64,000 nt of DNA from Bacillota bacterium (GTDB lineage Bacteria; Bacillota; DTU025): assembly GCA_050951805.1 (NCBI GenBank), contig JBMNJT010000002.1, forward strand, positions 992,001 through 1,056,000, in the 5' to 3' direction. Of this stretch, positions 1 to 64,000 are shown one piece after another. How positions within the stretch are numbered: position 1 is the stretch's first letter; every line of letters starts with the position of its first letter. A program made the translations under genes and the position numbers. The notes below the pieces were generated by a model that did not search any database, had not been told where the DNA came from, and saw nothing but the letters and a program-made list of their open reading frames with translations.

Positions 1-1458
<1,458 letters not shown>

Positions 1459-1537
1459 TACGCCTCGCAATCCTAGCTTCTCATCTGGTATGCGGTTGTC
1501 TGAGGGCGCATTGAGCCCGCAAGAAATGAATATGAGT

Positions 1538-1654
1538 TTCCGGTGGCAATAGCGGAGGGGCCACACCTGTTCCCATTCCGAACACAGTAGTTAAGCCCTC
1601 CATCGCCGATGGTACTAGGCTGGAGACGGCCTGGGAGAGTAGGTAGCTGCCGGA
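1538..1654 (+). rRNA. rrf: 5S rRNA
   Basis: TCCGGTGGC...CCCATTCCGAACAC...GTTAAG...GGGAGAGTAGGTAGCTGCCGGA with paired termini, ~117 nt, after 23S. Confidence 0.97.
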
Positions 1655-1673
1655 TTCTTTTTTATCTTCAAGA

Positions 1674-1701
1674 GCCTTGGCTAGATGCCGAGGCCTTTTT
1701 T
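1674..1701 (+). terminator. rRNA operon intrinsic terminator
   Basis: GCCTTGGC-TAGAT-GCCGAGGC hairpin followed by a T run. Confidence 0.75.
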
Positions 1702-1754
1702 GGCTTCTTCCGGGAATATTTCATATACTCAAAGGTGATGAAGGGGGGACGATT

Positions 1755-2405
1755 ATGGAGCGTGAGGTCAGGGAGATCATAGAAGAGCAGTTGTTTTCAA
1801 GCGAGGTCATATTGTGGGCGGGGCGCCCTAGAAGAGGATTGGCGCTTCGGGCCTCAGATTGGTTCCTCATTCCATTCAGTCTAGTTTGGTTGTGCATTGC
1901 GACTGAAATCACGGGAAATGCAAGAAAGTTTGGAGTCCCCTCGGTGAGATATGAATTCGGGCTTTCAGGCCGACGTGTGTTTGCGCAGCCGCTTACGGTG
2001 TTCGAGGTAGTGGGATGGTTGTTCATCGCCATCGGGCTGTATCTCCTCGTTGGGCGCTTCTTTGTGGATGCCCGGGTCAGGCGCAATACGTACTACGGTG
2101 TGACCGATAGGCGGATTCTCATCCTGACAGGTTTCTTCGGCAACAGGTTTGTATCTATTCCATTGGACAGGGTTGGAGAAATGAATGCTATTCGAAGAGC
2201 TGACGGAAGCGGAACCATTCAGTTTGGCAGGCCTACGTACATCCCCGGCTGGGGCGATTCTACAATGAACGGCCACCATTACCAGAACTGGAGGCGAGTG
2301 GACCCGCCCTCGTTCGAGATGATTGAGGATGTTCTTTCTGTCAGAAACATCATCGTCTCAGCGCAGCAAGGGACATATGATGGATCGGGAGGGGCAGGCG
2401 GCTGA
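1755..2405 (+). CDS. Membrane protein with bacterial PH-like domain
   Basis: ATG at 1755 after GGGGGG RBS; E-x-ILW-x-GRP start, two hydrophobic helices, YYGVTDRRILI and G-x-GTI-x-F motifs typical of bPH membrane proteins. Confidence 0.7.
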   Translation: MEREVREIIEEQLFSSEVILWAGRPRRGLALRASDWFLIPFSLVWLCIATEITGNARKFGVPSVRYEFGLSGRRVFAQPLTVFEVVGWLFIAIGLYLLVGRFFVDARVRRNTYYGVTDRRILILTGFFGNRFVSIPLDRVGEMNAIRRADGSGTIQFGRPTYIPGWGDSTMNGHHYQNWRRVDPPSFEMIEDVLSVRNIIVSAQQGTYDGSGGAGG

Positions 2406-2482
2406 CGCCGAGCATAGGAACCCGGCCCTAGCTTCAAGGTTGCACATGAGCGGGCCGGGTCTTCCTGTTCTATGCAAGGAGT

Positions 2483-4225
2483 CTATTTCTGTCGCAGCCT
2501 ATTGAGTGTTCGGGCTGTTGCCAGAAACTCTTCCTCTATGGCTACCTTTTCCTCATCTGACTGGAATTTCTCCGATAGCTTTGCAGAAAGCAGCGCGAGC
2601 CTGTGCTCGAGCTCAAGCACGGTGTGGCCCTGCTTTTGGGCTGGGCCAATGGCTTGTGCAGCCTCAAGCTTCCTGTGTTCCTCCCATTCGCCGTATGTTC
2701 CGGGAAAGACACTTACCTGGCCTGAATTGAAGGCTGCTATCATGTTGCATGTGTGTTCAAGAAAGCGCCTGTCGTGAGAGACGACGACCAGCGTTCCTTT
2801 CCACTCTGCCAGGCATGACTCGATTGCCTCTCGGGATTGCACGTCAAGATTATTGGTAGGTTCGTCGAGGGCGATTAGGTCATAATTGGATATAAGCATT
2901 CTAGCGATTGATACACGAGCGCGTTCACCCCAGCTCAATACCGATATACGTTTGTGAACGTCTGCCCCTCGAAAGAGCAGGGATGCCAATAGATCGCGGG
3001 CCGCTTGTATCTGCTTTCCTCTGTCATTGCCAGGAGCGCTGCCCCGAGACTGTGCCTCCGTTATCGCTTCCAGCACAGTAAGGTTCGGGTCAAGAGTCTC
3101 GTAGTGTTGATCCATGTAGAAAAAACGGCATGAGGGGCTCCTCCATACAGTGCCTGCAGTGAGAGATTCCAATCCGAGCATGGTGCGAAGCAGCGTTGTC
3201 TTGCCACACCCATTAGGTCCGATGATTCCCAGATGATCCCCCCGGCTAACGGCTAGATCCAGATCTTCGAAGAGCGGAGTCGAGCCAAAAGCTCTAGCTG
3301 CCCCTTCCATGAGTATCATGCGAACGCCGGTCTTGTCGGCCGGCGTTGTCTGCATCAGCGGAGATTCAGATGCCTTAGGTTTTGGAACCTTCTCCTTGCG
3401 CAGCCTCTCCAGGCGTTTTGCAGTCGCTTTTGCCCTCCGTGCGCCCTTTTTGGCCTTGGCTCTCAGAAAATCGTTCTGTCCGGCACTTCGATGGGCCGAT
3501 CGGAACCATTCCATCTGCTGAGATATCCTGGCTTCTAAGCGTCGTTCTTCACGCTTGTAATGGATGTGCGCTTTCATTTGGGCATCAAGCTCAGCTTCTT
3601 TTTGCATTCGGTATGCACTGTAATTGCCTGTGAATGAACGAATTCCATCTGGCGCTAGCTCCAGGACGCGCATTGCTACGTCATCTAGGAAACGGCGGTC
3701 GTGAGAGACTATCAGAGCAGCGCCCTTGTGCGACAGTAAGAGATCGGTCAACAGTTCCATCCCTTCGATATCCAGGTGACAAGTGGGCTCATCCAGTAGC
3801 AGGATATCGGGACGGATTACCCAAGCGCAAGCTAGTCCCAGACGAGTCCGTTCTCCTGCGCTCAAGGTTCCTACGCGCCGCATCCGCATCTTCTTTGAAA
3901 TTCCAAATCGTGACAGAGCCTCTTCGGCATTTCCAACATCAGGTAGCCCCAAACTCGCCACTTGGCATAGGAAGAGAGGGGTTGCCGACTCTGGAAACTC
4001 TAGCTTTTGGGGAACATATCCCACACGCATTTTTGGGTCGATCCACACCTGCCCGTCATCGGGCTCCTCATCTCCTGTTATCAAGCGAAGCAACGTGCTC
4101 TTGCCTGATCCGTTTGGGCCGAATAAAGCTACACGCTCACCTAAAGAGATGTCAAACGAGGCGTTCTTGAATATTGTCTCTATTCCGTAGGTTTTTGAAA
4201 GGCGGGTTGCCTTTAAAACAACCAT
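2483..4225 (-). CDS. ABC-F ribosomal protection ATPase, VmlR/CplR-like
   Basis: Two ABC domains (GPNGSGKST, GPNGCGKTT, DEPT, SHDR), no TM segments; linker W-x3-AH...RAKAK...KRLE and helical C-terminal extension resemble B. subtilis VmlR. Start MVVLK at 4225. Confidence 0.85.
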   Translation of the reverse strand: MVVLKATRLSKTYGIETIFKNASFDISLGERVALFGPNGSGKSTLLRLITGDEEPDDGQVWIDPKMRVGYVPQKLEFPESATPLFLCQVASLGLPDVGNAEEALSRFGISKKMRMRRVGTLSAGERTRLGLACAWVIRPDILLLDEPTCHLDIEGMELLTDLLLSHKGAALIVSHDRRFLDDVAMRVLELAPDGIRSFTGNYSAYRMQKEAELDAQMKAHIHYKREERRLEARISQQMEWFRSAHRSAGQNDFLRAKAKKGARRAKATAKRLERLRKEKVPKPKASESPLMQTTPADKTGVRMILMEGAARAFGSTPLFEDLDLAVSRGDHLGIIGPNGCGKTTLLRTMLGLESLTAGTVWRSPSCRFFYMDQHYETLDPNLTVLEAITEAQSRGSAPGNDRGKQIQAARDLLASLLFRGADVHKRISVLSWGERARVSIARMLISNYDLIALDEPTNNLDVQSREAIESCLAEWKGTLVVVSHDRRFLEHTCNMIAAFNSGQVSVFPGTYGEWEEHRKLEAAQAIGPAQKQGHTVLELEHRLALLSAKLSEKFQSDEEKVAIEEEFLATARTLNRLRQK

Positions 4226-4283
4226 AGTATCCACTCCCAAACCCATGAATTCCATGGCAAGTGGGACTGGGCACTCTCACGAG

Positions 4284-4494
4284 CATAGGGCTTTGCGGAA
4301 ACAAAATGGCTACACCGATGCTGCAAGCCTTCGGGTGTAGCCATCCAATCTGCTATTTTTGCGAGGTTGCCAGCATTCCCACAAATGCTCAAACGCCGCA
4401 GGCCCCCATGGCGCTGCGTGCATTGAGCGTATTCGCTTAAGCTAGAATGCCAGCTTACTGAACATGTATATGTTACCTCTCCGCAAAGCCTATG
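4284..4494 (-). promoter_or_regulatory. Ribosome-dependent attenuator leader of the ABC-F gene
   Basis: Terminator hairpin 4306-4344 with TTTTGTTT tail on the minus strand; long-range inverted repeat 4284-4299/4480-4494; uORF inside; TTTACA-N17-TAACAT promoter just upstream. Confidence 0.8.
4442..4465 (-). CDS. Leader peptide uORF MFSKLAF
   Basis: ATG TTC AGT AAG CTG GCA TTC TAG preceded by a GGAGAGGT RBS on the minus strand. Confidence 0.7.
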   Translation of the reverse strand: MFSKLAF

Positions 4495-4544
4495 TTAAGA
4501 ACTGAATACATGTTAGCATATACCGGATTTCATGTAAACTGCTT

Positions 4545-5681
4545 CTATCGAAAAATGCGGGCGAGGGGAGGGGTCTTGAGAGTAATGGCTCCATACTCGC
4601 ATAGCTCCTGACAGCAGTAACACCGGATGCACTTGTCGTAATCCATGTGTGCTACACCATCGCGTATCTCAATGGCGTCAGCTGGGCATGCCCTGGCGCA
4701 GACTCTGCATCCACGGCACGAATTGCGAACTACTGAGGGCCGAGTCGTAAACCAGTTCCGTAGTACCCGGCCTGTCTCGCCCGACATCAGCCTTTGCCGC
4801 ATGGAAGGACGGGCGGCCTTGGGAACCCGAAACCCTTGCACTTGCAGTTCTTCAATGGACGGGCCGTAAATATCGATGTTGCCCAGATCTATGGTTCCGT
4901 AGCCCTTCTCTGAAGCGATGCGAAGCGGCGGCGATTCGACGGGGTTGATGCCGACAATTGAGCACGCAACAGCGTCTATGGCTACCCCGTCCGATCCTGC
5001 CATAATAATCCCGAGATCGAATGGGTCTCCGTTTCGCGGGCCGTTCCCGTCCATGCCGATTATACCGTCGAGTATTGAAAGCGTCGGTTTGGCTGTGGCG
5101 TAAATTTCGGCGAGAAGTGTCGAAAACAGCTCTCGATCTTGAAACCTCAGATGATACTTGCCCTTCTGGGATCCGCATATTACTCCGAACATGTTCTTTA
5201 CGCACCCTGTATACATGACGAGCCCGTGGGATTTCAGCTTTGGAAGACTGATTACTGCGTCGGCGTCAACTACCGGCTCGGCTATGGGCAGGGATGTTAC
5301 TATGTGGCCGGGGCTGAGCGGCACATTCCTTGACGTTTCGAACGGAGCCGCATCTACACCCATCTCTTCAAGCACTTCTAGGAGTCCGGACTTGCTGGCG
5401 GCCACATGGAAGCTTTCGAACCCGGGGCTCTCGCCGACTATTGGTTTGCCGCCGACCGATCTCACTTCCTCTATTACCGCCCTGAGAACCTCTGGGTGTG
5501 TAGTAGCTCCGCGCTCTGGAGGCGTCCCGGCAATAAGGTTGGGCTTAATCAAAACTCTGCTGCCGGGCTCGATAAACGTGCCCATGCCGCCGAGAGGCGA
5601 GAGCGCTTCACTGAGGGCTTCTTTTACGTGCTCTCGCTCATAGTCCTTGCATCTTGTGATGGAAACTTGAGACTTGTTCAA
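4545..5681 (-). CDS. DUF362 domain protein with C-terminal 2x[4Fe-4S] ferredoxin domain
   Basis: VLIKPN, TTHPEV, PKLKSH, KNMFG motifs; CRGCRVCARACP and CIRCYCCQELC. Confidence 0.88.
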   Translation of the reverse strand: MNKSQVSITRCKDYEREHVKEALSEALSPLGGMGTFIEPGSRVLIKPNLIAGTPPERGATTHPEVLRAVIEEVRSVGGKPIVGESPGFESFHVAASKSGLLEVLEEMGVDAAPFETSRNVPLSPGHIVTSLPIAEPVVDADAVISLPKLKSHGLVMYTGCVKNMFGVICGSQKGKYHLRFQDRELFSTLLAEIYATAKPTLSILDGIIGMDGNGPRNGDPFDLGIIMAGSDGVAIDAVACSIVGINPVESPPLRIASEKGYGTIDLGNIDIYGPSIEELQVQGFRVPKAARPSMRQRLMSGETGRVLRNWFTTRPSVVRNSCRGCRVCARACPADAIEIRDGVAHMDYDKCIRCYCCQELCEYGAITLKTPPLARIFR

Positions 5682-5710
5682 TGCAGTACCTCCGTAACTA
5701 GTTTTGCCTC

Positions 5711-5739
5711 TTGACTACACTTCGTTGGGCTGCTATTAT
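5711..5739 (+). promoter_or_regulatory. SigA promoter for tRNA-Asn
   Basis: TTGACT-N17-TATTAT with extended TG, 13 nt before the tRNA. Confidence 0.7.
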
Positions 5740-5752
5740 AAATTCATAACGT

Positions 5753-5827
5753 TCCTCGATAGCTCAGCGGTAGAGCAACCGGCTGTTAACCGGTGGGTCG
5801 CAGGTTCGAATCCTGCTCGGGGAGCCA
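5753..5827 (+). tRNA. tRNA-Asn (GTT)
   Basis: Cloverleaf, CCGG-CTGTTAA-CCGG anticodon arm, GGTTCGAATCC, encoded CCA. Confidence 0.98.
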
Positions 5828-6076
5828 TTTTTTTGTACATTTCCGTCCGTAGTTTCTCCTTCCACAGAGGCCCACCTGTTACGCTTCAACCCCAGCAAGG
5901 TTGGGGCCGCAAGAGATGAACATGGCGAAGTCCAGCGGCTCAATTCAGCGAAATGAATGGCGCCAAAGGGGCCATGCTCTATGTAATCGGCAATATACTT
6001 GCAGATGGGCAGAAATCTGGGTTCCATGCCTATGGAATGCTTATATGATACCACAGGAAGAAAAGGGCGTGAATGA

Positions 6077-6127
6077 AAAGAGGACGCGGGCTATCCCGGT
6101 ATTGCAGGGAATGCCCGCGCTTGTTTT
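6077..6127 (-). terminator. groEL terminator (possibly bidirectional)
   Basis: GCGGGC..TCCC / GGGA..GCCCGC hairpin flanked by AAAA and TTTT. Confidence 0.6.
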
Positions 6128-6142
6128 AGTATTGGCGAACGT

Positions 6143-7762
6143 CTAGTAGTCCATTCCTCCCGGAGGATACGGCATCGGCGGCTCTTCCGTGGGAATCTCG
6201 GCGATGACAGCCTCGGTGGTGAGCATCATCGATGCAATGGAGGCTGCGTTCTGCAGGGCTGACCTGCTGACCTTCACGGGGTCGACTATTCCTGCCTTGA
6301 TTAGATCGCAGTATTCCCCAGTCAGAGCGTTCAAGCCGAACCCGGGCTTGTTCTCTGATTTCACTCTCTCGACTACAACAGAGCCCTCAAGGCCGGCATT
6401 GTTGGCGATGGTGCGCAACGGTTCCTCGAGAGCGCGCTTGACGATATTGACTCCGGTCTTCTCATCGCCTTCTGCTTCTATCTGATCGAGTTTGGAAATC
6501 ATGTTGATGTAGGTGGCGCCGCCGCCTGCAACTAGTCCTTCCTCAACGGCCGCCCTTGTTGCCGAAAGAGCATCTTCTATTCTATGCTTCTTCTCCTTAA
6601 GCTCGGTCTCTGTTGAGGCGCCAACTTTAATAATAGCCACGCCGCCAGCGAGCTTTGCGAGGCGCTCCTGGAGCTTCTCACGGTCGTAGTCGGAATCGGA
6701 ATCGTCGATTTCGCGGCGAATCTGGTCGACACGCGCCTCGATCTTGGCCTTCTCTCCACGGCCCTCGATGATGGTCGTCTTTTCCTTGTTGACCTTGACC
6801 GTCTTGGCCTGGCCGAGCTGCTTCAGGTCGACGTTTTCAAGCTTTGCACCCGTTGCCTCTGAGATGAATTCTCCGCCTGTAAGCACAGCTATGTCTTCCA
6901 TCATTGCGTTGCGCCTGTCACCAAACCCTGGCGCCTTAACAGCGACAACGTTTAGGATTCCGCGGAGCTTGTTGACGACGAGAGTTGCAAGGGCTTCGCC
7001 TTCTATATCTTCGGCAACGATCAAAAGCGGTCTGCCAGCACGGGCGATCTTCTCCAGCAATGGGAGGAGCTCTTGAACATTACTGATCTTCTTCTCGTAA
7101 AGCAGAATATATGGATCTTCGAGAATGGCCTCCATCGACTCCGTGCTAGTGACGAAGTAGGGGGATATGTATCCCTTATCGAATTCCATGCCTTCGACCT
7201 GTTCGACAGTGGTCTCGATGCCCTTGGACTCCTCGACGGTGATTACTCCGTCCTTGCCGACTTTGTCCATGGCTTCAGCGATCCATTCGCCGACGGCCTC
7301 GTCATTCCCGGAAATCGAGGCTACGTGGGCAATGTCTTCCTTGCCGTCCACGGGGATGGCGAGTTTATGTAGCTCGTCTACGACGAGTTCTACGGCCTTG
7401 TCTATACCGCGCTTCAGGAACATCGGGTTCGCGCCAGCAGTTACGTTGCGCAGCCCCTCGTTCACAATTATTTGGGCAAGGACAGTGGCGGTTGTGGTGC
7501 CGTCGCCTGCGACGTCGTTCGTTTTCGATGCAACTTCCTTGACGAGCTGGGCTCCCATGTTTTCATACGGATCCTCTAGCTCGATTTCTTTGGCCACCGT
7601 CACGCCGTCCTTAGTGATGACTGGTGATCCATACTTCCGCTCAAGCACGACGTTGCGTCCTTTAGGACCCAATGTGACCTTGACTGCAGATGCAACTGCG
7701 TCGACACCGTTTTTCAGGCTAGTACGCGCTTCTTCTGCATATGCTAACTGCTTAGCAGCCAT
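6143..7762 (-). CDS. groEL: Chaperonin GroEL
   Basis: [28 protein letters not shown]-terminal tail. Confidence 0.99.
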
Positions 7763-7825
7763 TTTCGTTTGCCTCCTTCATACGCATGAATGATTTGCAT
7801 GTTGGTCTTCGTGGGGCAGTAGGTT

Positions 7826-8110
7826 CTACTTGACCGCGAGAATATCGGACTCGCGGAGAATCAAGTATTCTTCGCCGTCAATCTTGATTTCAGTGCCGCC
7901 GTATTTGGCGAATATGACCGTGTCCCCAACGTTTACCTCCAGTGGGATGCGGCGCTTGCCTTCTTCATCCCATCTGCCGGGCCCAACAGCCTTCACTTCG
8001 CCCCACTGAGGGCGCTCTTTAGCGGTATCCGGAAGAACAATTCCGCCCGGAGTCTTCTCTTCTTCCGTATGAGGCTTTACAAGCACTCTGTCAGCACAAG
8101 GTTTTACCAT
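7826..8110 (-). CDS. groES: Co-chaperonin GroES
   Basis: [24 protein letters not shown]; upstream of groEL. Confidence 0.99.
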
Positions 8111-8139
8111 CGACGTTTACCTCCTTCACGGCGTTGCTC

Positions 8140-8166
8140 TTAGCACTCAACGGATGTGAGTGCTAA
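8140..8166. promoter_or_regulatory. CIRCE element (HrcA operator)
   Basis: Perfect TTAGCACTC-N9-GAGTGCTAA upstream of groES; minus-strand TTGACA-N18-TATCAT promoter at 8203-8174. Confidence 0.98.
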
Positions 8167-8313
8167 CAAAGATATGATATACTCCTCGTTTTGGTGTTGT
8201 CAAGGCTTATGATAGAATTATTTCCGGGATAGGAGTCTATATACAGTCGACGACTGCCGTTTGTCCGGAAATACTGGTACTTAACCGAACCGATGAAGGA
8301 TGGGATTTGGACC

Positions 8314-9141
8314 ATGGCTGAACTTCTAAAGCTTCTTGCGATATCGCTGATTCCCGGTATCCTATGGGTTATCTACTTCCATCGGAAAGACATATACGAC
8401 AAAGAGCCAGCACGTTTGGTCGCAAAGGCATTTCTTGCAGGGGCGGTAATGATAATCCCGGCAGGTCTTGTGGAAGCGCCTCTACGAGGCGTGCTTACCA
8501 ATCCTCCGAGTTTGCCTGTTCTTTTGCTCGCGTCTGTTTTCGGAATAGGCTTGGTCGAGGAGTTCTTCAAGTATTTGGCCGTTCGGAGAACAGTGTACGA
8601 TCTTGCCGAGTTCAACGAACCAATGGATGGCATAGTCTACGCGGTCTCGGCCGGGCTCGGATTTGCCGCCTTTGAGAATGTTCTCTACGCGGCATCCTAT
8701 GGCCTTCCAGTTGGGATAGTCAGAGGTGCGCTTACATCCTTGGTGCACGCATCCTTTTCCGGGATCGTCGGCTTTCAAATGGGTATTGCCAAGTTCGCTC
8801 CGAAGTCCATGGAAGGACCGCTCGTAGCCAGAGGATTGATGACCGCGTCGGTGCTTCATGGTTTGTATGATTTTCTTCTCATGACCGAGCTGATGAATTT
8901 CTACCTTACTTTGCTCGTGGTTGTCTTGCTATATGTCGGGCTCGCCGGGAAGATAAGGACAGCTCTCCACGTTTCACCGTTCAGGTTCGCAGAACTGTAT
9001 GGGAAAGAGGATGGAAGATCTGAGGATTCTGTGGAGATTGGACGGATTGGCGACGCTGCTGGGACCGGTGATCCGGATGTGCCGTCTGGTAATGGAAGAG
9101 TGGCAAACGGAGAAGACGACAGCTCGAGCAGTCGTAGATGA
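8314..9141 (+). CDS. prsW: PrsW-family intramembrane metalloprotease
   Basis: EEFFK, FNEPMDGIVY, GFAAFEN, HASFS, HGLYD motifs. Confidence 0.9.
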   Translation: MAELLKLLAISLIPGILWVIYFHRKDIYDKEPARLVAKAFLAGAVMIIPAGLVEAPLRGVLTNPPSLPVLLLASVFGIGLVEEFFKYLAVRRTVYDLAEFNEPMDGIVYAVSAGLGFAAFENVLYAASYGLPVGIVRGALTSLVHASFSGIVGFQMGIAKFAPKSMEGPLVARGLMTASVLHGLYDFLLMTELMNFYLTLLVVVLLYVGLAGKIRTALHVSPFRFAELYGKEDGRSEDSVEIGRIGDAAGTGDPDVPSGNGRVANGEDDSSSSRR

Positions 9142-9254
9142 GGGCGGCATGTCTCTTCTTCCTATGCTCTGATGCCGAATCCTTTCCAACGAGCTAGGGC
9201 TGTGTTAGAATGTACGCGGCAAAGTCATTGGAGTTCCTGTGGAAGGGGGTACGC

Positions 9255-10022
9255 ATGATGTCAGGACATTCGAAATGGGCTAACATTAAGCATAAAAAGG
9301 CTAAGGCTGACGCTCAGCGGGGTGCTGCTTTCACTAAGGCATCGCGCGAACTGCATGTCGCCGTTAAACAAGGTGGGCCTGATCCAGAGGCAAACTTCAG
9401 GCTCAAGATGGCCATTCAGGCTGCGCGAGCGGTTAACATGCCCAATGATACAATTCAGCGGGCCATTAAGAGGGCGGCGGGCGATGGAGATGGCGAGAGC
9501 TATGAGGAGATCGTGTATGAAGGATATGGGCCGGGTGGAGTTGCTCTCGTGGTAGAGGCTATGACTGACAACAGGAATCGCACCGCATCCGATGTTCGTC
9601 ACATCTTTTCGCGTCACGGCGGCAATCTTGGGGAAACAGGATGCGTGAACTGGATGTTCGACAGGAAAGGCTCGATAACTGTGGATACGGAAAGTTTTGC
9701 TGGTGACGAAGACGAGATGATGATGATCGCGCTTGACGCGGGAGCTGAGGATCTCAAGGCTTACGACGATTACTATGAAATCATCACCTCGCCCGAGGAT
9801 CTTGACGCGGTGCGGAAGGCCATGGAGAGTGCTGGAGTCGAATACTCTGGTGCTCGGATAATTCGAGTTCCGCAAAATGTTATGGTTCTTGGAACCAAAG
9901 AGGCTGGCCCGGCAATGCGTCTCGTTGACGCCCTCGATGAGCACGATGATGTGCAGCACGTGTACACGAATTTCGACATTCCCGACGAAGTGCTTGAGGA
10001 GCTAGAGAAGGAAGGAGCTTGA
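9255..10022 (+). CDS. yebC: YebC/PmpR family protein
   Basis: MSGHSKWANIKHKK, YEGYGPGGVA, TDNRNRT. Confidence 0.97.
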   Translation: MMSGHSKWANIKHKKAKADAQRGAAFTKASRELHVAVKQGGPDPEANFRLKMAIQAARAVNMPNDTIQRAIKRAAGDGDGESYEEIVYEGYGPGGVALVVEAMTDNRNRTASDVRHIFSRHGGNLGETGCVNWMFDRKGSITVDTESFAGDEDEMMMIALDAGAEDLKAYDDYYEIITSPEDLDAVRKAMESAGVEYSGARIIRVPQNVMVLGTKEAGPAMRLVDALDEHDDVQHVYTNFDIPDEVLEELEKEGA

Positions 10023-10158
10023 GCAAGTGCTTCTTCCTTCCCATGGCGACCACGCACGAGGCGTGGCCGCTTTTCTATGTGGCGTGCATGTTTGCAATAT
10101 GCCGCGGACGGGCTTGCCTTAGCTCACGGTTATTAGTTGCTATGAATGGGAGGTGGCG

Positions 10159-10668
10159 ATGGTGCTCGTGCTTGGCATCGATCCCGGGACGGCTATTACA
10201 GGCTATGGCCTGGTGCAGGAAGCAAATGGCAGAATTGAATGCAAAGATATGGGGTGCGTGCTTACTCGGGCAGACCTCCCTCTTGCTGTCAGGCTTTCTC
10301 AGATTTATGATGAACTTTTTGAGATTATCAGGCGTGATAAGCCGGATTGCGCTGCGGTTGAGCAACTTTTCTTTAATACTAACGCCAAGAGCGCCTTGGC
10401 GGTAGGACACGCGCGAGGCGTCGCGCTTTTAGCGTGTGAGAAAGCGGGCATTCCGGTGGCGGAGTATACTCCTCTTCAGGTGAAAATGGCAGTTGCTGGG
10501 TATGGCAGGGCAGACAAGAAGCAGGTGCAGAGCATGGTCAAGCTTTTGCTGGCGTTGGATTCGGAACCAAAGCCGGATGATGTTGCAGATGCGCTGGCGA
10601 TAGCCATATGCCATCTATCTACCGCTCCGTATCTTGCAAAGATCTCCGGGGATGGTGATCGTCTATGA
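10159..10668 (+). CDS. ruvC: Holliday junction resolvase RuvC
   Basis: LGIDPG, EYTPLQVK, PDDVADALAIA. Confidence 0.97.
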   Translation: MVLVLGIDPGTAITGYGLVQEANGRIECKDMGCVLTRADLPLAVRLSQIYDELFEIIRRDKPDCAAVEQLFFNTNAKSALAVGHARGVALLACEKAGIPVAEYTPLQVKMAVAGYGRADKKQVQSMVKLLLALDSEPKPDDVADALAIAICHLSTAPYLAKISGDGDRL

Positions 10669-11273
10669 TATCTCAGCTTCGCGGCAAGGTGGCTTCGATC
10701 GAGCGGGACGCCATTGTTTTGGATGTTGGGGGCATTGGGTTCTCTGTCTCGGTGACGTCGGGAACGAGAGCTACTTTGGGGCGAATAGGGGAGGAAGTTC
10801 GCCTTTTTACCGCAATGGTGATTCGCGATGACTGTGTGAACCTTTATGGTTTTGAGAGTGTGGAGGAGCGAGAATTCTTCCACATGCTCTGCGAGGTCAA
10901 GGGGATTGGCCCTAAAACTGCGCTGTCGATCCTATCCTCGCTTTCTCCGGAGACGCTTTCCATGGCTATCTCTTCGGGTGACATCGCGATGTTGGCTACA
11001 GCTCCCGGGGTGGGAAAGAGGACGGCGGAGCGACTTGCAGTTGAACTGAAAGGTAAGGTTGGGCAGTTCATCTCCGACGAATTCATAGAGAGAGGCGCAT
11101 CGGCAAACGCAGATTCAACTGCTGCCCAGGATGCGATCAGTGCGCTTGTATCGCTAGGCTACTCACCTGTTGAAGCCGAAAGGGCGGTGGCTGCAGCCGT
11201 GGCAGCCGGCTATTCGGACGATGCTTCTGCCATTATTCGCGCGGCGCTCTCAAGAATGTCGCGCGCGGAATGA
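10665..11273 (+). CDS. ruvA: Holliday junction branch migration protein RuvA
   Basis: LYGF, VKGIGPKTA, PGVGKRTAERL, ALVSLGY. Confidence 0.97.
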   Translation: MISQLRGKVASIERDAIVLDVGGIGFSVSVTSGTRATLGRIGEEVRLFTAMVIRDDCVNLYGFESVEEREFFHMLCEVKGIGPKTALSILSSLSPETLSMAISSGDIAMLATAPGVGKRTAERLAVELKGKVGQFISDEFIERGASANADSTAAQDAISALVSLGYSPVEAERAVAAAVAAGYSDDASAIIRAALSRMSRAE

Positions 11274-11288
11274 TCGGAGGGCATTTCT

Positions 11289-12317
11289 ATGGAGGAAAGA
11301 ATAGTGACGGGGGAAAAGACAGATGAAGATCGCGGGTCTGAGTTGAGCCTCCGTCCAAGGCGGCTCTCTGAGTTCATTGGCCAAAACAGAGTAAAGGAGA
11401 GCCTCTCGATTTTCATAGAAGCCGCCAGAAGTAGGGGCGAGCCTCTCGATCACGTGCTGCTGTATGGTCCCCCAGGCCTCGGAAAAACGACGTTGGCCAA
11501 CATCATCTCAGTGGAGATGGGTGTAAGGCTTCGGGTCACGTCTGGGCCGGCTATAGAACGCGCGGGGGACTTGGCTGCCATACTTACCAATCTTGCCCCC
11601 GGGGACGTGCTGTTCGTGGATGAGATCCACAGGCTGGGAAGGCCGGTTGAGGAGATACTCTACCCGGCCATGGAGGATTATGCGCTCGATATCATCATCG
11701 GCAAAGGCCCGTCTGCAAGATCGATACGGATCGACCTGCCAAGATTTACTCTGGTGGGGGCCACAACTAGGACAGGACTGATATCCTCGCCCCTTCGCGA
11801 TAGGTTTGGAGTAGTCCACAGGCTAGAGCTATACTCTGTAGACGATCTTGCCACAATCGTCTCAAAATCCGCTGAGATCTTGGGAATTGAGATCGAGGCC
11901 TTAGGGGCTTACGAGATAGCGAGGCGGTCCAGGGGAACCCCTAGGGTGGCCAATAGGATGCTGAGGCGGGTACGCGATTACGCCGAGGTGCGCGCAGACG
12001 GCGTCATAACACAGGATGTGGCTTGTGATGCCTTGGCCATGTTTGATGTGGATGAACTTGGCCTCGACAGGCTTGACAGGAAGATTCTAGCAACTATAAT
12101 AGACAAGTTCGGGGGTGGACCGGTCGGAGTGGACACTATCGCGGCTGCCATCAATGAGGAGAGAGATACTATCGAGGATGTGTATGAGCCGTACTTGATG
12201 CAGCTAGGTTTCATAGACAGGACGCCCCGCGGTCGAGTGGCTACAAGCTTGGCATACCAGCACATAGGACGGGAATTTCCAACAGATGAAGCAGATGGGC
12301 AGGCGAGGTTGCTGTGA
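11289..12317 (+). CDS. ruvB: Holliday junction helicase RuvB
   Basis: [32 protein letters not shown]. Confidence 0.99.
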
Positions 12318-12892
12318 ATTTGCTGCTCCATTCTTGCTGTGCCCCGTGCACTACCTATTGCCTCGAGAAGCTGAGGTCTGATGGGCATGATGTATACGGG
12401 TATTTCTATAACCCCAACATACATCCGTATGTCGAGTTTCGGCGAAGGCTGGACACATACAGGGATTACTGTGCATCAGTTGGTCTGGACGCGGATATTT
12501 GTGAGAGTTATGGCCTTCGGCAGTACATTGTGGAGGTTGGGAGTGATATCGACGGCAGATGCGCCGTCTGCTATCGCATGCGCCTCCTTTCCGCGGCAAA
12601 GCTTGCACTGGAGAAGGGTGTTGACGCATTTACTACAACTCTTTCTATCAGCCCCTATCAAAACCACGAGCTTTTAGCGCGGGTGGGTGAGGACGTGTCG
12701 AGGGAAGTCGGAGTGCCCTTTATCTATTATGATTTCAGGCCTGGATATAGGCGAAGCGTTGAAATCTCGCGAGAATTGGGCCTTTATCGACAGCCGTATT
12801 GTGGCTGCATATTCAGTGAGGAAGAGCGCTACTCCCCAAAGTTCCGCAAGTCGCGTAAGCGGACGAAAAAAGGCTCTGCTGATAAGGAGTAA
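12314..12892 (+). CDS. queH: Epoxyqueuosine reductase QueH (DUF208)
   Basis: [31 protein letters not shown]. Confidence 0.92.
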
Positions 12893-12990
12893 ACCTTCGG
12901 GAGCAGTCGTATTCCTTGCATAGCGCGGAGCGCCGATGGGAACGTTACATTACAAAGCCCCGGTGGTCCGCATGTTGAGGATGATGCGGA

Positions 12991-13764
12991 TTGGCGTTGT
13001 CAAAATGTGAAGGGGTTATTCTTCGGGTTAAAGATTTCGGTGAAGCAGACCGGATCTTAACGATCCTTTCTGATACGGATGGGAAGTTTGATGCTGTCGC
13101 CCGCGGCGCTCGGCGCCCTCGGAGCAGACTGGTTGGGGTTACTCAACAATTTTCGCGCGTGAATGCGCTATTGTTCCGTGGCAGAAACTTGGATACGCTG
13201 AGCACTGTGGAGCTGCTGTCTTCTTATTCCAGCATCACATCGGATGTAATGAAGATGGCATATGCTTCATACGTTGCTGAACTGGTCGATCTCATGACAG
13301 GCGAAAGGCAGCGTAACGAAATGCTATACGCCTTGGTTATTTCGACATTCGAAGCGCTCGATGCGGGGCCCGCAGACCCTGATATGGTGCTTAAGGCGTT
13401 TGAAATAAAGTTCATGTCTGTTTCTGGCTTCCGACCTGAGCTTGCAAGATGTGTTTCCTGTGGAAAGCCTGAAAACCAAGCGTCATGGTTTGGCCCGGAG
13501 GCCGGGGGGTTGCTGTGCGATGGGTGCCGCAGTTCGGACTGGGGAAGCGTCCGATTTTCCGCTGCAACGCGGGAACTGGCCAAGCGCCTTCTGATATGGG
13601 ATTACGACATGATAGCGGTGCTCAAGCCGAGTCGTAGCAGCTTTGAAGAACTAAACAATGCCTTCAGGGCCTATGTGGATCAGCGGGTAGGGCGCAAGCT
13701 GCATTCGCTTGACTTCATCTCTGATCTTAAATCGATGGAGCGAGGGGGCAAACAGGATAGTTGA
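12991..13764 (+). CDS. recO: DNA repair protein RecO
   Basis: GEADRILTI, ARGARR, CVSC...CDGC zinc finger. Confidence 0.95.
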   Translation: MALSKCEGVILRVKDFGEADRILTILSDTDGKFDAVARGARRPRSRLVGVTQQFSRVNALLFRGRNLDTLSTVELLSSYSSITSDVMKMAYASYVAELVDLMTGERQRNEMLYALVISTFEALDAGPADPDMVLKAFEIKFMSVSGFRPELARCVSCGKPENQASWFGPEAGGLLCDGCRSSDWGSVRFSAATRELAKRLLIWDYDMIAVLKPSRSSFEELNNAFRAYVDQRVGRKLHSLDFISDLKSMERGGKQDS

Positions 13765-14162
13765 AGGTTGACCTCGATAAAATTGACAAGCTCCGCGCGC
13801 GGATTGATCTCGGCTATGATGAGGCCGCTGCGTATTTGGAAGCAGCAGGAGGCGATCTTGTTCAGGCTCTCATAATGGCGGAAAGAGACATTGGAAGCGC
13901 TGTGGATGGCAGCCTGGATTTGGACGGTGGCCAACGTGAGTCCACGGACGGTTCGACATGGACCGGACGCCTGGCGGACGTTCTCAGACGTGGTTCTGAG
14001 ATGAGGCTGGTGGTGGAACGCGACGGGGCCAATGTAGCTTATATGCCGGTGTCGGCAGGATTGGTAGGGGCTATTTTCGCTCCCGAGCTGGCAGCCGTGG
14101 GGGCCATCTTGGCCCTGGCGACCAGATGCACGATGAGGGTAGAGCCGAATCCGAACGAGTGA
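13761..14162 (+). CDS. DUF4342-like protein with N-terminal UBA/EF-Ts-like helix bundle
   Basis: KIDKLRAR..YDEA..LE..GGDLVQALI N-terminus, hydrophobic C-terminus; recO-adjacent synteny. Confidence 0.7.
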   Translation: MKVDLDKIDKLRARIDLGYDEAAAYLEAAGGDLVQALIMAERDIGSAVDGSLDLDGGQRESTDGSTWTGRLADVLRRGSEMRLVVERDGANVAYMPVSAGLVGAIFAPELAAVGAILALATRCTMRVEPNPNE

Positions 14163-14275
14163 GCGGATCGAGCATCATCCTTCCGGGTTCGGGGTACATC
14201 CACGTTAGCGGGAGGACTATCTAATGCAAGCTTTTTTCGGCGTACGAGGGAAGGTGCTAAAACCAGAGCCGGGAA

Positions 14276-14402
14276 TTGACATATTGCAGGGCCATTTGCT
14301 ATAGTTAGGGCAAATGACAGCGTGCAAGCGAACGCGCCCGGCGCTTCGGGAACATAGCCTCCCGTGCCCCCCACGAGCTTTCGGGGGCGGAGGCTTTTTT
14401 TC
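14276..14402 (+). promoter_or_regulatory. SigA promoter plus short leader with terminator/antiterminator
   Basis: TTGACA-N18-TATAGT, then AGCCTCC..GCCCCC/GGGGGC GGAGGCT hairpin and T run before the next CDS. Confidence 0.65.
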
Positions 14403-14417
14403 ATGGAGGTGGACTTT

Positions 14418-15059
14418 TTGAGGATGCTTGCCGGCCTTTACACTCGGGCACTGCCCCGGGCGTTTCGCAGTTACCGGCGATACTTGCTCTTTGCCGCTAT
14501 GCTCCTTGTCACCTGCATGATTGTGGGTTACACCGGATTCAGCCCTTCAGGCGATTCTCTGCCGTGGATATTCAACAGCCTCATAGGGCTGAGGGATTCC
14601 ATGGCCGGCGCTTCTACATGGGAACAGATTGGAATGCTGTTTTGGAACAACCTAAAAGCCACGCTTGTCTCCATCGGTCTGGGGTGGATATTCGGCATCG
14701 TCCCCGTAATAAGTGTATGCCTTAACGGAGTGCTCATCGGGGCGTGTACGAAGCTGATGGTTGTCAGAAATGCCCTATCGGCATCTGTTGTGATTGCGTC
14801 TTTTCTTCCCCATGGAATACTGGAGTTGCCGGCTTTCTTGGCAGGCCAGGTTGTGGGGTTGCGTTTGGGCTTTCTTCTTCCGGTGGTGTGGCGTGGGCGC
14901 GCAAGCAAGAACGATCTGGGGCGCGCGGCTGTTGAGGGAGCGATCATCCTTGGCTTGTTTTGTGTGCCGCTGCTGGCGATAGCTGCTGTTGTGGAGCTCA
15001 AGGTTACGCCGGCAGTTGTTCGGATGTTTGCTCCGGAGCTTCCAACGCTGCCTCTATGA
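14418..15059 (+). CDS. SpoIIM/DUF95-family membrane protein
   Basis: FWNN, NG, LPHGILELPA, A-x2-E-x2-VTP motifs; TTG start inferred from GGAGG RBS (ATG at 14403 is an alternative). Confidence 0.85.
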   Translation: MRMLAGLYTRALPRAFRSYRRYLLFAAMLLVTCMIVGYTGFSPSGDSLPWIFNSLIGLRDSMAGASTWEQIGMLFWNNLKATLVSIGLGWIFGIVPVISVCLNGVLIGACTKLMVVRNALSASVVIASFLPHGILELPAFLAGQVVGLRLGFLLPVVWRGRASKNDLGRAAVEGAIILGLFCVPLLAIAAVVELKVTPAVVRMFAPELPTLPL

Positions 15060-15083
15060 CGATGAGATGGGGAGGGACCGCGC

Positions 15084-15953
15084 TTGAACTTTCAGGATTT
15101 GATATTTGCTTTGGAACAATACTGGGCGCGCCAGGGCGCCACGATTCAACAACCTTACGTGATAGAGGTGGGCGCAGGCACTATGAGCCCCCACACCTTT
15201 CTGAGGGTTTTGGGGCCAAAGCCATGGAAGGTTGCGTATGTACAACCGTCGCGCAGGCCTGCTGATGGCCGGTACGGAGAGAACCCCAACAGACTTTATC
15301 AGCACCATCAATACCAGGTGATCCTGAAGCCGAATCCCGATGATGTGGTCGATCTGTATCTGGGGAGCCTGTCGGCGATGGGCATCAATCCCAAAGAACA
15401 TGATATTCGACTGGTGGAAGACAACTGGGAGGCTCCTACCTTGGGTGCCTGGGGCACCGGGTGGGAGATATGGCTTGACGGGATGGAGATAACGCAGTTC
15501 ACTTACTTTCAACAGGTAGGTGGGATCGATACGAGGCCTGTTTCAGTGGAACTCACATACGGCCTCGAAAGGATTTCCATGTATCTCCAGGGTGTGGATA
15601 ACGTTTACGATATGATGTGGGCTGATGGTATTGCTTATGGCGATATGTATCATAGAGCTGAATATGAGTTTTCCAAGTATGCTTTCGAGTATGCGGATAT
15701 CGGAATCCTCAGCGATTCCTTCGACAACTACGAACGCGAGGCTGTACGATGTATCGGGGCGGGCCTGTTGCTTCCCGGGTATGATTATGTGCTGAAATGT
15801 TCGCATGTCTTCAACGTGCTTGATGCAAGGGGCGCTTTTGGGGCTGCCCAACGCGCGGAGTATATGGGACGTGTCCGAGCTTTGGCAAGGAAGGTTGCAG
15901 TGGCATGGGTAAGGTCTGAGGAAGAGGAGGCGGCAGAGAATGGTTCAGAGTGA
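15084..15953 (+). CDS. glyQ: Glycyl-tRNA synthetase alpha subunit
   Basis: [39 protein letters not shown]. Confidence 0.98.
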
Positions 15954-18051
15954 TCGCGTCGGGGCAGTTCTCGAGATAGGCACTGAGGAGCTGCCCGCGA
16001 GGTTTATGCCAGGAATCCTGGAAGACGCCAGAACAACAGCTGCTTCGGTTCTTGAAGAGGCCCGTCTTGATGTTGGTCGGGTTCGCACTTATGCCACCCC
16101 GCGTAGGATTGCAATAATCCTTGACGATGTAGCGCCATCCCAGGCCGACCTCGTGCGTGAGGTTCGCGGTCCTGCGACCCGCATTGCTTACGATGAAGAC
16201 GGGAATCCCACTCGCGCTGCTGAAGGATTCGCACGCTCTGCCGGAATCTCTGTGGCTGAATTGGTGCGGAAAGAGACTCCGCAAGGTGAATATGTATACG
16301 CCATAGTCCGCGAAGATGGATGTGACGCGGCGACAGTGCTCAGTGAAGCGTTCCCCAGGATGATCGATTCGATCAGCTTTCCGAAATCGATGAGATGGGG
16401 TTGGGGGGAACTGTGTTTTGCGCGGCCCATCAGATGGATATTGGCTTTGTTAGGCAAGGAAGTTGTGGATTTCGAATATCACGGTATGTCCAGTGGACGA
16501 GTTACATGGGGACACCGGACGCTGGCGCCAGGCCCTGTGGAGATCGTTTCGAGCTCGGAGTATCCGGCGCGGCTTCGGGAGATCGGAGTAATGCTAGATC
16601 CCCAGGAGCGGGCTTCAACAATCATGAGCCAGGCGCAGTCGCTGGCGGCGGAATGTGGGGGAACCCCTGTCGTGGAAGAGGGCCTTCTGGAAGAGGTCAC
16701 GTTTCTAGTTGAGTGGCCAACGGCCTTCGCAGGAAGGTTCTCCAGCGATTACCTTGCGCTTCCTGAGCCATGCGTTATAACACCGATGGTGGGACATCAG
16801 CGTTATTTCCCGGTGCGGGACGCCGATGGGCATCTGATGCCTGTGTTTATTGGAGTGCGTAATGGCGATGACTACCGTCTTGACGTGGTGGCGGCCGGGA
16901 ACGAGCGGGTGCTCGCTGCGAGGCTGGCAGATGCGCGTTTCTTCTACGACGACGACATGAAGGTGCCGCTTGCGGAGAGGGTGCCGCACCTGAAGAACGT
17001 GGTCTTTCAGGAGAAACTGGGTACAATGTATGATAAGGCGGAACGCATCGAGGTTCTCGGACGCAGCTTGATATCTGATTCTAGTGATGCAGATATTCTC
17101 AAGCGGGCGGCGTTCTTGGCCAAGGCTGACCTGGTTACAGCGATGGTTCGTGAGTTTACGGAGCTTCAAGGCGTAATGGGCAGGGAATACGCTCTACGGC
17201 AAGGTGAGGACGAGAAAACCGCTCAGGCAATATTCGAGCACTACTTGCCGAGATACGCAGGGGACATTCTGCCCAGCACCCGTGTGGGCGCTGCGCTGAG
17301 CATAGCCGACAAGATGGATACCGTTGCGGGCTACTTTGCGATCGGGCTCATCCCGTCCGGATCGGCAGATCCGTACGCGCTCAGAAGGCAAGCCGCGGGC
17401 ATGCTCGCGGTCCATGCTGAGTGGAGGTTTTCCAAAGGCCTGGATGAGATTGCGCGGCTTGCGGTCAGCCTGTACGAGGAGGCCGGGGTTGTGCAGTGCT
17501 CCACTGAGCAGCTTGTAAAGGATGTTCTCGAATTCCTAGGCACGAGGCTCAAGGTATCGTTACTGGAATCGGGGATACGCCATGACATTGCAGACGCTGC
17601 CATTTCTTCGGGTGTGGGGCGGCCGGCTTGCGTTCGTGAGAAGGCGTATGCGGTGGCGTCTGTAGTCGATCAGGACTGGTTTGTGCGTTTGGCTACTGCT
17701 GCGACGCGAGTCAAAAACATAGCTGGGCGTTCTGAGCCTGGCAAGTGCGACCCGGAACTCTTTGATGATCCTGCTGAACAAGGCCTGTATGACGCTGTTT
17801 GCAAGCTCGAGGCGGATTTGGGCGTGCAGGAGAAGGAAGATGCGTCTGGTTTGGTGGAAAGGGATATGTATATAGATGCCATGAAGAGAACGGCTGATAT
17901 CTGTGACGACATCGATCGATATTTCGATGCGGTGTTGGTCATGGCGGATGATGACCGAGTCAGGAAGAACCGCCTTGCAATGCTCAAATGGGTTTTAGAT
18001 ATCGTATCTTCGGTCATTGACACGACACAGATAGTCTTCCCCGGAAATTAG
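15940..18051 (+). CDS. glyS: Glycyl-tRNA synthetase beta subunit
   Basis: [39 protein letters not shown]. Confidence 0.98.
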
Positions 18052-18138
18052 CCGGGCGCAGAAGAAGGAAAAAGAGAGTTTGAGTAGAATTCAATGCCAT
18101 TTGATGCGTAGATTGCTGCATTAGATAGGGGGATTAGC

Positions 18139-20790
18139 ATGGGAAAGAATAACATGCCAAAGTATGTCTACTACTTCGGAGGTAAACAGGCCGACGGTAA
18201 AGGCGATATGAAGAACCTCCTGGGCGGCAAGGGAGCGGGTCTTGCTGAAATGACCAACTTGGGGATTCCTGTCCCGCCCGGTTTTACTATCACCACGGAG
18301 GTCTGCACTGCTTTTTATGAGAACGATCGGAAATGGCCCGAAGGGCTAGAGGAACAGATTCGGGAGAATCTCAAGCGCCTCGAAGAGGAGATGGGTGCCA
18401 AGTTCGCCGATCCGGATAATCCGCTTTTGCTTTCAGTAAGGTCTGGTGCCCGTGTTTCAATGCCAGGCATGATGGACACAGTCCTCAATCTCGGTTTGAA
18501 CGATGCTACTGCCCAAGGGCTCATCAAGAAAACAGGAAATCCTCGGTTCGTCTACGACAGCTATCGACGGTTTGTGCACATGTATTCCGATGTCGTCTTG
18601 GAGGTTCCCCACGAAGCCTTTGAGGAGGCAATAGCTGCTAAGAAAAAGGCTCGCGGAGTCAAGCTCGACATGGATCTCACTGCGGACGACCTGAAGGAAC
18701 TGGTGGAAGAGTACAAGGAAATAGCGCGCAAACACACAGGCAAGGATTTCCCTGAAGATCCTTGGGAACAGCTGCGAGGATCGATCAACGCAGTCTTCGA
18801 TTCGTGGAATAACCAGCGTGCAATAACTTATCGCAAGATAAACGGAATCCCTGGGGATTGGGGAACTGCGGTAAACGTCCAAACCATGGTCTTTGGAAAC
18901 ATGGGAGAAACTTCAGGTACGGGAGTCGCCTTTACGCGTGACCCTGCAACAGGCGAAAATGTCTTCTATGGCGAGTACCTCATGAATGCTCAGGGCGAGG
19001 ATGTTGTTGCAGGTATAAGGACTCCCAAACCCATCAGCGAGTTGAAAAAGTCCATGCCGGAGATATATGCCCAGTTGGAGCAGATATATCATACCCTTGA
19101 AAAACACTACAAAGATATGCAGGATATAGAGTTCACGATTCAGGATGGTCGTCTCTTCATGCTCCAGACGAGAAACGGCAAGAGAACCGGAACAGCTGCA
19201 GTCCGCATTGCAGTAGAAATGGTCGAGGAAGGCTTGATAGACAAGAAGACAGCGGTTCTCCGAGTTCCGCCAGCCCAGCTCGATCAGCTGCTGCACCCGA
19301 TGATCGACGCTAAGGCCAAGGTCGATGTGATAGCCAAGGGCTTGCCAGCATCGCCAGGCGCTGCAGTCGGAAGAGTTGTCTTCACCGCTAAGGCTGCGGA
19401 GGAATGGGCGGCTCGTGGGGAGAAGGTAGTCCTTGCTAGGACCGAGACATCGCCTGAAGATATCGGCGGCATGCATGTTGCCGTTGGCATACTTACCAGT
19501 CGAGGCGGAATGACGAGCCATGCAGCCGTTGTTGCCAGAGGCATGGGAACGTGTTGTGTGGCAGGTTGCGGTGCTCTCATCATCAATGAGAAGGAGAAGA
19601 GAATAACCTGTGGCGATCTTACTATTTCAGAAGGCGATTGGATCACTCTGAACGGATCCACAGGTGAAGTCATATTGGGGCAGGTTCCGTTGGTGGAGCC
19701 CGAGCTTACAGGAAACTTCGGGAAGCTCATGGAGTGGGCCGATGAATTCCGCGCTTTGAAGGTCCGAACGAATGCGGATACGCCGGAAGATGCCAAGCAG
19801 GCTCGGTATTTTGGGGCTGAGGGAATCGGACTGTGCCGAACTGAGCACATGTTCTTCGCCGAGGATAGGATACGCGCCATGCGCGAGATGATCCTTGCTG
19901 ACACTGAAGAGCAGAGGCGCACAGCTCTTGCCAAGCTGCTCCCGTACCAAAAAGGCGACTTCATGGGGATTTTCCGGGAAATGGATGGTCTGCCCGTAAC
20001 CATCAGGTTGCTCGATCCACCCCTTCACGAGTTCCTGCCAAGCCTCGAGCAGAGCAAGCAGATCGAGGAATTGGCGTCTGAGATGGGGATCGCCGAGCAG
20101 AAAGTGCGAGACAGGATCGGCGCTCTGCACGAGCTCAATCCGATGTTGGGGTTCAGAGGCTGCCGACTTGGTGTTGTGTTCTCCGAGATCTATGAAATGC
20201 AGACAAGGGCCATATTCGAGGCTGCGTGCGAGCTAGTTCGCGAAGGGGTAAATGTAATGCCCGAGGTAATGGTGCCTCTCGTTGGGACCACAGGCGAGAT
20301 GGAGATGATACGCGAATATGTTGTCGGCATAGCGGACAAGACGATCAAGGAATATGGAGTCGACCTTGACTACATGGTCGGAACGATGATCGAGGTTCCG
20401 CGGGCTGCGTTGATCGCTGACGAGATAGCGAAGTCTGCTGAGTTCTTCTCCTTCGGTACCAATGACATGACGCAGATGGTCTTCGGATACAGCCGGGACG
20501 ACGCAGGGAAGTTCCTCGGCGAATACATGGACCGCAACGTTTTGAAACATGACCCGTTCCAGTCGCTGGACCAGGAAGGCGTGGGCCAGATGGTAACCAT
20601 GGGTGTTGAGCGCGGACGGTCTACCAGGCCTGATCTGAAAATAGGCGTATGTGGTGAGCACGGTGGAGACCCTGATTCCGTGGAGTTCTTCCACAAGGTC
20701 GGGCTTGATTACGTTAGCTGTTCTCCTTATCGTGTGCCGATCGCGCGCCTTGCTGCAGCACAGGCCGAGATCAAGCAGCCAAGAAAGTAG
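18139..20790 (+). CDS. ppdK: Pyruvate, phosphate dikinase
   Basis: [42 protein letters not shown]. Confidence 0.99.
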
Positions 20791-20860
20791 GGAGCGCGGA
20801 GCGAAACCCAACAGGATGACTTCAACTTACGAGACGGAGCTCCCTATCTGAGAGTAGTCT

Positions 20861-20894
20861 GTGGCCCACGTGGCGGAGATGCCGCGTGGGCCAC
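20861..20894 (+). terminator. Hairpin after ppdK
   Basis: GTGGCCCACGTGGC-GGAGAT-GCCGCGTGGGCCAC inverted repeat; weak T tail. Confidence 0.55.
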
Positions 20895-20928
20895 TTACGG
20901 CAATAATCATAGGGAGGAGGAGTGTGCC

Positions 20929-21951
20929 ATGACGGTCAGAGAGCGTCTGGAAGAAGAGGAACTGGAGAGGCTTTCACCGCATGCCGCATTCTCGCGCAAT
21001 ACTCGCGGGCGTGATCGCGAAGAGGAGCCGGATGAATTTCGCACCTGCTACCAGCGAGACAGGGACAGGATCATACATTGCAAGGCTTTTCGGAGGCTGA
21101 AACACAAGACACAGGTTTTTCTCTCTCCTGAAGGAGACCACTATCGAACACGGCTAACTCATACCCTCGAGGTTGCCCAGATTGCTCGGACCATGGCACG
21201 GGCGCTCCAACTCAATGAAGACCTTACTGAAGCCATAGCTCTTGGGCATGACTTGGGGCATACGCCATTCGGACATTCTGGCGAGGCTGCCCTCAATGAG
21301 GTTGTGGATGGCGGGTTTCGCCACAACGAGCAAAGTTTGAGAGTGGTAGAGTTTGTTGAGCGAAGGGAAGGCAAGCCCGGGCGAGGGCTTAACCTAACAT
21401 GGGAGGTCCGCAACGGGATACTTTGCCACTCGGCGGATTGGCCGGAAGAGGCTGCTACACTTGAGGGACAGGTCGTAAAGTGCGCCGACAAGATCGCGTA
21501 TGTTAACCACGATGTGGATGATGCTATGCGCGCTGGAATCATCAACGAAGGCATGATTCCAGAGGAGGCGCAGCGGATCCTGGGACGCACGAGATCTGAG
21601 CGCCTTGACACGCTCGTAAAGGACGTCATTGACGAGAGCACGAATAGAGGCAAGATTGCGATGAGCCCTGAAGTTGCTCAGGGCATGGCCGCATTGCGGA
21701 ATTTCATGTTTGAGAGGGTATACATCGGATCGGTTGCCAAGATCGAGGCGGATAAGGCGAAAAGGCTCCTAATCCAGCTTTATTGCTATTATCTTGACAA
21801 TGTAGATGAACTGATAGAGGAGTCCGGGGAATCATTGCAGGGTGAGGATGTGGTCAGGATCGCCGTAGATTACATCGCAGGCATGACAGATAGATATGCA
21901 ATGAAGCAATGGACAGAGAGATTTGTTCCTGCTGCGTGGGGGGTCTATTGA
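20929..21951 (+). CDS. dgt: dGTP triphosphohydrolase-like HD protein
   Basis: RRLKHKTQVF, RTRLTH, HDLGHTPFGH, DYIAGMTDRYA. Confidence 0.93.
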   Translation: MTVRERLEEEELERLSPHAAFSRNTRGRDREEEPDEFRTCYQRDRDRIIHCKAFRRLKHKTQVFLSPEGDHYRTRLTHTLEVAQIARTMARALQLNEDLTEAIALGHDLGHTPFGHSGEAALNEVVDGGFRHNEQSLRVVEFVERREGKPGRGLNLTWEVRNGILCHSADWPEEAATLEGQVVKCADKIAYVNHDVDDAMRAGIINEGMIPEEAQRILGRTRSERLDTLVKDVIDESTNRGKIAMSPEVAQGMAALRNFMFERVYIGSVAKIEADKAKRLLIQLYCYYLDNVDELIEESGESLQGEDVVRIAVDYIAGMTDRYAMKQWTERFVPAAWGVY

Positions 21952-22236
21952 GACAGTCGAATGATCGTCCTACATAAGCTGGGTGCATTAGGAGACATTA
22001 TACTCGGCGTAGATCGTCTGCCCGCCATGGGGAAAGATTGAAGATCATAGGAAGGGAAATCTGATCATAGGTAGAATTACGGATGTGCAAGTGGTCTTGT
22101 GGTCACTGGGTTCGGATGCCCTCGCTTCCGCCAGGAGCAGATTCGGAAGCGGGGTTTTGTTTGACGCCACTAAACAGGCATCTGGCAGGAGAATATCTAT
22201 CGCCGGCGAAAAGTACCCCGGCAGGGGCTGGTTGGT

Positions 22237-24084
22237 TTGAGTTCAAAGTTCAGTAATGACTTGGTCGACAAGGTAAGAGAGGCAAATGACATTGTATCAG
22301 TTGTGTCAGATTACGTGCAGCTCAAGAAGGTGGGGAACAGGTTTATTGGTCTTTGCCCGTTCCACTCTGAGCGGACGCCATCGTTTTCCGTGTCGCCCGA
22401 TCGTCAGCTCTTCTACTGCTTCGGGTGCCATGTGGGAGGGAACGTCTTCACTTTCATAATGAAAATGGAAGGGCTTACGTTCCCGGAGGCAGTTCGCCGC
22501 CTCGGCCTGCGTGCCGGAATAGATGTATCAACAAGCGTCGAGTCCCCGCAGGAGCGGGCAGCGCGGGAGCGAAGAGAGTCGATATACAGAGTAAATGCTC
22601 TTGCCTTGGCATACTATAGGCAGACGCTAGTTCATTCGCCGTCTGCTGAATGTGCAAGGGATTATCTGAAGCAACGGCGAATAGAAGCCGATACTCAGGA
22701 AAAATTCAAACTAGGCTACGCGCCGGCCTCGTGGGATTCGCTTCTTACGATGCTTGCCAAGAAGGGAATCGGACCGACGGAAGTATGTGAGGCAGGATTG
22801 GCCCTTCGTGCTTCGGGCGGAAACAGGTATTATGACAGATTCAGGAACCGTTTGGTGTTTCCCATCGTTAATGTGTATGGTCGGGTTGTGGGATTTGGCG
22901 GTCGAGCCCTGGATGATTCGACACCGAAATACCTGAACAGCCCTGAATCGGCGGTCTTCAGCAAGAGATCGAACCTGTATGGGATCGATCTGGCGTCTGA
23001 TTCAATGAGAAGAAGCGGGAAAGCCGTTCTGGTGGAAGGATACATGGATGTGCTCTCTGCACATCAGGCAGGCCAAACCAATGTGGTGGCCACCCTTGGG
23101 ACAGCTCTCACTACTGAACAGGCCAGGATTGTGTTGAGATACGCGGACCATGTAGTTCTCTGTTACGATGCTGATGCGGCAGGGTCAGACGCGACGGCCC
23201 GAGGCGTTAGTACCACGTCCGCTGTGGGGCTTGATGTGCGGGTAGCTGTGTTACCCCAGGGGCATGATCCTGATAGCTTTATAAAGGAATTCGGAGGCGA
23301 AGCCTTTCAAAGGTCTGTGGATGAGGCCGTTCCGTTCATAAGGTATCAACTTGACAGTTTGCTGGATGCAGTCGATTGGTCTGACCTCGAAAGTCGCCTG
23401 CATGGGCTTGAGAAGGTAGTGGATGTTTTATCAGGAGTTGACAGCGAAGTCGAGCGGGCCGAATACACAAGAGAGCTTTCAGAAAGGTTTAACGTGGATC
23501 CAGGTGCTCTGGCTCTGGATGTTCGAAAGGCGCGAATGGCAGCCATGCGTGGAACGAGCCGGGCAGGCCCTGGAGGGAATTTGCGTTCCGGGTCGAGGCC
23601 CAAGCCGTCAGCATGGAATCATGGCCTTGATGACCCGATCTGGGGCAGCAAAGCGTATCTTGAAGTCGAAAGGGCATTAGTTCGTTTGGCGACAGAGTCT
23701 CTTCAGAACCGGACGCGTATTATGGAAACAATAGGACCAGACGGTTTTAAGATGCCAGCACATCAAAGATTGTTTCGCCTGCTATGTGATGTGGGCGAGA
23801 ATGGGGCTGTGACCCCGGCCGAGCTGGTGGATTGTGTGGATGCTGAATTGAAGGATTATGCCTCATCTGTGCTGTTTGGCGCGAAACCATGGGAATCAGA
23901 ACCTGATGCTCTAGAAAACGCGCTCACAGCATGGCAGCAGTTTTCAACAAGGCACCGGCTTAATGAAATTGACGACGAGATCAAGGAAGCCGACGTTGCA
24001 GGGAACTATGAGCGCGTATATGAGCTCCAGGCAGAGCAGAAGAAGTTGCGTTACTTGCTTGGACGCGATGTCCCTCTTTATTAG
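22237..24084 (+). CDS. dnaG: DNA primase
   Basis: [15 protein letters not shown] zinc finger, KYLNSPE, EGYMD, DADAAG. Confidence 0.98.
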
Positions 24085-24146
24085 TTGCTATGGTTGTTGG
24101 CAAGCAGGTCGGCTTTGCGCAAGGCGATTCGGAAGGTGAGGAAAAG

Positions 24147-25256
24147 ATGACAAAGGAATTCAACGCGCCCGAATTGAAGAACCTCGTCGCTAAAGGCAAG
24201 AAGCGAGGCTTTCTCACTGAACGTGAGATAGTGGATGCGTTGCAAGATGTAGACCTCACCCCGGATCAGATCGAGGAGATGTACGAGGTGCTAGGGGAGT
24301 TCGGGGTAGACATCGTGGTGGGCAACGACAGTAGCGAGGCCGATGACGACGTAGTTGTTGATTCTGAAGACGATTCAGCTGATGAGGAAGAGGAAACCGA
24401 AATAGACGTGTCTGTTCCCGAGGGGATTGCCCTGGACGATCCGGTACGTATGTATCTGAAGGAAATCGGGAGAGTTCCCTTGCTCACTGCCGAAGAGGAA
24501 GTAGAGTTAGCGAAGAGGATAGAGCAAGGCGACGAAGAGGCAAAACGCGAGTTGGCTGAGGCAAATCTGAGGTTGGTTGTGAGCATAGCTAAACGGTATG
24601 TCGGTCGTGGCATGCTCTTTCTCGACCTGATACAAGAGGGCAATCTGGGCCTCTTGAAAGCGGTGGAGAAGTTCGATTATCGAAAGGGTTACAAGTTCAG
24701 CACCTACGCCACTTGGTGGATAAGGCAGGCCATTACCAGGGCCATTGCTGATCAGGCAAGGACTATACGCATTCCTGTTCACATGGTGGAGACCATAAAC
24801 AAGCTTGTGCGTGTCCAAAGGCAACTTTTGCAGGAGCTAGGCCGGGAGCCTACGCCGGAGGAGATTGCCGAGGTCATGGATTACCCCGTGGAGCGGGTAA
24901 GGGAGATCATGAAGGTAGCGCAGGAGCCTGTTTCCCTGGAAACCCCCATCGGAGAAGAAGAGGATTCGCATCTTGGTGACTTTATCGAAGACGAGGATGC
25001 CATAGCTCCGCCCGATGCTGCTTCGTTCCTTCTCATGAAAGAACAACTGGAAGAGGTGCTTTACACTCTGGCGCCGCGTGAGGAGAAGGTTCTGAGACTG
25101 AGATTTGGAATTGACGACGGTCGGGCTCGGACGCTTGAAGAGGTTGGACAGGAGTTCGGAGTGACCAGGGAGCGCATACGCCAGATAGAAGCCAAGGCCC
25201 TGCGCAAACTGCGACATCCGAGCCGAAGCAAGAAGCTCAAGGATTTCCTAGAATAA
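24147..25256 (+). CDS. rpoD: RNA polymerase sigma factor SigA
   Basis: [43 protein letters not shown]. Confidence 0.99.
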
Positions 25257-25489
25257 GTTTGTGCATATTTCACCTTAGGTGGAGATGTACGGATGTATTA
25301 GTTCCGTTGGGTCTGGCATGTTGAAGGGGTAAGCTGATCGCGGGGCATGCCATCACTTTAGGCATTGGCGCTTGGCTTGTTGGCCAGACGAGGAATGGAG
25401 ATCGAATTTTGGCGGCTGTGTTGACCATGCTGGTGGTGCATGGGGCCGAAGCCGCCTTTTCTTTTCGGACAAGATGTCAATGGCAGTGG

Positions 25490-25850
25490 CGGAACACATA
25501 GCCCCGAAACTGGGCCGGCCTTGTTCATTTGCCATCGGCATGCACCAGATTCTTGTGCAAACTGATGAGGCATCAATAAAAGGTTGATGGGAGTTTCGAT
25601 AGCTATGATGGCCGCAGGAATATCGACGCGGATTTCGGAGTGAAGACATATGAGCAAAGATGGCAGCGTAGGGACAGGATCATGAGTTGGTTTGGGTATA
25701 AACTGCATCTCGTCGCGGATGCCGTTTACGAGTTGCCTGTAGCCTCTCGGATTACGAGGGCATCGAGGAGCGAGATAAAGTAGGCGTATACCCTCATAGA
25801 TGAAATGGCGGTTAGGATGCCGGAAATCGTTGATGAGAAGATGACTGCAA
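25490..25850 (+). pseudogene. Degraded DDE transposase fragment (IS4/IS5/IS1182-like)
   Basis: + strand reads DGRRNIDADFGVKTY...SWFGYKLHLVADAVYELPVA..ITRAS..E then an in-frame stop; the GYKLH motif is typical of DDE_Tnp_1 transposases. Ends approximate. Confidence 0.75.
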
Positions 25851-25873
25851 TGCAAATGCTGCCTTATGTGGTG

Positions 25874-25902
25874 TTGACCCTCGAATGTGCGTACGGTATA
25901 AT
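25874..25902 (+). promoter_or_regulatory. SigA promoter for the tRNA pair
   Basis: TTGACC-N17-TATAAT. Confidence 0.8.
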
Positions 25903-25919
25903 ACTTTTTGCAAGTTAGT

Positions 25920-25994
25920 TCCCCGATAGCTCAGCGGTAGAGCAACCGGCTGTTAACCGGTGGGTCGCAGGTTCGAATCCTGCTCGGGGAGCCA
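25920..25994 (+). tRNA. tRNA-Asn (GTT), second copy
   Basis: Cloverleaf with CCA; differs from the 5753-5827 copy at one acceptor-stem position. Confidence 0.98.
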
Positions 25995-25996
25995 TT

Positions 25997-26071
<75 letters not shown>

Positions 26072-26230
26072 AATTATTACAGATGCAGTGCTAGGCGGAC
26101 AGTTTGTCTGCCTATTCGTGTATATACAGTAAGTTACATGTGATCGATAAAAGGAACTTTGCTTGGAGTGTAGAAATATAATTAAGAGGGTGCCAATTCT
26201 CCAGATTCTGCATTGGAGGCGAGCCGTGTT

Positions 26231-26413
26231 GTGAAACGGAGATGTGAGATTTGCGGGAAGGTAATACCCAATGAAAGACTGGAAGCTCTCCCAGACACCA
26301 AGCGTTGCATAGAGTGCGCGAGGAGTTGTGGCACCGACGTCTGCGCCAAGAGAAGCGAAGTAGGCATGGATCCTGACACATACAAGGATCTGCTCGGAGC
26401 AGTTCGAAGTTGA
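26231..26413 (+). CDS. TraR/DksA C4-type zinc finger protein
   Basis: CEICGKVIPNERLEALPDTKRCIEC; GTG after GGAGG. Confidence 0.9.
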   Translation: MKRRCEICGKVIPNERLEALPDTKRCIECARSCGTDVCAKRSEVGMDPDTYKDLLGAVRS

Positions 26414-26454
26414 CGAGAAACGGATGTAGTGTTAGCATCATGATGTTGAGAGCG

Positions 26455-26810
<356 letters not shown>

Positions 26811-27161
26811 TTTCATGTGATGCCCGGCTTATGCCGGGCATCGCCATTTCTCAAGAATGGGCTGGATCAGGTGCTATCAGGATCGATGCCCGCGATGCCA
26901 AAATGTATTGGTTGAACGGGCCACAATACGGCTAAACGACACGCGCCTTCCGGCGTTCATTTAAGAAATCAACTATCCCCAGCCACGTGGCTCACCTTTC
27001 TGTATGCGATTGGATCAGGAAAGCTTGCAGAATGTCTTAATCATAAAGCGAGCGCTTGCTCTTCGGATACCCTAGCCCAAAACGAAAGACCGTGGATGCC
27101 TGTTCGGCGGAAGATCCCTCACGTGTCAGGCAGAGCGTCGGGTTCCTGGAAGGAACGACTA

Positions 27162-27189
27162 TTGACAACATACCCCATGATGGTATACG
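27162..27189 (+). promoter_or_regulatory. Promoter containing a CsoR-type palindrome
   Basis: TTGACA followed by ATACC-CCATGAT-GGTAT (27170-27186). Confidence 0.5.
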
Positions 27190-27251
27190 AATAATGTGAG
27201 CCCGTAGAGCTAGACTGCGTTAATGTAGGACATGGGAAGGGGGACAGGGAT

Positions 27252-27410
27252 ATGAAGAAATGGGTGTGCACTGTCTGTGGCTATGTGTATGACCCTGCTG
27301 CCGGAGACCCGGATAACGGTGTAGCCAGAGGCACGGCCTTTGAAGACTTGCCCGATGATTGGGTGTGCCCTGATTGCGGTGTTGGCAAGGAGCTGTTTGA
27401 AGAAGAGTAA
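27252..27410 (+). CDS. Rubredoxin (52 aa, below the ORF-track cutoff)
   Basis: Own translation: [52 protein letters not shown]. Confidence 0.97.
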
Positions 27411-27513
27411 AAGGCAAAACTGGCAAGCGTTGGAGTTTGAGAGGTGCACCAGGCGTTTCAGTTAGTACGGCGGTTGTTGGTCTGCTAGCATCAGATATGG
27501 GAGGATGATGATC

Positions 27514-28053
27514 TTGGCTAATAAGTTGGAGGGTACCAAGACGTACGACAACATTATGGCTGCGTTTGCCGGAGAGTCGCAGGCGCGCAACAAGTATACT
27601 TATTTTGCGAAAGTAGCGAAGAAGGAAGGCTACGAGCAGATCGGGGGAATCTTCGAGGAGACCGCGGAGAATGAGAGGGCTCATGCCAAGAGGCTCATAG
27701 ATTATGTTGGACTTGTTGGTGATACTGCCCAGAATCTGCAGCATGCTGCGGATGGCGAAAACTATGAGTGGACAAGCATGTATCCGGAGTTTGAGCGAGT
27801 AGCCCGCGAAGAGGGATTTGACAGAATTGCCGACACCTTCCGAGAGATTGGAGAGGTGGAGGAAGAGCACGAGAAGAGGTTTAAAGCCCTGCTCGCCAAC
27901 GTAGAGAATGGCACAGTGTTCAGCAAGGGCCAGCCCGTGAAGTGGAAGTGCCGGAACTGCGGTTACGTTCATGAAGGTCCAGAAGCGCCAAAGGCTTGCC
28001 CTGCGTGCGCTCATCCTCAGGCATATTTCGAGTTGTTTGCGGCGAACTATTGA
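27514..28053 (+). CDS. rbr: Rubrerythrin
   Basis: AFAGESQARNKY, ENERAH, GENYE, EEEHE, C-terminal CRNCG...CPAC. Confidence 0.96.
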   Translation: MANKLEGTKTYDNIMAAFAGESQARNKYTYFAKVAKKEGYEQIGGIFEETAENERAHAKRLIDYVGLVGDTAQNLQHAADGENYEWTSMYPEFERVAREEGFDRIADTFREIGEVEEEHEKRFKALLANVENGTVFSKGQPVKWKCRNCGYVHEGPEAPKACPACAHPQAYFELFAANY

Positions 28054-28104
28054 TGTTACTGTCCTCGAGCAAGAAGCGACATGTGAGGCGAGGAGGGCTT
28101 ATGC

Positions 28105-28440
28105 ATGAAGCTATGGAGATGCGGAGTGTGCGGCTATATCCATGATGGCAGTACGCCTCCCGAAAAGTGCCCTAAGTGTGGTGCTCCTGCAGAGAGATTC
28201 TCCGAAGTAGATGATAAGGAGACGGAACTGATCAGAAGGTCCCGTTATACCAATGATCTTCATTGCAGGCTGATCGCACTCATGGAACAGGTTGAGGAGA
28301 TAGCTGAAGCCGGAATAGATGATGATCTTGATCCAGGCTGTGTTGCTGTATTCAAGCGTGCACGAGAAGAGGCGTGGATAATCGGACAGTCGGCTAAAGC
28401 TGAGATCCGGGCTCATATAACCAAGGGCAAGTGGAGCTAG
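28105..28440 (+). CDS. Rubredoxin-like domain protein with helical C-terminal domain
   Basis: WRCGVCGYIH..PEKCPKCGAP followed by GIDDDLDPGC and AEI..H..KGKW. Confidence 0.85.
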   Translation: MKLWRCGVCGYIHDGSTPPEKCPKCGAPAERFSEVDDKETELIRRSRYTNDLHCRLIALMEQVEEIAEAGIDDDLDPGCVAVFKRAREEAWIIGQSAKAEIRAHITKGKWS

Positions 28441-28453
28441 CCTTTGTTTCTGT

Positions 28454-28488
28454 CCTGTGGCCGCTCGAGGGGGCGGCTACAGGCTTTT
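28454..28488 (+). terminator. Intrinsic terminator of the rubredoxin operon
   Basis: CCTGTGGCCGCTC-GAG-GGGGCGGCTACAGG followed by CTTTT. Confidence 0.75.
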
Positions 28489-28660
28489 ACGGGCAAATGG
28501 TGAGCATAGGCCGGGATGCGAGGTTCAGGCGATGGCATGGTTCAATCCATGGGCGTATTGCCGATCCTACGTTACCTCCGGATGAGCTGTAACTCTAGGG
28601 AATCTTATGGGCCACAAGGAAAAGATTCCAAGTCACGTCGTAATATGTTATGAAACTGAT

Positions 28661-28689
28661 GCATATAACCACGGTAATCGGCCATGATA
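28661..28689 (+). promoter_or_regulatory. Putative sporulation (sigmaG-like) promoter for the star-shaped RNA
   Basis: GCATA-N17-CATGATA ending 6 nt before the RNA's first stem. Confidence 0.55.
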
Positions 28690-28695
28690 TCTAAC

Positions 28696-29087
28696 GAGGT
28701 TTACGGCGGTCGAGCGAAGACCCACAATGGATCTGATCATATCGCAAGGTGTCGGGTCCATTGTGCGTCGAGCAAAGGTCGGTTGCGGCTTTAAGCAGGA
28801 CCGCAACTGGCCGGAGCTAAGATCGTTGCAGGTTGGCCAACTTATGGCGGCGGTTGATGAGATCGTCGTTGTAGGGAAACCTATCTGCAGCGGTCGAGCG
28901 AAGATCAGCGTACGAGCGAAAGTGTGGTGTTGCAGTCGAGAGACTGCAGCATGATGCCCAAGTTCGGACGTTGGTCGATCAAAGGTTGTTGCATTCCGTG
29001 AACCGGCTGCTCAGTGCCGAAAGGTGTTGGGTAGTCGCAAATCGGGATGCAGCAGCCGGAGAGCAGATCGTCGTGAGCCTCCTTTTT
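28696..29087 (+). ncRNA. Unrecognised large structured RNA: six-way junction with repeated GAGCRAA linkers
   Basis: 16-bp closing stem 28696-28711/29066-29081; five arms with long helices, many G-U pairs and GNRA loops; six similar 7-8 nt linkers; terminal T run. Confidence 0.85.
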
Positions 29088-29171
29088 GCTTTTCGCCTGT
29101 CTTTCCTGATAATGCTGCTCGAGTCTTCACGAACACACCCAGATTTGACCGAAAGCGGAATTGGTTATAGA

Positions 29172-29201
29172 GCATAAGAGGAGTTGGGCCAAGGTAAAAT
29201 A
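29172..29201 (+). promoter_or_regulatory. Putative sigmaF/sigmaG promoter of spoVT
   Basis: GCATA-N16-GGTAAAATA; spoVT is sigmaG-controlled in Bacillus and Clostridia. Confidence 0.6.
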
Positions 29202-29221
29202 ATAACAAGGGAGGGATGTGC

Positions 29222-29755
29222 GTGAAGGCGACAGGGATAGTAAGAAGAATCGATGACCTTGGCAGAGTAGTCGTTCCCAAAGAGATCCGTAGGACCCTTC
29301 GAATACGCGAGGGAGATCCGCTTGAGATATTCACCGATCGCGAGGGATCGGTGATCCTTAAGAAATATTCCCCCATTGCGGACCTTGGAGAGTTTGCCCA
29401 AGAATACGCGGATTCACTGTACGAAGCAACGAGGCACATAGTGCTCATCGCAGATCAAGATGAGGTTGTTGCGGTAGCAGGAGCCTCAAGGAAGAGTTTC
29501 TATGAACGTCGGATTACTGAGCACGTAGAGGAAGTCATGCGCAACAGGAAGCCATTCCTTTCCAACACTGCCAACGAGAATCCGCCAATCGAAGACTTGG
29601 AGTTGTCTAGCCAGGTAATTGCTCCCATAATTGTCGAAGGGGACATCGCCGGAGCTGTGATCATGTTGTCTCAAGAGGGCAAGTCCATGGGCGAGCTCGA
29701 ATTGAAACTCGCTGAAACAGCGGCTGGATTCTTGGCCAAACAGTTGGGACAATAG
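29222..29755 (+). CDS. spoVT: Stage V sporulation protein T (AbrB + GAF domains)
   Basis: MKATGIVRRIDDLGRVVVPKEIRRTLRIREGDPLEIF; C-terminal ETAAGFLAKQ. Confidence 0.97.
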   Translation: MKATGIVRRIDDLGRVVVPKEIRRTLRIREGDPLEIFTDREGSVILKKYSPIADLGEFAQEYADSLYEATRHIVLIADQDEVVAVAGASRKSFYERRITEHVEEVMRNRKPFLSNTANENPPIEDLELSSQVIAPIIVEGDIAGAVIMLSQEGKSMGELELKLAETAAGFLAKQLGQ

Positions 29756-29782
29756 GAGAAGAGACTGTGCATTAGGGTAATG

Positions 29783-29812
29783 CGGGATCGCCCGAGTTGC
29801 GATCCCGTTTTT
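29783..29812 (+). terminator. spoVT intrinsic terminator
   Basis: CGGGATCGC-CCGAGTT-GCGATCCCG followed by TTTTT. Confidence 0.85.
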
Positions 29813-29814
29813 GT

Positions 29815-30286
29815 GTTCGCCCGGCATATCTATTGAGCCCGAAAGGTCCTTTGTAGCGGGAAGACAATCCGTAGACAAGGGCGCTGCCTAAAGTGGTGGG
29901 GTCTGAAGGAAGTTACAAGGGTGAACATGGAACGTAGCGATTGCGAACCGAAGTTGGCCTTTAAAGTAGGCAACCTTGCGCGATACGGGAAGGCCCGAGG
30001 GCCGGGTAAGTTAGGAAGGACGGATTCGTGTTGAGGCAGACAAACTTGACCGGGGACGCAAGGACGGAAGTCTGTAGAACAAAACTGAGATGGCAGCAGC
30101 CTGGCTGCATGAGTCAAAAGCCGATGCAGTTGCGAAGGGACGGAGACCAACGCGGGGTAGATCGGCTTTGAGCTGGAAACGCCTCGCAAGGCTCTGGAAA
30201 AACTGCAGCCATGCAAGTGAGAAGCAGAGGTCCGTGCGTACGGTTATGTGAGAGGAATGCCTCTACCTGGCGCCACCCCACTCGAT
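29815..30286 (+). mobile_element. ORF-less, degenerate group II (class C-like) intron remnant
   Basis: 5' GTTCGCCCGGCAT right after a terminator; internal CAAGGG..TCTGAAGGAAG; AGCAGAGGTC; 3' GTGCGTACGGTTATGTGAGAGG...ACTCGAT. No RT ORF. Confidence 0.65.
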
Positions 30287-30516
30287 ATTCGCAAAATGGC
30301 CCCAAGCGGGGTACGGACGATCGTTGTTTTGCCGTGATCTTTCGAGGGAACTGAAATGATCCTAGTTTTGTCATCAGTATCTTACGAATCTTCGATATCA
30401 TGATCTGATATTCGTTGGTTATGTCGGCCTTTTATCGGAAGATCGCTGACCGTGAGCCGCAGGATGGCTCCTCTATGCGTCGAATCACAACTGCGACATG
30501 GGAGGAGGCAATCTGT

Positions 30517-30720
30517 ATGGAGGTCACTAATATCAAGGGTGTACTCGTGGCCACTTTGGTGATGGACGAGGGCGATGCTGATGAGATTGGAACGATGTCG
30601 GAGAGCGAAGTGATCCGAAGAGCTAGGAAGGCAGTGGGAACGGTAATTCCTGAACACCTGATACGAGAGATTCTAGTTGGGCATGACGGCGATAGCTTGC
30701 ACGTGGCTTTCAGCATTTGA
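30517..30720 (+). CDS. Hypothetical 67-aa protein
   Basis: Strong GGAGGAGG RBS, ATG at 30517, protein-like composition (MEVTNIKGVLVATL...LHVAFSI). Confidence 0.65.
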   Translation: MEVTNIKGVLVATLVMDEGDADEIGTMSESEVIRRARKAVGTVIPEHLIREILVGHDGDSLHVAFSI

Positions 30721-30796
30721 AGGGCACAGGAGGATTTCGCGTTCGCGCGTCAAATGAATAAGATATATGGCTACGTTCAAACTTAATACTGTGCCG

Positions 30797-30972
30797 ATCC
30801 GCTAGGGGAGCCAACAGGCTGAGAGCGGGATGGTGTGTTGCACGAGCTCAGGCTTGCATTGATGGTAGACGAAGTCTTGCCTTGTTTTGTGACGCACCCC
30901 CGATACCCTGGAACCTGATCGAGCGGGGGAATTCTCTCCCGCCCTGGGTAATGCCAGCGTAGGGAAGCGGTT
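30797..30972 (+). promoter_or_regulatory. TPP riboswitch (atypical, with insertions)
   Basis: CTAGGGGAGCC..GGCTGAGA..ACCCTGGAACCTGATC..GGTAATGCCAGCGTAGGGAAG; terminator ~30988-31020; upstream of thiT. Confidence 0.9.
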
Positions 30973-31061
30973 AAGTCTCTATGTGACTGCGGATCATTTA
31001 TGGTGACCGCGGTTTTTCTGTTTAGTGCCCCACGGCGCGGCGCACAAGGAGGATCAGTGTT

Positions 31062-31640
31062 ATGTCAACAACTCGTTCACGCAAGCCTACTCCTACAATA
31101 GTCCTGACGGAGGTAGGCATGGCTGCCGCGCTTTCGTGGGTTTTGGGGATGATAAGGCTGTTCAAGATGCCCCAAGGGGGGTCTATCTCCCTGGAAATGG
31201 TCCCCATACTCTACATGGCTTTTTCGAGGGGAGTCTATCCAGGCTTGCTCTCGGGCCTAATAGCAGGCGTGCTTGACCTTGTGACAGCTACATCTGAGAT
31301 CGTCCATCCCATGCAGGCTATTCTTGACTATATTCTGGCTTCGACCGCTCTTGGCCTTGCTCCTTGGTTTTCGTTCGGGCGTGGCTGGTGGCGAAATTTG
31401 ACTGGGGCCATAGGAGGAACGCTGGTCGGGTTGATGTGCCATGTCCTCTCCGGGCACATCTTTTTTGGACAGTATGCGCCAGCAGGAACACCTGCTTGGC
31501 TCTATTCGTTGACATACAATGCTACTTACTATTTACCTAAGATGATAATTACAATAGTGGTTGTGGTTATCCTGATGCAAAAAGGCGTCTTGCGTCCAGA
31601 GAATGGCGGAAGGGGCAATGGGAACCGGAGCCAAGGGTGA
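31062..31640 (+). CDS. thiT: Thiamine ECF transporter S-component ThiT
   Basis: MPQGGSISL, HPMQAILDY, SGHIFFGQYAP, YSLTYN; TPP riboswitch upstream. Confidence 0.93.
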   Translation: MSTTRSRKPTPTIVLTEVGMAAALSWVLGMIRLFKMPQGGSISLEMVPILYMAFSRGVYPGLLSGLIAGVLDLVTATSEIVHPMQAILDYILASTALGLAPWFSFGRGWWRNLTGAIGGTLVGLMCHVLSGHIFFGQYAPAGTPAWLYSLTYNATYYLPKMIITIVVVVILMQKGVLRPENGGRGNGNRSQG

Positions 31641-31759
31641 CCATGGAAGGTTTGAGGAGACAGGGAGGGTCGCAGACGGGGCGACCCTGTTTTCCCGTCA
31701 AGAATCGGCCATGAGTTGACGCTGTATGCAGCTGTGTGGTAGATTGATCCTAGTTGAAT

Positions 31760-32045
31760 AGGCGAAATACGATGACGGGGAAGAGTATCGATCGGGACGG
31801 CCAAAGAGAGTGGAGGATGGTGGGATCTCCATGCTGGTCGGGTCGGGAAAATCACCCCCGAGTTGCAGGCTGAAAGGGAACGAGTAAGCTGTGCCGCGTC
31901 CCTGCGTTATCGGGGCTAACGAGAGGGCCGACATTTCTGCGACGGTTCCGTTGCCGCCTGGTGAAACCAGGCCATGTGTCGGCTAATTTAGGGTGGTACC
32001 GCGAGTTAACCCCTCGTCCCTTGGACGGGGGGCTTTATCTTTTCT
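31760..32045 (+). promoter_or_regulatory. Ile T-box riboswitch
   Basis: Stem I with AGAGA/GGTGGGA motifs, specifier ATC at 31851-31853, T-box AGGGTGGTACCGCG at 31990-32003, terminator CCCCTCGTCC/GGACGGGGGG plus T run. Confidence 0.93.
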
Positions 32046-32099
32046 GTTTTGGGCTGCTACATGTCCGTGACACAGAAGACAAGGAGGTTATGTCTGCGA

Positions 32100-35000
32100 A
32101 TGTTCAAGAAAGTCGATTCGGCTATGGACTTCCCTCGAATGGAAGAAGAGATACTGGAGGTTTGGCGGGAAGAAAAGATATTCGAGAAGAGCGTCGACCG
32201 GAGGAAAAAAGGCCCTGGGTTCGTCTTCTACGAGGGGCCCCCAACAGCAAATGGTCTGCCCCATCCAGGACATGTTCTTACGCGCGCCATGAAAGATGTC
32301 GTACTTCGCTACAAAACCATGAAAGGCTTCTACGTGCCACGCAAGGCAGGCTGGGATACTCATGGTTTGCCTGTTGAGCTCGAAGTTGAGAAGGAATTAG
32401 GCATAAGTGGCAAGCCCCAGATTGAGGAGTATGGGGTAGAGGAGTTCGTCCAGCGGTGCAAAGAGTCGGTCTTCAAATACGAAAGCGAATGGCGTCGCAT
32501 GACTGAAAGGCTAGGCTTTTGGATAGACATGGACGACCCTTATGTGACTTTCCATGATCAGTACATCGAATCTGTCTGGTGGGCTGTGAAGACTATCTGG
32601 GACAAGGGCCTCATGTACCACGGATACAAGGTGGTCCCCTATTGTCCCCGATGCGGCACTGCGCTATCCAGCCATGAAGTGGCGCAAGGATACAAAGAGG
32701 TTGAAGAGACATCCATTTTCGTGAGGTTCAAAGTCAAGGGCGAGGAGAATGTATCGCTTCTGGCATGGACGACTACGCCGTGGACTTTGCCGTCTAGCGT
32801 GGCATTGGCTGTGTCGGCTGACTATGATTATGCCTATGTCGAGAGGGATGGGGAAACGCTCATACTCGCAAAGGATTTGGTCGAGGCGAGGGTCAAAGGC
32901 GATTACAGAATCGTGCGGGTGGTCAAGGGGTCCGAGCTTGTGGGCATGGAATACGTGCCTCTTTACACGTATGAGAATCCTGAAGCGCCTGCCTACATGG
33001 TTGTAGAGGGCGACTTCGTCACTCTTTCAGAGGGCACGGGAATTGTCCACATAGCACCTGCGTTCGGCGAAGACGACATGCGCGTTGCACAGAACAATGG
33101 CTTGCCCATAATACAGCTAGTGGATTCCCAAGGCAGATTTGATGACAGGGCTCGTGATTGGAGCGGGATGTTCGTAAAAGATGCGGATCCTCTGATTGTG
33201 CAAGATCTTAAGGTGCGCGGCCTTTTGTTTGAAGAGATGGACTACACACATAGCTACCCCTATTGCTGGCGATGTGATACGCCGCTGCTCTATTACGCGC
33301 GGGGCTCTTGGTTTATACGCATGTCTGACCTGCGCGAGCAGCTATTGGCTAATAACGCCAAGATCAGTTGGTATCCCGAGTATATACGGGATGGCAGATT
33401 CGGCAACTTCCTTGAAAACGCCATTGATTGGGCGGTCAGCCGTGAGCGCTATTGGGGAACGCCGTTGCCGATCTGGGTATGTGAGGAGTGTGGCCATGAA
33501 CACGTCGTTGGCAGTGTTGAAGAGCTGAAGAGCATGGCGAAATCGTTGCCCGACCGTTTAGAGCTGCACAGACCGTACATCGACCAGGCAGTTTTGGCAT
33601 GCCCCGAGTGTGGAGGAGATTCCAAACGTGTGCCTGAGGTAATGGACTGTTGGTTTGATTCTGGCTCTATGCCGTTTGCGCAATGGCACTATCCGTTTGA
33701 AAATGCTCAAGCTTTCTCTGCAGCCTTTCCGGCGGATTTCATAACCGAAGCGGTGGACCAGACCCGCGGATGGTTCTACACGCTCTTGTCCATCTCCACG
33801 CTCCTGTTTGACAGGCCTCCCTTCGAGAACTGCGTCGTGCTCGGGCTTGTTCTGGATGAGGCAGGGCTCAAGATGAGCAAGAGCAAAGGCAATGTGGTGG
33901 ACGTATGGAAGCTCTTTGATGATCATGGAGCAGATGCCGTAAGGTGGTATCTGTACACAGTGAACGCGCCATGGAACCCGACGAGATTCTACGAGGATGG
34001 AGTTATCGAGGCCAAACGCAAATTCATGGGGACCCTATGGAACGTATACGCGTTCTACGTGCTATACGCGAACATCGATGAATTTGATCCTAGCCAATAC
34101 CATGTTGCCCCCGAGGATCGCTCTGTGATAGATAGGTGGCTCCTGTCGAAGCTATCCGGGCTTGTGGGCGAAGTTACAGAGGCGATGGACTGCTATGACA
34201 TCACAGCGGCCGCGAGGCGAATCGAGCAGTTCGTGGACGATCTATCCAATTGGTATGTGCGCAGATGTCGTCGTCGATATTGGGCAAGCGAGATGACCGT
34301 CGACAAGCAAGCCGCATATCTCACGCTCCACGAGACTCTGATAACCATCGCCAAGCTGATTGCGCCGTTCACACCTTTCTTGGCGGAGGAAATATTCACC
34401 AATCTAGAACCTGGCTCAGGAAGCGTACACATGCAGGACTATCCTAAAGCAGACGAATGGGCGCGCGATGTCGATCTGGAAAGACAGATGGATCTGGCCA
34501 GGCAGGTTGTGTACTTGGGCAGGGCGGCTCGCAACGAGGTGAATATCAAGAACAGGCAGCCCCTGTTGAAAGTAGTTGTAGGTGTCACTCCAGAGGAGAA
34601 AAAAGATCTCAGGTTGGTTGAAGATCTTGTCAAGGACGAGCTGAACATAAAGAGACTGGAGTATGCTCAGGATATGAGCGAGTTTCTTTCGTATAGAGTG
34701 AAACCAAGATATGATCTTCTGGGACCGAAGCATGGCAAGTTGATGAAGGCGATTGCCGAAGGCATCGCCGAAGCAGATGCTTCGCAGATAGCTGGAAAGG
34801 TTCTAAAAGGGCGCGAGTTTGGATTGGTCTTGAGCGATGGGACTGAGGTATCGATCCTTCCTGAAGAAGTGTCCATTCAAACTGTTGCTGCCGAGGGATA
34901 CTACGTACAGTCCGAGGGCGGACGAGCGATAGCCCTCGACACAGTCATCACTGAGGAGCTCAAGCTGGAAGGGTTCGCAAGAGAGCTAGTAAACAAGATC

Positions 35001-35222
35001 CAGACGACCCGCAAGGAGGCGGGATTTGACGTGTCTGACCGCATTTGCACAGTGATCTCGGGTGGGCCCGACTCCATGCGCGCGCTGGAGGTTCACAGGG
35101 ATTATCTCATGAAGGAGACGCTCTCGGTTTCGCTTGCCCATGGCGAGCCTGAAGGGGAGTACGTGCGTGAATGGGACGTCAATGGCGAGAAGGTGGCTAT
35201 AGGTGTTAGAAGGGCGAGTTGA
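32100..35222 (+). CDS. ileS: Isoleucyl-tRNA synthetase (type 2)
   Basis: EGPPTANGLPHPGH, GWDTHGLPVE, WTTTPWTLP, KMSKS; type-2 C-terminus EGFARELVNKIQ..RK.AGF..DRI. Confidence 0.97.
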   Translation: MFKKVDSAMDFPRMEEEILEVWREEKIFEKSVDRRKKGPGFVFYEGPPTANGLPHPGHVLTRAMKDVVLRYKTMKGFYVPRKAGWDTHGLPVELEVEKELGISGKPQIEEYGVEEFVQRCKESVFKYESEWRRMTERLGFWIDMDDPYVTFHDQYIESVWWAVKTIWDKGLMYHGYKVVPYCPRCGTALSSHEVAQGYKEVEETSIFVRFKVKGEENVSLLAWTTTPWTLPSSVALAVSADYDYAYVERDGETLILAKDLVEARVKGDYRIVRVVKGSELVGMEYVPLYTYENPEAPAYMVVEGDFVTLSEGTGIVHIAPAFGEDDMRVAQNNGLPIIQLVDSQGRFDDRARDWSGMFVKDADPLIVQDLKVRGLLFEEMDYTHSYPYCWRCDTPLLYYARGSWFIRMSDLREQLLANNAKISWYPEYIRDGRFGNFLENAIDWAVSRERYWGTPLPIWVCEECGHEHVVGSVEELKSMAKSLPDRLELHRPYIDQAVLACPECGGDSKRVPEVMDCWFDSGSMPFAQWHYPFENAQAFSAAFPADFITEAVDQTRGWFYTLLSISTLLFDRPPFENCVVLGLVLDEAGLKMSKSKGNVVDVWKLFDDHGADAVRWYLYTVNAPWNPTRFYEDGVIEAKRKFMGTLWNVYAFYVLYANIDEFDPSQYHVAPEDRSVIDRWLLSKLSGLVGEVTEAMDCYDITAAARRIEQFVDDLSNWYVRRCRRRYWASEMTVDKQAAYLTLHETLITIAKLIAPFTPFLAEEIFTNLEPGSGSVHMQDYPKADEWARDVDLERQMDLARQVVYLGRAARNEVNIKNRQPLLKVVVGVTPEEKKDLRLVEDLVKDELNIKRLEYAQDMSEFLSYRVKPRYDLLGPKHGKLMKAIAEGIAEADASQIAGKVLKGREFGLVLSDGTEVSILPEEVSIQTVAAEGYYVQSEGGRAIALDTVITEELKLEGFARELVNKIQTTRKEAGFDVSDRICTVISGGPDSMRALEVHRDYLMKETLSVSLAHGEPEGEYVREWDVNGEKVAIGVRRAS

Positions 35223-36060
35223 TCTGCACTGTCATACTACAAAGTCAGACGGTACGTTCACGCCCACTGAGTTGGTTGGCGAGGCCGCCCGCCGCGGCCT
35301 CGCCGCCGTTGCCATAACAGACCATGATTGTGTGGACGGCATAGGGGAAGCGCTTGAGGCGGTTGAGGAGAATTGCGTTGATGTTGTGCCCGGCGTGGAG
35401 ATATCCACTGATGTCAGTGATGGCGAGATCCACATACTGGGGTTTTTCATAGACTACGAAGACGAGGATTTGCTGAAATTCCTGGAAGCACAACGAGAGA
35501 GTAGGGTTCGGCGTGTGGAGCGGATGCTCAGAAAGCTTGCGGCTCTCGGAATCGATCTGAGCATGGAAGACGTGTTAGAGCATGCGGGTGATGGCGCAGT
35601 CGGCAGGCCCCATATAGCGGCTGCAATGGTCAAAGCGGGCTACGTGCTCAGTTGGGATGAGGCGTTTGCGCATTACATAGGCCTTCATGCGCCAGCCTAT
35701 GAAAGCAGGTCCAAATTGACTCCCTATGAGGCGATAGAGGCCGTTCTGGCTGCGAAAGGAGTGCCTGTTCTAGCTCATCCAGGCCTTTCAGGAAAAGACG
35801 ATATGATACCTTCTTTGGTGGAACACGGGCTTGAGGGAATCGAAGCGATCTATCCCCAGCACACTTCGGGGCAGCAGGAACATTACCAGAGAATAGCGCG
35901 TGAATATGGGTTGTTGGTTACTGCGGGGTCAGATTGTCATGGACCCTACTCACAGTCGGGGGTTGTTCTCGGATCCGCAACAACCGATTACGAGGTCGTG
36001 CTGAGACTTTATGAGCGTGCCAGGCGTACGCAAGCTATGATCTGCGAGAAGAGGACATGA
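35203..36060 (+). CDS. PHP-domain phosphoesterase (YciV/TrpH-like)
   Basis: DLHCHTTKSDG, ITDHD, GVEIS, HILG, GRPHIA, LAHP, GSDCHG. Confidence 0.93.
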   Translation: MLEGRVDLHCHTTKSDGTFTPTELVGEAARRGLAAVAITDHDCVDGIGEALEAVEENCVDVVPGVEISTDVSDGEIHILGFFIDYEDEDLLKFLEAQRESRVRRVERMLRKLAALGIDLSMEDVLEHAGDGAVGRPHIAAAMVKAGYVLSWDEAFAHYIGLHAPAYESRSKLTPYEAIEAVLAAKGVPVLAHPGLSGKDDMIPSLVEHGLEGIEAIYPQHTSGQQEHYQRIAREYGLLVTAGSDCHGPYSQSGVVLGSATTDYEVVLRLYERARRTQAMICEKRT

Positions 36061-36166
36061 ACGCCAGCATGGATTGAATCCATGCTGTCTACCACCATGA
36101 TGGGAAACATATGAAAAACGCCCCCCTGTAAGGGGAGCGTCAAATGATTGCGCCTTTGTTGATAAT

Positions 36167-36194
36167 CTAGGGGGTTGGGGGGGGTTGGGGCTAG
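36167..36194 (+). repeat. Tandem GGGGTTGGGG x2 flanked by CTAG
   Basis: CTAG-GGGGTTGGGG-GGGGTTGGGG-CTAG read directly. Confidence 0.85.
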
Positions 36195-36382
36195 ATGGCC
36201 CGGGTTACCTTTCCCGACCTGAGGCACCTGGTGCAGACTTTTATCCGGCGAGTGCTGCCATCAATCTCTGCCCTAACTTGATGGAGATTAGGATACCATC
36301 TGCGCTTGGTCTTGATCTCCGAGTGGCTGCGGGAGTTTCCTGAAACGGGGCCCTTGCCACATATATCGCATACTCTGGCCAT
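36191..36382 (-). CDS. rpmB: 50S ribosomal protein L28
   Basis: [41 protein letters not shown]. Confidence 0.98.
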
Positions 36383-36471
36383 AATAATTCCTCCTCAAGT
36401 TCCTAAAACGCACAAACTAAATGATAGCATACGCAGAGGGGCTGCGCAAGAGGATTGTAGCGGGTCTGAGA

Positions 36472-36497
36472 AGGAATATCCAGTGGGCGCGAAGAAT
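36472..36497 (+). promoter_or_regulatory. Putative sigmaH promoter
   Basis: AGGA-N18-GAAT upstream of the Asp23-family gene. Confidence 0.5.
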
Positions 36498-36561
36498 ACA
36501 GAAAAAATGTTCACTCGTGTGGAGCTCGATTCGCAGGTTGCAGGTGAGCATTGGGGGTTTC

Positions 36562-36942
36562 ATGATGGGAAAAGAAATAAGTACAGAACTTGGCCAGATC
36601 ACCATAGCAGACGAGGTTATAGCCGCCATAGCGGGTATGGCTGCAACCGAGTGCTATGGGTTAGTGGGAATGGCGTCTCGCACTTTTACTGATGGAATTG
36701 CAGAACTCCTGGGGATGGACAACATAGCTCGAGGAGTTGAGGTCGATGTGCAGGGCGACAATGCAACGATTGATCTTTATATTATTGTAGAATACGGCAC
36801 CCGTATCACTGAGGTGGCCAACAATGTAATGGATAAAGTAAAGTACATTCTGGAGACTACCACAGGCCTCAATATACCTGAAGTCAACGTTACTGTTCAT
36901 GGTGTCAGGGTGGGTGCAGGCGGAAAGGAACGGCAGAAATAA
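36562..36942 (+). CDS. Asp23/Gls24 family protein (YloU-like)
   Basis: GQITIADEVIAAIAG..ATECYGLVGM, IIVEYG; rpmB-yloU-yloV synteny. Confidence 0.93.
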   Translation: MMGKEISTELGQITIADEVIAAIAGMAATECYGLVGMASRTFTDGIAELLGMDNIARGVEVDVQGDNATIDLYIIVEYGTRITEVANNVMDKVKYILETTTGLNIPEVNVTVHGVRVGAGGKERQK

Positions 36943-38639
36943 TGTCTGGAACGAAGCAGAGTCAGGCCTCGCATATGAAGACGATTGATGGGGCGGCCCT
37001 TGTTGCTGCCTTCGAGTCTGGCGTGGCATGGCTTGGTGTGAATAAGAGCCTGGTCGACTCATTGAACGTATTTCCGGTCCCAGATGGCGATACCGGAACT
37101 AATATGTACCTTACAGTCTCTGCTGCGCTAAAGGAAGCGGAGAAGGCAGGTTCGGCATCAGTGGGAGACGTGGCTGATGCCATAGCTTTAGGTTCTCTCA
37201 TGGGGGCCAGAGGCAACTCGGGGGTCATACTCTCTCAATTGCTTCGGGGATTCGCCAAACGCCTTCATGGCCTTGCGTCGGCCAATCCGGCAGATTTGGC
37301 ATCGGCTTTCCAGGAAGCTTCCAATGTTGCTTACAAAGCAGTCATGAAGCCAGTGGAGGGCACGATTCTTACTGTTGCGCGGACAGGCGCCCACGGTGGA
37401 GTTCAAGCAGCCAAGAACGGCGCTGACATCCTTGGAGTGATCGACGAGGCATTGCGCCAGGGCGAAGCTGCGCTCGAGAAGACGCCTGAGATGTTGCCTG
37501 CATTGAAGGAAGCAGGCGTTGTTGATGCCGGAGGCAAGGGGCTTATTATATTCGTCCAAGGGTTTATGAAGGGCCTCATGGGAGAGCCGGTAGAGCCTGC
37601 TGCCTTGGTGCATGCTGAAGCTGAGACGGCGTTGAAAGTTGCCAGAGAGCCTATGGCTGTGAAGCAAGAGATCAAGTATGCCTACTGTACTGAGTTCATA
37701 ATTCGTGGAAACGGCCTCGATCCTGAGAAGATAAAGAGCCGGCTTCTTGCCGAAATTGACGGAGATTCCATGTTGGTCGTCGGGAACGAAAACACAGTTA
37801 AGGTGCATATGCACAGCAATGTGCCTGGACGGATTCTCGAGATCGGCATTGGGTATGGCTCGCTTCACGAAATAGACATAGATAACATGGAGGACCAGCA
37901 CGAAGAGTTCGAGGAAATGAGCGGTGCGGAAAACGGAGTGTTCCCGCATTCCAGCGAAAAAGAGCCCTACGAGCTGAAGGATGTGGGCATCGTTGCCGTG
38001 GCGGCCGGGGATGGTGTAGAGAAGATACTGCAGAGCCTTGGCGCTGATGTTGTGATAACCGGTGGGCAGACAATGAACCCAAGCATTCAGGATATCGTTG
38101 ATGGGATACGCGAAGCCCATGCCAAAGACGTCATCATTCTTCCTAATAACGGGAATGTGGTTCTCACTGCCCGACAAGCTGCCGAGGTGCCTGATATCGA
38201 AGCGAGAATACACGTGGTGCCGAGCAAGACAATACCCCAAGGCTTAGCTGCGCTCTTAGCCATGACGCCGTATACTTCTGTGGAAGACAATGTCGCGAAG
38301 ATGAACGAGGCTATCGGCAAGGTAGTGAGCGCCGAGATCACGTATGCAGTGCGCGACTCTACGTTCAATGGAATAGAGATCCGCGAAAACGACATAATTG
38401 GCATAGTTGACGGTGACATTCAGGTTGTTGGCGAAGACGTGGACGAAGTCGTCCGCAAGGTTTTCACGGAAATGTACTCTGAAGAACACGAAATCGCCAC
38501 TATCATCTACGGGTTCAGTGTTACTGAGGAAGAAGCGGAGTCGCTCGCGGATAGCTTGGCAGAGGAATACCCTGACATCGAGTTCGAAGTGCAATATGGC
38601 GGTCAACCGCTTTACTATTACCTTATCTCTATTGAGTGA
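36942..38639 (+). CDS. fakA: DAK2-domain fatty acid kinase subunit A (YloV/FakA)
   Basis: LNVFPVPDGDTGTNM, GARGNSGVILSQ, GGQTMNPS, GGQPLYYY. Confidence 0.93.
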   Translation: MSGTKQSQASHMKTIDGAALVAAFESGVAWLGVNKSLVDSLNVFPVPDGDTGTNMYLTVSAALKEAEKAGSASVGDVADAIALGSLMGARGNSGVILSQLLRGFAKRLHGLASANPADLASAFQEASNVAYKAVMKPVEGTILTVARTGAHGGVQAAKNGADILGVIDEALRQGEAALEKTPEMLPALKEAGVVDAGGKGLIIFVQGFMKGLMGEPVEPAALVHAEAETALKVAREPMAVKQEIKYAYCTEFIIRGNGLDPEKIKSRLLAEIDGDSMLVVGNENTVKVHMHSNVPGRILEIGIGYGSLHEIDIDNMEDQHEEFEEMSGAENGVFPHSSEKEPYELKDVGIVAVAAGDGVEKILQSLGADVVITGGQTMNPSIQDIVDGIREAHAKDVIILPNNGNVVLTARQAAEVPDIEARIHVVPSKTIPQGLAALLAMTPYTSVEDNVAKMNEAIGKVVSAEITYAVRDSTFNGIEIRENDIIGIVDGDIQVVGEDVDEVVRKVFTEMYSEEHEIATIIYGFSVTEEEAESLADSLAEEYPDIEFEVQYGGQPLYYYLISIE

Positions 38640-38653
38640 AAGGGGGATGAGTC

Positions 38654-38878
38654 ATGTCTCGGCTTGCTGCAATGACGGACAACAGTTGCGATGCTTCCTC
38701 CAACACCATGTTGGACGATGAAAGCTGCATTGATACGGTGGAATCAGAGAGCTTCGAGTTGCTCAAGGCGCCTAGGTCCATTCGTAGGCTTGTCGAGGCG
38801 TGGGATTCACGGTGCTGGTCATTGTCGAGAACGTATTGGGGTCGGGAGCTGCAGCTGAGGCTCGGCTCAATAGCATAG
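38654..38878 (+). pseudogene. Probable degV (FakB) remnant
   Basis: MSRLAAMTDNSCDA resembles the DegV N-terminus (IAIxTDSxCDL); DESCIDTV..FELLK resembles DESYxDGV..FYELL; good RBS; position after fakA; only 74 codons. Confidence 0.5.
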
Positions 38879-38887
38879 TCAAGTAAG

Positions 38888-39457
38888 ATGCGTGTTATTG
38901 GAGGCATTGCAGGAGGTCGCCGGTTGGCTACGATCAGGGGGCGCAACATTAGACCTACCTCTGACCGTGTGCGCGAGGCGATCTTCAATATTATTGCCGA
39001 TCGCGTTGAGGGCTGTGTCGTACTCGATCTTTTCGCGGGCGTGGGAAGCCTTGGTATTGAGGCGATATCGCGCGGAGCAAGGCACTGCGTGTTTGTTGAC
39101 AAGGACCATGCTGCTTGTGGCGTCATAAAAAGAAATCTGGATGACTTGGGCTTTGAGGAGGCGTCGACAGTTGTAGAGGCCGACGCGTTCCGCGCCATCG
39201 GTGCGGGTAGGGGACCTGTATCAGAGAAGGCGCCATATGATCTGGTATTCGTGGATCCACCGTATGCTATGGAGGCTTCTGAAAAGTTGTTGTCCCTTAT
39301 CGAGAATGCGCGAATTCTCGCAGGAGATGGCCTAGTTCTCGTAGAACACTCATCACGGGATATCGCTCCATATGGATCCTCAAGGATGACAATGGTGAGG
39401 CAGGAGCGCTACGGAGATACCGAAGTCAGTTTCTATATGTTCTCGTCGGAGGGATAG
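38888..39457 (+). CDS. rsmD: 16S rRNA m2G966 methyltransferase RsmD
   Basis: MRVIGG, RPTSDRVREAIFN, LDLFAG, DPPY. Confidence 0.96.
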   Translation: MRVIGGIAGGRRLATIRGRNIRPTSDRVREAIFNIIADRVEGCVVLDLFAGVGSLGIEAISRGARHCVFVDKDHAACGVIKRNLDDLGFEEASTVVEADAFRAIGAGRGPVSEKAPYDLVFVDPPYAMEASEKLLSLIENARILAGDGLVLVEHSSRDIAPYGSSRMTMVRQERYGDTEVSFYMFSSEG

Positions 39458-39460
39458 CTG

Positions 39461-39946
39461 TTGACCCTTGCAGTATGCCCAGGCAGTTTCGATCCGGTAA
39501 CTATGGGACACCTTGACATTATAACGCGTGCAGCATCGATCTTTGATAATGTTATTGTCGCGATACTGGAAAACCAGGCTAAAGACCACATGTTCTCCCT
39601 GGAAGAAAGGTTGGAGATGTTGAGGGTTGCTTGTGCCCATCTCCCCAATGTGCAGGTTGATCATTTCGAAGGGCTTTTGGTCGACTACGTGCGGGCTTGT
39701 GGTGCACATGTCGTCATAAGAGGCCTTCGCGCAGTGTCGGATTTCGAATTCGAGCTGACTATGGCGTTGATGAACAGAAAACTCGATCCGTCCATAGAAA
39801 CCATGTATATAATGACATCTATGGAATACTCATTCCTCAGCTCAAGCATTGTCAAAGAAGTAGCAGGCTCTGGAGGAGACATTCACGGCCTGGTGCCTGA
39901 GCCATTGGTGGAACGCGTGTCGGCCAGGTGTAGGAGGAAGGGGTAG
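39461..39946 (+). CDS. coaD: Phosphopantetheine adenylyltransferase
   Basis: PGSFDPVTMGHLDI, RGLRAVSDFEFE, SSSIVKE. Confidence 0.98.
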   Translation: MTLAVCPGSFDPVTMGHLDIITRAASIFDNVIVAILENQAKDHMFSLEERLEMLRVACAHLPNVQVDHFEGLLVDYVRACGAHVVIRGLRAVSDFEFELTMALMNRKLDPSIETMYIMTSMEYSFLSSSIVKEVAGSGGDIHGLVPEPLVERVSARCRRKG

Positions 39947-39950
39947 GATT

Positions 39951-40400
39951 ATGATCAAACAATCGGTTGTTGAATGCCTGAATCGGATGGAGACGATAAT
40001 CGAATCCAGCGGAAAGCTGCCTTTTTCGGGAAAACGTGCTGTTGACGGAGTAGAGCTTCTCGAGCTTATCGACAGGATACGGATTGCGCTGCCTGAAGAG
40101 ATGAGGCAGACAGAGGCCCTGATAGCCGAGAGAAGCCGGTTGGCTGCCGAGGATGGCGTTGGGATCGCATCAGCACAGGCTTCTGGCGCCGATGGAGAGG
40201 TCTTTGCCAGCGCGAGGGAGGAGGCGGAGGTGCTGTTGATGCGTGCAGAACGTGAAGCTATGGAGATTAGGCTTGGAGCGGACGATTATGCCGAGGCTAC
40301 CCTCGCTTCTCTTCAAGAAACTCTGGATAGAACATCGTTTGTAGTAAGAAAAGGCATAGAAGAGCTGAGGCGCAGGAAGGACAATCCCGAGGCCAGGTAA
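39951..40400 (+). CDS. Conserved coiled-coil protein downstream of coaD
   Basis: LPFSGK..VD..ELLELID.IR..LPEE, GADDYA; usual clostridial coaD neighbour. Confidence 0.8.
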   Translation: MIKQSVVECLNRMETIIESSGKLPFSGKRAVDGVELLELIDRIRIALPEEMRQTEALIAERSRLAAEDGVGIASAQASGADGEVFASAREEAEVLLMRAEREAMEIRLGADDYAEATLASLQETLDRTSFVVRKGIEELRRRKDNPEAR

Positions 40401-40409
40401 TTCGATTGC

Positions 40410-41654
40410 CTATTTTTTCACTCTGAAGCCGAATGCCCGGGGCTTGGAAAGAAGCGCTAGCGCCGCCATAATGGATGCCCCTATGGCTGCGGTTTTGGCA
40501 AGCATTGTGCAGGAGTAGCTGACTGTGGCCAAGAAACCGGGCGAGCTGGAGAGGCCGGGAATGGCTATTGTCTGCTGGGCGGCCCATGGAACTATCTTGA
40601 GCATGATAGCTGTCACTATGGCAGCAAGTACTGCATGCACTATTCTGGCGAAGAAGTATGGCGTGAGTCGAATATCAGTGCCAAAGAGCATGCTCGCAAC
40701 CTGAGCAAATACGGAAAGCCCGCTCCACGCGATTATTGCGCTCGCCGCTATTGCCTTCTGGGCGATGCTGGCGGTGGCGCGGCTTGCCATTTCTGTGCCT
40801 ATTGTAATCTCAAAGAAACCGCCTACGAGTGAAGCCACCAAATCCTGCGGGACGCCGAGTGGAGCAAGCACAGCTATGAGTGGCGCGGAGAGCAAGTCTG
40901 TGATGTGAAACACCGTGAGAACGCGAATCACAACGGAAAATATCATTATGCACCCGCCAACGAGAAGCAGCGTTCCTACGGAGTCCTTTACTGCGTCTCC
41001 GAAGATTTGCCCGAATGATCTGTTGTCTTGACTCCTAGCAGTGTACAGTTCATGGGCTGCACGGGAGAGCAGCGACTCTTCCCTCTGGTATTCTTCTGTC
41101 CTTCTCCTCTTATCGCTCTCTCCATAGGACTTAAGCAGAAAGCCAAGGAGTATAGCTGAAACATAGTGAGAAGCCGCGAGAATCGGGCCAAGACCGGGAA
41201 GTTGGAACATTCCCACGGCCACGGCGCCCACCATGAAAAGCGGATCAGCGGTATTGGTGAAAGAGACAAGGCGTTCGGCTTCAACCCTGGAACACAGACC
41301 TTCTCTTCGGAGCCTTGCTGTTATGCGTGCGCCTATAGGATACCCGGATGCGAGCCCCATGGCCAAGGCGAATGCTCCTACTCCAGGAACGCCGAATAGG
41401 GGCTTCATGAGCGGCTCTAGGAGTGCCCCGATGAAGTGCACGACGCCGAGGCCCATCAAGGTGTCTGAAGCGATGAAAAATGGAAGAAGGGCAGGGAACA
41501 CTATGTTCCACCAGAGGCGTAGGCCATCTAGGGAAGCTTGAAACGCTTGTTCAGGGAGAGCGATTATAGCGATAGTGATGAATGAGGCCAATGCGGCGAC
41601 GAGATATGCATTTCGCCGGTTCGGTTCCAAGCTCGGCTTCATAGGAGCATACAC
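40410..41654 (-). CDS. ylbJ: Sporulation integral membrane protein YlbJ
   Basis: GLRLWWNIVFPALLPFF, SGYPIGA, NTADPLF, GFFEITIG, WSGLSV.AQV. Confidence 0.93.
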   Translation of the reverse strand: MYAPMKPSLEPNRRNAYLVAALASFITIAIIALPEQAFQASLDGLRLWWNIVFPALLPFFIASDTLMGLGVVHFIGALLEPLMKPLFGVPGVGAFALAMGLASGYPIGARITARLRREGLCSRVEAERLVSFTNTADPLFMVGAVAVGMFQLPGLGPILAASHYVSAILLGFLLKSYGESDKRRRTEEYQREESLLSRAAHELYTARSQDNRSFGQIFGDAVKDSVGTLLLVGGCIMIFSVVIRVLTVFHITDLLSAPLIAVLAPLGVPQDLVASLVGGFFEITIGTEMASRATASIAQKAIAASAIIAWSGLSVFAQVASMLFGTDIRLTPYFFARIVHAVLAAIVTAIMLKIVPWAAQQTIAIPGLSSSPGFLATVSYSCTMLAKTAAIGASIMAALALLSKPRAFGFRVKK

Positions 41655-41774
41655 TTCCTTTCGTGCTGTGGGTCGTCCTCAGATCTATATTTGCCAGAGC
41701 TCTTGCATATGCTGAAGGATTTTACGGCGTTCGGTAGAAATACGGGTAAGGCGTTATTTTGGGAGGCGAGAAGG

Positions 41775-42659
41775 GTGTGGCATCGGTTTCGCTTGATTTT
41801 GCTGCCTCTGTTGGCCGCGTTCTGCGTTGTATTGCTTCTTTGGGCATGTCCGGGGGCAAACGCTTCTGCTGTCACGCTGCGAAAGGGAGATCGAGGCGAA
41901 AACGTGTACGAACTCCAAGAGCAACTGGCGCTTGCAGGCTATCTCGACGGTGAAGCCGATGGGGTTTTTGGCAACGCCACCTATGCCGCAGTGATTCGTT
42001 TTCAGAATGATGTTGGTCTGACGCCAGACGGCATCGTCGGCCCTAACACATGGAGTTCTCTTGCACAGAAGGCACAGTCGGCATCATACAGCAAGTATGT
42101 GGTGGCCAAGGGCGACACAATGTATGCTATTGCCAAGAAATTCGGAGTGACTGTGGAAGAGATAGCGGCGGCCTCTGGGGTCTTGCGGCCTGAACTGATC
42201 AACCCCGGCCAGGAACTGAAGATCCCAATTTGCGCGTCTGCAGCCTCACGCGGCACCTCGGGCAGAGCCAACGCCGAACTTCTCCATTGGGATGTGGCGA
42301 AGACTATATTTACCGCCCGGGCTACTATCATTGATTGTGCTACAGGGCTCTCGTTTCAGGTACAGAGGCGTGGAGGACATAATCACGCTGACGCTGAACC
42401 GTTGACGGCGGCTGATACTGCGATACTGAAGCAGATATACGGCGGAAAATGGAGTTGGTCCAGAAGAGCTGTTATCGTATTAGTCGGGGACAGACGAATT
42501 GCCGCTTCGATCAATGGGATGCCGCACGGAGGTTGCCTTATCAAGGACAACAACTTCGATGGCCACTTCTGTGTTCATTTCTTGGGCAGTCGAACCCATG
42601 CCAGCGCTTTGCTGGATCCTGATCATCAGAGGATGGTCAATGTTGCGGCCGGTTTGTAG
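41775..42659 (+). CDS. Secreted peptidoglycan-binding (PG_binding_1 + LysM) protein
   Basis: Signal peptide, LRKGDRG..DGVFG..DGIVG, LysM YVVAKGDTMYAIAKKFG, C-terminal HADAEP..GMPH..GHFCVHF domain; start inferred. Confidence 0.85.
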   Translation: MWHRFRLILLPLLAAFCVVLLLWACPGANASAVTLRKGDRGENVYELQEQLALAGYLDGEADGVFGNATYAAVIRFQNDVGLTPDGIVGPNTWSSLAQKAQSASYSKYVVAKGDTMYAIAKKFGVTVEEIAAASGVLRPELINPGQELKIPICASAASRGTSGRANAELLHWDVAKTIFTARATIIDCATGLSFQVQRRGGHNHADAEPLTAADTAILKQIYGGKWSWSRRAVIVLVGDRRIAASINGMPHGGCLIKDNNFDGHFCVHFLGSRTHASALLDPDHQRMVNVAAGL

Positions 42660-42761
42660 GCCAGAGCCCCTTTATGCTCGCGTCAACTCGTCAGGGGCGT
42701 GCCTGCCTAACATGGTGTATGCCATGTTTTCTTTTTCAAAGGTTAGGAGGTCATCGGTGTA

Positions 42762-43973
42762 ATGAAGATCCTGGTAATCAACTGTGGAAGCTCATCATTG
42801 AAGTATCAGCTGTTCGACATGGATGAGGAGAAGTGTCTTGCTCGTGGAGGCGTGGAGCGGGTCGGGTCGCCGGATGCGTTCATGACCCATACACGGATCG
42901 GACATGACAAGGTAAAGCGTGATGTAGATGCTCCGGATCATGAGCGTGCGTTGAAATACGTATTTGACGCCCTTGTAGATCCGGAGACTGGAGTAATAGG
43001 CAGCCTGTCTGATATCTCTGCGATTGGACACAGGGTAGTCCATGGTGGCGAAAGGTTTGCCAGTTCGGTCATGATAGATGAAGAAGTCATGAAAGCTTTG
43101 CATGAATGCCAGGACCTGGCACCTCTGCATAATCCCCCTAACATAATGGGAATTGAGGCTTGCCGTAGGCTCATGCCTGATCTGCCAATGGTAGGAGTCT
43201 TTGATACTGCCTTCCATCAGACCATGCCGAAAGAGGCCTATATGTATGGCTTACCATATGACATGTATGTGAACCATGGAGTGAGGCGTTACGGTTTCCA
43301 CGGCACTTCACATAGATACGTCTCACAACGTGCCGCTATCCTCATGAAAAGGCCTATAGAAGAACTCTCCCTGGTGACATGCCATCTTGGGAATGGATCG
43401 AGCATAGCAGCGGTGAAACGGGGAAAGTCCATCGATACAAGCATGGGTTTTACTCCCTTGGAAGGGCTGGTCATGGGAACGAGATCTGGCGATCTGGACC
43501 CTGCCGTCGTATCTTTCCTCTGTGAGCAACTGGACAAGAGCGCGAGCGAGATAGTGTTGGGGTATCTCAACAAAAACTCAGGAGTGCTGGGCCTTTCGGG
43601 AGGGCTATCCAACGATTTCCGGGATCTTGAGAAGGCCGCTGCGGAAGGGCATCAATTGGCCAGACTGGCTCTGGATGTGTTTGCTTATAGGGTGGTAAAA
43701 TACATTGGAGCTTACGCTGCTGCTATGGGCAGCATTGATGGAATAGTATTCACTGCTGGGGTGGGGGAGAATTCGTCGGACATGCGCAGAAGAATATGTG
43801 ATCGGCTGCAGCTGTTCGGGATTGAACTGGACGAGAAAAAGAATAGTGCAAGGGGTGTGGAGCAGATCATATCAACGCCCGAGTCTCGCGTGACTGTCAT
43901 GGCTATACCTACCAACGAGGAGATCATGATCGCGCGCGACACTGCGGAGATCGTTAGCGCGCTGGGAGCTTGA
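42762..43973 (+). CDS. ackA: Acetate kinase
   Basis: INCGSSSLK, GHRVVHGG, APLHNP, YGFHGTSH, PTNEE. Confidence 0.98.
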   Translation: MKILVINCGSSSLKYQLFDMDEEKCLARGGVERVGSPDAFMTHTRIGHDKVKRDVDAPDHERALKYVFDALVDPETGVIGSLSDISAIGHRVVHGGERFASSVMIDEEVMKALHECQDLAPLHNPPNIMGIEACRRLMPDLPMVGVFDTAFHQTMPKEAYMYGLPYDMYVNHGVRRYGFHGTSHRYVSQRAAILMKRPIEELSLVTCHLGNGSSIAAVKRGKSIDTSMGFTPLEGLVMGTRSGDLDPAVVSFLCEQLDKSASEIVLGYLNKNSGVLGLSGGLSNDFRDLEKAAAEGHQLARLALDVFAYRVVKYIGAYAAAMGSIDGIVFTAGVGENSSDMRRRICDRLQLFGIELDEKKNSARGVEQIISTPESRVTVMAIPTNEEIMIARDTAEIVSALGA

Positions 43974-43995
43974 TCCCGGCAGGGGTGGTATTGAG

Positions 43996-44505
43996 GTGCA
44001 GATAGATGTTGAGGGGCTCAGGGAGGAAAAGGGGTCCAATATGTCGATTGACATGGCGGAGGATTTCCCTTCGATTGATCTGATTCGCTCGGAGCTCGTG
44101 TTTATTGAACCGGTCAGATTTGTGGGGCAAGCCACTAATACGGGACGCCGAATCGTTGTAACTGGGATAGCATACGGTCGCGCGCGTGCAACGTGTGACA
44201 GATGCCTATCGGAATTTGAGTTGCCTTTGGAATCGTCCATTCTGGAGACTTACTACAGATCCGACGAGGCCCCTGATTCCCCCGACGAAGATGAGCGGGA
44301 GTATGGGGAGGATAATATTGTCGATATAGCCCCGGCAATCGAGCAAGCCTTCATTCTTTTGCTTCCAATCAGGATAGTGTGTGACGAAGGATGCAAGGGG
44401 TTGTGCCCGCAATGTGGCCACAACTTGAACTGGGGCGATTGTTCGTGCCCTCCCGATGAGAGCTGGGGCTTGTTTCAGAGGGCAAAGATTATCCACAAAG
44501 AGTGA
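43996..44505 (+). CDS. yceD: YceD/DUF177 family protein
   Basis: CDRCL, C..GCKGLCPQCGHNLN..C.C; upstream of rpmF. Confidence 0.9.
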   Translation: MQIDVEGLREEKGSNMSIDMAEDFPSIDLIRSELVFIEPVRFVGQATNTGRRIVVTGIAYGRARATCDRCLSEFELPLESSILETYYRSDEAPDSPDEDEREYGEDNIVDIAPAIEQAFILLLPIRIVCDEGCKGLCPQCGHNLNWGDCSCPPDESWGLFQRAKIIHKE

Positions 44506-44615
44506 AAACAACACTGTTTCGTTCTGGATGTGGTAGGGCTTTGATGCTGACACGGTTGGCGATACTCTCATGCCCTCGAACGGCACGGAGAGTATGGAGA
44601 CCTGGCGAAGAAAAC

Positions 44616-44644
44616 TTGCCTGCTTCGTCCAAGAGTAGTACAAT
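44616..44644 (+). promoter_or_regulatory. SigA promoter for rpmF
   Basis: TTGCCT-N17-TACAAT. Confidence 0.6.
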
Positions 44645-44724
44645 ATCATAGCTTAATCATGATTGAATGGAGGTGGAGAGGTTTCCTCGGGGCGCGCGGT
44701 TTGTGCCTCGACGAAACCAAGAAT

Positions 44725-44907
44725 ATGCCTGCTGTTCCAAAACAGAAATCCGGCAAGTCGCGCACTCGTAAGCGTCGCGCAAACTGGAAAGCTGAGGCCC
44801 CGACCCTCTCCGTTTGCCCACAGTGCAAGAAACCCAGGCTGCCCCATAGGGCATGCCCGGAGTGCGGATATTACGGGGGTCGCACAGTTATTGATGTTTC
44901 AGAGTAA
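44725..44907 (+). CDS. rpmF: 50S ribosomal protein L32
   Basis: AVPKQKSGKSRTRKRRA, CPQC..LPHRACPECGYY. Confidence 0.97.
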   Translation: MPAVPKQKSGKSRTRKRRANWKAEAPTLSVCPQCKKPRLPHRACPECGYYGGRTVIDVSE

Positions 44908-45006
44908 TTCTTCAACCTAAGGGTGCAGAGCGGATTCATTCGGACGCGCGTAGTTCGGCTGAACCCGCTTTCAGCTTTTGTTGAGCTTTTTTGGGGGGTT
45001 ATCCAT

Positions 45007-46014
45007 ATGCGGATAGCTGTTGACGTCATGGGAGGCGACATGGGGCCGGCTGAGATGATCCCGGGAGCGTTGATGGCCCGTGATCAGTATGGGGCCCAAG
45101 TGATTTTTGTGGGCGACGAGGAGACGATAAAGGCGCACCTGAAGGAGAACGGACGGGATGAATCTGACATAGAGATCGTGCACGCGGCAGACTCGATATC
45201 CATGGATGAGGACCCTCTTGCGGCTGTGCGCCACAAGCGCGACTCCTCAATGGTCGTAGCAGCTAAGCTTGTCCGTGAGAAAAAGGCGCAAGCAGCGGTC
45301 ACTTCTGGCAGCACAGGGGCTCTCGTTGCGGCCGGGCCTCTCGTTGTAGGGCGGCTTAAGGGGGCATCGAGGCCAGCTCTGGCAACGCCTATCCCGACCG
45401 TTGGAGGTCATCCTTGCGTTATCCTTGACATCGGCGCTAATCCGGAGTGTCAAGCGAAGAATCTGTTGGAGTTCGCGATTATGGGATCAGCTTATGCTTC
45501 GGCGCTTCTCGGAATAGATAATCCCAGCATCGGTTTGCTGTCGAACGGCACTGAAGCTAGCAAGGGAACTTCGGTGATTGTCCAGGCGAATCAGATGCTG
45601 TCCGGGTCGGGCCTGAACTTCGTGGGCAATATCGAAGCCCGTTCGATCTTCTATGGAGAAGCTGACGTCGTTGTAATGGACGGTTTTGCTGGTAATGTCG
45701 TCCTCAAGCTTTCTGAGGGTCTCGGATCAGCCATTTTCGACATGGTGAAAGAGGAGATGAGCAAGGGCTGCATGGTGAAAGCAGGAGCTCTTCTCGTGAA
45801 ACCTGCGCTAAAGAGTGTCAAGAGGAGGATGGATTATTCAGAATATGGGGGCGCTCCTCTCTTGGGCCTGTCCGGTCTGCTTGTCAAGGCCCATGGAAGC
45901 TCCAATCGTAAGGCGTTTGCCAACGCTATCAGAGTCACTTCCGAACTGCTTGATAGAGGACTTGTTGAGAAGATGTCCCAGTCTCTTTCGGCCATGGTTG
46001 ACGGCGAGGCTTGA
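45007..46014 (+). CDS. plsX: Phosphate acyltransferase PlsX
   Basis: MRIAVDVMGGD, RPAL, DGFAGNVVLK, YGGAPLLG, AHGSS. Confidence 0.97.
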   Translation: MRIAVDVMGGDMGPAEMIPGALMARDQYGAQVIFVGDEETIKAHLKENGRDESDIEIVHAADSISMDEDPLAAVRHKRDSSMVVAAKLVREKKAQAAVTSGSTGALVAAGPLVVGRLKGASRPALATPIPTVGGHPCVILDIGANPECQAKNLLEFAIMGSAYASALLGIDNPSIGLLSNGTEASKGTSVIVQANQMLSGSGLNFVGNIEARSIFYGEADVVVMDGFAGNVVLKLSEGLGSAIFDMVKEEMSKGCMVKAGALLVKPALKSVKRRMDYSEYGGAPLLGLSGLLVKAHGSSNRKAFANAIRVTSELLDRGLVEKMSQSLSAMVDGEA

Positions 46015-46106
46015 GACTGGACGCAATGGCATTGGGTACGGGCTTGAAATGAAGGTAATTGCTTTATAAGATGGGATTGAATATCCTTGCATGGAGGTGG
46101 TCAGTT

Positions 46107-46364
46107 TTGACTGAAGCTGAAATACTTGCTAAAGTTCGTGAGATCGTCTCCGACAAGCTTGGTGTTGCAGAGGAGGAGATCTGTCGCGAGTCGGATTTCA
46201 TTGACGATCTTGGCGCCGACTCGCTGTACCTCAACGAAATCGTGTACGAAATTGAAGAGGAATTCGACCTGCGTGTGCCCGACGAAGACTTCGATTCCAT
46301 GAGAACTGTAGGTCAGGCTGTCGACTATATATACAACCGTGTGCGCGACGATCGAGATCGATAA
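46107..46364 (+). CDS. acpP: Acyl carrier protein (divergent)
   Basis: DDLGADSL phosphopantetheine site, EEEF..PDE..TVGQAVDYI. Confidence 0.9.
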   Translation: MTEAEILAKVREIVSDKLGVAEEEICRESDFIDDLGADSLYLNEIVYEIEEEFDLRVPDEDFDSMRTVGQAVDYIYNRVRDDRDR

Positions 46365-47073
46365 AGTTTCGGCTGTTCTCGGCCTCGAGTTTGAAGACAA
46401 ATCTCTTCTAGTTAGGGCGTTGACCCATACGTCTTATGCAGCAGAGCATGGCCAGGATCGGGCTTTATCAAACGAGCGCCTTGAGTTTCTTGGCGATGCG
46501 ATTCTCAAAGCCGTTATGGCGGAGCAGCTGATGACTCTCATGGAAGATGCAGACGAGGGCAGGTTGTCGAAGGTATCTGCTCAGGCAGTGAGCGGGCAGG
46601 CCTTGGCACGGGCCGCCGTCGATCTTGGAGTCTCCGATTTTATCATGTTGGGGCATGGCGAAGAATCGAGCGGCGGCAGGTGTCGACAGAGAAACTTGGC
46701 AGGCGCTATGGAGGCCATTATTGGCGCCGTATATCTCGACTCCGGCTTCGACGAGGCCAGATCTTTCATCATTCGGGCACTGGCAAGCGAAATCCATGAT
46801 GCTATTACCGGTCCTGAGAACGACCACAAGACTGCTTTTCAAGAAGCAGTGCAGGCCAGATCTTTGGGCCAGGCGTCTTACAGAACGGTCAAGAGCGAAG
46901 GCCCGCCCCACAAACCCTGGTTTACGGTGGAGGCGTTGATTGCCGACAGGGTAGTTGGAACGGGAGAAGGTCCGAGCAAACGCGCCGCAGAACAGGAAGC
47001 AGCCAAGGATGGGCTGAGAATGCTCGAGAACGGCGAATCTGCATGGGTCAACTGCGCTTCTGACGATGAATGA
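46339..47073 (+). CDS. rnc: Ribonuclease III
   Basis: ALTHTS, NERLEFLGDA, EAIIGAVYLD, dsRBD GPPH; start uncertain. Confidence 0.96.
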   Translation: MCATIEIDKVSAVLGLEFEDKSLLVRALTHTSYAAEHGQDRALSNERLEFLGDAILKAVMAEQLMTLMEDADEGRLSKVSAQAVSGQALARAAVDLGVSDFIMLGHGEESSGGRCRQRNLAGAMEAIIGAVYLDSGFDEARSFIIRALASEIHDAITGPENDHKTAFQEAVQARSLGQASYRTVKSEGPPHKPWFTVEALIADRVVGTGEGPSKRAAEQEAAKDGLRMLENGESAWVNCASDDE

Positions 47074-47165
47074 GAACTCTCCAGTTGTGCCTGGCGACAA
47101 TGGCGAAGCGGAGACAGTCGGCGCTTGTGCGTCGGCATATATGTACGTTTCGGGGGGAGTGCGAC

Positions 47166-47426
47166 TTGGAGGTTTTGAAAGTATCTGGCCAGTCAAACCC
47201 AAAAGCTGTTGCTGGGGCGCTGGCCGCGATTGTCAGGGACCAAGGTTCGGTGCAGGTGAATGCGGTGGGCGCAGCGGCTGTGAACCAGGCAGTAAAGGCA
47301 ATAACTATTGCAAGGGGTTTCGTGGCGCCAAACGGAATCGATTTGGTGACCGTGCCTGCATTTTCTGAGATCGAAATAGACGGAGAGGAACGCACGGCTA
47401 TAAGGTTCATCGTGATGCCGCGGTAG
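47166..47426 (+). CDS. spoVS: Stage V sporulation protein S
   Basis: EVLKVS..SNPKAVAGALA, GAAAVNQAVKA, ARGFVAP, ERTAI. Confidence 0.95.
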   Translation: MEVLKVSGQSNPKAVAGALAAIVRDQGSVQVNAVGAAAVNQAVKAITIARGFVAPNGIDLVTVPAFSEIEIDGEERTAIRFIVMPR

Positions 47427-47515
47427 CGGGCAATACTAACTTTGAAAGATCAATCGGCAAAGGCTGCGCCGCTTGGCGCGGCTTTTGCTGAGTGTACGTC
47501 ATGGGAGGGCCGAAC

Positions 47516-50500
47516 TTGTATCTGAAACAGCTCTCTCTGTTCGGCTTCAAGTCATTTGCGAGCAGAGTGGACTTGGATTTTTCGCCTGGGCTCACGGGAG
47601 TTGTCGGGCCCAATGGTGTTGGAAAGAGCAATATTGCCGATGCCCTCAGATGGGCTTTGGGTGAGCAAAGCCCGCGAATCCTTCGTGGGTCGCGAATGCA
47701 GGACGTTATCTTCGCTGGAACTGAAAGCAGGAAACCCCTTGGCTATGCAGAGGTTACTCTTGTATTCGATAATTCAGATGACTTTCTGAACCTGGGGTTT
47801 ACTGAGGTCACGGTCACAAGAAGGCTTTTCCGATCCGGAGAATCGGAGTATGTATTGAACGGAGTTCCATGTCGGCTCAGGGACATAATCGATCTTTTCT
47901 CCGGGACTGGTCTGGGAAAAGACTCTTACTCTGTAGTAGAGCAGAGCAAGATCGACATCATATTGTCCGACCGCTCGCAGGACAGACGGGCCATTTTCGA
48001 CGAAGCTTCTGGAATCATGAAGTATCGTGCACGGAGGCGGGAAGCTGAACGAAAGCTGGTGGAGGTGCGCGCTGACCAGCTCAGGGTCGGAGATCTAGTT
48101 GCTGAACTCGGTAGGCAGCTGCCTGTCCTTCGGAACCAGGCGGAGGAGGCAGAACGCTGGCGCGAGCTTACCGAAAGGCTTACCCGACTGGAGATAGACC
48201 TTCTCTGCCACGATCTCAAGAGGCTCTCGCTTCGTCGCCTCGACAGTGCGTCACGAATAGATGACCTTGAAAGGCGAGAACATGAGTGTGCCGCCGAGTC
48301 CGCCCAATGCGAGGCTGTGCTGGAGTCGGCAAAAACTAGGGCAATGCAAGCTGACTTGGCTGTGGAGACGCTACATGTTGCGGCAGGTCAGGCTGCTGCG
48401 GCTTCTGAGAGGGAAAGCGGTAGACTCAAGCTTGCCCAGGAGAGGAAGCGAACTCTCCTGGAACGTTCTCAGGAGATCGCAGCGGCGCGCGAGGCGGAAG
48501 AGGGAAAACACGCCAGGTTGGAAAATGAATTTGCGCTGTTGCAAGGTCAGGTTGATGCCGCAGGTCTTGAGGGGCGCGATGTCATGGAGCAAGCTGATGC
48601 ATCGCGGAGACGGTTGGCAGAGGCGTCCAAGGCTCGAGCTGACGCTGAAGCAAGGGTTGAGGAGGCAAAATCGGACCTTTTTGACGCTTTGGCTTTGGAA
48701 TCTGACTTGAGATCGCGCATTGGCGCTATTGAGTCGTCGAAGCGGTCGAACGAAGCTCGGTTGGCGCGTTTGATACAACAAGCCCAGGAGAAGGCTGTAG
48801 CTCAGGATAGCGCCAGGCGTGAGACCGATGATCTTTTCTCGGAATTAGAACGGCTCCGGGGCGATCTTGAAAAGGCGGAGAGGGAGGCTGCGGAGGCCAA
48901 GGTATTATATGAGCGTGCCATGGAAGCTGCGGAATCCGTTTCGGAGCGTGCCATGGAGGCCGAGGCGAAGGTTTCGTCGGCAGCTGCCGCGCACTCCAGT
49001 ATAGATGCGCTACAGAGGCAGTATGAGGGATACGGCCGCGCAGTTCGCGCGCTTTTGGCTGGTGATAACGGGCGGGCTATGGGCCTTGCGGGCACTGTTT
49101 CGGATCTAATTCGCGTCCCGAAGGAATACGAGATCGCTATTGAAGCAGCATTGGGCCCTTCAGTCCAGAACATAGTGGCATCCACCTCTGAAGGGGCGGA
49201 GCGAGCTGTGGAGTTTCTCAAGAAAAACCGTGCCGGACGCGCTACCTTTCTTCCGCTGGACATCTTGAAGCCTTCCCCCATTTCTTCGGCGCAGCTTCCT
49301 GTGGCTGAGTCCGGAATTGTCGGGCTTGCGGCTGATCTTGTGGAATCGGCGCCCATCTACCGAAAGGTGGTTGAGTACCTTCTCGGACGCGTAGTAGTGG
49401 TGAGAGACTTGGGATGCGGCATCCGGCTTGCCAAAAGCGGGCTGAGGTGTCGCATGGTGACTTTGGACGGAGACATCATCTCCGCCGGAGGCGCCATAAC
49501 GGGCGGAGAGGCACCTGATAGGCGCGGGGGACTGCTTGCGCGGTCCAGACGGCTTGAAGAGCTTGCTGCCGAACTCGAGAGTGCGAGGGCAGAGAGCGCC
49601 AGTATGCATAGGCTCAAGGACGAGGCTGTGGCAGAAGCCGGCGCTCTCAGGTTGGTGTGGGAGGAGAATGAACGCAATAAGGCGACTCTCGAGTCGGTCC
49701 TGAGCAATGTCGTTCAGAAAATAAGATTGGCAGAGGCTGAGCTTTCTCGGTTCGCAGACGAGCTTGAGACTGTGGAACTTGAAGCTGAGATAGTACGCAG
49801 GGAGATTGATGCGTTGACTGAGGAGGCGAAGAGCCTTGCTCAACAGTTGTCAGGGTCTGAGGCCCGTCGAAAGAAACTAGAAGAGTCATTGGAAGCATTA
49901 GCCGAGTCCGCGGCCGGCTTGAAGAAAGATGAATCACGAGAGGCAGAGCGCTACTCGGAGCTGGCGCAGGAGGCGGCTACTTACCGCGAGAGGCTGTCGG
50001 GGCTTAAGGCCGCTCTGCTCAAAGCCGAGGAGCAACTGATGTCCCATAACGAAGAGCTTGCTAGGCTCCGGAACGAGGAGAATAGAGTTTGTCAGGAAGC
50101 AACTGACGCCGCTGCGCAGATTGAGGCTATTGGGGAAGCGGCTGCGGCTCTTGCGCAGGAGTATTCTAAAGCCCAGCGTCTGCTCGACGAGGGCCGTGAG
50201 GAGCGGGCGAAGGCAGCTGCTGATGTCAATGAGGGCGAGTTGGCAGCGCGTGTGGCCCGGAAACGGCACCAAGAGGTGGCTGAGAAACTGAACGGGGCTA
50301 GAATAGAAGGGGCGCGGATTGCAGCGGAATACGAGGCATGTGTTGAACGGCTGGCTTCTGCCTATTCCATATCTGAAGAGGAAGGACTTGCCAGAGATGT
50401 TGCAATTCAGTCTAGGGCCGGGGTGCAGGCAGAGATCGCGCAACTGCGTGCCGAGATCACTGAAATCGGTCCGGTTAACCACACCGCCATTGAGGAAAGC

Positions 50501-51070
50501 CGCAAGCTTGCTGAGAGGCACGGCTTCTTGGAAACTCAATTGAAGGACCTGGAGGCTGCGCAGGCTTCACTCGATGAGGTAGTTCGGGAATGCGAGCTTA
50601 CATGTGAGAAGAGATTCCTTGAGACGTTCGAGGCGGTCAGATCGGAGTTTGCCGACATATTCACCGACATATTCGGCGGTGGAACCGCCGACCTTGTTCT
50701 TGATGATCCTGACAATCCTCTTGAGTGTGGGATCGATATAGTATGTCAGCCTCCGGGCAAGAAACTCTCCAGCCTTTCTCTAATGTCAAGGGGCGAAAGG
50801 TCGCTGGTTGCCATTGCCCTGTTGTTTGCGATCATGAGAGTGAATCCGAGCCCAGTCTGTCTCCTAGACGAGATCGATTCGGCGCTCGACGAGGCTAACC
50901 TAATACGGTTTGCCCAGTTGCTCAAGACGACATCCGAGGACGTGCAGGTAATTATTGTGACCCACAGAAAACGGACCATGGAGTGTGCTGACGCGCTGTT
51001 TGGCGTGACAATGGAAGAGTCGGGAGTGTCGAAGGTCTTCTCGATTCGAACGGATCAGCAGGTCAGCTAG
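47516..51070 (+). CDS. smc: Chromosome segregation protein SMC
   Basis: GFKSF, GPNGVGKSN, coiled coils, hinge GRATFLPL/GAITGG, LLDEIDSALD. Confidence 0.97.
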   Translation: MYLKQLSLFGFKSFASRVDLDFSPGLTGVVGPNGVGKSNIADALRWALGEQSPRILRGSRMQDVIFAGTESRKPLGYAEVTLVFDNSDDFLNLGFTEVTVTRRLFRSGESEYVLNGVPCRLRDIIDLFSGTGLGKDSYSVVEQSKIDIILSDRSQDRRAIFDEASGIMKYRARRREAERKLVEVRADQLRVGDLVAELGRQLPVLRNQAEEAERWRELTERLTRLEIDLLCHDLKRLSLRRLDSASRIDDLERREHECAAESAQCEAVLESAKTRAMQADLAVETLHVAAGQAAAASERESGRLKLAQERKRTLLERSQEIAAAREAEEGKHARLENEFALLQGQVDAAGLEGRDVMEQADASRRRLAEASKARADAEARVEEAKSDLFDALALESDLRSRIGAIESSKRSNEARLARLIQQAQEKAVAQDSARRETDDLFSELERLRGDLEKAEREAAEAKVLYERAMEAAESVSERAMEAEAKVSSAAAAHSSIDALQRQYEGYGRAVRALLAGDNGRAMGLAGTVSDLIRVPKEYEIAIEAALGPSVQNIVASTSEGAERAVEFLKKNRAGRATFLPLDILKPSPISSAQLPVAESGIVGLAADLVESAPIYRKVVEYLLGRVVVVRDLGCGIRLAKSGLRCRMVTLDGDIISAGGAITGGEAPDRRGGLLARSRRLEELAAELESARAESASMHRLKDEAVAEAGALRLVWEENERNKATLESVLSNVVQKIRLAEAELSRFADELETVELEAEIVRREIDALTEEAKSLAQQLSGSEARRKKLEESLEALAESAAGLKKDESREAERYSELAQEAATYRERLSGLKAALLKAEEQLMSHNEELARLRNEENRVCQEATDAAAQIEAIGEAAAALAQEYSKAQRLLDEGREERAKAAADVNEGELAARVARKRHQEVAEKLNGARIEGARIAAEYEACVERLASAYSISEEEGLARDVAIQSRAGVQAEIAQLRAEITEIGPVNHTAIEESRKLAERHGFLETQLKDLEAAQASLDEVVRECELTCEKRFLETFEAVRSEFADIFTDIFGGGTADLVLDDPDNPLECGIDIVCQPPGKKLSSLSLMSRGERSLVAIALLFAIMRVNPSPVCLLDEIDSALDEANLIRFAQLLKTTSEDVQVIIVTHRKRTMECADALFGVTMEESGVSKVFSIRTDQQVS

Positions 51071-51082
51071 GGGCATGGAGGT

Positions 51083-52045
51083 ATGTCAATGTCACCGTCA
51101 TTTTTCTCAAACCTTTGGAGTGGACTCGCAAAGACGAGGGATGCCATTATCGATCCGATCGAGGCCTTATTCTCCAAGAAGAAGGTCATAGACGAGGAGA
51201 CCCTTGAGGAGTTGGAGGCAGTTCTCATACAGGCAGACCTGGGCGTTGCAGCGACCACTGCGATAATCAACAAAATGCGGGAATCCGGTTCGCGTGGAGA
51301 GCAGGTCGATGCCGACGGGGCCGTGGCCTTGATAGAGCAGGAGCTCATCTCGATACTTGGCGAAAGGACCGCGCCTCTTGCAAGGGCTGACGAGCCACCG
51401 ACCGTAGTGATGGTGGTCGGGGTCAATGGGACGGGAAAGACTACATCGATAGGGAAGATAGCGTCCATGTTGGCTCATGAGGGGAACAGAGTGACGCTTG
51501 CTGCAGCTGATACTTTTCGTGCAGCTGCCATAGAACAGTTGGAGGTTTGGGGTAACAGGACTGGGTGCAATGTAGTACGACATCAGGAGGGATCCGATCC
51601 GGCGGCTGTGGCTTTCGATGCCTACCAGGCTGCTCGGGCCCGTGGCTCCGACTACCTGCTTGTTGACACCGCTGGCAGGCTTCACACCAAGAGCAACCTC
51701 ATGGAAGAGTTGAAGAAGATCAAGAGGGTGATCTCGCGGGAGTGCGATGAAGCTCCACATGAAGTCTTGCTCGTAGTTGACGCTACGACAGGACAGAATG
51801 CCATAGCGCAGGCGCGGGTTTTCAATGAGGCGGTGGGAGTCACTGGCGTGGTCTTGACGAAGTTGGACGGAACAGCCAGAGGGGGCATCGTGGTTGCCAT
51901 CAGCCAGGAATTGAACATCCCGGTGAAATATGTAGGAGTAGGTGAAGGGGCGGAAGATCTCAGACCTTTCAGTCCCGAACGGTTTGTTCAGGGGCTTCTT
52001 AGAGCGGACGCAGGTGATGATGGCCGGAAAGGTGCCAAACGCTGA
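51083..52045 (+). CDS. ftsY: SRP receptor FtsY
   Basis: GVNGTGKTT, DTFRAAA, DTAGRL, TKLDGTARGG. Confidence 0.98.
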   Translation: MSMSPSFFSNLWSGLAKTRDAIIDPIEALFSKKKVIDEETLEELEAVLIQADLGVAATTAIINKMRESGSRGEQVDADGAVALIEQELISILGERTAPLARADEPPTVVMVVGVNGTGKTTSIGKIASMLAHEGNRVTLAAADTFRAAAIEQLEVWGNRTGCNVVRHQEGSDPAAVAFDAYQAARARGSDYLLVDTAGRLHTKSNLMEELKKIKRVISRECDEAPHEVLLVVDATTGQNAIAQARVFNEAVGVTGVVLTKLDGTARGGIVVAISQELNIPVKYVGVGEGAEDLRPFSPERFVQGLLRADAGDDGRKGAKR

Positions 52046-52151
52046 GTAACTAGCAAGAATACTTTAGTCTAAAAGAGCAGCTAGGCTCCGAATTGCGGGC
52101 AATGCAGATCCGGAGATTGCCAGGAAACGTGTTGAGACTTGTTTAGAAGTT

Positions 52152-52178
52152 GCGGCCCTGCGGGGCCGCTTTCCTTCC
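52152..52178 (+). terminator. Probable terminator after ftsY
   Basis: GCGGCCC-TGCG-GGGCCGC followed by TTTCCTT. Confidence 0.55.
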
Positions 52179-52354
52179 GAATTGTGCAGGCGTCCGTCTG
52201 CGTAACCGTACACAGGATTTTGGTCCTTATAGGCACAAGTGGTTTGAAACGCTTGAAGGCGGAATGTCTGCAGGCTGAGTAATCCTGTGCTGCGGCAGTG
52301 AGCATGCTCCTTGATGCTCTGGCGAGCTTCAAAGGTCCATACGCGAAGTCCATA

Positions 52355-52412
52355 TTGACAAGGGTCGCTCATCCCTGTATACTGCGTGGTGTAAAGGTAT
52401 AGACCTTAACAC
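52355..52412 (+). promoter_or_regulatory. SigA promoter and palindrome upstream of ylxM-ffh
   Basis: TTGACA-N17-TATACT, then GTGTAAAGGT-ATAG-ACCTTAACAC. Confidence 0.8.
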
Positions 52413-52432
52413 TTGCAAGGTGGTCGGGGCCG

Positions 52433-52900
52433 ATGCTCGACAAGATGCTCAGGATGGGCGCTCTTCTTGATGTTCATGGTCCTCTGCTTACCGAACACCA
52501 GCGGGAAATGTGCGTGCTCTACTACTTGAACGACTACTCGCTCGCGGAGATATCCGAGCTTTATGGGGTATCCCGACAGGCGGTCCATGACACGCTTGCC
52601 CGTGCGGAGCGTGCGATGGAGGGCCATGAGGAGACCTTCGGTCTTCTCAGAATGGCTGAAGAGAGGCGAAAGCGCGTTGGCGAACTAGATTCCCAGCTGT
52701 CTGATGCCGATTTTCAGCTGGAAATGGCTATGGCAAGCCTCGATGAAGCCGAGCGCAGTGCCCAGCGTCCAAGCGGTCCTGATTTGGCAGGGGTGCGCCG
52801 GAACATCGAGCAGACTATGGAGATCATTGCTTCGGCCCGGCGGCTGGTGGCATCTATCGATTCAGGAGATGGCGGCAGCCCTGGCATGGAAGATGACTAG
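52433..52900 (+). CDS. ylxM: YlxM (UPF0122) DNA-binding protein
   Basis: [24 protein letters not shown]; upstream of ffh. Confidence 0.92.
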
Positions 52901-52917
52901 AGGAGGGGCAAGGCATA

Positions 52918-54255
52918 ATGTTCGAGAACCTCTCAGCCCGTCTCCAAGACGTTTTCGGTAACCTGCGGAATCGCGGGCGACTAACTGAAAAGGATGTTGA
53001 TGCGGCTCTCCGTGAAGTTCGGATGGCTTTGCTCGAGGCAGACGTCAACTTCAAGGTGGCCCGTGATTTCACCGCTAGGGTGCGGGAACGCGCGGTCGGA
53101 GAGGAGGTCATGAAGAGCCTCACTCCGGCTCAACAGGTCATCAAGATCGTCATGTCCGAGCTCACTGAACTTATGGGAGGCACGGCGGCAAAGATCAGTT
53201 TTGCGCCCCGTCCTCCGACAGTGATCATGCTTGTAGGCCTGCAGGGATCCGGCAAGACAACTAGCTGCGCAAAGCTGGCAAACCTCCTGCGCAAGCAGGG
53301 GCACAAGCCCTTGCTCGTGGCAGGCGATGTGTATAGACCGGCCGCAATCAAACAGCTTCAGGTGCTCGGAGGTCAACTTGGGATCGAAGTTTTCTCAATG
53401 GGTGACAAGACTGACCCGGTTGACATTGCGGCTGCGGCTGTTGAACGCGGAAAGTCCATGGGATACGACGTCGTAATACTCGACACAGCCGGCAGGCTTC
53501 ATGTTGACGATGAGATGATGGAGGAACTTGGGAGAATCAAGTCCAGAGTCAACCCCACAGAAATCCTGCTGGTGGTTGACGCCATGACCGGTCAGGACGC
53601 GGTCAATGTGGCCTCCATGTTCAACGAGCGCCTGGGAATTGACGGTATCATCATGACGAAACTGGATGGAGATGCTCGGGGCGGTGCGGCGCTTTCTGTC
53701 CGTGCAGTTACGGGAAAACCCATCAAGTTCGTAACCACAGGAGAGAAGCTTGACGCAGTCGAGCAATTCCATCCGGAGCGGATGGCCTCGCGCATCCTTG
53801 GCATGGGCGATGTGCTTACGATAATAGAAAAGGCCCAAGACGCTTTCGATGCTGAACAGGCCATGAAGATGGAAGAAAAACTTCGCAAGCAGGAATTCAC
53901 ACTCGAAGATTTCCTTTCTCAGCTTCAGGACGTTCGGAAAATGGGACCAATCGATCAATTATTGGGAATGATACCCGGGCTGGGGAAATCGAAGGCGCTC
54001 AAGGGCGTAGCCATCGACGAAAAGGATCTTGCGCGGGTGGAGGCGATCGTAAGATCGATGACTCCCGCGGAAAGGCGCAATCCTGGCATCATAGATGGGT
54101 CTCGAAAGCGGAGGATCGCAGCTGGAAGCGGAGTCAGGGTTCAGGACGTCAATGCTCTCCTCAAGCAGTTTGAGCAGACTCGCAAAATGCTGAAACAGTT
54201 CGGAGATGCGGCTAAACGTGGCGGGCCGCCAGCGCGGATGCCGTTCATGCCATAG
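52918..54255 (+). CDS. ffh: Signal recognition particle protein
   Basis: [33 protein letters not shown]. Confidence 0.99.
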
Positions 54256-54318
54256 GGGCGTCAGTTCGGTTTAGGCTTTTTGTTCAGTAGTAACCATTCG
54301 GAGGTGCAGTATAAGGAA

Positions 54319-54633
54319 ATGGCTGTTCGTATCAGGCTAACTAGGACGGGAGCAAAAAAGCAACCGCATTACAGGTTGGTAGTGGCTGATTCAAGATCGC
54401 CAAGGGATGGAAGATTCATCGAGATTTTGGGGCATTACAATCCCAGAATGGATCCGCCGGAGCTCGTTGTCGATGTAGACAGGGCTGCGGAGTGGATACG
54501 ACGGGGAGCTCAGCCTTCTGAGACCGCTCGCGCGTTACTGGTCAAGGCAGGTCTCGACATGTCTGGAGCATCCGGAAAAGGAACTCAGTCTGCAGAGGCC
54601 GACGTGGCGCCGGTCGATGCTGCTGAGAACTAA
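54319..54633 (+). CDS. rpsP: 30S ribosomal protein S16
   Basis: [26 protein letters not shown]. Confidence 0.98.
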
Positions 54634-54639
54634 CCGGTG

Positions 54640-54906
54640 ATGGAGATGGCAGGAAACAAGAAAAACGAAGGCAGACTGTGTCAACTCGTGACATTTCTCG
54701 CAAAAAACCTTGTAGATGATCCTGAAGAAGTGCGCGTTCGCGAGATTGAAAGCGGTGATTCAGTCATATTCGAGGTATCTGTGGCTCCCGACGACATGGG
54801 TAAGGTAATTGGAAGACACGGGCGTGTGGCACGTGCAATCCGGTCTGTTACAAAGGCCGCTGCCATTAGAGATGGCAAGCGTGTGATGGTGGAAATCGTA
54901 GATTGA
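54640..54906 (+). CDS. khpA: KH-domain RNA-binding protein KhpA
   Basis: LVDDPEEV, DMGKVIGRHGRVARAIR. Confidence 0.93.
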   Translation: MEMAGNKKNEGRLCQLVTFLAKNLVDDPEEVRVREIESGDSVIFEVSVAPDDMGKVIGRHGRVARAIRSVTKAAAIRDGKRVMVEIVD

Positions 54907-55427
54907 CTCGAAGTGGCGATCAGCTAGTGCTCATAGGGGTAATCATGGGGACGCACGGACTTTGGGGTGAGCTGAGAGTCCGCCCCGAAAATGGCGACCC
55001 CAGACGTTTCTGTGGCATTGATCGCGTTTTCCTCGGACGCGAAAATTGTGCCGATTTTCAGGAGCGCAAAGTGATATCGGAGCGCGCCCATGGCGAGGCT
55101 TCGCTGGTGCTCCTCGAAGGCGTGGAGGATGTGGAAACCGGAAAACTGCTTAAAGGTTTCGGCCTTTATCTGCCCGTGGAGGAACTGCCTGAGTTGCCTG
55201 AAGACGAATTCTACGCATTTGATCTGGTCGGCCTCGGCGTCTATGCTAAGACAGGAGAACGCCTGGGCATCGTGAAGGAAGTAATCGAATTGCCGGCCAA
55301 TGATGTTTTCGTGGTAAGGCCTGATTCGGGGCGGGAATTCTTGGTGCCGGCGGTTGGGGACATTGTCTGCGAGATCGATGTCGCAGAAAGGCGTATGATC
55401 ATAGACGATAGGCCTGGTTTGCGCTGA
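54903..55427 (+). CDS. rimM: Ribosome maturation factor RimM
   Basis: HGLWGELRV, EFYAFDLVGL, ANDV, LVPAV. Confidence 0.94.
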   Translation: MTRSGDQLVLIGVIMGTHGLWGELRVRPENGDPRRFCGIDRVFLGRENCADFQERKVISERAHGEASLVLLEGVEDVETGKLLKGFGLYLPVEELPELPEDEFYAFDLVGLGVYAKTGERLGIVKEVIELPANDVFVVRPDSGREFLVPAVGDIVCEIDVAERRMIIDDRPGLR

Positions 55428-55485
55428 TGCCAATAGTAATCTTGCATGGGCGCCTGTCGATGCGGGATGGATTGAGCATGGGTAG

Positions 55486-56241
55486 GTGATTCGGAACGTG
55501 GAAATCGATATCCTGACGATTTTTCCGGGGATGTTCTATGGGCCACTGTCTGAAAGCATCCTAGGGCGCGCGCAGGAAAAGGGGATTCTCACTGTCCGAA
55601 TTCACGACATTCGCGATTTTTCTACCAATCGGCACCGTGTTGTAGACGATTACCCGTTCGGCGGTGGACCTGGAATGGTCATGAAAGCGGAGCCGATTGC
55701 TGCAGCCGTCGAACATGCCCTTGCTGCACGCGTGCAGGCCAAGGAGAGCCGGTCAAGGGTGATCATGACTACGCCCGCAGGCTCGACATTCTCGCAAGAC
55801 ATGGCCAAGGGGTTTGCGTCTTGTGATCATCTGGTAATCATCTGTGGGCATTATGAGGGCGTTGACGAGCGTGTGATGAGCCTGGTAACGGACAGGGTGT
55901 CTATAGGCGACTACGTGCTCACTGGCGGAGAGCTCCCTGCCATGGTCATCGTTGATGCCACGGCTAGGCTACTTCCCGGCGTCTTGGGGGACGAGGAAAG
56001 CGCCTCGGCTGATTCGTTTTGGGATGGGATTCTCGACTATCCTCATTACACTCGACCGAGGGTTTGGCGTGGGCATGAAGTTCCCGACGTGTTGCTTTCC
56101 GGAGACCATGAGAGAATAAGGAAATGGCGCCGAAAACAGGCGCTTAAGGTTACATTGGAGCAGCGCCCGGATCTTCTCAGTCAAGTCGAGCTGACCGATG
56201 AAGATGTGGAGTTGCTCAAGCAAGTCATGGAGGATGGCTAA
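55486..56241 (+). CDS. trmD: tRNA m1G37 methyltransferase
   Basis: DDYPFGGGPGMV, CGHYEGVDER, SIGDYVLTGGE, YTRP. Confidence 0.98.
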   Translation: MIRNVEIDILTIFPGMFYGPLSESILGRAQEKGILTVRIHDIRDFSTNRHRVVDDYPFGGGPGMVMKAEPIAAAVEHALAARVQAKESRSRVIMTTPAGSTFSQDMAKGFASCDHLVIICGHYEGVDERVMSLVTDRVSIGDYVLTGGELPAMVIVDATARLLPGVLGDEESASADSFWDGILDYPHYTRPRVWRGHEVPDVLLSGDHERIRKWRRKQALKVTLEQRPDLLSQVELTDEDVELLKQVMEDG

Positions 56242-56337
56242 TAACGGTTCCGGTTGGCAGTCGGTCTTCCTTGATGAGCGCAGTTGCATTATGGTATACT
56301 GACGTTTGTCGAAAACCCGTTGAGGAGTGGGATAGAA

Positions 56338-56685
56338 GTGAACATCATCGATACAATCGAGCGCGAGCAGATGCGTTCCGACCTCCCTGACTTCGGCCCT
56401 GGGGATACAGTCAGAGTGCACGTTCGCGTTGTGGAAGGCGCCCGCGAGCGCATACAGGTCTTCGAGGGTGTTGTAATAGGTAGAAGCGGAAGTGGCCTGT
56501 CCGAGACTTTTACTGTGAGAAAAATGTCATCTGGGATCGGGGTTGAGAGGATCTTTCCGGTTCACTCCCCTAAGATAGACAAAGTAGAAGTAGTCAGGCA
56601 AGGCGATGTGCGTAAGGCGAAACTGTATTACATCCGCGGTCGCGTCGGGAAGAGGGCTAGGATTCGGGAGAAGAGGCAGCACTAG
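56338..56685 (+). CDS. rplS: 50S ribosomal protein L19
   Basis: [33 protein letters not shown]. Confidence 0.98.
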
Positions 56686-56757
56686 TGACAGACTCGCCGC
56701 GCTTGACATGGCGGCTGATTTGACTAGCCGTGGGTCGCGCGAGGAGGTTATGAACGC

Positions 56758-57492
56758 ATGAGCAATTCTCCCCGAAAAAGAATGGAACCTCGGTTGAGCC
56801 ACACCGAAGCTGGCCTGGATCGGGAGGCGAGCGACGTCGATTCCCAAAGCCAGGGCAATGGATCCGTGCTGGACGAGGTTCTCCCCTGTGAAGGGCATGA
56901 GGAGACGCGTTCGACGGGATCCGTGATCATGGAGTATGTCAACGCATGTATCGTTGCTGTGGTTCTGGCGGCTTTCATCATGACTTTCGTTGCCAGATCA
57001 TTTGTGGTTCAAGGAAGCTCCATGGAGCCTACTTTGTATAATGGCGAGAGGCTCCTAGTTAACAGGTTCATCTACAGATTCCGCGAACCACAGCGTGGGG
57101 ACATTATCGTATTTCGGTATCCCCAAGACCCGCGACAGATGTTCATCAAGCGTGTCATAGGTGTCCCCGGAGATGAGCTTATGATCAGCGGGGGCATGGT
57201 TTACGTAAATGGAACAGGTTTGAATGAACCATATATAGCCGAGCCTTCTACTAGGGAGTACGGCCCGGCCCTTGTCCCAACGAAGAGAGTGTTCGTACTA
57301 GGGGACAATAGGAACAATAGTCAAGACAGCACTGATGATTCTGTAGGCATGGTGCCCTTTGGCAGCATCCAAGGGAAGGCGTTTGTGGTGTATTGGCCGG
57401 TGGATCGAATTAGAACGCTTAAGAATCCAACTTGCCTGGAGGCGATCGGAACTCCAGAATCCGGCATGGCTGCGGCGCCGGGCATGCCTTGA
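56758..57492 (+). CDS. lepB: Signal peptidase I
   Basis: GSSMEPTL, RGDIIVF, IKRVIG, GDNRNNSQDS. Confidence 0.95.
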   Translation: MSNSPRKRMEPRLSHTEAGLDREASDVDSQSQGNGSVLDEVLPCEGHEETRSTGSVIMEYVNACIVAVVLAAFIMTFVARSFVVQGSSMEPTLYNGERLLVNRFIYRFREPQRGDIIVFRYPQDPRQMFIKRVIGVPGDELMISGGMVYVNGTGLNEPYIAEPSTREYGPALVPTKRVFVLGDNRNNSQDSTDDSVGMVPFGSIQGKAFVVYWPVDRIRTLKNPTCLEAIGTPESGMAAAPGMP

Positions 57493-57559
57493 TGGCAATG
57501 CGCATCGCCGGGACGGATGCTCTCCGGGCCCGGCGTTATTTTATTTTGGAGGAATTGCA

Positions 57560-58402
57560 ATGGGCTTTAGTTGGTATCCGGGACACATGGCCAAGGCAGT
57601 ATCCCAGATCAAGCAGAGCATGAAGCTGATCGACGTAGTCATCGAGATTCTTGATGCCCGGGCTCCGAGATCTACAGAAAACAGGGAGTTTGCGGAGGCT
57701 GTCGGCAACAAGCCCAGGATCGTGGTGCTGAACAAGGCGGATCTGGCAGATCCAGTTGCCACTAGAGCATGGGTCGATTGCTACACGGAAGCGGGAATTT
57801 GCGCCGTTCCTACCAATTGCCGAACAGGCGAAGGTGTAGCGGAGGTCATCGCCGCGGCGTCTGCCGCGGCCAAGGCGGGAGCGGGCCCGGACGTTCAGAG
57901 AGGACCTTCGCGTGTTCGATTCCGCACAGCTGTGTTGGGCATTCCCAATGTGGGGAAATCTTCATTCATAAATAGGGCCGCTAAGCGAGCGAGGGTGAAA
58001 ACGGGTGATCGCCCCGGGGTCACCCGGGCTAAGCAGTGGATTGTGATCGACCGCAATCTCGAGATGCTTGACACTCCTGGGATCATGCCGCCTCGCGTCG
58101 ATGATAGGGGTGTTTGGTTTGCCTTGGCCGCTCTCGGCTGTTTGGATCAGTCCATATACGATGTGGAAGCCCTTGCTACGGGACTTATAGCTCGGCTCGA
58201 CAGCGTGGGTCTGGCCGCGTATCGTAGTCGATACGGGGTGTGTGAGGGGTGCGCCGATCCCCATGAGGCTCTGAAGCATGTTGCACGGAGCCGTGGGTGC
58301 ATGATGGCTGGAGGCGAGTTGGACATGGCGCGAGCCGCGGATATCCTGGTGAGGGATTTCAGGTCAGGGAAGCTCGGTCGTGCAACTTTGGAAATGCCAT
58401 GA
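57560..58402 (+). CDS. rbgA: Ribosome biogenesis GTPase RbgA/YlqF
   Basis: WYPGHMAKA, NKADL, GIPNVGKSS, DTPG. Confidence 0.96.
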   Translation: MGFSWYPGHMAKAVSQIKQSMKLIDVVIEILDARAPRSTENREFAEAVGNKPRIVVLNKADLADPVATRAWVDCYTEAGICAVPTNCRTGEGVAEVIAAASAAAKAGAGPDVQRGPSRVRFRTAVLGIPNVGKSSFINRAAKRARVKTGDRPGVTRAKQWIVIDRNLEMLDTPGIMPPRVDDRGVWFALAALGCLDQSIYDVEALATGLIARLDSVGLAAYRSRYGVCEGCADPHEALKHVARSRGCMMAGGELDMARAADILVRDFRSGKLGRATLEMP

Positions 58403-59052
58403 CTGGAATAATGGCTGAAGAAGTTGTTCGGAGCGATATTGCCATGTTCGATGATTCCCTGAGAAACGCGGGGTTCCACGTGATTGCCGGGGTGGATGAG
58501 GCCGGACGGGGGCCACTTGCTGGACCAGTAGTGGCGGCAGTAGTTGTGCTGCGTGAAGGATCTTACCTGCCCGGGGTGGATGATTCAAAACGCCTTTCCG
58601 CCAAGAGAAGGCAGGCAGTCCTAGAAGAGATCATGGAAAGCGCTCTTGAGGTTGGGGTAGGAGTCGCGTGGCAAGATGAGATAGATGAAGTCAACATTAG
58701 GGTGGCTTCTCTCCGCGCGATGTCGCGGGCGGTGGATCAGTTGTCTGTCGTTCCGAATTTGGTTTTGGTGGACGGTAAGGATCTTCCGGATCTGCGCTTG
58801 CCTGCAGTGGCTTTGGTTCGAGGGGATGCAAGGAGCCAGTCGGTTGCAGCGGCGTCCATATTGGCAAAGGTCGTTCGCGATGCATTGATGTGCGAACTTG
58901 CCATTGTATATCCAGAATACGGTTTTGAGCGGCACAAGGGTTATCCCACTCCCGAACACCTGCGAAACCTGGCGGCTTTTGGGCCATGCGCTCTGCACAG
59001 GAAGACTTTTCGCGGGGTGAGTCAGTCAGCTGATGAATCTGTAGATACATAG
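58399..59052 (+). CDS. rnhB: Ribonuclease HII
   Basis: GVDEAGRGPLAGPV, DSK, AASILAKV, HKGYPT. Confidence 0.97.
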   Translation: MTGIMAEEVVRSDIAMFDDSLRNAGFHVIAGVDEAGRGPLAGPVVAAVVVLREGSYLPGVDDSKRLSAKRRQAVLEEIMESALEVGVGVAWQDEIDEVNIRVASLRAMSRAVDQLSVVPNLVLVDGKDLPDLRLPAVALVRGDARSQSVAAASILAKVVRDALMCELAIVYPEYGFERHKGYPTPEHLRNLAAFGPCALHRKTFRGVSQSADESVDT

Positions 59053-59071
59053 CTAGTCCCAAATGGTGAGT

Positions 59072-59094
59072 ATCGCCCGAAAGGGCGATTTTTG
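59072..59094 (+). terminator. Intrinsic terminator after rnhB
   Basis: ATCGCCC-GAAA-GGGCGAT followed by TTTT. Confidence 0.8.
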
Positions 59095-59153
59095 CTTTTG
59101 TGGGAGGAAATGGCGGACACGGGGCAGAACATAGTGGTTGAGGAGATGCGTGG

Positions 59154-59519
59154 ATGGGTTCACAGGATGTAGGCAGGGCTGGGGAGGAGTTTGCTCGCTC
59201 GTACGTGGAGCGCCTTGGCTATGCGATTCTTGGCTGCAATATGCGTTTTGGGAGAAAAGAAGTCGACATTCTCGCGGTGGATGGCGACACCTTGGTGGTA
59301 ATCGAAGTCAAGACGAGGCTCACTTGGGATTATGGAATGCCTGAAGAGCAGATAAGTGCGGCCAAACTCCGTTCCCTTAAGCAGATTGCGTCGGTGGTTT
59401 CTGCGGCGTGCGGCGGCGCTACTGTGCGTGTAGATGTGATCTCGATAAGGGCTTTTGGGTTTGGTGCCTGCGGACTTAGAGATGCAAATCTATCACATAT
59501 CAAGAACGTGATATCATGA
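59154..59519 (+). CDS. yraN: YraN family protein (UPF0102)
   Basis: GRAGEE.A, EVDI, EVKTR, RVDVI. Confidence 0.9.
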   Translation: MGSQDVGRAGEEFARSYVERLGYAILGCNMRFGRKEVDILAVDGDTLVVIEVKTRLTWDYGMPEEQISAAKLRSLKQIASVVSAACGGATVRVDVISIRAFGFGACGLRDANLSHIKNVIS

Positions 59520-59525
59520 TGCTTT

Positions 59526-61076
59526 TTGGAGGAGATGTCAGTGCTCTCTGCGGCGAGAGGATGCGCATTACAGGGCATAACCGGCATGTCTGTGACTGTC
59601 GAATGCGACCTTGCGCGCGGCCTGCCTTCATTTGACATTGTAGGCTTGCCCGATCCCACAGTCAGAGAGTCTCGCGAACGTGTGAGGGCTGCGATCAGGA
59701 ATTCTGGTTATGAGTTTCCACTCTCCAGGATTACCGTCAATCTTGCGCCGGCTGATGTACGAAAGGTCGGCGTTGGGCTCGACCTTCCAATAGCCGTTTC
59801 AATACTGGCGGCATCGGGCCAATCCCCTCATAAAGGACTCGAAGGGATTACCTTCATAGGGGAGCTCTCTCTTGAGGGGGTAATAAGGCCGGTTCGGGGA
59901 GTATTGCCGGCATGTGCCGGGGCGCGTGAGGCAGGAAGCACCGTAGTGGTAGTGCCTGTGGAAAATGCGGGGGAAGCTATGTGCATTCCGGAGGTCTCGG
60001 TGGTGGCTGCGCGAACTCTTCAAGAGGTTGTGAGGTTTCTGGAGACTGGCATAGTCCCAAATCGGGACATCTCAACTAAGCATGCGCATTTGGGTGCAAA
60101 TCTAGGGCCCGACTTTTCACAGGTAATCGGGCAAGCCGCCACTGTGCGCGCTTTGGAGGTCGCTGTTGCAGGCGGCCACAATATCATCATGGTTGGCCCG
60201 CCTGGTGCCGGCAAGACGCTGATGGCGTCGTGCGTTCCATCTGTGCTGCCAGCGATGGATCGCGAGGAGGCAATAGAGGTCACGTCGATACAGAGCATCA
60301 TGGGCTTGGTGGATGGGCGGGGCCTTGCCGTCAGCCGGCCTTTTAGGAATCCCCACCATTCGATTACTCCCGCAGGGATGCTGGGAGGAGGGAATCCTCC
60401 AATGCCCGGAGAGGTTACATTGGCGCACAGAGGCGTGCTTTACCTGGATGAATACTGTGAGTACCGCCAGGCAGTTCTCCAATGTCTGCGGAGTCCTATG
60501 GAGGATGGATTCGTTGTTATCTCCCGTTCTCACGTACAGGTTGCTTTTCCTTCTAGGTTCATGCTGGTTGCGTCGGCCAATCCATGCCCTTGCGGGTATC
60601 TTGGGGATTCAGAGCGTCCGTGCGTGTGTAGCGGGGCACAGGTTCAAAGGTACAGAAGGAAGTTGTCGGGTCCTGTCATTGATAGGATCGATATTCAGAT
60701 AGAGGCACCCCGTGTGAGCCGCGCCGATCTACAAGGGCATTCTGCGGGCCGCTCGTCTGACAAGATCCGCGCCAATGTGAGCGAAGCTAGGGAAAGGCAG
60801 AGGCGGCGCTTTGGGAACCCCATTGTAACAAATTCGTGCATGGACCCTCGCAATATCGAACACGCAGCAATGCTCTCGCCTATTGCCGGGGCCTTGCTGT
60901 ATGAAGCCGTTGACAAGATGGCCCTTTCAGCAAGGGCCTGCCACAAGCTTATAAAGGTGGCCAGAACTATCGCGGATTTGGACGCTTCTGCCCGGATCAA
61001 AGACGATCACGTGCTTGAAGCGCTTCAATACAGGGCGCTCGATTCGGCAGAGATAGCGAGGTGTTCACATGGATGA
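59526..61076 (+). CDS. comM: YifB/ComM Mg-chelatase-like AAA ATPase
   Basis: IVGLPD..RESRERV, NLAPAD, GPPGAGKT, PFRNPHHS, NPCPCG, DRIDI. Confidence 0.93.
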   Translation: MEEMSVLSAARGCALQGITGMSVTVECDLARGLPSFDIVGLPDPTVRESRERVRAAIRNSGYEFPLSRITVNLAPADVRKVGVGLDLPIAVSILAASGQSPHKGLEGITFIGELSLEGVIRPVRGVLPACAGAREAGSTVVVVPVENAGEAMCIPEVSVVAARTLQEVVRFLETGIVPNRDISTKHAHLGANLGPDFSQVIGQAATVRALEVAVAGGHNIIMVGPPGAGKTLMASCVPSVLPAMDREEAIEVTSIQSIMGLVDGRGLAVSRPFRNPHHSITPAGMLGGGNPPMPGEVTLAHRGVLYLDEYCEYRQAVLQCLRSPMEDGFVVISRSHVQVAFPSRFMLVASANPCPCGYLGDSERPCVCSGAQVQRYRRKLSGPVIDRIDIQIEAPRVSRADLQGHSAGRSSDKIRANVSEARERQRRRFGNPIVTNSCMDPRNIEHAAMLSPIAGALLYEAVDKMALSARACHKLIKVARTIADLDASARIKDDHVLEALQYRALDSAEIARCSHG

Positions 61077-62217
61077 TAAGGAGCCTAAGCTGAGATGGGA
61101 GAATGTAGCTGAGCCTGAGGGAAAGGAACTTGCTGCGTGGGTTTTCTGGAATTCGGTCCCGGGTTTTGGGTCGCGGAGCTTCCTGCGCATGCTGGAGGAC
61201 TACGGATCGGCCGTCGAGGGCCTTCATGCCGCAAAACATGGCGGGAAACCGCCTGCTTATGCCCGGCGCGCCCAATGGAATTGGGCGGGAAGGGTTCACG
61301 ATCCTCTCTGCATGGGGATGACCGAGATAGCCAAGGCCTCGAGTATATCGGCGCGTGTGATTCCCTGCCCGTCCCGGCTGTATCCTGCGCCATTGCGCAA
61401 TATTCCTGATCCGCCCATCGTCCTGTATGTGTTGGGGAAAGGGGAATTGACGGAGGTTCCCTGGGCTGCAATGGTTGGCTCCAGGCAAGCTACTGCTTAT
61501 GGCATCTCGATTGCCAGAAGATACGGGCGCATGCTTGCGTCTGCCGGCATTGGTGTAGTAAGCGGGCTTGCCCGGGGAATAGATGCCGCTGCCCACCGTG
61601 GTGCTATCGAGGGAGGAGGACCCACGGTAGGGGTTCTCGGCGCGGGAATGGGCGATGATATGACAGGGAGGCTCAAAAAGCTGATACGGGAGGTGGCCGC
61701 ATGCGGATGTGTAATATCGCCTTTTCCTATGGGATGGGCGGCTAGCAAGGACACTTTTCCCGCCCGAAATAGGATCATAAGCGGCATGTCGGAGGTGTGC
61801 ATAGTGGTGGAGGCGGCCGAGAAGAGCGGTGCCAAGATCACCGCGGACTTCGCCAATGAGCATGGGAAGGATGTATTCGCTGTCCCCGGCGATATCAACA
61901 GGCCGACCTCTGTAGGAGCTAACCAGCTGCTTTCGACTCATGCCGAACCATTGCTCGACATTGGCGACGTCATTGATCGGATTGCATCAAGGGGTCTTCT
62001 TGCCAGAACCCATGGCCCGACGGCTCGTATTTCAGGAGGCGTTCTTGCACCTGTGGATCGCGCTGTGCTGGAATCATTGACTGTGAACACAAGTTTTGAG
62101 AGAATTCAGACAGACTTGGGATTGCCCGCTCAGGAGCTTTTGGTCTCTTTGGCGCGGCTGGAATTCGCGGGCCTGGTAGACCGGGAACCTGGCATGCGAT
62201 ACAGCAAACGGTGCTAG
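61069..62217 (+). CDS. dprA: DNA processing protein DprA
   Basis: VGSR, VSGLARGIDAAAH, FPARNRIISG, VEAAEKSGA. Confidence 0.95.
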   Translation: MDDKEPKLRWENVAEPEGKELAAWVFWNSVPGFGSRSFLRMLEDYGSAVEGLHAAKHGGKPPAYARRAQWNWAGRVHDPLCMGMTEIAKASSISARVIPCPSRLYPAPLRNIPDPPIVLYVLGKGELTEVPWAAMVGSRQATAYGISIARRYGRMLASAGIGVVSGLARGIDAAAHRGAIEGGGPTVGVLGAGMGDDMTGRLKKLIREVAACGCVISPFPMGWAASKDTFPARNRIISGMSEVCIVVEAAEKSGAKITADFANEHGKDVFAVPGDINRPTSVGANQLLSTHAEPLLDIGDVIDRIASRGLLARTHGPTARISGGVLAPVDRAVLESLTVNTSFERIQTDLGLPAQELLVSLARLEFAGLVDREPGMRYSKRC

Positions 62218-62330
62218 AAAACGTGCTGTGGCCGGTGCCTGATGTGGCATGCTCCAGGGCTTCTCGATGTTGACCTGGCATTCTGCCTAGGTTAAACTGT
62301 TTTTGATATCCAGACTTTGGAGGTGCCCGT

Positions 62331-64000
62331 ATGGGAAAGACTCTCGTAATAGTGGAGTCGCCAGCTAAAGTAAAGACGTTATCAAAATTCCTTGGGCGCC
62401 AGTATGCACTGAAGGCGTCAGTTGGTCACGTGAGAGACTTGCCTAAGAGCCAGTTGGGAGTGGATGTCGATAATGACTACGCTCCAAAATACATTACGAT
62501 CCGCGGCAAAGGCGATGTGATACGCGACTTGAAGGAGTCCGCGAAAAAGGCAGACAGGATACTCTTGGCCACAGACCCTGATCGTGAGGGAGAGGCTATT
62601 TCGTGGCATCTAGCCTACATACTTGGCGTGGATCCGGAATCAGATTGCCGGATCGAGTTTAACGAGATTACTGAGAACGCTGTCAAGAACGCGATAAAGG
62701 CCCCACGCCCAATCGACATGGGCAGAGTTGAGGCGCAGCAGGCTAGGCGCGTGCTTGACAGGCTTGTTGGATACAAGCTCAGCCCTTTCCTTTGGAAGAA
62801 GGTTCGCCCTGGGCTTTCGGCCGGTCGCGTTCAGTCATCTGCTCTGAAGATAATATGTGATCGCGAGCGCGAGATAGAGGCCTTCGAGTCAGAGGAGTAC
62901 TGGACTCTCGGTGCCGAGCTTTCTCCAAAGCCCAGAGGCCGCAGCTTTGAGGCGAGGTTCATTCCCGAAGAAGACAAGCGTCTTTCGAAGGAAGAGGTAG
63001 ATGCGGTCATTGCTGATTTGGAGGGAGCCGATTACGTAGTAGGGTCGATAAACGTTAGAGACCAGGCCAGAAAGCCGGCGCCTCCCTTCATCACAAGCAC
63101 GCTGCAGCAAGAGGCATTCAGAAAACTGGGGTTTTCAGGCAAACGCACTATGTCAAATGCCCAGGCGCTTTATGAAGGCGTCGAAGTTGCCGGAGAGGGG
63201 CATGTGGCGCTTATCACGTACATGCGCACAGATTCCACTAGGGTAGCCCAGGAGGCGCAGGCAGCTGCCAGAGATTACGTGCGCAAGACGTGGGGAGCGA
63301 AGTATGTTCCGAAATCTCCGAGAGTTTATGCCTCCAGAAAAGGGGCACAGGATGCCCACGAGGCTATCAGGCCTACGTCCGTGGAGCGCACGCCAGAAAG
63401 CCTCAAGGGAAGCCTAGGCCGTGACCAGCTCAGGCTGTATACTCTCATCTGGTCAAGGTTCATGGCCAGCCAGATGTCGGATGCTGTTAACGAGATCACG
63501 TCAGTCGACATATCTGCGGGCGAGCACAGATTCCGCGCAACAGGCCAGAAGGTGAAGTTCGACGGATTCACCGTGATCTACACGGAGGGCCGTGATGATG
63601 AAAGTTCTAAGAACGATGACAAGCGCCAGCTTCCCGCCCTCGAAGTCGGGCAGCGGCTCGATCTGGTGCAGCTCCTCCCAGAGCAGCATTTTACGCAGCC
63701 TCCGCCACGGTATACTGAGGCCACTTTGGTCAAGGAACTGGAAAAACACGGCATTGGGCGCCCAAGCACTTATGCGCCGATAATTGACACTTTGCGAAAA
63801 AGGGACTACGCGACGCTTGACAGGAAACGTTTCGTCCCAACTGAGGTCGGGTTTGCTGTTTGCGATCTCTTGAGCGAGTATTTTCCTTCTGTGGTGGACT
63901 TGGAGTTTACAGCAAAGATGGAGGAAAAGCTAGACAGCATAGAGGAGAACGAAGCTGATTGGGTCAGCGTCACTGACGAGTTCTATAAGCCATTTGCGCA
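62331..64000 (+). CDS. topA: DNA topoisomerase I (truncated at window end)
   Basis: Own translation: MGKTLVIVESPAKVKT, GHVRDLPKS, LATDPDREGEAISWH, SAGRVQS, LITYMRTDS, GIGRPSTYA. Confidence 0.98.
   Translation, partial: MGKTLVIVESPAKVKTLSKFLGRQYALKASVGHVRDLPKSQLGVDVDNDYAPKYITIRGKGDVIRDLKESAKKADRILLATDPDREGEAISWHLAYILGVDPESDCRIEFNEITENAVKNAIKAPRPIDMGRVEAQQARRVLDRLVGYKLSPFLWKKVRPGLSAGRVQSSALKIICDREREIEAFESEEYWTLGAELSPKPRGRSFEARFIPEEDKRLSKEEVDAVIADLEGADYVVGSINVRDQARKPAPPFITSTLQQEAFRKLGFSGKRTMSNAQALYEGVEVAGEGHVALITYMRTDSTRVAQEAQAAARDYVRKTWGAKYVPKSPRVYASRKGAQDAHEAIRPTSVERTPESLKGSLGRDQLRLYTLIWSRFMASQMSDAVNEITSVDISAGEHRFRATGQKVKFDGFTVIYTEGRDDESSKNDDKRQLPALEVGQRLDLVQLLPEQHFTQPPPRYTEATLVKELEKHGIGRPSTYAPIIDTLRKRDYATLDRKRFVPTEVGFAVCDLLSEYFPSVVDLEFTAKMEEKLDSIEENEADWVSVTDEFYKPFA

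What the first reader, a model, noticed from the sequence alone, without database searches (positions are those of the whole stretch)
28696..29087. Unrecognised ~386-nt star-shaped RNA: six-way junction with five long arms, upstream of spoVT
Seen by manual pairing. A 16-bp stem GAGGUUUACGGCGGUC (28696-28711) / GAUCGUCGUGAGCCUC (29066-29081) closes the element and is followed by CUUUUU. Inside are five self-contained arms. Arm 1 (28719-28769): 13-bp core helix, GCAA loop. Arm 2 (28777-28812): 12 bp. Arm 3 (28821-28895): 13-bp base plus a 13-bp sub-hairpin. Arm 4 (28903-28976): 9-bp base, 11-bp apical helix, GAGA loop. Arm 5 (28984-29057): 14-bp base, 14-bp apical helix, GAAA loop. I count over 30 G-U pairs and saw no A-C oppositions in these helices, which points to selection on a + strand RNA rather than on DNA palindromes. 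There is no credible ORF in the region. It does not match my recollection of RNase P, tmRNA, SRP, 6S, CsfG, OLE, group I/II introns or known riboswitches. Inference: an independently transcribed, ornate ncRNA, possibly a scaffold or protein sponge.
Basis: partly seen in the sequence, partly recalled or inferred. Interest (0 to 1): 0.92.

Follow-up and report, generated by a model that had tools for sequence, protein, structure and literature searches.

The report
Star-shaped spore-linked structured RNA family
This is a real, previously uncatalogued ~390-base RNA gene that folds into a five-armed star, occurs in about half of the spore-forming relatives sampled, and carries the kind of promoter used inside developing spores, so it may be a new player in bacterial dormancy.

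Summary
The + strand folds far better than shuffles (z -12.8) and the - strand does not (z -1.3). 36 of the 147 pairs are G-U. Homologues keep the fold with heavy compensatory change: 35 of 59 pairs in arms 3-4 and 27 of 30 in arm 5 (0 of 500 shuffles reach either).

No Rfam 15 family matches, and seven literature searches found no description.

It is a widespread family, not a local oddity. Covariance models find it in 70 of 151 sampled genomes of the phylum. All 70 carry spore-protein (SASP) genes; none of the 20 SASP-negative genomes has it.

Each copy looks like its own gene:
- A conserved promoter (G-N-A-T-A, 17-18 nt, C-A-N-N-N-T-A) ends 5-10 nt before the closing stem. The same motif lies upstream of SASP genes and spoVT, which fits the forespore sigma-F/G type.
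- The closing stem plus a U tract serves as terminator.
- Neighbouring genes vary, so it is not a spoVT leader.
- It is present in metatranscriptome assemblies from several studies.

Function is unknown. My best guess is a forespore-made architectural RNA: a scaffold or a self-assembling particle.

The parts
28661..28665 (+). -35-like promoter element (GCATA)
   Evidence: Read. It is the top-scoring site in the whole genome for a weight matrix built from homologues without the window (20.5 bits).
28683..28689 (+). -10-like promoter element (CATGATA), 17 nt after the -35 element and 6 nt before the closing stem
   Evidence: No sigma-70-type site lies on the + strand here.
28696..28711 (+). Closing stem, 5' strand (16 nt)
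   Evidence: Pairs 3-18 with 408-423 of alignment A1 are kept with compensatory changes.
28712..28718 (+). Junction linker L0 (GAGCGAA)
28719..28769 (+). Arm 1 (variable in length between genomes)
   Evidence: It is shortened to a 10-bp hairpin in G003 and G009.
28770..28776 (+). Junction linker L1 (GAGCAAA)
28777..28812 (+). Arm 2 (variable)
   Evidence: It is expanded in L036.
28813..28820 (+). Junction linker L2 (GGAGCUAA)
28821..28895 (+). Arm 3: basal helix, conserved internal loop (CCAA opposite GGAAA), G-U-rich apical helix
   Evidence: Helices 1 and 2 are 98-99% paired, and 20 of their 30 pairs show compensatory change.
28896..28902 (+). Junction linker L3 (GAGCGAA)
28903..28976 (+). 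Arm 4: internal loop (GAAA opposite CCAA), apical helix, GAGA tetraloop
   Evidence: Helices 3 and 4 have 15 of 29 pairs with compensatory change.
28977..28983 (+). Junction linker L4 (GAUCAAA)
28984..29057 (+). Arm 5: the most widely conserved module, 74 nt, with a symmetric purine-rich internal loop and a GAAA tetraloop
   Evidence: 97.9% of cells paired and 27 of 30 pairs with compensatory change in 63 sequences. Its length is constant.
29058..29065 (+). Junction linker L5 (GGAGAGCA)
29066..29081 (+). Closing stem, 3' strand
29082..29087 (+). U tract (CUUUUU); together with the closing stem it is the presumed intrinsic terminator
   Evidence: In 46 of 63 homologues at least 5 of the 9 nt after the stem are T, against 7.8% of control 9-mers.

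Best explanation
Window 28696-29087 (+) encodes a member of an undescribed family of roughly 360-460-nt structured non-coding RNAs.

SHOWN:
- The RNA folds into a closed multi-way junction: a 16-bp closing stem and usually five arms.
- The arms are related hairpin modules joined by six copies of a purine-rich linker (about GAGCNAAG).
- Arms 3 and 5 keep a fixed length.
- The fold is maintained by compensatory substitutions across a whole phylum of Bacillota.

INFERRED, strong: it is a self-contained gene. A conserved promoter ends 5-10 nt before the closing stem, and the closing stem plus U tract acts as the terminator. It works in trans, not as a leader of spoVT.

INFERRED, moderate: the promoter is of the forespore sigma-F/sigma-G type. 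The RNA would then be made inside the developing spore, alongside SASPs and SpoVT.

INFERRED, weak: its job is architectural. It would be a rigid star whose fixed-length arms, GNRA tetraloops and conserved A-rich internal loops either hold several copies of a spore protein or dock onto each other to build a larger RNA particle kept in the dormant spore.
For: Fold:
- z = -12.8 on the + strand against -1.3 on the - strand.
- 36 of 147 pairs are G-U.

Covariation:
- 73 of 132 pairs show compensatory change in 14 full-length sequences.
- Arms 3-4: 99.3% of cells paired and 35 of 59 pairs compensatory; 0 of 500 shuffles reach this; slid controls are 33-55% paired (33 sequences).
- Arm 5: 97.9% paired and 27 of 30 pairs compensatory; 0 of 500 shuffles; slid controls 36-43% (63 sequences).

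Not a known family:
- No Rfam match at the gathering threshold or up to E = 10 beyond noise.
- None in five distant homologues.

Family size:
- 12 of 21 genomes of the order.
- 47 of 151 (model R1) and 69 of 151 (model R2) genomes of the phylum sample; the union is 70.

Module repeats: the arm-5 model also hits arms 4 and 2 of the window's own copy.

Own gene:
- The promoter motif scores at least 7 of 8 in 53 of 64 upstream regions, against 1.9% of 2438 control windows.
- It is the best site in the whole own genome.
- No sigma-70-type site lies on the + strand.
- A U tract follows in 46 of 63 copies.
- The nearest downstream ORF lies on the opposite strand in 37 of 63.
- 229 neighbouring ORFs fall into 174 clusters.
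- spoVT has its own copy of the motif after the RNA's terminator.

Forespore type:
- A matrix built from the RNA promoters scores a median of 12.3 bits upstream of 30 SASP genes, against 4.0 bits in 489 control windows (at least 12 bits in 16 of 30 against 48 of 489; Mann-Whitney p = 3e-8).
- In C. difficile, ssp, spoVA and spoVT are sigma-G or sigma-F/G dependent, and the two consensus sequences resemble each other and those of B. subtilis (PMC3789822, passages read).
- All 70 RNA-positive genomes have SASP genes. 0 of the 20 SASP-negative genomes has the RNA (Fisher p = 1.2e-6; related genomes are not independent).
- The RNA repeatedly sits next to sporulation genes in unrelated contexts: spoVT, a sigK-like sigma factor, spoVA, spoVF/ymxH-like.

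Expression: the stretch is held by 22 runs of 14 studies, 14 of them recorded as RNA. Contigs of four metatranscriptomes from four studies cover it.
Against: - No experiment shows when or where the RNA is made.
- The letter consensus of sigma-F/G promoters is recalled, not read. The papers held show it only as figures.
- Of the window genome's three SASP genes only one has a clear copy of the motif. 14 of the 30 SASP upstream regions score below 12 bits.
- Most genomes of the phylum form spores (131 of 151 have SASP genes), so the restriction to spore formers is only moderately informative, and it is confounded by relatedness.
- In two metatranscriptomes a contig runs from the upstream gene through the spacer into the RNA (X2 record 1, X3 record 6). 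Read-through from upstream, or DNA in those libraries, cannot be excluded.
- Bulk digester RNA holding the element sits a little uneasily with expression confined to forespores.
- Nothing tested here bears on the scaffold or self-assembly idea. Two obvious ring-shaped RNA binders, TRAP and Hfq, are not found in this genome.
Confidence: 0.6

Rival explanations
1. The same structured trans-acting RNA, but not sporulation-specific. It would be made in growing cells too, from this promoter by another sigma factor or by read-through or processing of the upstream rubrerythrin-like operon. The link to spore formers would reflect shared ancestry only.
For: - Contigs in RNA libraries bridge from the upstream gene into the RNA (X2 record 1 spans 28200-29427; X3 record 6 spans 28360-28857).
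- The element is assembled from bulk digester and sludge metatranscriptomes of many studies.
- 61 SASP-positive genomes lack a detected copy.
Against: - The promoter motif sits at a fixed distance in 53 of 64 homologues whatever the upstream gene.
- The same matrix finds SASP and spoVT promoters.
- No sigma-70-type site lies on the + strand.
- The upstream gene is followed by a hairpin with a short U run that I saw by eye at about 28454-28489. The scan did not call it.
Confidence: 0.2
2. A polycistronic precursor. The repeated linkers would be cleavage sites for an RNase that releases the arms as separate hairpin RNAs of roughly 35-75 nt, which would be the active species.
For: - Six near-identical linkers flank related hairpin modules.
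- Arm number varies between lineages, from one arm (G061) to five.
Against: - A 16-bp closing stem that encloses all arms is conserved with covariation. It would serve no purpose in a mere precursor.
- Contigs in RNA libraries span several arms and linkers without breaks (X7 record 14 spans 28694-29000; X9 record 18 spans 28753-29075).
- Adapter-marked ends in X3 (28991, 29073) do not fall in linkers.
Confidence: 0.08
3. A cis-acting 5' leader or riboswitch that controls spoVT by termination at the U tract.
For: In the window's own clade the RNA always lies 135 nt or so upstream of spoVT on the same strand.
Against: - Outside that clade the neighbours differ.
- The nearest downstream ORF is on the other strand in 37 of 63 copies.
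- In L088 the RNA lies downstream of spoVT.
- spoVT has its own promoter motif at 29172-29201, after the RNA's terminator.
- No alternative anti-terminator pairing is evident.
Confidence: 0.03
4. A DNA-level repeat: a MITE, a REP-like palindrome cluster, or a remnant of a mobile element or phage.
For: - The arms are palindromic at the DNA level.
- Some genomes hold two copies.
Against: - It is single-copy in its own genome: the other 10 blastn matches have E of 0.97 or worse.
- Only the + strand folds well, and 36 G-U pairs would be A-C on the other strand.
- There are no terminal inverted repeats or target duplications.
- The pattern has 0 matches in viral contigs.
- Synteny is stable within clades.
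Confidence: 0.01

Closest known systems
Large 'ornate' bacterial ncRNAs of unknown function (OLE, ROOL, GOLLD, raiA motif)
   Same: - It is a large, highly structured RNA in anaerobic or extremophilic Bacillota, supported by covariation, with function unknown.
- Deletion of raiA causes sporulation defects (PMC10861870, abstract seen).
- ROOL, GOLLD and OLE form RNA-only homo-oligomers (PMC12286853, abstract seen). This is the model for the self-assembly idea.
   Different: - No Rfam model matches.
- The architecture is a single closed junction of repeated modules with repeated linkers.
- It carries a forespore-type promoter.
- Oligomerisation was not tested.
Forespore-specific small RNAs of Bacillus (CsfG; Bvs196/S357)
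   Same: They are independent transcripts with a sigma-F/sigma-G promoter and an intrinsic terminator, made in the forespore (PMC9147052, passages read).
   Different: - Those RNAs are described in Bacillus. Bvs196 is 294 nt long and acts by base-pairing with mRNAs.
- The present RNA occurs in other Bacillota, is about 390 nt long and forms a star-shaped junction.
- Sequence relatedness could not be tested, because their sequences were not at hand.
Multi-site protein-sponge RNAs (CsrB/RsmZ type) and ring-protein ligands such as the TRAP-binding trp leader
   Same: A short motif repeats several times in one RNA. Each linker holds GAG and AAG triplets two bases apart, which recalls the spacing of TRAP sites (recalled).
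   Different: - The repeats lie in a junction, not in hairpin loops.
- No TRAP or Hfq gene was found in this genome.
- No partner protein is known.
Intrinsic-terminator hairpins
   Same: A G+C-rich stem is followed directly by a U tract.
   Different: Here the 'loop' of the terminator hairpin is the whole ~350-nt star.

Membership tests
Any Rfam 15 family (4227 models; OLE, ROOL, GOLLD, raiA, HEARO, 6S, tmRNA, SRP, RNase P and group I/II introns are in Rfam by my recollection) | The covariance-model score reaches the family's gathering threshold | tested here: not met
   - 7 matches in the window, none at 28400-29300.
- only SNORA55 (E = 3.4) and mir-2996 (E = 7.9), far below their thresholds.
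- 0 matches in 5 distant homologues.
Independent sRNA/ncRNA gene | Own promoter immediately upstream | tested here: met
   The two-block motif scores at least 7 of 8 in 53 of 64 homologues, against 1.9% of controls. This is computational evidence only.
Independent sRNA/ncRNA gene | Own terminator immediately downstream | tested here: met
   A U tract follows in 46 of 63 copies, against 7.8% of controls. The simple hairpin scan does not call it because the 'loop' is 350 nt long.
Independent sRNA/ncRNA gene | A discrete transcript of the predicted size | tested here: inconclusive
   Contigs of four RNA libraries cover it, and one begins at 28694. Contigs cannot define ends, and two of them run on into the upstream gene.
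Forespore (sigma-F/sigma-G) regulon | Promoter of the sigma-F/G type | tested here: met
   The matrix built from the RNA promoters recognises upstream regions of SASP genes and of spoVT. The consensus letters themselves are recalled.
Forespore (sigma-F/sigma-G) regulon | Expression depends on sigF/sigG and is confined to the forespore | not testable with these tools
   This needs mutants and reporters in a cultured carrier.
cis-regulatory leader / riboswitch | Constant position upstream of one gene class on the same strand | tested here: not met
   174 clusters among 229 neighbouring ORFs, and the downstream ORF is on the other strand in 37 of 63 copies.
MITE / REP-type repeat | Many dispersed copies with terminal repeats | tested here: not met
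   One search shows a single copy in the own genome. Carrier genomes hold one or two loci each.
CsfG / Bvs196 | Sequence or structure homology to the Bacillus RNAs | not tested

The most novel reading that the evidence does not exclude
The star is the protomer, or the hub, of a spore-borne particle. Made by sigma-F/G polymerase in the forespore, it would assemble through its fixed-length arms, GNRA tetraloops and A-rich internal loops. The product would be either an RNA-only homo-oligomer, as ROOL and GOLLD form, or a pseudo-sixfold RNP around an unknown protein. The particle would be stored in the dormant spore and act in dormancy or at germination. That would make it the first structural RNA specific to bacterial spores.
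Probability: 0.2. Interest if true: 0.95.

Novelty: categorically new. Interest (0 to 1): 0.86.

Why it matters
Large structured bacterial RNAs are few, and almost every one whose function has been worked out turned out to do something fundamental.

This one is as well supported by covariation as the known classes, and it is common: at least 70 of 151 sampled genomes of a phylum. It has an unusual, nearly symmetric modular design.

Its promoter also gives a concrete, testable lead on when it acts, namely inside the forespore. Very little is known about RNA-level biology there.

Some carriers have complete single-contig genomes (for example G039, G080, G103, G110, G142). That may mean they are cultured, which I could not check. 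If so, Northern blots, knockouts and cryo-EM would be within reach.

Tried and rejected
- **Ring-protein partners.** TRAP (PF02081) and Hfq (PF17209) were sought in the window's genome (97% complete) and not found. The idea that the GAG/AAG linkers wrap one of these rings is dropped for this genome.
- **Linker-to-linker pairing.** RNAfold often pairs 2-5 linker bases around an arm. The partners overlap from one linker to the next, and the variable linker base does not co-vary with a partner in the window copy (my reading). I do not count these as helices.
- **RNAduplex for closing stems**. It gave long meaningless duplexes and was replaced by an ungapped 16-bp search.
- **Automatic multiloop parsing of raw folds**. 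It was noisy and was used only as a guide.
- **SASP promoters in the window's own genome**. One of three shows the motif clearly, which is too few to argue from. I replaced this with 30 SASP loci across the phylum.
- **Text search for sigma-F/G consensus letters**. It returned only unrelated papers. The two C. difficile papers give the consensus as figures only.
- **Literature searches for a description of this RNA** and term searches inside PMC11109978 and PMC8632094. Nothing was found. Supplementary motif lists of those papers were not seen and could hold it.
- **Viral contigs.** The pattern has 0 matches.
- **Depth figures from read laying**. In X7 the contig on the RNA has depth 89.6 and the flanking contigs 4.5 and 4.8. 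In X3 the contigs on the RNA have depths of about 200-340 and the one over spoVT 32. X7 and X9 have stretches without cover after about 29000-29092. Contig depths and gaps cannot rank genes or show ends, so none of this is used as evidence.
- **Not used.** No protein search, structure prediction or complex prediction was run, because the feature is RNA.
Full report
**1. The observation**

It has a 16-bp closing stem, five self-contained arms and a CUUUUU tail.

RNAfold gives this six-way junction as the minimum-energy structure of the + strand. The energy is -219.3 kcal/mol, against -142.5 +/- 6.0 for 100 dinucleotide-preserving shuffles (z = -12.78). The reverse complement folds no better than chance (-115.1 kcal/mol, z = -1.33, 12 of 100 shuffles as good).

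The fold of 28696-29081 has 147 pairs, of which 36 are G-U. These would be A-C mismatches on the other strand. The signal is therefore in an RNA read from the + strand, not in DNA palindromes. Only short ORFs cross the region.

The six single-stranded joints of the junction are copies of one purine-rich motif (about GAGCNAAG), and each arm begins G-A/G-U and ends with the complement.

**2. Is it a known RNA?**

- A scan of the whole window against Rfam 15 at gathering thresholds finds rRNA, tRNAs, RNase P RNA (26455-26814) and a T-box (31763-32024), but nothing here.
- A permissive scan of 28300-29300 returns only two chance-level matches, with E = 3.4 and 7.9.
- Five distant homologues also match no family.
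- Five full-text searches and term searches inside two genome-wide ncRNA surveys (PMC11109978 and PMC8632094) found no description. I could not see the supplements of those surveys.

**3. Homologues and covariation**

The element is single-copy in its own genome.

BLASTN finds it in 13 of 40 related genomes at E < 1e-20, down to 70-72% identity, and twice each in G030 and G038. An exact-pattern scan of 185,579 species genomes gave 31 loci. All lie in uncultured Bacillota/Clostridia MAGs, apart from three contigs in two MAGs of one project labelled Patescibacteria and Bacteroidota, which are probably mis-binned.

Folding each homologue alone reproduces the star. The covariation evidence is as follows.

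| Alignment | Sequences | Cells paired | Pairs with compensatory change | Shuffles reaching this | Slid-partner controls |
|---|---|---|---|---|---|
| Full length (RNAalifold) | 14 | not given | 73 of 132 | not run | not run |
| Arms 3-4 | 33 distinct | 99.3% | 35 of 59 | 0 of 500 | 33-55% paired |
| Arm 5 | 63 distinct | 97.9% | 27 of 30 | 0 of 500 | 36-43% paired |

The structure is therefore under selection.

**4. Size of the family**

- A covariance model of arms 3-4 (R1) finds the RNA in 12 of 21 genomes of the order. Family f1 has it in 10 of 11 (the miss is a 72%-complete genome), f2 in 1 of 1, f3 in 0 of 1 and f4 in 0 of 7.
- R1 finds it in 47 of 151 evenly drawn genomes of the phylum.
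- A model of arm 5 plus the 3' closing strand, built from 63 sequences (R2), finds it in 69 of the same 151 (64 of the 140 high-quality genomes).
- The union is 70, because G097 is hit only by R1, at a contig end. These are lower bounds, since the tool applies strict filters above 40 genomes.

I folded ten loci that only R2 found.
- Five are clean five-arm stars with closing stems of 15-16 bp.
- In three more the star and its linkers are evident, although my script misplaced the closing stem.
- One G+C-rich case is multi-armed but unresolved.
- One (G061) is reduced to the closing stem around a single arm-5-like module.

**5. Anatomy across the family**

- The 63 distinct full elements are 362-459 nt long, median 392.
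- 54 of the 63 fold as five arms.
- Arms 1 and 2 vary from about 32 to about 100 nt and are sometimes much expanded or shrunk.
- Arm 4 is 74 nt in the window's relatives and 97-139 nt elsewhere.
- Arm 3 (74-77 nt) and arm 5 (74 nt) keep their length. The fold adds about 10 nt to each when it pairs linker bases.
- Arms 4 and 5 end in GNRA tetraloops on a similar apical helix. Arms 3-5 carry conserved A-rich internal loops.
- The arm-5 model also matches arms 4 and 2 of the same element, at 48 and 44 bits in the window copy. The arm 3-4 model gives overlapping shifted hits. The arms are therefore paralogous modules, and the star probably grew by tandem duplication of 'linker + hairpin'.

**6. 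A gene of its own**

Promoter. In 64 distinct upstream regions I looked for G-N-A-T-R, 17-18 nt, C-A-N-N-N-T-A ending 3-20 nt before the closing stem.
- 25 regions match 8 of 8 positions, 28 match 7, 10 match 6, and 1 matches 5. That last one is a false internal element.
- Of 2438 random windows from the same loci, 1.9% reach 7 and 0.12% reach 8.
- The spacer is 17 nt in 44 regions and 18 nt in 20. The gap to the stem is mostly 5-10 nt.
- In the window the elements are GCATA (28661-28665) and CATGATA (28683-28689).
- A weight matrix built without the window's own site ranks that site first in the whole 2.75-Mb genome on both strands (20.5 bits; the next is 18.1). Close relatives were in the matrix, so this is partly circular.
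- No sigma-70-type site lies on the + strand.

Terminator. In 46 of 63 elements at least 5 of the 9 nt after the closing stem are T, against 7.8% of controls.

Neighbours.
- In the window's clade the order rubredoxin - rubrerythrin - rubrerythrin-like - RNA - spoVT is conserved.
- Elsewhere the neighbours differ. 229 flanking ORFs fall into 174 clusters.
- The nearest downstream ORF of at least 100 aa is on the opposite strand in 37 of 63 elements, on the same strand in 23, and absent in 3.
- In one locus the RNA follows spoVT instead of preceding it (L088).
- spoVT in the window has its own copy of the motif at 29172-29201, after the RNA's U tract.

This rules out a spoVT leader.

**7. What kind of promoter?**

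From memory, the motif is that of the forespore sigma factors G and F. I could not read the consensus letters in any paper held here, because they appear only as logos.

I therefore tested it inside this phylum. The matrix from the RNA promoters was run over the 200 nt upstream of 30 SASP genes from 30 genomes.
- The median best score is 12.3 bits, against 4.0 bits in 489 control windows.
- 16 of 30 reach at least 12 bits, against 48 of 489 controls (Mann-Whitney p = 3e-8).
- Most best sites lie 40-65 nt before the domain start.

SASP genes, spoVA and spoVT belong to the sigma-G or sigma-F/G regulon in C. difficile. There the two consensus sequences resemble each other and those of B. subtilis (PMC3789822, passages read). 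In the window's genome the matrix also picks out spoVT and a LonB-like gene, the latter identified by eye only.

Caveats: 14 of the 30 SASP regions score below 12 bits, and only one of the genome's own three SASP genes shows the motif clearly.

**8. Link to sporulation**

In the 151-genome sample, SpoIVA is found in 128 genomes and SASP in 131.
- By my reading of the tables, all 70 RNA-positive genomes are SASP-positive, and none of the 20 SASP-negative genomes has the RNA (Fisher p = 1.2e-6).
- For R1 alone against SpoIVA, 46 of 47 RNA-positive genomes are SpoIVA-positive and 22 of 23 SpoIVA-negative genomes lack the RNA (p = 0.0014). The one exception is a 90%-complete genome that does have SASP genes.
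- Related genomes are not independent and most of the phylum sporulates, so this is supportive rather than decisive.
- Family f4 of the same order lacks SpoIVA and SASP in the 2 genomes sampled and the RNA in all 7 searched.

Where neighbours are recognisable they are often sporulation genes, in unrelated arrangements: spoVT, a sigK-like sigma factor after a SpoVD-like PBP, spoVA genes, and dipicolinate synthase with a YmxH-like gene. I identified these by eye from the N-termini and did not check them against Pfam.

**9. Expression**

The stretch 28600-29200 is held by 22 public runs from 14 studies. 14 are recorded as RNA, mostly anaerobic-digester and sludge metatranscriptomes.

Contigs of four such runs from four studies were laid on 28200-29600.
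- All four cover the RNA.
- One contig spans 28694-29000 and so begins where the promoter predicts. A contig end is at most a hint.
- Two contigs run on from the upstream gene into the RNA. Read-through or DNA carry-over therefore cannot be excluded.
- Depth figures and gaps are not used as evidence.

**10. Mechanism**

What is shown is a conserved, modular, closed star. What is strongly inferred is an autonomous, terminator-capped, trans-acting RNA. What is moderately inferred is synthesis in the forespore.

For function I commit to an architectural role. The fixed arm lengths, GNRA loops, conserved A-rich internal loops and a pseudo-symmetric junction of six identical linkers are the features expected of an RNA that either positions several copies of a partner or docks onto itself. 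ROOL, GOLLD and OLE do the latter (PMC12286853, abstract seen).

TRAP and Hfq, the obvious ring-shaped binders of repeated purine triplets, are not found in this genome.

The alternatives are expression outside sporulation, a multi-hairpin precursor, a spoVT leader, and a DNA repeat. They are weighed in their own section.

**11. Verdict**

This is a genuine and, as far as Rfam 15 and the searched literature show, undescribed class of large structured RNA. It is widespread in spore-forming Bacillota of one phylum and carries a forespore-type promoter. Its function is open, but direct experiments can address it.

Noticed in passing
window 29172-29201: spoVT (29216-29755) has its own promoter-like site of the same type as the RNA's (GCATA, 18 nt, TAAAATA). 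It scores 14.8 bits with the matrix built from the RNA promoters.
   Followed up: partly
window 28441-28660: A spacer of about 250 nt lies between the rubrerythrin-like gene (28105-28440) and the RNA promoter. By eye it starts with a G+C-rich hairpin and a short U run (about 28454-28489) that the terminator scan did not call. Two metatranscriptome contigs run through the spacer.
   Followed up: partly
window 26455-26814 and 31763-32024: RNase P RNA (class A, 334.6 bits) and a T-box leader (120 bits) lie in the same window. The window starts with the 3' part of a 23S rRNA and a 5S rRNA.
   Followed up: no
G098:C9 (locus L078), G030:C41, G038, G053, G036, G062, G125, G138: Several genomes carry two copies of the RNA. 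In G098 the two copies lie about 2.6 kb apart on the same strand and flank two potassium-uptake-like genes on the other strand. In G030 they lie about 16 kb apart on opposite strands.
   Followed up: partly
G061:C1:1899200-1899880 (locus L159): A reduced form: the conserved closing stem and linkers enclose a single arm-5-like module (about 130 nt). This hints that arm 5 plus the closing stem is the minimal core, or that this copy is decaying.
   Followed up: partly
loci L036, L037, L050: Three contigs with the RNA belong to MAGs labelled Patescibacteria and Bacteroidota from one project. Their neighbouring genes look like those of Bacillota, so the contigs are probably mis-binned.
   Followed up: no
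family f4 / genus g8 of the window's order: This lineage has small genomes (1.5-2.3 Mb). SpoIVA and SASP genes were not found in the 2 genomes sampled, nor the RNA in any of the 7 searched. It looks like a non-sporulating branch of the order.
   Followed up: partly
G000 genome-wide: 57 sites score at least 14 bits with the forespore-type matrix. Besides the RNA and spoVT they precede a LonB-like protease, an HU-like protein, a ribbon-helix-helix protein and several small membrane proteins. This may be a first sketch of the organism's forespore regulon.
   Followed up: partly

Follow-up and report, generated by a model that had tools for sequence, protein, structure and literature searches.

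The 64,000-nt window analyzed here (the whole stretch of DNA, in whose coordinates all positions are given) carries on its + strand, between a rubredoxin-like gene and spoVT, a structured RNA gene of ~386 nt (28696-29081) composed of a closing stem (P1) and five hairpin arms. It is preceded by elements resembling a forespore-type promoter and followed by a U-rich tail (Table 1). The six linker strings reported in the initial annotation of this DNA were all located at their reported positions and are conserved in homologs; they make up the hub of a structured, free-standing non-coding RNA.

Table 1. Features of the RNA locus (window coordinates; J, junction strand between the two named helices).
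Feature	Position	Strand	Evidence or remark
-35-like element GCATA, forespore-type (sigmaG/sigmaF-like) promoter	28661..28665	+	motif conservation
-10-like element CATGATA	28683..28689	+	17 nt after the -35-like element, 6 nt before P1
P1, 5' strand (closing stem, 16 bp)	28696..28711	+	compensatory changes in 11/16 pairs
J(P1/1) GAGCGAA	28712..28718	+	G, A, G and final A each in 32/34 rows (gaps in L011 and L012 are due to misplacement of the P1 5' strand in alignment A1)
Arm 1 (51 nt, variable apex)	28719..28769	+	compensatory changes in 9/15 basal pairs
J(1/2) GAGCAAA	28770..28776	+	counts G34 A31 G33 C34 A30 A30
Arm 2 (36 nt, variable apex)	28777..28812	+	compensatory changes in 12/15 pairs
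J(2/3) GGAGCUAA	28813..28820	+	string located; conservation in 34 homologs
Arm 3	28821..28895	+	15 bp, internal loop, 15 bp, apical loop; compensatory changes in 20/30 pairs
J(3/4) GAGCGAA	28896..28902	+	string located; conservation in 34 homologs
Arm 4	28903..28976	+	compensatory changes in 15/29 pairs
J(4/5) GAUCAAA	28977..28983	+	U28979 and C28980 paired with A29062 and G29061
Arm 5	28984..29057	+	compensatory changes in 18/29 pairs
J(5/P1) GGAGAGCA	29058..29065	+	string located; conserved; pairs with J(4/5)
P1, 3' strand	29066..29081	+	partner of P1 5' strand, covariation
U-rich tail CUUUUUGCUUUU	29082..29093	+	directly after P1; U-tract in most loci

The predicted fold of this RNA has an energy of -219.3 kcal/mol, compared to -146.1 kcal/mol for shuffled sequences (z -13.0, none of 100 shuffles being as good), whereas the opposite strand reaches a z of only -1.4. 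Such strand-asymmetric folding, together with the frequent occurrence of G.U pairs, points to a constraint acting at the RNA level. Across the 34 distinct homologs (308-459 nt) that formed the covariation set, 98.7% of the cells in consensus pairs are paired (32-46% in slid controls), and compensatory changes are found in 87 of 138 pairs, a number that was reached in 0 of 500 shuffles. The six helices (P1 and the five long arms) converge on one six-helix junction, and no pseudoknot was detected in the RNA. As P1 covaries (Table 1) and joins both ends, its compensatory changes argue, at the level of sequence comparison, that selection acts on the whole, intact molecule. In distant members the arm counts are approximate, due to spurious 2-4-bp linker helices in the parsed minimum-energy folds.

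Arms 3, 4 and 5 are built alike, each consisting of ~15 bp, a near-invariant 4x4 loop, another ~15 bp and an apical loop. The internal loop of arm 3, GCCAA (28836-40) facing GAAAC (28876-80), has its bases kept in 29-34 of 34 sequences, and the arm ends in the apical loop GAUGA (28856-60). The corresponding elements of arm 4 are GAAA (28918-21) facing CCAA (28958-61) and a GAGA tetraloop (28938-41), with an almost invariant apex (GCAGUCGARAGAYUGC); those of arm 5 are a conserved loop of GAAC (29000-03) facing CAAA (29038-41), for which the family consensus is GUAA/CGYA, and a GAAA tetraloop (29019-22). Of the two shorter arms, arm 1 is reduced in length in L005 and absent from L011 and L012, and arm 2 has apical insertions in L017, L025 and L031. 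Outside the loops the arm sequence varies freely, unlike that of seed regions.

The junction strands are all variations on G-R-G-C-N-A-A. Their first three bases, GAG (GRU in J4/5), and in most strands the terminal A are near-invariant (26-34 of 34 homologs); J1/2 is the exception, with a terminal U in 21 of 34. The conservation of the linkers relative to the helices, which had been proposed as a check on their importance, came out in their favor: the linkers average 1.48 bits, above the helix columns beyond the first 4 bp (1.30 bits), with the hub-proximal 4 bp at 1.63 bits. The reported 15-mer GCGGTCGAGCGAAGA is indeed identical at 28706-20 and 28890-904 (family D5), and the further copy of the motif inside arm 4 (GAGCGAAA) was found at 28914-21. 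A degenerate form of the motif (CGRKCNAAGRY) has 7 matches in the window, 4 of them within this 400-nt stretch, where 2.5 would be expected per 64 kb.

The pseudo-six-fold hub proposed in the initial annotation thus stands as far as the repeated junction motif is concerned, which is real and family-wide; the symmetry is, however, one of six helices (five arms plus P1) and not of six arms. Likewise, the linkers are not all single-stranded, as had been assumed, since J4/5 and J5/P1 pair with each other (U28979-A29062 and C28980-G29061). This 2-bp helix (helix 9) covaries among the homologs (UA 29, CG 2, GC 2, UG 1), its pair types being UC/GA, GC/GC, CC/GG, GU/AC and AC/GU, of which GC/GC, GU/AC and AC/GU occur in distant members. 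It holds everywhere, unlike a J3/4-J4/5 pairing around arm 4, which was suggested by the minimum-energy folds of distant members but does not hold up for the near lineage or L078. For a GC/GC pairing around arms 1 and 3, the support is limited to invariant bases and G.U variants.

The likeness of the six parts extends from the junction strands into the helices. All six have a 12-nt pattern, G-R-U-Y-R-N-Y-R-Y-R-G-G, on their outgoing strand; among 186 such strands, G at position 1 and R at position 2 both occur in 100%, U at position 3 in 97%, Y at 4 in 99%, R at 5 in 92%, Y at 7 in 97% and R at 8 in 92%. Each helix exits from the hub with G-C, R-Y and then U.G or C-G. This shared module fits growth of the RNA by duplication of a single hairpin unit, and that earlier suggestion is further strengthened by a weak match of the arm1-arm2 region to the arm3-arm4 covariance model. 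Concerted evolution of the arms was also considered and rejected, as non-homologous helices within a molecule share 0.43 identity, the same as is seen between lineages (0.38-0.44).

The family has no entry in Rfam 15 and was previously uncatalogued. At gathering thresholds, the Rfam 15 scan of positions 26000-32000 returned RNase P and one tRNA and nothing else; at E<=10, positions 28300-29400 gave two chance-level eukaryotic matches (14.6 and 14.7 bits). The same scan of 20 distant homolog loci found tRNAs in L097 only, and the Rfam 15 models of OLE, ROOL, GOLLD, raiA, 6S, tmRNA and the group II intron gave no match. An earlier description, sought in the literature on sporulation and on structured bacterial ncRNAs, was not found, although supplements of motif catalogues could still list one; a search of PMC5737381 and PMC8632094 for sporulation-related terms gave nothing relevant to this RNA.

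Upstream of P1, a G[C/A/T]ATA element at a fixed distance and a [C/T]A[T/A/C]nnTA element are both conserved in most of the 34 loci, and the combined motif is also present in several distant members. It corresponds to what we take to be the sigmaG/F-type consensus (G-H-A-T-R, a spacer of 17-18 nt and C-A-T-n-n-T-A), while a scan of the locus found no sigma-70-like promoter on the + strand. In this genome, spoVT, a paralog of it and 1 of the 3 SASP genes are also preceded by the forespore-type motif. These make up 3 of 24 genes matched in all, and with 49 genes matched by a reversed control motif there is no genome-wide enrichment. At the other end, the U-rich tail that directly follows P1 is, judging from its position and recurrence, a probable 3' end or termination signal; it is missing in L022 and L036, both of which have a separate downstream hairpin. 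A scan of the locus found no local terminator hairpin. P1 itself encloses 370 nt, an uncommon span for an intrinsic terminator and thus a point against termination of that type.

The stretch is present in six metatranscriptomes, which were compared as assembled contigs only. The contig of run X19 (28694-29000) starts next to the beginning of P1 and has a depth of 89.6, compared to 4.5 immediately before it and 4.8 over spoVT. The contigs of runs X18 and X20, from two studies, both end at 29077, that of X18 (28631-29077) covering all arms, and a contig of run X15 crosses the whole region from the rubredoxin gene to spoVT. The contig ends of X18, X19 and X20 fit the predicted ends of the RNA, whereas the X15 contig speaks against a discrete transcript; where cover is interrupted, over spoVT or from one contig to the next, this is no evidence of absence.

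To follow the distribution of the family, a covariance model of arms 3-4 only (R1) was used to search a sample of 151 genomes of the phylum. The RNA was found in 50 of them, and all 50 carry spoVAD, a gene whose absence from 23 genomes coincides with the absence of the RNA from every one. A family within the class (f4) likewise has neither the RNA (0/7) nor SpoVAD (0/7). The reverse does not hold: 78 of the 128 spoVAD-bearing genomes, for example G013 (96% complete), gave no match, so that either sporulation does not generally require the RNA or some members escape the partial model. The order rubredoxin-like gene, RNA, spoVT is kept in all ten near-lineage loci. Elsewhere the surroundings change: sigK lies just upstream of the RNA in 9 distant loci, the RNA adjoins spoVT, sigK, spoVA or gerA genes in several lineages, and in the remaining cases the neighbours are unrelated. 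Two sets of flanking ORFs, of 34 and 50, revealed no consistent partner gene, and some genomes have two or more copies of the RNA. As the flanking genes differ by lineage, the RNA is best treated as a gene of its own.

Taken jointly, these results are in our opinion reasonably well accounted for by an RNA with a structural core at its hub, its own forespore-type promoter, an end at the U-tract and a scaffold or sequestering role; a spore-specific structural or scaffold RNA is its most likely function. The repeated motif would then be a structural device, a compact pseudo-symmetric core that fixes the directions of the arms rather than a set of six free protein-binding sites, and it would probably be made of purine-rich non-canonical pairs and A-minor contacts. 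The near-invariant 4x4 loops and the GNRA tetraloops of arms 3-5 may serve as the working surfaces, engaged in tertiary, RNA-RNA or protein contacts. Transcription would start from the RNA's own sigmaG/sigmaF-like promoter and stop at the U-tract after P1, and the product would act during sporulation or in the spore.

Among the alternatives, the one that retains most ground, although we regard it as unlikely, is that one oligomeric or multi-copy RNA-binding protein recognizes the six junction strands as copies of a single site, the RNA being a sponge or a platform for assembly of a protein ring. GAG is present in 5 of the 6 strands and a terminal A in 5 of 6 (in 32-34 of 34 sequences), and the first 12 nt are alike in all six helices, as repeated recognition would produce. 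Against this, two of the strands pair with each other, no protein gene is consistently adjacent among the flanking ORFs, and the ring-forming or multi-copy proteins that had been named as candidates fail, being missing from genomes that carry the RNA, which leaves some room for a protein of another kind. None of 21 genomes of the class, including 12 carriers of the RNA, yielded Hfq (control genomes being positive as expected), nor was it found in G000 (97% complete), G004 and G098 of the phylum sample. TRAP (PF02081) was likewise found in 0 of the 21 genomes with a positive B. subtilis control, and CsrA is patchy, not being found in the RNA-bearing G005 (96% complete), G006, G008 and G009.

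A homo-oligomer held together by the GNRA tetraloops and invariant internal loops, with the hub setting the arm geometry for a lattice or cage, seems to us quite improbable. It would agree with the common plan of arms 3, 4 and 5 and their near-invariant loop bases, and natural RNA-only homo-oligomers do exist (PMC12286853); on the other hand, invariant loops yield no covariation signal, and intramolecular or protein contacts would explain them equally well. A bolder version, which we consider speculative and distinctly doubtful, pictures a six-armed 'star' particle of the developing spore: around a rigid hub, the loops of arms 3-5 would join molecules into an oligomer or lattice of RNA alone, or into a shell of RNA and protein, that stores, protects or organizes something in the dormant core, the RNA having grown by six-fold duplication of a hairpin with both transcript ends lying mid-way in one arm. 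If true, this would represent a new class of natural RNA architecture.

The remaining explanations fare much worse. The initial annotation had proposed that GGUC may pair with the next GAUC, so that the linkers could leave the six-helix hub for small hairpins and back, as a functional alternative fold. Standard pairing is possible in 88.7% of the cells of the 24 proposed pairs, but shuffles reach 87.9%, and changes on both sides occur in 4 pairs versus 3.1 expected, so the proposal gains no support from covariation. Moreover, the column pairs 15/26, 141/156, 509/524 and 260/271 are unpaired in 22/32, 20/33, 16/34 and 13/34 sequences, respectively, and column 15 covaries not with column 26 but with column 522, to which it is paired in P1 (CG 22, UA 10), which makes a switch very improbable. 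There is a similarly slim chance that the molecule is a precursor whose junction strands are processing sites freeing the arms as small RNAs: several short contigs of run X20 fall within the RNA, a weak indication as contig breaks are not RNA ends, and the idea is at odds with the compensatory pairing of the 5' and 3' ends in P1, with the X18 contig spanning every arm and with the freedom of the arm sequences. Finally, a cis-acting spoVT leader (riboswitch or attenuator), for which the 135-nt distance from the RNA to the downstream spoVT in 10 of 10 near-lineage loci would speak, or a repeat element without RNA function, is hardly credible, given that other lineages have the RNA after sigK or among unrelated genes and sometimes in multiple copies, that a promoter-like motif belonging to spoVT lies between the RNA and the spoVT start codon, that G.U pairs are frequent and folding is strand-asymmetric, and that viral contigs scanned with the arm-4 pattern gave 0 matches.

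Few large, widely conserved bacterial RNA classes are still undescribed, and this RNA of ~390 nt with strong covariation is one of them, present in a third of the genomes sampled from a phylum composed mostly of spore formers. Its neighbours (spoVT, sigK, spoVA and gerA) and the promoter motif tie it to sporulation, a process whose RNA biology outside Bacillus and C. difficile is, to our knowledge, very little known. As an unusually regular natural multi-helix junction, it also bears on RNA structure, on evolution by duplication and on RNA nanodesign. Some carriers are single-contig genomes (G039, G080, G110, G115 and G142), and should any of them be cultured, work on expression, knock-out and cryo-EM would be feasible.

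Several known systems invite comparison. The CsrB/RsmZ-CsrA, trp leader-TRAP and Hfq-binding RNAs have in common with the present one a short motif repeated in one molecule. GAG is also a TRAP triplet; TRAP sites are (G/U)AG triplets spaced by 2-3 nt, whereas the GAG motifs here are 36-75 nt apart and separated by hairpins. In CsrB/RsmZ, GGA is displayed in hairpin loops; here GGA occurs in two junction strands only, and the apical loops are GAUGA, GAGA and GAAA. The group II intron likewise has six helical domains around a central wheel, but at 386 nt the present RNA has no large domain I, intron-encoded protein or exon context and does not match the corresponding Rfam models; moreover, its junction strands nearly repeat each other, as those of group II introns are not known to do.

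Closer in general character are OLE, ROOL, GOLLD and raiA, likewise long stand-alone structured RNAs of no known function that have multistem junctions and many invariant bases in their loops. The first three assemble into homo-oligomers made of RNA only (PMC12286853), and sporulation genes are among those located upstream of raiA (PMC5737381). The RNA described here differs from these four in having a single hub, six near-identical junction strands and no detected pseudoknot, in being limited to spoVAD-bearing genomes of one phylum and in leaving their Rfam models unmatched. With respect to expression, the nearest parallels are Bvs196/S357 and CsfG of Bacillus, which are independently transcribed under sigmaF/sigmaG control in the forespore (PMC9147052) and which we set beside the present RNA by description, not by sequence, the motif upstream of P1 resembling a promoter of that type. 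Bvs196, an RNA of 294 nt with a conserved fold, is described there as a base-pairing regulator, and its fold is much weaker (-82 kcal/mol) than that of the six-helix RNA (-219 kcal/mol).

Related genomes yielded the approximately 386-nt structured RNA (window 28696-29081, + strand) in 14 of 41 cases by BLAST, its own genome counted, and a pattern for the apex of arm 4 matched 33 loci in a species-representative collection, all of them in metagenome-assembled bins (labelled mostly Bacillota, Firmicutes or Clostridia), with two copies in several genomes. Eight truncated or redundant loci (L008, L009, L016, L018, L019, L020, L028 and L029) and 11 exact duplicates were left out; the 34 distinct RNAs that went into the alignment are all full-length (308-459 nt). 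RNAalifold predicted 138 pairs in this alignment, with compensatory changes in 87. With the structure fixed, standard pairs filled 98.7% of 4608 cells, compared to 32-46% when the partners were slid by 1-3 columns, and neither the number of compensatory pairs nor the covariation score (0.478 observed vs 0.219 shuffled) was reached in any of 500 shuffles. The structure is as firmly established as comparative analysis permits. The + strand of 28690-29100 has a fold energy of -219.3 kcal/mol against a mean of -146.1 for dinucleotide shuffles (z = -13.0; none of 100 shuffles folded as well) and its reverse complement a z of -1.4, a strand asymmetry typical for an RNA rich in G.U pairs. Overall, we are practically certain that the structured RNA is real and that its repeated hub is conserved.

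The hub is a single six-helix junction joining a closing stem (P1) and five arms, and the six linkers described in the initial annotation are its six strands (J). Arms 3, 4 and 5 are alike (two segments of ∼15 bp on either side of a 4x4 or 5x5 internal loop, closed by an apical loop), their loop bases being present in 29-34 of the 34 sequences with the exception of a variable third base in the 3' loop of arm 5. The lengths of arms 1 and 2 differ between loci: L005 has a shortened arm 1, two loci (L011, L012) have four arms, and apical insertions occur in L017, L023, L025, L031 and L042. The core of arms 3-5 and P1 is fixed; the number of arms, five in the window, is not. Distant members (e.g. 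L076, L081, L092) have near-twin arms 1 and 2 of ∼35 nt, and a conserved apical GGGUC-loop-GGCUC is found in these arms of distant lineages and is missing from the lineage of the window.

Elements of the RNA and other features of the window (junction consensus from 34 sequences)
Element	Window position	Strand	Internal loop	Apical loop	Consensus or description
P1	28696-28711 with 29066-29081	+			closing stem, 16 bp
Arm 1	28719-28769	+			hairpin
Arm 2	28777-28812	+			hairpin
Arm 3	28821-28895	+	(G)CCAA / GAAA(C)	GAUGA	hairpin
Arm 4	28903-28976	+	GAAA / CCAA (arm 3 loop flipped)	GAGA	hairpin
Arm 5	28984-29057	+	GUAA / CGYA	GAAA	hairpin
J(P1/1)					GAG-N3-4-A
J(1/2)					GAGCAA(A/CU)
J(2/3)					(G/U)GAGC-N-N-A
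J(3/4)					GAGC-N-N-A
J(4/5)					G-R-U-C-A-A-A
J(5/P1)					GGAG-A-N-N-A
tRNA	26000-26068				cut by edge of searched stretch
RNase P RNA	26455-26814	+			class A, bacterial; 334.6 bits, E 6e-110
Rubrerythrin gene	27505-28053	+
Rubredoxin-like gene	28105-28440	+			111-aa protein, rubredoxin-like domain alone
ThiT/YuaJ-type gene	31062-31640	+			thiamine transporter; no TPP riboswitch upstream at Rfam gathering thresholds

The six linker strings were found exactly where the initial annotation had placed them, and the 15-mer GCGGTCGAGCGAAGA is identical at 28706-28720 and 28890-28904. The generalised motif CGRKCNAAGRY occurs 7 times in the 64-kb window vs 2.5 expected, 4 times inside the 400-nt stretch of the RNA; the repeated linkers are thus real and not a product of chance. 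GAG at the start (GRU in J4/5) and A at the end of most linkers are present in 26-34 of the 34 sequences, J1/2 being exceptional with a terminal U in 21. The mean information was 1.48 bits in linker columns; in every helix the four base pairs nearest the hub averaged 1.63 and the remaining columns 1.30. The repeated linkers thus survive the refuting comparison set by the initial annotation, namely that they might be no more conserved than the helices. In the distant member L081 the linkers read GAGCCAA, GGCCAAA, GGCGGGCA, GAGCUAA, GAGCAAA and GUAGCGUA.

Every helix begins at the hub with G-C, R-Y, a near-invariant U.G (at times C-G) and Y-R. In a tally of 31 sequences with six helices each (186 strands), positions 1-6 of the strand leaving the hub are G and R (both 100%), U (97%), Y (99%), R (92%) and N, and positions 7-12 are Y (97%), R (92%), Y (79%), R (70%), R (90%) and G (78%). 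For positions 5-12, the identity of non-homologous helices was 0.43 within one molecule and 0.38-0.44 across lineages, with 0.28 (sd 0.007) after position shuffling. A family-wide module is thus common to all six helices, P1 included, and concerted evolution of the helices left no sign. P1 looks like a sixth copy of the module with an open apex, the transcript starting and ending within one module. Weak matches (∼30 bits, E 4e-6 to 4e-5) of the arm 1-arm 2 region, in four genomes of the class, to a covariance model of arms 3 and 4 (R1, spanning J2/3 through J4/5; 171 positions, 59 bp) support the idea of the initial annotation that the RNA grew as a linker-plus-hairpin module was duplicated, and similar adjacent matches were obtained in the phylum sample.

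The initial annotation described the linkers as single-stranded, but not all of them are. Alignment columns 429/517 and 430/516 (window U28979-A29062 and C28980-G29061) are paired in 100% of sequences, as UA 29, CG 2, GC 2, UG 1 and CG 32, UG 2, respectively, and distant members also have GC/GC, GU/AC (L077, L093), AC/GU (L078) and wobble variants. A 2-bp helix between J4/5 and J5/P1 thus prolongs arm 5 beyond an internal loop rich in purines. Analogous GC/GC pairs flanking arms 1 and 3, supported by invariant bases and G.U variants only, are consistent with, but do not prove, a pseudo-three-fold layout of the core. The alternative fold of the initial annotation (GGUC ending one arm paired with GAUC starting the next) could form in 88.7% of cells vs 87.9% in shuffles, shows changes on both sides in only 4 pairs vs 3.1 expected, with four pairs broken in 13-22 sequences, and is unsupported, being a by-product of shared helix ends; changes in P1 column 15 track the P1 partner 522, not column 26.

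That the hub is structural, and not a set of six protein-binding sites, seems to us about evenly balanced. An unnamed protein is a possible partner. The three protein analogies of the initial annotation fail in the lineage of the window: Hfq was found in 0 of 21 class genomes (and in 123 of 151 genomes of the phylum sample, where it is missing in the genome of the window (97% complete), G004 and G098), TRAP in 0 of 21, and CsrA in 9 of 21, being missing in the RNA-bearing G005 (96% complete), G006, G008 and G009.

The R1 search detected the RNA in 12 of 21 class genomes (families f1 10/11, f2 1/1, f3 0/1 and f4 0/7) and in 50 of 151 genomes sampled evenly from the phylum (46 of 140 when only high-quality genomes are counted, 45 of 129 by genus), distant members again folding as P1 plus five arms; viral contigs gave no match. 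At least two copies occur in G030 (L013/L015, contig C41, 16 kb apart on opposite strands), G038 (L014/L017), G125, G053 and G036. Three loci, L025, L026 and L041 (JBLNBS010000161.1, JBLNDC010000255.1, JBLNDC010000379.1), lie in bins labelled Patescibacteria and Bacteroidota, probably as mis-binned Bacillota DNA; in L041 sigK lies upstream of the RNA.

SpoVAD (PF07451) scored above cut-off in 128 of the 151 phylum-sample genomes, comprising all 50 RNA-bearing ones and 78 without an R1 match, and the 23 genomes that lack SpoVAD yielded no RNA; as related genomes are not independent, this amounts to an association rather than a statistical test. Within the class, f4 has neither (0/7 for each), f1 and f2 have both, and G013 (f3, 96% complete) has SpoVAD and no RNA match. 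We consider a link to sporulation likely.

All 10 loci of the near lineage retain the order rubrerythrin, rubredoxin-like gene, RNA, spoVT, and in another lineage one copy lies directly 3' of sigK at 9 loci (TIGR02846 ∼1e-104, above cut-off). Other copies and distant members have unrelated neighbours, occasionally spoVAC/spoVAD, gerA, a GerM-like gene or DUF444, and no protein gene is consistently adjacent among the RNA loci examined. A scan of the RNA locus revealed neither a sigma-70-like promoter on the + strand nor a local terminator hairpin. Most loci share G[C/A/T]ATA, 17-18 nt, [C/T]A[T/A/C]nnTA and 6 nt before P1, and a U-tract immediately 3' of it (L022 and L036 instead have a separate hairpin farther downstream). 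The consensus of forespore sigmaG is GHATR, 17-18 nt, CATnnTA, and the motif upstream of P1 fits this forespore sigma-factor consensus. Where followed by a ribosome-binding site and an ORF, the motif retrieved 24 genes in the genome of the window vs 49 for a reversed control motif; among the 24 are 3 of the 5 SpoVT/SASP genes of this genome (spoVT, its second paralog and a single SASP gene), and the control set has one partial SASP. SpoVT, SASPs and spoVAC of C. difficile are under SigF/SigG control (PMC7438776). This in-genome control is suggestive (albeit no proof) of a forespore-type promoter. The second SpoVT paralog (G000:C8:548147-548677; SpoVT_C 4e-35, 64% identity to the SpoVT of the window) is preceded by GTATA-N17-TACAATA, the same promoter-like motif. 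A 97-aa ORF that matches no Pfam family is present in four copies (G000:C2:462811-463101, C3:59085-59375, C8:65955-66245 and C8:316169-316459), which share the identical upstream string GCATAGCCATTGCCGGCGTGAGTATCCTA and are probably a repeated or mobile element.

The RNA stretch was present in 20 public runs, 14 of DNA (digesters, sludge or bioreactors, possibly including the source sample) and 6 metatranscriptomes from five studies, all read as assembled contigs, which carry no strand, level or true ends. In run X19 a contig of 28694-29000 has a depth of 89.6 vs 4.5 for the upstream contig (28462-28683) and 4.8 for the spoVT contig. The X18 contig covers 28631-29077, one X20 contig likewise ends at 29077, and that of X15 is unbroken from the rubredoxin gene to spoVT. 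The X19 start lies two bases before P1 and the stop at 29077, shared by two studies, four bases short of its end; both are weak hints for the predicted RNA ends.

The RNA has a gene of its own. Its conserved six-helix hub consists of one module in six near-copies and includes at least one mini-helix between strands, and three of its arms are equal and carry invariant loops. A compact core would be formed by the purine-rich strands (G-R-G-C-N-A-A in each case) together with the conserved G-C, R-Y, U.G helix ends, probably with sheared purine pairs and A-minor contacts by the terminal adenines, and would set the directions of the arms; the loops in arms 3-5 may serve as functional surfaces, and in the forespore or spore the RNA may work as a scaffold or by sequestration. 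On balance we lean towards this combination of structural hub, loop surfaces and forespore or spore role.

No Rfam 15 family matches the RNA at gathering score or E<=10, nor any of 20 distant loci, and no earlier description was found in Rfam 15 or in the literature searched. The two closest kinds are the large ornate noncoding RNAs of unknown function (OLE, ROOL, GOLLD and raiA), the first three of which form RNA-only oligomers (PMC12286853), and the Bacillus forespore sRNAs Bvs196 and CsfG (PMC9147052); the available tests place the RNA in none of these groups. Its likeness to the group II intron wheel is architectural only. We regard it as a new class among the large structured RNAs of bacteria, with a hub that is unusually regular and duplicated.
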